A stretch of 24,170 nt of DNA, from positions 1 through 24,170 of the forward strand of contig JAYVCD010000356.1 of the NCBI GenBank assembly GCA_043750125.1, in the 5' to 3' direction. Numbering within the stretch: the first letter of the stretch is position 1; each line of letters starts with the position of its first letter. The translations under genes were made by a program, and so were the position numbers. The notes below the pieces were generated by a model. That model had not been told where the DNA came from and made no database searches. It worked only from the letters and a program-made list of their open reading frames with translations. This DNA is from Archangiaceae bacterium. GTDB taxonomy: Bacteria; Myxococcota; Myxococcia; Myxococcales; Myxococcaceae. Shown one piece after another: positions 1-24,170 of this stretch.

Positions 1-1968
1 TTCGCCTACTTCAACGACTTCGCGCCTGGGTCCGACCTGCGGCCGGCGGTGGTCCCAGTCGGAGGCTCGGCCAGCTACGTCCTCGACGCCGGAGATCCAG
101 ACGGGGATCCGATCTGGGTCACCTGGACCGGTGGGGGCTACGCGTGGGACGGAGGCGACCCGCGCACCATCACCGTCCTTGGGCCCGCCCCGAACAACAC
201 CTGTGGCTTGCTGCCGGTGGCGCCTTCACTGGTAGGAATGCTTTCAGACGGCCTGGCTGCCCACGACCGGCAAATCGTCATTCCGGTGACGGTCACGGGC
301 ACTGGGAGGCCCTCGCCGATGCTGAGCGCCAGTCCTGCGGCACTCGCGTTTACGGCCGGGGACAGGACCCAGGCGGTGACGGCGAGCTTCCCGGCTGACA
401 GCGGCTGCGCCCCGCCGACCCTGACCTGGGCGATGGTTCCAGACGCAGGCTTCCTGGGCCTTGGCACGAGCGGGGCCAGCCTCTCTCTGAGCCCCCCGAT
501 CGTGTTCTGTCGCAGCTCGGCGCAGACGTTCACGCTCATCGGCACCGATGCGGCGGATGCTTCGGTGGTCGTCCCGGTGACGCTCGCCCCCTGGGGCCGC
601 CCGAACACTCCGGTCTTTGTTTCGTCGCTGGTCTCGCAGCGCGCCGGTACCGATGCAGGCTATGCGCCGAGCCTGGCGCCGGCCCACGCGTGTGAAGCGA
701 CTGCGGGTTTCCCCGGAACTGACCTCGATTGGACCTTCGATGGCGGCGTGCCGGGAGTGAGCCTCGCGCCCAGCGTCAATCGGCTCTTCGTCTACTCGAC
801 CAACGCGTGCGTCGGAGGAACGGTGACCGCGTACGCGACGCGCAAAGTCAGCAACGTCAGTCCCGATCAGTCCTCGATCGGGTCAGGGGTGCTGCAGATT
901 CAGCTGCTGCCCGATTGGAGCCCGATCACTGCTTTCGACGCCGGCTTTTCCTACGACCCCGCGCTGAGCCGGCTCGTCGGCGGCTTCAGCACCGGGGCCA
1001 ACTGCGAAGCCGATCGCGATCTTCGTGCCCGGGTGCGGGTGATGACCCGCGACGGGGGTCCGCTCAATGCGAAAGGCGGGTTCGCCGTGCCAGGGCCGTG
1101 GGCGGTCGATGTCCCCGGCGGCTGTGGAGGAGGCAGCTTCCTCGCGACCGCGACGCTCATCGACGACGCCGGAATGGCTTACGGGCCACCGGCTTCCTTC
1201 GAGTTTCAGGCCGAACGCATCGAGGCCCGGGTCCCCGAGCTGAACCTCACGTCGGTGCCGGTCACTTGCGAGAACGGTGCGCGCGGCCTGCTGCAGTTGG
1301 ACCTGTTGCCCACCGATTGTGCGGTCGAGCAGTTCAGCTGGACGCAAAATCAGGGGCCCGCGGTGACGTTGTTCTCCGATGCGGGGGTGGGTGTCTCGTT
1401 CGCCACCGCTCCAAAAGATCTTCAGGCCCAGGCGGGACAGCAGCTGGGCTGGTCGATCACCGCCACGGTAGGGGTCGGCAATTCGCAGGTGGCCTCACGC
1501 AGCATTCGGCTGGTGCCCGAAGCCTTCGTTCAGATCGCCCATCGCACCGACGTTCCGGTGGCGCGCGAGGAAGAAGCCGTCGGAATCGAAGTGATCCTCA
1601 CCAACCGCACGGACTGTGCGGTCAGCGGGCTGGTGCTGCGCGAAACCCTGGGAGGACTCGTGCCTGTCCCCGGCAGCCTTCGCGTCGCCGGCGCGACGGT
1701 CGAAGCGACGATTGTCGGAGACGTTCTCGACGTGCCCGGCCTGTCGCTGCCGGCGAACCAATCGACCCACATCACCTACCTGGCCCGGGTGCGGCTGCTG
1801 TCGGCGGCCCGCCCGAGCGGACAGGTCTGGCTCAAGGGCACCGACGTGACGTTGCCCGATGTGCGGGTCGTCGCGACGACTGGCTGCGGCTGCGATTCGA
1901 CCGGAAGTGCCCTGGGGCTGTGGGCGCTGGCAGCCGCCCTCGTGCGTTCGAGGCGGCGATCGGGATAA
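1..1968 (+). CDS. Large cell-surface protein, 5'-truncated by the window; Ig/PKD-like beta-rich modules, DUF11-like domain and MYXO-CTERM-type C-terminal sorting signal
   Basis: Frame is open from base 1 (FAYFNDFAPG...) to TAA at 1968. Contains SWTQNQGPAVTL (PKD/REJ-like) and VGIEVILTNRTDCAVSGLVLRETLGGLVPVPGS...ITYLARV (DUF11-like). Ends GCGCDSTGS-ALGLWALAAALV-RSRRR (Cys motif, TM helix, Arg cluster). Confidence 0.8.
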   Translation, partial: FAYFNDFAPGSDLRPAVVPVGGSASYVLDAGDPDGDPIWVTWTGGGYAWDGGDPRTITVLGPAPNNTCGLLPVAPSLVGMLSDGLAAHDRQIVIPVTVTGTGRPSPMLSASPAALAFTAGDRTQAVTASFPADSGCAPPTLTWAMVPDAGFLGLGTSGASLSLSPPIVFCRSSAQTFTLIGTDAADASVVVPVTLAPWGRPNTPVFVSSLVSQRAGTDAGYAPSLAPAHACEATAGFPGTDLDWTFDGGVPGVSLAPSVNRLFVYSTNACVGGTVTAYATRKVSNVSPDQSSIGSGVLQIQLLPDWSPITAFDAGFSYDPALSRLVGGFSTGANCEADRDLRARVRVMTRDGGPLNAKGGFAVPGPWAVDVPGGCGGGSFLATATLIDDAGMAYGPPASFEFQAERIEARVPELNLTSVPVTCENGARGLLQLDLLPTDCAVEQFSWTQNQGPAVTLFSDAGVGVSFATAPKDLQAQAGQQLGWSITATVGVGNSQVASRSIRLVPEAFVQIAHRTDVPVAREEEAVGIEVILTNRTDCAVSGLVLRETLGGLVPVPGSLRVAGATVEATIVGDVLDVPGLSLPANQSTHITYLARVRLLSAARPSGQVWLKGTDVTLPDVRVVATTGCGCDSTGSALGLWALAAALVRSRRRSG

Positions 1969-2016
1969 GTTCCCGCGGTTTTCCGTCCTCGCAGTCCCCG
2001 CGCGCCATCCCCCTCC

Positions 2017-4947
2017 ATGATCAATCGCAGAAACCTGCTTGTCCTAGGTGCGTTCGTTGCCGGCTGTGGCGGGGTCCGCGTCTCGAGCTTCGATGGCGGT
2101 CGCGATGGCGGCGCGCTCGGCGAATGCCACTCTGATCTCGATTGCCCGTTGGGCCGGCAATGCCTGGATCACAGTTGTGCCGCGCCGAACATCCCGGACG
2201 CGGGCCCTCACATCTGCATGCGGGACGAAGACTGCGGCAACGGACAGCTGTGTTTGAAGAGCACCGGCGACTGCATCCAGGTCAAGCCCGTCGATGGCGG
2301 GGTGTTCGATGCAGGGGCAGCTCCCGCGTGCACTGCGCAGCTCGTCCTTTCCTGTGGAGTGAGCAAGCTGGGCGAGTGCCTGCTCGGCACCACGACCTGT
2401 GTCGAAGGCGCTACGGGCTGGGCTTTCGGATCGTGCATGGGCGCCATCAATCCCCGGCCTGAGATCTGCGATGGGAAGGACAACAACTGCAACGGCATCG
2501 CCGATGACGGCCTGGCGGATCTCACCTGCGGCGTCGGGGCCTGTGAGCGAACCGTGCCCGCCTGCGCGGGTGGGGTCGACAACGTCTGTGTCCCGGGGGA
2601 TGCCCGAATCGAGACGTGCGATGGGCTCGACAACGATTGCAACGGGATCATCGACGATGGCCTTGCTCCGTTGGCCTGCGGCGCCGGAGCCTGTGCGCGT
2701 TCGGTTCCCGCATGCCTGATGGGAATGCCGCGCACCTGCAGCCCGGGCACGTCTTCCGCCGAGGTTTGCAACAGCCTCGATGACGACTGCAATGGGGTGG
2801 TCGACGACGGGCTTCCGGTGCTCACCTGTGGCGTCGGCGCATGCGTTCGAACAATCAACTCGTGCGTCAACGGTCAGCCGCAGACCTGTACTCCGGGCCT
2901 GGCGACCGCAGAGCTCTGCAACGGGCTCGACGACGACTGCAACGGCACCATCGATGAAGGGTTGGGAGCGCTCAACTGCGGGGTGGGCGCCTGCGCGCGC
3001 AGCACCCCCGCGTGCCTGCTCGGCGCTGCGCAGGTGTGCACCCCCGGGATGCCCACCCTCGAGACTTGCAACGGCCTCGACGACAACTGCGATGGCTTGA
3101 TCGACAACGGGCTTCCGACCGCCAGCTGCGGAGTCGGCGCCTGCGCTCGCACGGTCTCCAGTTGCGCGAACGGGGTGCCGCAAAGCTGCACTCCGGGAAT
3201 TGCGACGGCGGAGATCTGCGATGGGCTCGACAACGACTGCAACGGTCAAGTCGACGAAGGCCTTTCCGTCGTCACCTGTGGCCTGGGCATCTGCCAGCGC
3301 ACGGTGACCGCGTGCCTCAGTGGAGTGCCCCAGGTCTGCAGCCCGGGCGTGGGGGCGATCGAGCTGTGCAACGGCGTCGACGACAACTGCAACGGGGTGA
3401 TCGACGAAGGCTGCAACTGCACCGATGGGCAGACCCGCTCTTGCTACGGCGGCCCGCCCTCGACCCAGAACGTGGGCAAGTGTCATGGCGGCTCACAGAC
3501 CTGCGTCGGCGGAAACTGGGCCGCATGCGGGGGCCAGGTCGTCCCTGCGACCGAGGTCTGCAACGGCTTCGACGATGACTGCAACGGGGCCACCGACGAA
3601 GGCTTCGGAACGGTCTCGTGCGGGGTCGGCGCCTGCGCGCGGTCCACCGCGGTGTGCGTGGGAGGCGTCGTGCAGAGCTGCGTACCCGGGCCGGCCGCCG
3701 CCGAGACTTGCAACGGCGTCGACGACAACTGCGACGGCACTGTCGATGAAGGGCTGGGAACGGTTTCGTGCGGCGTGGGCGTCTGCGCGCGCGTCGTCAC
3801 CGCGTGCGTCGCGGGCGTGGCTCAGACCTGCATTCCGGGCCCCAGCAGCGCCGAGGCCTGCGATGGGGTGGACAACAACTGCAACGGAACGGTCGATGAG
3901 GGGCTGGGGAATCTCTCGTGCGGTGTCGGCGCGTGCGCGCGGACAGTCGCGGCCTGCGCCGGGGGCGCGTCCCAGGCGTGCGTGCCCGGTGCGCCCACGG
4001 CCGAGGTCTGCGATGGGGTGGACAACAACTGCAACGGCAGCACCGATGAAGGATTGGGCAACCGCTCGTGCGGCGTCGGAGTCTGTGCGCGCTCGGTCGT
4101 CGCCTGCGTCGGGGGCGTCTCTCAGACCTGCACTCCCGGACCCACCGCGGTCGAGAGCTGCAACGGGCTCGACGACGATTGCAACGGGACGATCGACAAC
4201 GCCACCTGCCCGCCGGTCACTTCGTGCCCGGTGGACAAGACGGTCAATCCGAATACGACGGTGACGCTCAACACCACGGCGACGTCCCCAGTCGGTCGCC
4301 CGCTGACGTGCGCGTGGACGGTGGTCAGTCGGCCTTCGACCAGCAACGGAATGTTTACCGCGCCGGGCAACTGCGCCAGCTCGGGGTACTTCGCCGACGT
4401 GGTGGGAAATCACGTGCTGCGCTTCACGGCCAGCGATTCGTTCGGTCAGACGAGCAGCTGCGATGTGACGATCACCGTCAAGCCACTGGGAGATCTGTGG
4501 GTCGAGCTGACGTGGAAGCAGAACAACGACATGGATCTCCACCTGCTGCACCCGATGGGGGGAATGGCGAACAACCCGGCGTCGTGGCACACGCCGCCGT
4601 TCGACTGCGACTGGAACAACCGCACCCCGAGCTGGGATTCGCCGGGGATCGCCGATGACCCGTCGCTCGATCGCGACGACATCACCGCGAAGGGTCCGGA
4701 AAACATCCGGATCAACGTCCCGTCGACCAACCACCTCTACACGATCGGTGTGCACATGTTCTCGTGGGCCGGTTCGCCGACACCCGTCGACACCACGCTG
4801 AAGATCTTCTGCGGAGGCGTGCTCAAGCAGACGCTCACCCGCAGCTTCAGCAAGGTCAGCCAGATGTGGATCGTCGGGACGGTGGCCTTCCCCGGACCCG
4901 GCGGCTGCGTCTTCAACGCGACCGGGACGACGATTCTGGTGCCCTGA
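2017..4947 (+). CDS. Cys-rich repeat lipoprotein (MopE-related putative metal-binding repeats) with C-terminal PKD-like and YfaP/DUF2135-like domains
   Basis: Lipoprotein signal MINRRNLLVLGAFVAG-C; two CxxDxDC small Cys modules; 12 ExCxGxDxxCxGxxD-type motifs; C-terminal GDLWVELTW..DMDLHLLHP..LDRDDITAKGPENIRI. Confidence 0.85.
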   Translation: MINRRNLLVLGAFVAGCGGVRVSSFDGGRDGGALGECHSDLDCPLGRQCLDHSCAAPNIPDAGPHICMRDEDCGNGQLCLKSTGDCIQVKPVDGGVFDAGAAPACTAQLVLSCGVSKLGECLLGTTTCVEGATGWAFGSCMGAINPRPEICDGKDNNCNGIADDGLADLTCGVGACERTVPACAGGVDNVCVPGDARIETCDGLDNDCNGIIDDGLAPLACGAGACARSVPACLMGMPRTCSPGTSSAEVCNSLDDDCNGVVDDGLPVLTCGVGACVRTINSCVNGQPQTCTPGLATAELCNGLDDDCNGTIDEGLGALNCGVGACARSTPACLLGAAQVCTPGMPTLETCNGLDDNCDGLIDNGLPTASCGVGACARTVSSCANGVPQSCTPGIATAEICDGLDNDCNGQVDEGLSVVTCGLGICQRTVTACLSGVPQVCSPGVGAIELCNGVDDNCNGVIDEGCNCTDGQTRSCYGGPPSTQNVGKCHGGSQTCVGGNWAACGGQVVPATEVCNGFDDDCNGATDEGFGTVSCGVGACARSTAVCVGGVVQSCVPGPAAAETCNGVDDNCDGTVDEGLGTVSCGVGVCARVVTACVAGVAQTCIPGPSSAEACDGVDNNCNGTVDEGLGNLSCGVGACARTVAACAGGASQACVPGAPTAEVCDGVDNNCNGSTDEGLGNRSCGVGVCARSVVACVGGVSQTCTPGPTAVESCNGLDDDCNGTIDNATCPPVTSCPVDKTVNPNTTVTLNTTATSPVGRPLTCAWTVVSRPSTSNGMFTAPGNCASSGYFADVVGNHVLRFTASDSFGQTSSCDVTITVKPLGDLWVELTWKQNNDMDLHLLHPMGGMANNPASWHTPPFDCDWNNRTPSWDSPGIADDPSLDRDDITAKGPENIRINVPSTNHLYTIGVHMFSWAGSPTPVDTTLKIFCGGVLKQTLTRSFSKVSQMWIVGTVAFPGPGGCVFNATGTTILVP
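2461..4200 (+). repeat. Intragenic tandem repeat, 150-nt (50-aa) period, 12 units
   Basis: Units start with a GAG codon at 2461, 2611, 2761, 2911, 3061, 3211, 3361, 3553, 3703, 3853, 4003 and 4153. The unit at 3361 is a 64-aa variant and the last is partial. Confidence 0.95.
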
Positions 4948-4969
4948 TCGGCGGTTGTGCGCTGCGCTG

Positions 4970-4998
4970 TTGACGTTGAACCGGTAGCGATTTATGAG
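4970..4998 (+). promoter_or_regulatory. Sigma70-type promoter of tRNA-Glu
   Basis: TTGACG (4970-4975), 17-bp spacer, TATGAG (4993-4998), followed by GC-rich discriminator-like GCAGCCGC, about 20 nt upstream of the tRNA. Confidence 0.65.
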
Positions 4999-5017
4999 GC
5001 AGCCGCTTTTGCAGATC

Positions 5018-5090
5018 GGCCCCGTCGTCTAGTGGCCTAGGACGGTGCCCTCTCACGGCATAAACCCGGGTTCGAATCCCGGCGGGGTCA
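5018..5090 (+). tRNA. tRNA-Glu (anticodon CTC), CCA not encoded
   Basis: Acceptor stem GGCCCCG/CGGGGTC+A; D arm GTCTAGTGGCCTAGGAC; anticodon arm GTGCC-CTCTCAC-GGCAT; T arm CCGGG-TTCGAAT-CCCGG; 73 nt. Confidence 0.97.
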
Positions 5091-5109
5091 AAATTCCTCG
5101 TCCAGGCGG

Positions 5110-5142
5110 AAAAAGGCTCCCAGAAATGGGGGCCTTTTTTTT
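5110..5142. terminator. Bidirectional intrinsic terminator between the tRNA and the algJ-like gene
   Basis: AAAAA-GGCTCCCA-GAAA-TGGGGGCC-TTTTTTTT: 8-bp stem, GNRA loop, T8 on + and T5 on -. Confidence 0.9.
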
Positions 5143-5159
5143 GTTCGTCCTACCGGGAG

Positions 5160-6347
5160 TTACTGCGGAGGAGCGCTCGGCCGGGGGGCCTGGCCGGGCA
5201 GACCAAACGCCAATGAGCGTTCGACCATTTCCTGAATCACGACGTCGGGGTGCTCGGCGTCGATTACGTCCGGGGCGAAGTCATGCCGCCAGGCGAAGTA
5301 GCTGTGCGAAAAACTCTCGGCCAGCAAACGCTGCACCCGGAACGGACTCTCGTGAGGCTCGGGCGGCGCGTCCCTCTGCTCGGGCGGCAGGAAGAACGAG
5401 TCGTGAAACACCACCGCCCGCGGTAATCCCGGCGGGCCTCGATAGGTGGCGACCCTCGGGCCTCCTTTGCGAAAATTGTCGGGCGTCTCTTCCACTGCGC
5501 GAAAGGGCGAGCGCGCGTTCAGCTCGAAGCGCTCGTCCCGGACCACTCCCACCATGCCCAGCATCGCGCTGAGATCTCCGCTGAAGGGCGGAGCGGCCTT
5601 GAGCTCGAAGTCCGACGCCTGCCGCGTCGGCAGTTGCGGGAACCAGCGGGTCAGCTGCTGCGCCATTTCCTGATAGGCGAAGAACAGTCCCCGATCGGTC
5701 CAGTGGGTATCGGTCTTGTGGTACAGCTGACCGACGCCCTTATTGGCCCGCAAGATCGTTCGCACGTCCAGGATTTCGAACGTCGAATGGGCCTTCAGGT
5801 GATCGACCAGCTGGCTCATCCGATTGGTCGCGCCCGCCGGCAGCTCGTCCGGCATCATCTCTGGGTAGATGGACTCCTTGTTGGGGCCGACCATCAGCAG
5901 GTACTTGGCTCCCTTCGACGCCAGCCAGTCTCGCCGCGCCTCGAGCTCGGCCTGAATGAAGTTAAGCTCGCCGGGGCTGAAGGGGGCCTGGCCAAGGAAG
6001 ACGGGAATCGAGCTTTCTCCGGTGTAGAAAAGCCAACCTTCCTTCCCGACCACCACCCGGTCTGAGGACGAGACTCCGACCTTCAGCTTGAAGAGCGCGT
6101 GGCCGCGGATCAGCTGGCGCCGGAAGCCGAAGGCGTCATTCCAGAAGGCGTCGACTTTGGGCGGAAGGTCGCGAAGCTCCTGGCCCGTGGTCGGCCAGCC
6201 TGGTGCAGGCGCCGTGGCGCGGTTCTCTCCGAGCTCGGAGCCGGAATCGAGGGAGAAGACCCGCCCGCACAGCGGCAAGCAGAGGGCGACCAGGAAAGCT
6301 CCCACCCGCAATCCGCTTCCCACATTCTGCGCGCCGGGCAGGTTCAC
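5160..6347 (-). CDS. AlgJ/AlgX-family (SGNH-like) polysaccharide O-acetyltransferase
   Basis: Motifs GKEGWLFY, PNKESIYPE, KTDTHWTDRG (Asp-x-His) and VFHDSF (Ser); N-terminal TM helix. Start moved to GTG at 6347, 2 nt after the algI-like stop, because the ORF-track start at 6422 lies inside the upstream gene. Confidence 0.85.
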   Translation of the reverse strand: MNLPGAQNVGSGLRVGAFLVALCLPLCGRVFSLDSGSELGENRATAPAPGWPTTGQELRDLPPKVDAFWNDAFGFRRQLIRGHALFKLKVGVSSSDRVVVGKEGWLFYTGESSIPVFLGQAPFSPGELNFIQAELEARRDWLASKGAKYLLMVGPNKESIYPEMMPDELPAGATNRMSQLVDHLKAHSTFEILDVRTILRANKGVGQLYHKTDTHWTDRGLFFAYQEMAQQLTRWFPQLPTRQASDFELKAAPPFSGDLSAMLGMVGVVRDERFELNARSPFRAVEETPDNFRKGGPRVATYRGPPGLPRAVVFHDSFFLPPEQRDAPPEPHESPFRVQRLLAESFSHSYFAWRHDFAPDVIDAEHPDVVIQEMVERSLAFGLPGQAPRPSAPPQ

Positions 6348-6349
6348 TT

Positions 6350-7771
6350 TTAGAATCGAAAGTAGATGAAGGGGTTGTACGTGCCCGCCGAAAGCCGCAT
6401 CGCGCAGGCGAGAAAGATGCACGCCAGGGCGCCCGTTCCGCAGAGCGACAGCCCCAGTTGGGAGACCGGCGAGCGAAGGCGTTCTCGCAACTTGTCGAGC
6501 AACGGCAGCAGCGGCCAGCTGCCCAGCGCGCCCGCGACGAGGGCCATCACGGTCTCGGTGTCCAGGTAGCGGTGGGCGGAGGCTGCTGCCGCTCCCGCTC
6601 CGAACATCGCCTTGAGGAAAGCGAGCGCTTCAGGAAGGGTGTTGGCGCGGAAGAAGACCCAGGCAATCAGCACCGCCACCAGCACATAGAGGTGCCCGAG
6701 GCTGCGGACGGCGGGCGAAAGCGGGCGTGAGGGCAGCACCCGCTCGACCACCAGGAAGAAGCCGTGCAGCAGGCCCCAGATGACGAAATTCCAACTCGCG
6801 CCGTGCCAGAGACCGCACAGAAAGAACACCACCATCAGGTTCAGGTAGGTCCGCGCCGGGCTGCCCCGGTTCCCGCCCAGCGGCACGTAGAGGTAGTCGC
6901 GAAACCAGCGCGAGAGCGACTGGTGCCAGCGCCGCCAGAAATCGGTCATGGACCGCGCGGTGTAGGGGTAGTTGAAATTCTCGGGGAAATGAAAGCCGAA
7001 CAGCCGCGCCAGCCCGATGGCCATGTCCGAGTAGCCGGAGAAATCGAAGTAGATCTGCAGCGCGTAACAGGTGACTCCGAGCCAGGCGACGCGGGTGGTC
7101 AGCTCTGAAGGCCCGAGCTTGAAGATCGCGTCGGCGGTGATCGCCAGGGTGTTGGCGATCAGGATTTTCTTGCCCAGCCCGAGCGTGAAGCGGCGGACTC
7201 CGATGGCCAGGTCTTCCAGCAGCACGACTCGTGAGCGGAGCTGATTGGAGATCTCGTGGTACCGGACGATCGGGCCCGCGATCAGCTGCGGGAAAAACGA
7301 GATGTAGAGAGCGGTGAGGAAGATGTTTTTCTGGGCGGGCGCCTGTCGCCGGTAGACGTCGATCACGTAGGACAGCGCGTGAAACGTGAAAAAAGAAATC
7401 CCCAGCGGAAGGTCCACTGCCGGAACTGGGACCTGCGGCTGGTGGGCCCAGCCGAGGAGGGCGTTGAGGTTCGCAATCAAGAAACCTGCGTACTTGTAGT
7501 AGGCGAGCAGGCCCAGGTTCAGGGCCACCGCGGTCACAATCAGCGCCTTTCTTCCTGACACTGCGTCGGTCCGGTCCACCCAGAGGCCGAGCAGGTAATT
7601 GACCAGCACGGACGCGAGCATCACCGCGACGTACTTCGGCTCTCCCCACGCGTAGAAGAGCAGGCTGGCCAGCAGCAGCAGCGGATTGCGCAATTCAATC
7701 CGGACCAGGAAGTAGCCGGCCAGGACGAACGGCAGAAACAGGAACAAGAATACGGGAGAGCTGAAAACCAT
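6350..7771 (-). CDS. algI: MBOAT family O-acyltransferase, AlgI-like
   Basis: MVFSSPVFLFLFLP, LPLGISFFTF, FFPQLIAGPIVRY, YFDFSGYSDMAIG, FWRRWH, GLWHGASWNF and the terminal YNPFIYFRF are AlgI/DltB hallmarks. Confidence 0.93.
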   Translation of the reverse strand: MVFSSPVFLFLFLPFVLAGYFLVRIELRNPLLLLASLLFYAWGEPKYVAVMLASVLVNYLLGLWVDRTDAVSGRKALIVTAVALNLGLLAYYKYAGFLIANLNALLGWAHQPQVPVPAVDLPLGISFFTFHALSYVIDVYRRQAPAQKNIFLTALYISFFPQLIAGPIVRYHEISNQLRSRVVLLEDLAIGVRRFTLGLGKKILIANTLAITADAIFKLGPSELTTRVAWLGVTCYALQIYFDFSGYSDMAIGLARLFGFHFPENFNYPYTARSMTDFWRRWHQSLSRWFRDYLYVPLGGNRGSPARTYLNLMVVFFLCGLWHGASWNFVIWGLLHGFFLVVERVLPSRPLSPAVRSLGHLYVLVAVLIAWVFFRANTLPEALAFLKAMFGAGAAAASAHRYLDTETVMALVAGALGSWPLLPLLDKLRERLRSPVSQLGLSLCGTGALACIFLACAMRLSAGTYNPFIYFRF

Positions 7772-7878
7772 ACGGTGCGGGGGAAGCAGCCCGCGAATGA
7801 CGCACGGGCCGTCAGGCCTTAGTCAAATTCACGTGGGGGGGAAAGCGCGTTCGCGTTTCGGATTCCCAGTGCTCGGCG

Positions 7879-8110
7879 TCACTGCGCCGGGGCCAGAGCC
7901 GCGGTGAGAACTGCCCTCACTGGTGAGGGGTACCGTCGAGCGCGGGAGCGTCGGTGAATAAGTCGACCATGATCGTTGAAGACATGATCAGGACCGCCTG
8001 GGCCCACGTTCTGGGTGAATCTTCCACTGCAGCTTTCGGCGAATCGGAATGAAGGTGTCGTAGCTGATGCCGCGGGCCTTGCAGAACTGCAGCGTCGGAG
8101 CTCTGTGACG
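7879..8110 (-). pseudogene. Possible frameshifted gene remnant (3' end only)
   Basis: Protein-like segments alternate between three minus-strand frames (LQFCKARGISYDTFI / DSPKAAVED / FTQNVGPGGPDHVFNDHGRL / FTDAPALDGTPHQ / VRAVLTAALAPAQ*). No family recognised. Confidence 0.25.
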
Positions 8111-8178
8111 CTTTGAGCACTCTTTGAAATGTGAAGTCTCACCGGCCGAATTCCCGGCCCTTCCCGGACAAACCAACC

Positions 8179-8391
8179 ATGAACACTCAGCGATTCTTCC
8201 TTTGCCTCTTTACTGCCGTGACTCTTCTGATGGCGTGCGGTCCGGGAGGTGCTTCCTCTGCCACTCCCGTCAATTGCAAGCTTCAGGGTTATGCCTCGGC
8301 GCCCGGCGGGGCCGTGGTGGACACCTGCGTCACAGGGTCGAAACGAGCCCGGCCGCGACGAGCTGCATTCATCAGTGAGCTGCGCGCTTAA
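8179..8391 (+). CDS. Small putative lipoprotein, possibly truncated
   Basis: ATG at 8179 gives MNTQRFFLCLFTAVTLLMA-C (lipobox-like) followed by about 50 aa with two Cys. Confidence 0.4.
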   Translation: MNTQRFFLCLFTAVTLLMACGPGGASSATPVNCKLQGYASAPGGAVVDTCVTGSKRARPRRAAFISELRA

Positions 8392-8439
8392 AGCATCCGT
8401 CGCTGCAAGAGCAGGCGCGGGTGCTTTCCTTTTTGGCCT

Positions 8440-9617
8440 TCAGGGGACGGTCACGCCCACCGCCGTCGCATGCACGTAGTCTTCCCCGGCGGGAGGAAAC
8501 TGGCCGGCAGCGTCGAGACGAAAGCTCCACAGCTGCAGTACGAGCCACATTCCACTGGGCGCACCGGCGGGAATGTCGACGAAGAGGGTGGCTCCGGCAC
8601 CTTCGCGGGTCGTCTTGTAGACGTAGCCTGCGACCGTGACGGTGGTGCCGGTCTCGATGTGCCAGGTGAACTTCGGAGTCGCGGCGCTGCTCGCTCCGAA
8701 CACGCCGCGCACCATCCAATCACCGGTGGGCCCGGTCGCGTGGGGCGTGAGCGGAATGGAAAGCGTCGTCCCTGCAGCGCCAACGGTCCAATCGCGGGGC
8801 GGGTAGAGGGCGTAGTAGGGAATCGGCAGCGCGGCACGCAAGGATCGCCACCCGCGGCCGCCGCGATGTTCGAGTACGACCGCTGGTACCAGAAGCCTCC
8901 GAGCTGAATCCGGGTGCCGATGCAGAAGTCGCCATTCTCCTGAGGGTAGCCCTCGTCGAGCTGGGCCCAGGGGGAAACGCTGCGGGCAGGGGACGTAGGG
9001 AAGAGGCCCCAACCGGTCGCCACGTCGGGGTCGGTCGCGGCTTCGATGATCTCGTGGCTGCCGACCACAGTGAGCCCCTCGAGCTCGCTCTCGAACGTGG
9101 CGGTGCAGCGCTGGACCACGCCCCAGCCATCGCCCGCGACGCCGTAGCCCTGATGGTAGGCGCCCGGCATCGTGCAGGTGGCGTTGCCGGTGAACGCGAC
9201 GCCCGGAGGTAGGTAGAGCAGGTAGATCGTGTGGCCGTCGGGCGTCGGCGGATTCGGCGCCGCTTGAATCGCCGCCGCGATGAACGCCGTCATCTGCGCA
9301 TCGGTGAGCACGGTTCCTGAATTCAGCACGCCCCCGGTGAGGTGCACCGACGAGGCGGGCCGCGAGACGCCGAACTCGCTTCCCACCGCGTCCAACCAGG
9401 GGCTTTGCACCAGCGCGTCGCCGAACGCGAACAGCGTCGCGGTCAACGGCTCGTTGCGGGCGACGACCGTCGCGACCCGCAGCGGCTGGAGCACCTTGCC
9501 TCCGCCGAACGTCAGCTGGGGCCAACCCGCATCGAAGGTGTCCGGGTTGCCGCCGTCGGCGGGCACCGCTGAGACCTGACAACCGGCGAGCAGCAGCGAG
9601 ATGACCAGCAATCTCAT
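8440..9617 (-). pseudogene. Lipoprotein with Phi-1/EXORDIUM-like HExxE domain, split by a one-base frameshift near 8832
   Basis: MRLLVISLLLAG-C signal; GAYH, SHEIIEAATDP, ENGDFC and WYQRSYSN motifs. Reading runs to GGDPCVP in one frame and continues ALPIPYYALYPP...TAVGVTVP* in the adjacent frame. Could be an assembly error. Confidence 0.7.
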
Positions 9618-9659
9618 AGCGGCGAGGTACACCGGACAGGCCCAAAGGTGAAACCGCGC

Positions 9660-11207
9660 CTACCGCTGTGCGCGCGGGAACAGCTTCATTCCCAGCAAGT
9701 ACAGGCCGCTGGCGATGAAGAAGCCGATGAACCAGGCATAGACGTAAATCTGATCGAAGACGTTTTCAGGCCCTTCGAACAGGTGCGCGCTCTTGAGGAA
9801 CCCGGGGACGTTCGGAAAGATCCCGATCGCCAGGGCGCCCATCGCGACCCAGTTCACTCCGGCGTAGCGGCCGTTGGGCCGATAGAGATCCGGAACGTCG
9901 AGCTGGGTGCGACGCAATAGCCAGTAGTCGGCGATCATGATTCCGGCGATCGGCCCCAGCAGCGCGGAGTAGCCGACCAACCAGTTGAAGATGTACGTGT
10001 CGGCGCTCGCGAGCAGCTTCCACGGCATCATCGCGATGCCGAGCAGCCCGGTGATCAGCCCTCCGGTCTTGAACGAGATCAGCCGGGGAGCCAGGTTGGC
10101 GAAGTCGTTCGCCGGGCTGACGACGTTCGCTGCGATGTTCACCGACAGCGTGGCCATTCCGACTCCGAGCAGCGAGACGATCGCCACCAGCAAGCGCGTC
10201 CCGTCTGACGCGATCAACGGAGCATCCAACCCCGGCGGAGCAGTGCCCGACGTGAGCTGCGAGAGCAGAAAGACCGGATCCCACAGCTTCGCCACCGGAA
10301 CGTCTTTGAGGATCGCCTGGGTCGCGCTGGTGATCACCACGCCCATCGCCGAGAAGAGGATCATCGTCGTCGGCAAGCCCAGCGTCTGGCCGATCATCTG
10401 TTCGCGCTGTCCGCGGCCGAAGCGGGTGAAGTCGGGAATGTTCAACGACAGCGTGGCCCAGAAGCCGATCATCCCCGTCAGCGAGGGCACGAAGACCTTC
10501 CAGAAATCCCCGACGGTCTGAAACTTCGAGGGCTGCGAGAGCATCGGGCCGATGCCTCCGGCGCGATTGACCGCCCAGGCCATCAACAGCGCCGCCATCA
10601 CCATCACCAGCGGAGCCGCCCAGTTCTCGAACACCCGCACCGCATTCATCCCGCGGTAGATGATCAAGATGTTCAGCGCCCAGAAGAAGCCGAAGGTGAT
10701 CGCGCTCGGAATGCTCAGCCCCAGCACGCTCGTGCCTTCGGCGAGGTGACCAAAGCCGGGCCAGATGGCGTCGATGAACGTCTTCAGCGCTTCCCCGCCA
10801 ATGAAGGTCTGAATCCCAAACCAGCCACAGGCGACGATCGCGCGCAGCACCGCCGGGACGTTCGCGCCGATCGTTCCAAACGAAGATCGCGCCAGCACCG
10901 GAAAGGGGACGCCGTATTTCGTCCCCGGATGCGCGTTGAGCAGAATCGGAACCAGCACGATCAGATTTCCCAGCCCGATGGTCAGCAGCGCCTGCCACCA
11001 GTTCATCCCCACCGCGACGAGGCCGCCGGCGAGCATGTAGGTCGGAATGCAGTGGGCCATCGACACCCAGAGCGCGGCGAAGTTGTACGTGGTCCAGGTG
11101 CGGCGCGACTTCGGCACCGGCGCCAGATCCCCATTGAAGAGCGGGCTGTTTGCGATGTCGGCAGGAAGTTCCGCCAGCGCTTCTTTGGCCAGCTCGGCGT
11201 CGTGCAT
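9660..11207 (-). CDS. NCS1 family nucleobase:cation symporter (uracil/allantoin/hydantoin permease-like)
   Basis: NGDLAPV..RRTWTTYNFAALWVSM, GTKYGVPFPVLARSSFG, ACGWFGIQT, WATLSLNIPDFTRF, NIAANVVSPAND; about 12 TM helices. Confidence 0.95.
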   Translation of the reverse strand: MHDAELAKEALAELPADIANSPLFNGDLAPVPKSRRTWTTYNFAALWVSMAHCIPTYMLAGGLVAVGMNWWQALLTIGLGNLIVLVPILLNAHPGTKYGVPFPVLARSSFGTIGANVPAVLRAIVACGWFGIQTFIGGEALKTFIDAIWPGFGHLAEGTSVLGLSIPSAITFGFFWALNILIIYRGMNAVRVFENWAAPLVMVMAALLMAWAVNRAGGIGPMLSQPSKFQTVGDFWKVFVPSLTGMIGFWATLSLNIPDFTRFGRGQREQMIGQTLGLPTTMILFSAMGVVITSATQAILKDVPVAKLWDPVFLLSQLTSGTAPPGLDAPLIASDGTRLLVAIVSLLGVGMATLSVNIAANVVSPANDFANLAPRLISFKTGGLITGLLGIAMMPWKLLASADTYIFNWLVGYSALLGPIAGIMIADYWLLRRTQLDVPDLYRPNGRYAGVNWVAMGALAIGIFPNVPGFLKSAHLFEGPENVFDQIYVYAWFIGFFIASGLYLLGMKLFPRAQR

Positions 11208-11280
11208 CTGCCGGCCTTAGCTCTTCACGGGCTCGAGGTCCAAACTCAGTGCGCAGGCCTCGTTGTGCGCACCCTCAGCG

Positions 11281-12708
11281 TCAGGCCCGAAGCGCGGGAA
11301 GGTTGCCCGGGTAGTCGCCGTAGCTGTCGCGGGGAAAGCCCATCGCCCGACAAATCTCCGTCAGCACCGCATTCATCGGGACGTGCTGCCCCGCACTGCC
11401 CCCGGCCCAGCGAAGAAATTGGCCCGTCTTGAAATAGCCGTTGCAGTTGCCTGCGAGCAGCAGCGGAACGTCGTCCAGCTGGTGTCCTCCTCCGGTGCGC
11501 TGCAGGTTGGTGAAGACGATCAGTGTGCGGTCGAGCAGCGTGGCGTTTCCTTCCTTCACATCGAACAGCCGCTGCATCAAATCGGCGATCTGCTGCACGA
11601 ACCATTGATCCACAAGATTCTTCCGTCGCAGGAACGCTCCGCCGAGGTGCTCGTTGTGGGCAATTTCGTGATGCTGAAGGAAGGCCGACGGGCCGCCGCC
11701 AGTGTCCGCACTGAGGCTGCCTCCTGCAAAAGCCGGGTCCTTCGAGGCCAGCCACGAAAAGTGGTACTGGTTGTTGTGCGAGCTGCACCACTGCAATGAG
11801 CCCGTTCGGGTCAGCCCGCACGCCAGCGCCGAGACCAGCATCCCCATCTGCAGCTGGTGGATCTCAGGCACCAGCGGGTTGGCAGTCTCGTTCAAGTAGT
11901 TGGCCGTTCTCGACGGAGCCGTGGGCGCCGCACACGTCTGAGCGACCTTCAGTGCCAGCAGCTCGTACTCCCGCACTGCCGTCAGGTGGGCCTGGCATTT
12001 GAGCCGGTCTTCCAGCCCCAACCGGGCGCAGCTGCGTTCGAGCTGGACGCCCACCAGGTCCAGCACGCTCTTCTTTTCGGCTCGCAACTTTGCCCGTTCG
12101 GCGTCGGTCTGCAGGCGAAGTGCAAACAGCTTGTCGAACAGCTCGACCGGATTGTCATACGGCTGCACCGGGTTCGGCTTCCCCCCCACCGGAGCGCCCG
12201 CGAAGCTCAGGAAGATGTCGTCGCCGCTCAGCCGGTGAGCCCGCTGCACCAGGATCCGCTGCGAGGTCGGCACACCTTCCCGGGCAGCGATCTGCGAAGC
12301 CAGCCAATAATCGAGTGAAGGGCCCCCGGCGGTCAGCGGTATCCCGTCGCTGATTTTCCCGTCGAAGGGCTTGCCCGCAATGCCGGTGTAGATGAAGGGC
12401 ATCGCCGCGTGTCCACCCCCCATGCCCACCGCGATCAGGTTCTTGATGTCGACACCGCCGACCAGAAGAATTCTTTCGCGCCACGGCGTCAGGGGCTTGA
12501 GCGGCGCGTCTTCGGTCTGGGGAATCGCGAAGTCGGTCACTCCTCCGCTGGGCCAGAAGTTCACGCAGCCGTTGGGCCAAGCGACGAAGACGACATTGGG
12601 TGGCAGCGGCATCGGGCTTTGCGCCCTTGCCTGTGAGGCCTGGAACAGGGGCAGCCAGGCCGCGCCCAGGCCGAGGGCTTCGAGCACGCTGCGGCGGGAA
12701 AGGCTCAA
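11281..12708 (-). CDS. DUF1552 domain protein, Tat-exported
   Basis: Start reassigned to TTG at 12708 (TTGA overlap with the upstream stop, GGAG upstream). SRRSVL twin-arginine signal; VFVAWPNG, LKPL, GGGH, SLD, KSVLD, HEIAH, EGNATLLDRT and GYFKTG motifs. Confidence 0.88.
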   Translation of the reverse strand: MSLSRRSVLEALGLGAAWLPLFQASQARAQSPMPLPPNVVFVAWPNGCVNFWPSGGVTDFAIPQTEDAPLKPLTPWRERILLVGGVDIKNLIAVGMGGGHAAMPFIYTGIAGKPFDGKISDGIPLTAGGPSLDYWLASQIAAREGVPTSQRILVQRAHRLSGDDIFLSFAGAPVGGKPNPVQPYDNPVELFDKLFALRLQTDAERAKLRAEKKSVLDLVGVQLERSCARLGLEDRLKCQAHLTAVREYELLALKVAQTCAAPTAPSRTANYLNETANPLVPEIHQLQMGMLVSALACGLTRTGSLQWCSSHNNQYHFSWLASKDPAFAGGSLSADTGGGPSAFLQHHEIAHNEHLGGAFLRRKNLVDQWFVQQIADLMQRLFDVKEGNATLLDRTLIVFTNLQRTGGGHQLDDVPLLLAGNCNGYFKTGQFLRWAGGSAGQHVPMNAVLTEICRAMGFPRDSYGDYPGNLPALRA

Positions 12709-14396
12709 GGCGTCACTCCGAGGTCGAGCGCCCGGTGGGTGAACGACGGGCTGGTGGCAATCGCGACCAACAGCTCGCGAACGTTGTAGTCGGTGCGGGC
12801 AAACGCCACAGAGATCTCGTGCACCGCCGGTGCGTCGGCCGCTGCCTCGCCACGCCCCAGTGCAAAACGCAGCCACTTGGCCGCTACGCAGCGGCGCACT
12901 TCGTCGCTGCCGGACAGCAACTGCGCCAGTTGCTGGGGGCCCGTGAACGGGGAGTTGGCCCCATCCATTCGCATTACCGTTCCGGTGGCGTCGATCACCT
13001 GGTTCGCGCGCATCGTCTGGAACTTGCCGACCGCGTCGTACTGATCGAGCCCGAAACCGATCGGATCCATGAATTTGTGGCAGCTGTTGCAGGGCTCGAT
13101 CGAGAAGTGGGCCTCGTGCCGCTGGCGTGACGTGAGCCCCAGCATCGGCACGGGCAGAGGCGGCACGTTGGGCGGGGGCGCCGGTAGCGTCTGACACAGC
13201 AGCTCTTCACGAACGAACTTGCCGCGGCGAATCGGGTCCCCTTCGGTGCCGTTTGCGAACGTCGCGAGCAGGCTGACTTGAGTCAGCAGCCCCCATCGAT
13301 TCGGCAGCGGGGTTTTCACCGGCACATCACTGGTGACTGCCACCCCGTAGAGCTTGGCCAGATCTTTGTTCGGGTACCCGTAGGTGGCGGTGAGCAACGT
13401 CGCCAATCGACCATCACCTGCGAGGATCACCTCTTGCGCGAAGGTCATGGTTTCCGCCCGCGCCGCGAGCTTGGCCGCATCGGTCAGATCCGGATCTGCC
13501 CTGGAAAGCGAAGTCACGTTTTGCAGCTTGAGCCACTGAACGTGAAACCGAGTCAGGGTCTCGCGCGCCTTCGGGTCGAGCAGCATTCGGCGGGCTTCGC
13601 GCTCGACGTCTTCACGGGTGGCCAGTCGCCCCTGTTGCGCAGCGGCGAACAGCACCGCGTCGGGAACGCTTCCCCAAAGGAAATAGGACAAGCGAGCCGC
13701 GAGAGGAAAAGGCGAGAGCCTCGCCCGAAGGCCTCCCTCGTCGAGCACGCCGAGGTTCAAGTCCGGGTCGCCCAGGTAGAGAAACGCAGGCGCCTGAAGC
13801 ATTGCTTGCAGCACCAGCGCCAGCGCCCGGGAGACAGGGTGCCCCAGGGACGACCGCGCGCTCGCATAAAGGGTGGTGAAGTCGGTGATTTCGTCCGTGC
13901 TCAAAGGCCGTCGAAACAATTGCGCACCGAAGGTGGTGATGAACTTCAGCGCACAACCCGGCTCGTCCGTCGCCGGGTCGCAAGGCAGCAGCTGTCCGGG
14001 AACAATCTTCAGTTGGGCCGCCGAGGCCAGGTCCCCCGCGATGGCGTCCAACCGCTCAGCATCGAGCCCCGAGACCAACCCGGGCGTCGCGAAGCCTGAG
14101 CTTCCCGTTCCTTCTGCAGACAACCGTTGTGTCGCCAGTCTCCGGTTGTCCCCCAGGACGTCGCGCACCGTGTTGTCGAACTGCTCGGCCGTCAGCCGCT
14201 GCCACCCGAACGGGCCCGCAGTGCGAAGCAACCCGCCGGCGTCGATCGGGCTTACCTCGAGCCGTGGCTTGCCCGTCGGATCCAGGATCTGGCCGGTACA
14301 GGCGCTCAGGCCCAGGGGCAGTAGGAGGCACACCCACCGCCCGCCTGCCCAGGCTCTCGAAGAAGGCTGCTGAGATTGAGAGGTGAGCCGGGTCAT
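12705..14396 (-). CDS. DUF1592/DUF1588-type (PSD1-5) lipoprotein with a c-type haem motif
   Basis: Lipobox LGLSA-C; RLTAEQFDNTVRDVLG, LFRRPLS, LQAPAFLY, LAARLSYFLWGSVPD, PIRRGKFVREELLC, CNSCH (CxxCH), MDPIGFGL and FALGR. Start could be 14396 or 14432. Confidence 0.9.
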   Translation of the reverse strand: MTRLTSQSQQPSSRAWAGGRWVCLLLPLGLSACTGQILDPTGKPRLEVSPIDAGGLLRTAGPFGWQRLTAEQFDNTVRDVLGDNRRLATQRLSAEGTGSSGFATPGLVSGLDAERLDAIAGDLASAAQLKIVPGQLLPCDPATDEPGCALKFITTFGAQLFRRPLSTDEITDFTTLYASARSSLGHPVSRALALVLQAMLQAPAFLYLGDPDLNLGVLDEGGLRARLSPFPLAARLSYFLWGSVPDAVLFAAAQQGRLATREDVEREARRMLLDPKARETLTRFHVQWLKLQNVTSLSRADPDLTDAAKLAARAETMTFAQEVILAGDGRLATLLTATYGYPNKDLAKLYGVAVTSDVPVKTPLPNRWGLLTQVSLLATFANGTEGDPIRRGKFVREELLCQTLPAPPPNVPPLPVPMLGLTSRQRHEAHFSIEPCNSCHKFMDPIGFGLDQYDAVGKFQTMRANQVIDATGTVMRMDGANSPFTGPQQLAQLLSGSDEVRRCVAAKWLRFALGRGEAAADAPAVHEISVAFARTDYNVRELLVAIATSPSFTHRALDLGVTP

Positions 14397-14722
14397 TGCC
14401 GTCCAGCACAAGCGGAAAAACGATGACTGCATCGAGCAGGCCTGACGGGTGCCGCCCTAACCGGTTGATGCCTCGTATCATTGATGGCCTTCGGCCCCCT
14501 GGGGATGGTGCCTCGAGGCTCCAGTGCCTCAACTTCGTTCGGCTTTGGCGGTGCAACGACGACTTGAATGAGGCGTCGGGCCGCGTCTTCACCTTTGACT
14601 TCAAATGCGTTTCGTGCAGCAGCCAAAGTCGCTTGTCGGGACGATGGGCAGGCGAGAGGACCTTTTCCTGAGTTCCGGCGATAACCCTCGACTCGCGCGC
14701 AAATCTCCTCGAGGTGTCATGC

Positions 14723-15573
14723 ATGGGTCGCAATCAGCGGTAGGTTCTTTTCGCCGTTTCCAAGTTCTTTCTTGCGCTGGCGTTGTGCGGTTGTGGTCCC
14801 GACAGCTCCGGTTTTGGTGACGACGGCGACACCGCGTCGGCAGGAAGTGACTTCTCCGCGACCACCCCACTGGACCAGGAGCTCATCTCGACCGGGCCTT
14901 GCGCGGGCGTCTCGGGCACCGTCTACACATTTCCATTTTCACAGGCCAGGGCCCCCCTGAATTCCAAAGACTGGAGGAGCTACTCGGAAGAGCGCACCGA
15001 CGCACTCAAAGGGCAGCTCGAGTACCAGGAGGGTGGGTGATGCACATCCGCACGGTGAGCCGTTTCACCACCGGTCGCATCAGCGGACTGCGCTACTTCA
15101 AGATCAATTGCCTCAGCGCGCGCATCCGCGAAGCGCAGTCGAACGGATATCTCAACATTCTTTGGGCGCACGGAAAGACCGACCCGAATGTCTGGTCGCA
15201 CGGTGAAGTGGACTTCCTCGAGGACTTCACCAGCGACAGCCACGTCTCTCAGAATGGCCACGCGCCCAGCACCACCGGTGGGGAGTACAACGCTGGCGGG
15301 GGGGCCGTCGTCAACGACCCCCGCAACTGGCACAACTACGGCTTCCGAACGGCCGGCGACAAGCTCTCGGTCACCACCACCATCGATGGCAAAGCGACCC
15401 ACCTCTTCGTCCCGGGTGGCGCGTTCCGGTGGGGTCAGCCGATGATCATCTCGGGCGGGCTCAACACCGGCACCAGCTGGGCAAACATGAACGTGCCCTC
15501 GGACATCACCTACCCGCAAGAGATGCTGGTCGAAAATCTGGTCATCGTCGGCCAGGAAGTCAGGAACCCATAG
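14723..15573 (+). pseudogene. Glycoside hydrolase family 16 lipoprotein, disrupted
   Basis: GAGGTG RBS and ATG at 14723; in-frame TAG at 14741 inside the signal peptide (MGRNQR*VLFAVSKFFLALALCG-C); frameshift at the G-run near 15035 (YQEGG / VMHIRT); catalytic EVDFLE (ExDxxE), FTTGRI, WHNYG and YPQEMLVE. Confidence 0.75.
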
Positions 15574-15574
15574 G

Positions 15575-16180
15575 ATGGCGATGACGCACACCTCGCCCCG
15601 GCTCCTTTTGGCAGCAGTCTTGTTTTCGGTGCACGTTGGCTGCCGGGCAGCAGAACCCAACGAAAATCCACCGCCTCCTTCAGACGCGGGATCCGGAGGC
15701 AGTGGCGGCGGGCCTGCCGGAGGCAATGAAGGGGGGCTGATGGAGGCAATGACGTAGGCCGTGACGGCGGCCCTGATGGAGGCCGCTCAGACGGGGGGGC
15801 GGGGGTCGGGGGAGGGACACGGAAACCCCGCGCTTCAGCCCTTCATCCCTGCGTCGATCTGGAACATGTCGGTCGCCACGACGGCGACCTTCGAGGGGGA
15901 CGGCGGGGCGCCCGCGACCGAGCAGGACGGCAACTCCCCGGGCCTGTAACAAGGCAACGTGCCGATGGGGACCTACCTGGCCATTCCGGGAGACGTAGAC
16001 TTGACGGGCTTGGGGCTCTCTCCCCAGGGGCTGATGCTGGCGAAGGCCGCTCAGGACTACGGCGTTTACGTGACCGATACGGTGACCAACACCGGCTGCA
16101 CTTTTTACGTCGAACGCGCGGCGCCGACCGCATTTCGCAGCGCGCTGCTGGCCAACAACGCCGCCGACCTCAAGAAGGTG
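15575..16180 (+). pseudogene. Disrupted secreted/lipoprotein gene (QPF..SIWNM...VPMG..LAIP..AAQDYGVYV family)
   Basis: Signal peptide with VG-C; Gly/Asp linker reads DGG repeats only in a shifted frame between a G6 run (15731) and an A run (about 15823); in-frame TAA at 15947 between PGL and QGNVPMG. Confidence 0.6.
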
Positions 16181-16589
16181 GCGGAAGCGTCTGCTCGCTG
16201 TGCCCTCCGGTTCGCTCCAGATCACCCTCTCTGGGACTGCCAATGCGACGGCCATGGCAGTGGGCTTCGCGGGAGTTGACGCAGCCGTCCCCCTCGAGCC
16301 GCTGCCGACGTAACACTCCAATAGCGCCAGCGGCTCTTGCCGCTCACTGGCGATGGGTCCGTTCACCTTTACCCGCCCCCGATCCCTGCTTGTCGTGGGG
16401 CTCGGCCTCAAGGCCAGTGGCGCGCTGGTGGAATCGGACGGCGCCGTCGACTTTTTCAACCAGGGCAAGCGGCTCATTCTCGGGACCGAGCAGGTCCCAG
16501 ATGCTTTGAGCCGCGGCCGCACCCTGATGTCTGCCGACGCGAATTTGAGCGGTGTTGCTTTTGGCTTTGCTCTCCGTCCGGCGCTTTAG
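16179..16589 (+). pseudogene. 3' fragment of a beta-strand-rich secreted protein, with in-frame stop
   Basis: One frame reads WRKRLLAVPSGSLQITLSGTANATAMAVGFAGVDAAVPLEPLPT*HSNS...VAFGFALRPAL* with TAA at 16311; no clear start or signal peptide. Confidence 0.45.
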
Positions 16590-16608
16590 GGCTACCCGGC
16601 CAAGCTGT

Positions 16609-17865
16609 TTAAGTCTTCGCCGGCTCGGGGTCCAACGCGCGCTGCTTCGTCAACCGCAGGGCGAGCACCGCCGCGAGCCACAGCCAGACTCCGGCGACGA
16701 AGAACGGCATTTCGGGAGTGAAGAGGGTGAACCACAGGCCCCCCAGCGAGGGGCCGACGATCCGCCCCAGCGAGCCCATCGATTGGAAGGTGCCCAGCAG
16801 CTCGCCCTGGCGGTCCGGAGGCGACAGCTGAGACATCAGCGACGACATCGACGGGTTCACCAGCGCCGAGCCCATCGACATCACTCCCACTGCGGGGAAC
16901 ATCCACCCGTACGACGGGGAGAGCGGCACCAGCACCACTCCCAGGCCGAAGATCAACAAGCCGCCGCGGACCAGGCGCACCTCGCCAAAGCGCGTGCGCA
17001 GCCGACCGATCAAGCCGCCCTGGATGATCACGCTCACCACGCCAATCATCGTGAACAGCAGCCCCGCCTGCAGCGAGGCCTTCTTCAAGACCGCTCCGTC
17101 GACCCGCGCCGACAAGTCGAACAGCGACGCGGTCACTTCCGAAGTCGGCGAGATGAAGCGCGTCAGCAGGTAGATCGAGAATGTCCCTTCCACCTGCGCG
17201 AAGGCGGCCGTCACCAGGAACGCCAGCGTCAGCACCAACCCCACTCCCGGAGTTCGCATTCGCTCGAGCATCGAGCTCTGGGCGCTGGGTCGCTCACTGC
17301 GCGCTCCGGCGGTGCGCGACTCAGGCAAGAAGAGGAACGCGAAAGTCAGGTTGGTCAGCGTCAAGCCCGCGCACACGACGCCGATCGCCGCGTTGCCATG
17401 CCAGCTGCCCAGAATTCCACCGACCGCCGGGCCAAGCACGAAGCCCAGGCCGAACGCCGCGCCGATCATCCCCAGCCCCTTGGCGCGATTCGCGGGGGTG
17501 GTGATGTCCGAGATGTAGGCCTGGGCGGCAGAAATGTTTGCGCCCGAGACTCCCGAGATGACCCGCGAGATCCACAGCACCACCATCGACTGGGCAAAAC
17601 CGAACAGCACATAGGCGCAGAACGAAATCGCCATGGTGATCAGCAGCACCGGCCGGCGGCCGACGCGGTCAGAGAGCCGCCCGAAGAACGGGGCGCAGAT
17701 GAACTGCATCAGCGAATACACCGAGCCCAACATTCCGACCTCGACCGCCGAGGCGTTGAACTGCACCGCGTACACGCCCAGCTGCGGAATGAGGATCCCG
17801 AAGCCGAGCAGGTCGAGGAAGACGACCCCGAAGATGACGCCCAGGCTTGCTTTGCGCGAAGTCAC
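16609..17865 (-). CDS. MFS transporter, TetA/DHA1-like efflux
   Basis: FLDLLGFGILIP (motif D1), GRLSDRVGRRPV (motif A), SRVISGVSGA, AQAYISDIT, GFVLGPAVGG (motif C); about 12 TM helices. Confidence 0.93.
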   Translation of the reverse strand: MTSRKASLGVIFGVVFLDLLGFGILIPQLGVYAVQFNASAVEVGMLGSVYSLMQFICAPFFGRLSDRVGRRPVLLITMAISFCAYVLFGFAQSMVVLWISRVISGVSGANISAAQAYISDITTPANRAKGLGMIGAAFGLGFVLGPAVGGILGSWHGNAAIGVVCAGLTLTNLTFAFLFLPESRTAGARSERPSAQSSMLERMRTPGVGLVLTLAFLVTAAFAQVEGTFSIYLLTRFISPTSEVTASLFDLSARVDGAVLKKASLQAGLLFTMIGVVSVIIQGGLIGRLRTRFGEVRLVRGGLLIFGLGVVLVPLSPSYGWMFPAVGVMSMGSALVNPSMSSLMSQLSPPDRQGELLGTFQSMGSLGRIVGPSLGGLWFTLFTPEMPFFVAGVWLWLAAVLALRLTKQRALDPEPAKT

Positions 17866-17872
17866 GAAGCGA

Positions 17873-18268
17873 TCAGCGCCCCGGACCCAGCGCTTCGATT
17901 TGCGCCTGAATCGTCCGCGCGTCCGTGGCCCGCCCGTCTGCCTGGTACAGGGTGAACAACGACTTGAGCACCGGGCGAAGGTCCTCTTTCATCTTCATCT
18001 CTTCGAGCCGCTTCGCCAGCGCCTCGTGCGCCGGAATGGACTTCGGGTTCAGCGCAAGCACCTGCCGGATCAACGCGACCGCTTTGGTCCCGAAGCCGAG
18101 GTCATTCAAGGCGGTCGCCGCGCGCAGGTAGGAAGCGGCGGCCTCCGTCGGGTTGCCTGCGGCCTTGAGCAGCCCTCCCAGCTCGATCAGCAGCTTGCTG
18201 TCGTTCGGGCGCGTCTCGAGCTCCGATCTCAGCTTGGCGATCGGATCGGCCTTGGTGAAGAAACCCAT
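17873..18268 (-). CDS. Small stand-alone tetratricopeptide-repeat protein
   Basis: Helical repeats ELGGLLKAAGNPTEAAASY and KAVALIRQVLALNPKSIPAHEALA; fits the operon with 14- and 7-nt gaps. Confidence 0.8.
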   Translation of the reverse strand: MGFFTKADPIAKLRSELETRPNDSKLLIELGGLLKAAGNPTEAAASYLRAATALNDLGFGTKAVALIRQVLALNPKSIPAHEALAKRLEEMKMKEDLRPVLKSLFTLYQADGRATDARTIQAQIEALGPGR

Positions 18269-18282
18269 GGCGCTAGGCTAAA

Positions 18283-18753
18283 TCACAGCTCGAGGGTCAT
18301 TTCGACCATCGTTCTTCGAAAGCCCAACTTCTCGAACAGCCGCTGCCCCTCGAGGTTGGCCTGGGCGGTCATCAACACCACCCGGGGCGCGCCCAGGGCC
18401 TTGAGCTTCGCGCACGCCGCAGCCATCAGCTTCGAAGCGATTCCCTGTTTGCGCATGCTCTCGTCGACCTGAATGTCGTGCACCGCGCCGCAGCGATCGA
18501 GCAGCGCATTCCAGTTTCGAGGCTCGAGCCCCCCGTACACGTACCCGACAATCTGCTGATCCCGGGTCGCCACCAGCAACACCACTTCTTCGTCGCTCAG
18601 TTGCCCCGAGAAGAAGCGGTGGTAGCCCTGCTCGATCGGCTCGATCAGCATGAAGCGTTTGGGATCCCACTGGTGATGCAGGCGGACCAGCGCGGCGGCG
18701 AGCTTTGAAACCGGCCCCAGATCTTCGGGGCCTGCCGGGCGGATCTCAATCAT
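18283..18753 (-). CDS. GNAT family N-acetyltransferase
   Basis: IEIRPA, IVGYVYG, VHDIQVDESMRKQGIASKLM (acetyl-CoA motif A), NLEGQRLFEKLGF; ATGA overlap with the upstream cyclase stop. Confidence 0.93.
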   Translation of the reverse strand: MIEIRPAGPEDLGPVSKLAAALVRLHHQWDPKRFMLIEPIEQGYHRFFSGQLSDEEVVLLVATRDQQIVGYVYGGLEPRNWNALLDRCGAVHDIQVDESMRKQGIASKLMAAACAKLKALGAPRVVLMTAQANLEGQRLFEKLGFRRTMVEMTLEL

Positions 18754-19733
18754 CGGGGGACGATCGTCGATTCGCTCATGTGCGCCATCGGGTCCGAGAG
18801 GAATTCCAGCGTCAGCACTCCGCCCACCCGCACCCGCGTGCCCGGGCGCACCGCAGCCTCTTCGCCCTTTCCCATCGATTTTCCGTCCACCTCGGTCATC
18901 GCCTCGGACACCGACCGCAGCACGAAGCCCGTGGCGCGCCGATGCAATTCGAAGTGCCAGCGGCTGATTCGGTTGGTGTCGTTCGGGTCGGCGACGACCA
19001 GCAACACGTCGTTGGCGATCACTCCGTCTTGCTCTTTGAGCCGCCCGAACCGAATCACGTCATGCGAGGGCAGGGGCAGCTCGGCGCCATCGGAAAAACG
19101 AATGCTGGCGGGGAACACCTGGGGGTCATGCCAGTCGAGGGACAGCAGGTCGACCGGCCGCTCGATGCCTTTGAGCGGGCTCGGCTTCAGACGGCGGCAC
19201 TTCAGTCGCAGCCGGACATCGGTCAGGGCCATGAAGGCCTCGCGGGTCAGCCGTATTTCTCCCGCGCTGGCCGAGCCCGTCACCCGCGAACAGAAGTTCG
19301 CCGCGTCACCCGAGACCTGCGCTCCATCGGTCAGCACCGGCCCGAAGTGACAGCCGACCCGCACCCCCAACCGTTCGTCATTCGACCGACTGTCGTTGTC
19401 GAACGCGATCTGCGCCTGCAGCTCGACCATCGCGTTCAGGGCCTCGTCGGCCGAGGGGAAACACAAAAAGGCTCCGTCGCCCGCGGTGTCGATCACCCGG
19501 CCGCCCAGCGGAGAAATCGCGCGGTGCACCAGGTCGACGTGACGCTGCTGCAGCTTGCGACCCGCCTCGTCGCCGAACCGGGCGAAGTAGGGCGTCGAGC
19601 CGACGACATCGGTGAACACCAGCGCGAGGCGCTTTTCAAAGCGACGAATCAGCGCCTTCGACAACCTGTCCTGCAGCCGGATGATCTCGGTCATCGACAG
19701 CCGTTCGGGAAGATCGTCAAAGTCCTTCGACAT
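18750..19733 (-). CDS. Class III nucleotide cyclase fused to a C-terminal FHA domain
   Basis: VFTDVVGST, DTAGDGAF, VRVGCHFGPV and GDAANFCSRV cyclase motifs; IRFGR...ISRWHFEL FHA motifs. Confidence 0.9.
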   Translation of the reverse strand: MSKDFDDLPERLSMTEIIRLQDRLSKALIRRFEKRLALVFTDVVGSTPYFARFGDEAGRKLQQRHVDLVHRAISPLGGRVIDTAGDGAFLCFPSADEALNAMVELQAQIAFDNDSRSNDERLGVRVGCHFGPVLTDGAQVSGDAANFCSRVTGSASAGEIRLTREAFMALTDVRLRLKCRRLKPSPLKGIERPVDLLSLDWHDPQVFPASIRFSDGAELPLPSHDVIRFGRLKEQDGVIANDVLLVVADPNDTNRISRWHFELHRRATGFVLRSVSEAMTEVDGKSMGKGEEAAVRPGTRVRVGGVLTLEFLSDPMAHMSESTIVPR

Positions 19734-19744
19734 CGGTCGTGAAG

Positions 19745-21076
19745 TTATATCCGAAGGTCGTTCGCCGCGGACTGCTGTCGAGTGACCAGGTCGGCGGTGC
19801 GCTCGAGCCGCTCGCTCACCAGCCGCGTCACCATCGGTATCACCGCCGGGTGGTTCAGCACCTTGTCGCGAAAGACCTCGGCCGGCAGGCAGAGCACCAC
19901 CACCGGGCCGGCCGCCTCGACCGTCGCCGACGCGCGCTGGTTGAGCACCACCGAGATTTCTCCAAACGAGTCGCCTTCGCGCAGGTTGGGATAGCGCACC
20001 ATGCTGCGGGCGATGTCGCGGTGGAGCACCTGGCAGGTGCCGCGCAGCAACAGGTACACCGATTCGTTCGGCTGGCCCTCTTCGATGATCGCATCTCCGC
20101 TCGAATACATTCGCGAGGTGAAGTGCTCGGCCACCGACTGCTTTTGTTGTTCGCTCAACGGGTGCAGCAACGGGCTCGAGCGCAGCAAGTTGGCCAGCAG
20201 GCGGTCGCGGTAGAAGCGTTGAATCGCCTCGCCGACCTTCGGGTGTTTGGCGGTCAGCCCCTCGAGGCTGACGCGCGCAAACTCGAGCACGATCACCGGC
20301 CCTTCGGCCACCACCGTCGCCAACCGCGGCGAGTCGGACAGCAGCGCCATCTCGCCGAAGAAGTCCCCCTCGGTCATCTGCGCCACCTTCCGGGCCGGCT
20401 GACCATCGACCGTACGGACCACGCTCACCTTGCCCTCGGCAATCGCATACATCGCCTGCCCCGGCTCGCCTTCGACCACGATCGCTTCCCCGTCGTAGAA
20501 CGCGCGCGGCTCGACGACGTTGAGCACGTGCACGAACTCGTCGCGGCTCAGGTCCGAGAACAACGGGATCACCGGCAGGCTCACCGCGGACTTCACAGGC
20601 TCGATCTCCTCGGGGATGACTTCGAGCTCGAGCGGAATTTCGATTTCGAGCTCGAACTCCGAGGCGGCCTCTTCCTCGCCCAGCAGCGCGCCCACCTCAA
20701 GCGGAGCCGGTGCGGTCGAGCTCACCGCCCGCGTGACCTGGGGCGCTTCTGACGGCCTTCGACCGGCATAGAGCCTGGCCAACGATTGCACAGTGGCGAC
20801 GTGCTTCGGGTCGAGGTTGAGGATCACTTTGCACAGCGCGGTGGCCTTGAAGAACTGGCCGAGGTCGGCGTACCGGTTCACCACCTGGATGTACTGGGCA
20901 ATCGCCTCAGTCTTCTTTCCCTGCCGCGCGAGGATCTCGGCCACCTTCTGCCGGGCTCCCAGCTCTCCGGGAACCGCTGCGACGACCTTCTGGAACTCTT
21001 CGAGCGCCGCGGGCAGCTTGCCCCGGGCGAGCAGCTGGGTCCCACGGTCTTTGTGCTTCCGGACAGCGTCTGACAT
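19745..21076 (-). CDS. TPR plus tandem cyclic-nucleotide-binding domain protein
   Basis: N-terminal TPRs; acidic linker; IPLFSDL..IVVEGEPGQAMYAIAEGKV..GDFFGEMALLSDSPRLATV; second domain GDSFGEISVVLNQRASATV; no HTH seen. Confidence 0.92.
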   Translation of the reverse strand: MSDAVRKHKDRGTQLLARGKLPAALEEFQKVVAAVPGELGARQKVAEILARQGKKTEAIAQYIQVVNRYADLGQFFKATALCKVILNLDPKHVATVQSLARLYAGRRPSEAPQVTRAVSSTAPAPLEVGALLGEEEAASEFELEIEIPLELEVIPEEIEPVKSAVSLPVIPLFSDLSRDEFVHVLNVVEPRAFYDGEAIVVEGEPGQAMYAIAEGKVSVVRTVDGQPARKVAQMTEGDFFGEMALLSDSPRLATVVAEGPVIVLEFARVSLEGLTAKHPKVGEAIQRFYRDRLLANLLRSSPLLHPLSEQQKQSVAEHFTSRMYSSGDAIIEEGQPNESVYLLLRGTCQVLHRDIARSMVRYPNLREGDSFGEISVVLNQRASATVEAAGPVVVLCLPAEVFRDKVLNHPAVIPMVTRLVSERLERTADLVTRQQSAANDLRI

Positions 21077-21130
21077 CGGACCGCTTTAACACGCACGTTT
21101 CGCTCGACGAGGGTGGTGTAAGGAAGAGCG

Positions 21131-21718
21131 ATGATGGGGCGCTTCGAAGAAGCCCTCGCCCAGAATCCCGCGCCGAAGCGGCTGGGCGACATTCAGCTTC
21201 GCTATGAGCCGTCGCTGTTGATCGGCGAGGCCGATCGTCCTCCGCGCGGAAGCGCCTTCCTCGCGTTGGGATTCGTCGGCGCCGCCTTCGGGTTGGCCAC
21301 CCTGGGGGCCTTGCTGACCGATGCGTCCACCCAGACGGTGGCAGGCTGCGCCGCGCTCACCGGGCTGGCCTTCTTCACCCTCGTGCAGTGGGACCAACGG
21401 GCCCGCCGACAGCGCCGGTTCGTTCTCAACTTCGGCACCACCAGCCTGCGGCTCGATTTCTCGACGCCTTTCGCCAACCAACCCCGCACCCTGGTGCTCC
21501 ACTTCGACGGGGTTCGCGACTGTTCGATGTGCACCCAGAGCGATGGTCAGGTCGCCCTCACCGTCGACTTCGTCACCGCGTCGTCCAGCCCTCAGGTGTT
21601 GCGCGAAGTGTTGGTGGCGAACATTCCCCTCTCGCAAGAAGCCGCGGCGATTCGTCTCCACCGGGTGCTCAAGGGCGCCTTCGGGCTCGGCGAGCCCCCC
21701 GCAGCCGTCGAACCGTAG
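21131..21718 (+). CDS. Hypothetical membrane protein (two TM helices, soluble C-terminal beta domain)
   Basis: 195-aa ORF filling the gap between flanking genes; hydrophobic AFLALGFVGAAFGLATLGALL and VAGCAALTGLAFFTLV followed by an Arg cluster. Confidence 0.7.
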   Translation: MMGRFEEALAQNPAPKRLGDIQLRYEPSLLIGEADRPPRGSAFLALGFVGAAFGLATLGALLTDASTQTVAGCAALTGLAFFTLVQWDQRARRQRRFVLNFGTTSLRLDFSTPFANQPRTLVLHFDGVRDCSMCTQSDGQVALTVDFVTASSSPQVLREVLVANIPLSQEAAAIRLHRVLKGAFGLGEPPAAVEP

Positions 21719-21727
21719 ACATGCGAA

Positions 21728-21753
21728 GGGCCCGGTCCGCGAAGACCGAGCCC
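21728..21753. terminator. GC-rich hairpin between convergent genes, probable terminator
   Basis: Minus strand GGGCTCGGTC-TTCGCG-GACCGGGCCC, 10-bp stem with one G-U pair; only a weak U tract. Confidence 0.5.
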
Positions 21754-21779
21754 GTGCACTGCGAAACGAAACGGGATGC

Positions 21780-22250
21780 TCAGTAAGCCTGGGCCTGCGC
21801 GTACTGGGCGAGGCGGGTCGCGTTGTGCTGAACCATCGTCTCGAGGTCCGCCTGCTTGGCCGCATCGGACTGCTGGCTCGACTTCAGCGCGTCGGCCGCC
21901 ATCCCCGCGATCTTCAAGATGTCATTGGTGTTGCCACCCAACGCCTTCATCGCGCTGCTGGCGAAGTTCATTCCCGCGGGCCCAATCCACCCCGAGACCT
22001 TGCCCATCACCGAGCCCATCGTCTTGTTCAAGGCCCCACCGACGCCCGTCCCGCCGAGGAAGCTCGCCGCGGCGCCCAGCAGGTTGCCCGACTTCAGCGC
22101 TTCGACCCCGTTGTAGACCCGGGCTGCGATCGCGATGAAGGGACCCACGACCGGAATGAAAGAGCAGGCAAAGCTCAAGATCGGGCTCTTGAGGACCGTC
22201 TTGACGACTCCGACGACGGCACCTGCCACCTTCTTGAGGACGCTACCCAT
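21780..22250 (-). CDS. Hypothetical Gly/Ala-rich amphipathic protein (156 aa)
   Basis: GGAG RBS 6 nt upstream; G/C-ending codons; cationic amphipathic N-terminus and hydrophobic FACSFIPVVGPFIAIAA segment. Confidence 0.8.
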   Translation of the reverse strand: MGSVLKKVAGAVVGVVKTVLKSPILSFACSFIPVVGPFIAIAARVYNGVEALKSGNLLGAAASFLGGTGVGGALNKTMGSVMGKVSGWIGPAGMNFASSAMKALGGNTNDILKIAGMAADALKSSQQSDAAKQADLETMVQHNATRLAQYAQAQAY

Positions 22251-22301
22251 GAGGCACTCCGGTTCAGCGAGAAAAGATTGTTGAAAGGACGACGTAAGGG
22301 G

Positions 22302-22328
22302 TTATCCGAAGCGGTGTGGGGAAGTTGC
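22302..22328 (-). promoter_or_regulatory. Possible sigma28 (FliA/WhiG)-like promoter
   Basis: GCAA-N15-TCGGATAA versus consensus TAAA-N15-GCCGATAA, about 50 nt upstream of the ATG at 22250. Confidence 0.35.
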
Positions 22329-22333
22329 GCTGA

Positions 22334-22750
22334 TCAGGCGTTGCCGCCCGGCTTCCCTCTGCGCTGCTTCTTCAGTTCTTCCTTGAGCTTGGAGTCTTCC
22401 GCGTTCCGTTCCCCCGACGGAAATTCCGGAGTCTCCATCTGCATCAGCTTCGGCTTTGCCGCCTGGAAGTCGGTCTTGGTGGCGACCGTCGCCATTTCCA
22501 GCTCCTGATCGAATTGCCTAATGATGTCAGCCTCTTTCGGGAGCGTCAGGCCGAACCGCTCGCGCGCGACCTCGTCGGTCACCACCACCAATTCCGGCTT
22601 CGCATCGGGGTTCATCGCGAAGAAGAGGACCCCCTCGACGTACTCTTCCAGCGGCACTTCCAGCTTCTTGGCGATCAGTGCGGTGTTCGGGTCCGCGAGG
22701 ATCTTCTTTTTGATTTCGAAGGGATTCTTGGGGCCCTTTTCGTCGCTCAT
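22334..22750 (-). CDS. Hypothetical charged cytoplasmic protein (138 aa)
   Basis: Glu/Lys-rich ORF with typical codon bias, no signal peptide or TM helix. Confidence 0.8.
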   Translation of the reverse strand: MSDEKGPKNPFEIKKKILADPNTALIAKKLEVPLEEYVEGVLFFAMNPDAKPELVVVTDEVARERFGLTLPKEADIIRQFDQELEMATVATKTDFQAAKPKLMQMETPEFPSGERNAEDSKLKEELKKQRRGKPGGNA

Positions 22751-22785
22751 TTTTCAAAGGGTACTGTGGCCACGGAGATCAGTCC

Positions 22786-23166
22786 ATGAAGGTCGAACGC
22801 TTCCAACCCGAGCGCCACTACCCCACGTTTTGTGCGTGGACCCGCTGGTACGAAATCGCGCCCCTGCCGCTTCAGTTCCTGCCCCAATCGGGCTTCGTGG
22901 TCGAAGACGTGGCGATGGGATTCTTGTATCGCACCGACTCGAAGCTGGCGCTGATCGAGAACCTCTCGGCGAACCCGATGCTGCCCCGCGAGACCCGGAC
23001 CCTGGGGCTCGACGCGGTGGTGGCCGCGATCGCCGAAGAGGGGCGCGCGCTCGGGTTCGAAGTCCTGGTCGGCTACACCAACGTCAACGCGGTGATAGAA
23101 CGCGCGCTGCGCCACGGCTTCACGACCGACGATGAGAAATTTCAGGTCGTGACCAAAGTGCTTTGA
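22786..23166 (+). CDS. Hypothetical protein with degenerate GNAT-like fold
   Basis: GGAG RBS; FLPQSGFVV..AMGFLYRTDSKLALIENLSANP...R..GLDAVV...GRALGF...ALRHGF follows the GNAT strand/helix pattern. Confidence 0.7.
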   Translation: MKVERFQPERHYPTFCAWTRWYEIAPLPLQFLPQSGFVVEDVAMGFLYRTDSKLALIENLSANPMLPRETRTLGLDAVVAAIAEEGRALGFEVLVGYTNVNAVIERALRHGFTTDDEKFQVVTKVL

Positions 23167-23198
23167 GCGCGCACGGGCAGGGGTTGGGGTAGGGCGGA

Positions 23199-24170
<972 letters not shown>

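Follow-up and report, generated by a model that had tools for sequence, protein, structure and literature searches.

A 24,170-nucleotide stretch of DNA from an uncultured myxobacterium (hereafter the window) carries an uninterrupted reading frame for P0001, a protein in which an N-terminal helix is followed by a class III cyclase domain, an FHA domain and a tail bearing a threonine (Table 1). Directly upstream, separated from the cyclase start by 11 nt, lies the gene for P0002. Its first CNBD retains the phosphate-binding Arg (within R-L-A) and its second lacks this Arg. A scan for promoters and terminators gave no useful signal. Elsewhere in the window, a 976-residue protein rich in Cys, encoded at 2017–4947 (+), carries a PKD-like domain and 12 MopE-type repeats, and at 11281–14432 (−) a DUF1552 gene comes after one of the DUF1592 group. 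Two long overlapping frames lie at 8440–9645 (−). One begins like a lipoprotein, the other ends like coding sequence, and they are possibly one frameshifted gene; the one frame scanned had no Pfam match. Three short genes without a Pfam match (21780–23166, −) lie downstream of an open reading frame at 23199–24080, which, by sequence type, we take to be thiC-like.

Table 1 Features of the cyclase locus, in window coordinates
Feature	Position	Strand	Remarks
Class III cyclase–FHA gene (P0001)	18750..19733	−	327 aa; open reading frame without stops
N-terminal helix, residues 14–32	19638..19694	−	conserved; leads into beta1
Cyclase domain, residues 35–189	19167..19631	−	D42, D86 (metals), R125, N146, R150, K188
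D42	19608..19610	−	metal Asp
Asp82	19488..19490	−	codon GAC; first base-selecting site (ACs carry Lys, GCs Glu)
D86	19476..19478	−	metal Asp
Gln139	19317..19319	−	codon CAG; second base site, variable in family
Ser141	19311..19313	−	pocket residue; family Ser/Thr/Ala, outgroup Phe/Tyr
FHA domain, residues 228–304	18822..19052	−	GR and SRxH present, Asn-Gly substituted
Thr323	18765..18767	−	acidic-Thr-hydrophobic tail motif; 120/120 closest homologues
TPR-2xCNBD protein (P0002)	19745..21076	−	443 aa; co-oriented; candidate receptor
GNAT acetyltransferase	18283..18753	−	4 nt overlap with cyclase stop; linked in closest relatives only
Small TPR protein	17873..18268	−	linkage confined to closest relatives

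Both domains were recognized by Pfam: Guanylate_cyc (PF00211) matched with 34.5 bits (cut-off 21.9) and FHA (PF00498) with 25.5 bits (cut-off 20.7). The class III catalytic set is complete, comprising the two metal-binding Asp residues, Arg, Asn, Arg and Lys. A first-pass annotation had described the catalytic motifs as intact, and D42, D86, N146 and R150 were indeed present, each residue that it named lying at its codon. An AF2 model built from a 124-sequence alignment reached a pLDDT of 95 and a pTM of 0.88, and replaced a single-sequence model that was discarded (pLDDT 44). A fold search with this model returned Ma1120 as the best match (Z 25.4, r.m.s.d. 1.6 Å, 160 residues aligned) and Rv1900c as the second (Z 23.7, 1.9 Å, 162 residues), with adenylate (AC) and guanylate cyclase (GC) structures tied just below. 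PycC was not among the top rows, although it may be a relative. Profile and fold together place P0001 among the class III nucleotidyl cyclases, as a predicted enzyme. Sequence and model suggest that the N-terminal helix is likely to be a transducer/dimer element.

Base-selecting sites across the family

The annotation had assigned Asp and Gln to the two base-selecting sites, and both codons were confirmed. It had also named a Lys at the purine-binding position as a finding that would count against it; sequence alignment instead put Asp82 on Lys101 of Ma1120, and Gln139 on Asp157. In the K101E/D157G chain 5d0g the same columns read E and G. Table 1 of PMC6005667 puts the base site four residues before the second metal Asp and the second site seven residues before the Asn, spacings with which D82 and Q139 agree. 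The canonical AC pair (Lys plus Asp/Thr) is absent from P0001, as is the Glu found at the first site of canonical GCs; the lack of an acid at the second site is shared with canonical GCs. By its residues, P0001 thus reads as neither a canonical AC nor a canonical GC, and the Lys/Glu rule by which class III cyclases are annotated gives such Asp-site enzymes no class.

A homologue search returned 1268 matches at E ≤ 0.001, other cyclases among them. Each catalytic residue was kept in at least 117 of the 120 closest homologues, and site 82 was Asp in 119 of them, which argues that this residue reflects neither chance nor sequencing error. Site 139 in the same proteins was Leu in 51, Gln in 49 and other residues in the rest. 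Because our alignment scan had used a pattern containing Asp, we drew the Asp counts instead from an unbiased, index-free HMMER search of 50%-identity cluster representatives, in which the best 150 matches were listed and 108 rows covered the core. Sixty-four of the listed rows formed one monophyletic clade with the query (SH-aLRT 99, from a quick tree only). Among these 64 family members, which represent clusters at below 50% identity, site 82 was Asp in 45, Glu in 5 and Lys in none, and 31 of the 44 listed outgroup rows had Lys. Asp at this site tracks catalytic integrity: it was present in 44 of the 54 listed members with both metal Asp residues and the Arg/Lys (Glu in 4), versus 1 of the 10 listed degenerate members, kin in these sets being non-independent.

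The second site behaved differently. Sixteen residue types occupied site 139 in the 64 listed members, Gln in four; Asp was found there once, versus in 31 of the 44 listed outgroup rows, and AC-type Asp/Thr was never the majority in the family. The annotation's Asp/Gln specificity pair therefore reduces to the Asp, and we rejected Gln139 as a specificity residue because the site varies among homologues. Asp136 was also rejected as a substitute base reader, since its equivalent is Asp or Glu in 24 of the 44 listed outgroup cyclases and so is not family-specific. Site 141 was Thr in 32, Ser in 16 and Ala in 10 of the 64 listed members, and Phe in 19 and Tyr in 10 of the 44 outgroup rows; in P0001, Ala84, Gly87 and Ser141 together form a small-residue pocket. 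As read from these residues, the family is marked by an acidic first site, a second site that has lost its acid, and small side chains at positions 84, 87 and 141, Gln being incidental.

The family occurs in Myxococcota, Burkholderiales, Gammaproteobacteria and other taxa, with one match in each of 17 of the 301 phylum genomes. In a sister subclade (P0143, P0151, P0156 and P0157), Glu-Thr-Thr replaces Asp-Thr-Ala at positions 82–84 and the N-terminal extension is long. Proteins with the domain order of P0001 and the canonical Lys/Asp pair (for example P0263) fall outside the family clade. Separately, we noted unrelated tandem cyclases (P0214, P0250 and P0256) with Asp/Lys at the two base sites, recalling the Glu/Lys pair of PucC.

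Candidate receptor genes near the cyclases

We examined gene neighbourhoods at 80 family loci, kept from 253. A CNBD gene was adjacent to the cyclase in 34 of the 80 and lay within 6 kb in 40, against a random-position background of 3.2% (G000, the window's genome); one Archangium-like clade accounts for about two dozen of these loci. The partners included TPR-2xCNBD, TPR-CNBD and kinase-CNBD proteins, a CNBD–PilB-type ATPase and one CNBD–cyclase–FHA fusion. The presence of CNBD genes of several unrelated architectures supports an active cyclase with receptors encoded nearby. The fusion, P0139, is a natural CNBD–cyclase(Asp)–FHA protein. In a Vicinamibacterales genome, a CNBD–MshEN–PilB/GspE-type ATPase gene (L043:3957-5969) lies directly upstream of an Asp cyclase, and its product is possibly a cyclic-nucleotide-controlled pilus motor. 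The TPR-2xCNBD and TPR-CNBD receptor families were found in 157 and 84 of the 301 phylum genomes, respectively (tallies that include G185), and are thus far wider than the cyclase family. In the TPR-CNBD family of L008:4605-5870, whose genes usually stand beside TPR-2xCNBD genes, the phosphate-binding cassette lacks the usual Arg.

The receptor motif was uninformative about the ligand. In the cGMP-preferring receptor CgrA the Arg is followed by Thr, in the intact CNBD of P0002 by Leu, a difference that tells against cGMP. However, R-[L/V/M]-A motifs occur beside Asp, Glu and Lys cyclases alike, and in the window's genome Ser/Thr is by default the next residue.

We compared the cyclases that accompany the two TPR-CNBD families at 42 distinct loci, four with flanks of about 6 kb, three on short contigs and the rest with about 10 kb. 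By hand count, ten loci had a Glu cyclase, two a Lys cyclase, six a member of the Asp82 family (these six picked knowing their family membership) and 24 none. At both Lys loci a CRP gene stands between receptor and cyclases. The genome-wide background differed: 120 cyclase rows from nine genomes comprised 104 Lys, 6 Glu and 3 Asp. In all six genomes chosen for a Glu receptor locus, the sole Glu cyclase among those read lay at the receptor locus. The window's genome (89% complete) had no Glu cyclase among its 15 matches, of which 14 were Lys-type, and its receptor gene adjoins the Asp cyclase. A single CHASE2 clade accounts for seven of the ten Glu loci, and the remaining three carry HisKA-REC or HAMP inputs, which gives about four independent cases and more than one origin. 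The receptor-linked cyclase of G242 retains Glu and Gly and matched Cya2 (2w01; E 5e-57).

The kinase-CNBD gene of one Glu locus (G151) recurs at Asp loci (L047), at 45% over 484 aa. In two genomes, G217 (17 of its 20 cyclase matches read) and G250, an Asp cyclase and a Glu cyclase coexist, either one accompanied by a receptor, which means that one type does not strictly replace the other. Two others, G183 and G146, have receptors and neither a Glu nor a family-type Asp cyclase among the rows read. In the receptor tree, Asp- and Glu-linked copies were not cleanly separated, with deep nodes unsettled. The shared neighbours make Asp and Glu cyclases appear interchangeable within a single module. 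This is the best support for cGMP in our analysis: the receptor genes stand beside Cya2-like Glu cyclases in other Myxococcota, so genomic context favours this nucleotide. Against it stand the 24 receptor loci that lack a cyclase and the far wider spread of the receptor families.

The arrangement recalls the cGMP modules XC_0250/XC_0249 of Xanthomonas and gcyBC-cgrA of Rhodospirillum, where a class III cyclase gene likewise adjoins a CNBD receptor gene, but cyclase residues and receptor types differ from those here. Three clusters (L156, L157 and L158, at G245:C363, G242:C2 and G130:C230) combine a CHASE2–Cya2-like Glu/Gly cyclase with TPR-2xCNBD, TPR-CNBD, CNBD-GGDEF and lone CNBD genes, and are a candidate myxobacterial cGMP signalling island. 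Orthology of this CNBD-GGDEF protein to XC_0249 was unsupported, its top matches being generic. CNBD-type cGAMP synthesis activated by cAMP has also been reported.

Predicted product and its rivals

On balance, P0001 is probably a GTP-preferring cyclase, resembling Cya2 with Asp in place of Glu, and its predicted product is cGMP for the CNBD protein encoded upstream. P0001 would act as a head-to-tail homodimer, by analogy with other bacterial class III cyclases, turning GTP into 3',5'-cGMP that P0002 would receive. Asp82 would take the role of the GC Glu, hydrogen bonding to guanine N1/N2, and its shorter side chain would be tolerated because Ala84, Gly87 and Ser141 stand in place of bulkier residues. 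Site 139 would give shape only, like the second site of RhGC and Cya2. Guanine in RhGC is contacted by the Glu only, the second residue facing away (PMC7384201), and changing Glu488 to Lys by itself converts Cya2 specificity to ATP (PMC5995499). The behaviour of these two enzymes suggests that an acid-plus-neutral pocket favours GTP. Some ATP side activity of P0001 is likely. Output would pass through TPR-CNBD proteins, and in other lineages through kinase-CNBD or CNBD-PilB proteins. Cya2 of Synechocystis, like P0001, pairs an acidic first base site with a non-bonding second one (Glu/Gly), and Cya2-like enzymes share the receptor neighbours of P0001; unlike the soluble, FHA-bearing P0001, Cya2 is a CHASE2-membrane protein, with Glu rather than Asp and 19% identity in the fold match (Z 22.6). 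In the literature searched, mostly outside subscription papers, we found no characterised enzyme or GC with Asp at the first base site.

The two closest structural matches supply evidence for an adenylate cyclase. LipJ (Rv1900c; PDB 1ybt, 1ybu) has the P0001 beta2–beta3 loop, x-T-A-G-D-G, with Asn for Asp, and was deposited as an adenylyl cyclase, so motifs alone cannot decide the product. Unlike P0001, LipJ is a hydrolase fusion; its model NF058673 was the best NCBIfam match of P0001, far under the cut-off (59.4 bits vs 800). Ma1120 of Mycobacterium avium (PDB 5d15, 4wp9; triple mutant 5d0g/5d0h) is the closest solved sequence (E 9e-15) and shares with P0001 a compact bacterial class III domain, but has Lys101/Asp157, no FHA domain and 27–28% identity. 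Ma1120 K101E/D157G keeps its ATP preference (kcat/Km 1.9 vs 0.29; PMC4215837). P0001 might then read ATP without Lys/Asp contacts, as LipJ would, with Asp82 serving a structural or dimer-contact role; the R-L-A of P0002 speaks for this, as does the presence of the receptors in many genomes whose cyclases, among those read, are almost all Lys-type. We regard this reading as unlikely. Both adenine-reading residues were lost together, Lys occurs in none of the listed members while Glu recurs, the host already has its Lys-type cyclases, and receptor genes accompany Glu over Lys cyclases by ten to two. We judge it quite unlikely that P0001 is a dual purine cyclase that forms cGMP and cAMP at comparable rates, in proportions governed by nucleotide pools, metal or phosphorylation. 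Ma1120 K101E/D157G/A167Y is described as impartial between purines (PMC4215837) and Rv1900c, which has His for the catalytic Asn, as having both activities (PMC4886424), and the small-residue pocket also speaks for this reading; strict retention of the acid in active members, in contrast, points to selection on base reading.

The annotation had called P0001 active, probably not a cAMP maker, and a candidate GC or a cyclase for another nucleotide. Intact catalytic residues, the missing Lys, the Glu subclade and, as independent evidence, the shared receptors support the first three points, while the LipJ loop and the Ma1120 double mutant keep an adenylate cyclase in play. The last found little support, and we consider synthesis of cUMP, cCMP or another unusual cyclic nucleotide very unlikely. 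The pocket is non-canonical, PycC profiles matched weakly (E 3e-4 to 2e-3) and BcPycC has an Asp in its pocket. From the spacing, however, that Asp appears to lie two residues beyond Asp82, and the PycC pocket is described as narrowed by Tyr/Phe, Asp/Gln and Arg/Phe, the P0001 counterparts of the last two being Ala84 and Gly87. As described (PMC11224242, bioRxiv 2026.08.12.744502), Pycsar PycC and Pucsar PucC resemble P0001 in a class III-like fold and an altered base pocket, but differ in pocket residues (Glu118/Lys195 in PucC), TIR/TM effectors and a defence role. No Pycsar or Pucsar effector (CNBD-TIR or TM) was present among 77 neighbour ORFs scanned, nor was a defence context found near the cyclase, where PADLOC matches covered only the CNBD of the TPR-2xCNBD neighbour. 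We accordingly rejected P0001 as a Pycsar or Pucsar cyclase on pocket residues and effectors. Most improbable is that P0001 is catalytically weak or dead and mainly an FHA scaffold; a degenerate family branch does keep the FHA GR and SR motifs (10/10), but P0001 and nearly all its closest homologues retain each catalytic residue.

Few bacterial guanylate cyclases have been characterised, and cGMP has rarely been traced to a gene in bacteria. If P0001 makes cGMP, the Lys/Glu rule would extend to the Asp family, in a neighbourhood of homologues that includes other cyclases, and candidate cGMP receptors would be named in Myxococcota. According to PMC12288465, reports from the 1970s described cGMP as an attractant in aggregation in this phylum, where only a single cNMP-binding protein has been identified by experiment. 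Being present in 17 of 301 phylum genomes, the Asp82 family does not account for cGMP in every myxobacterium. The putative receptors of the myxobacterial module (TPR-CNBD, TPR-2xCNBD, kinase-CNBD and CNBD-PilB) are uncharacterised proteins.

FHA domain and tail threonine

The FHA consensus includes an Asn-Gly motif. In P0001, G230-R231 and S257-R258-W-H260 are retained and A278-M279 occupy the expected Asn-Gly place, in line with the annotation, which had noted GR and SRxH as kept and the NG motif as lacking. G230, R231, S257 and R258 were found in 120/120 closest homologues, where Asn was not among the top residues at position 278; among intact diverse members, Asn occurred there in 1 of 35. 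GR and SRxH are present in nearly all family members, and the Asn is missing across the family.

At 69 of the 80 family loci the tail has a Thr that precedes a hydrophobic residue (and follows an acid in 66), versus about 20–23% in controls; in one family member with two FHA domains, both domains are followed by a Thr of this kind. These patterns make Thr323 a candidate phosphosite for the protein's own FHA domain. GarA and OdhI are switched by intramolecular pThr–FHA binding, and by analogy P0001 is likely to be regulated in this way. In this scheme, the target of a Ser/Thr kinase would be Thr323 (or a partner), and binding of the phosphorylated residue by the FHA domain would switch the cyclase, whose activity is probably controlled through these two elements. 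Kinase genes were not clearly enriched near the family (adjacent at 11/80 loci and within 6 kb at 20/80, vs 17.5%). One does lie upstream in the cultured carrier Paucibacter sp. B2R-40 (L065).

We offer tentatively, as a plausible extension, that this widespread bacterial family reads guanine with Asp, is switched through its FHA domain by phosphorylation of its own tail Thr and can be exchanged for Cya2-type enzymes within a cGMP module of myxobacteria. Were this combination of Asp, FHA and tail Thr correct, it would represent a third guanylate cyclase design and would couple kinase signalling directly to bacterial cGMP. In the family branch comprising P0186, P0188, P0189, P0198, P0207 and P0221, the catalytic residues are lost and the FHA motifs retained, and P0188 carries a CHAT (caspase-like) domain as a fusion.
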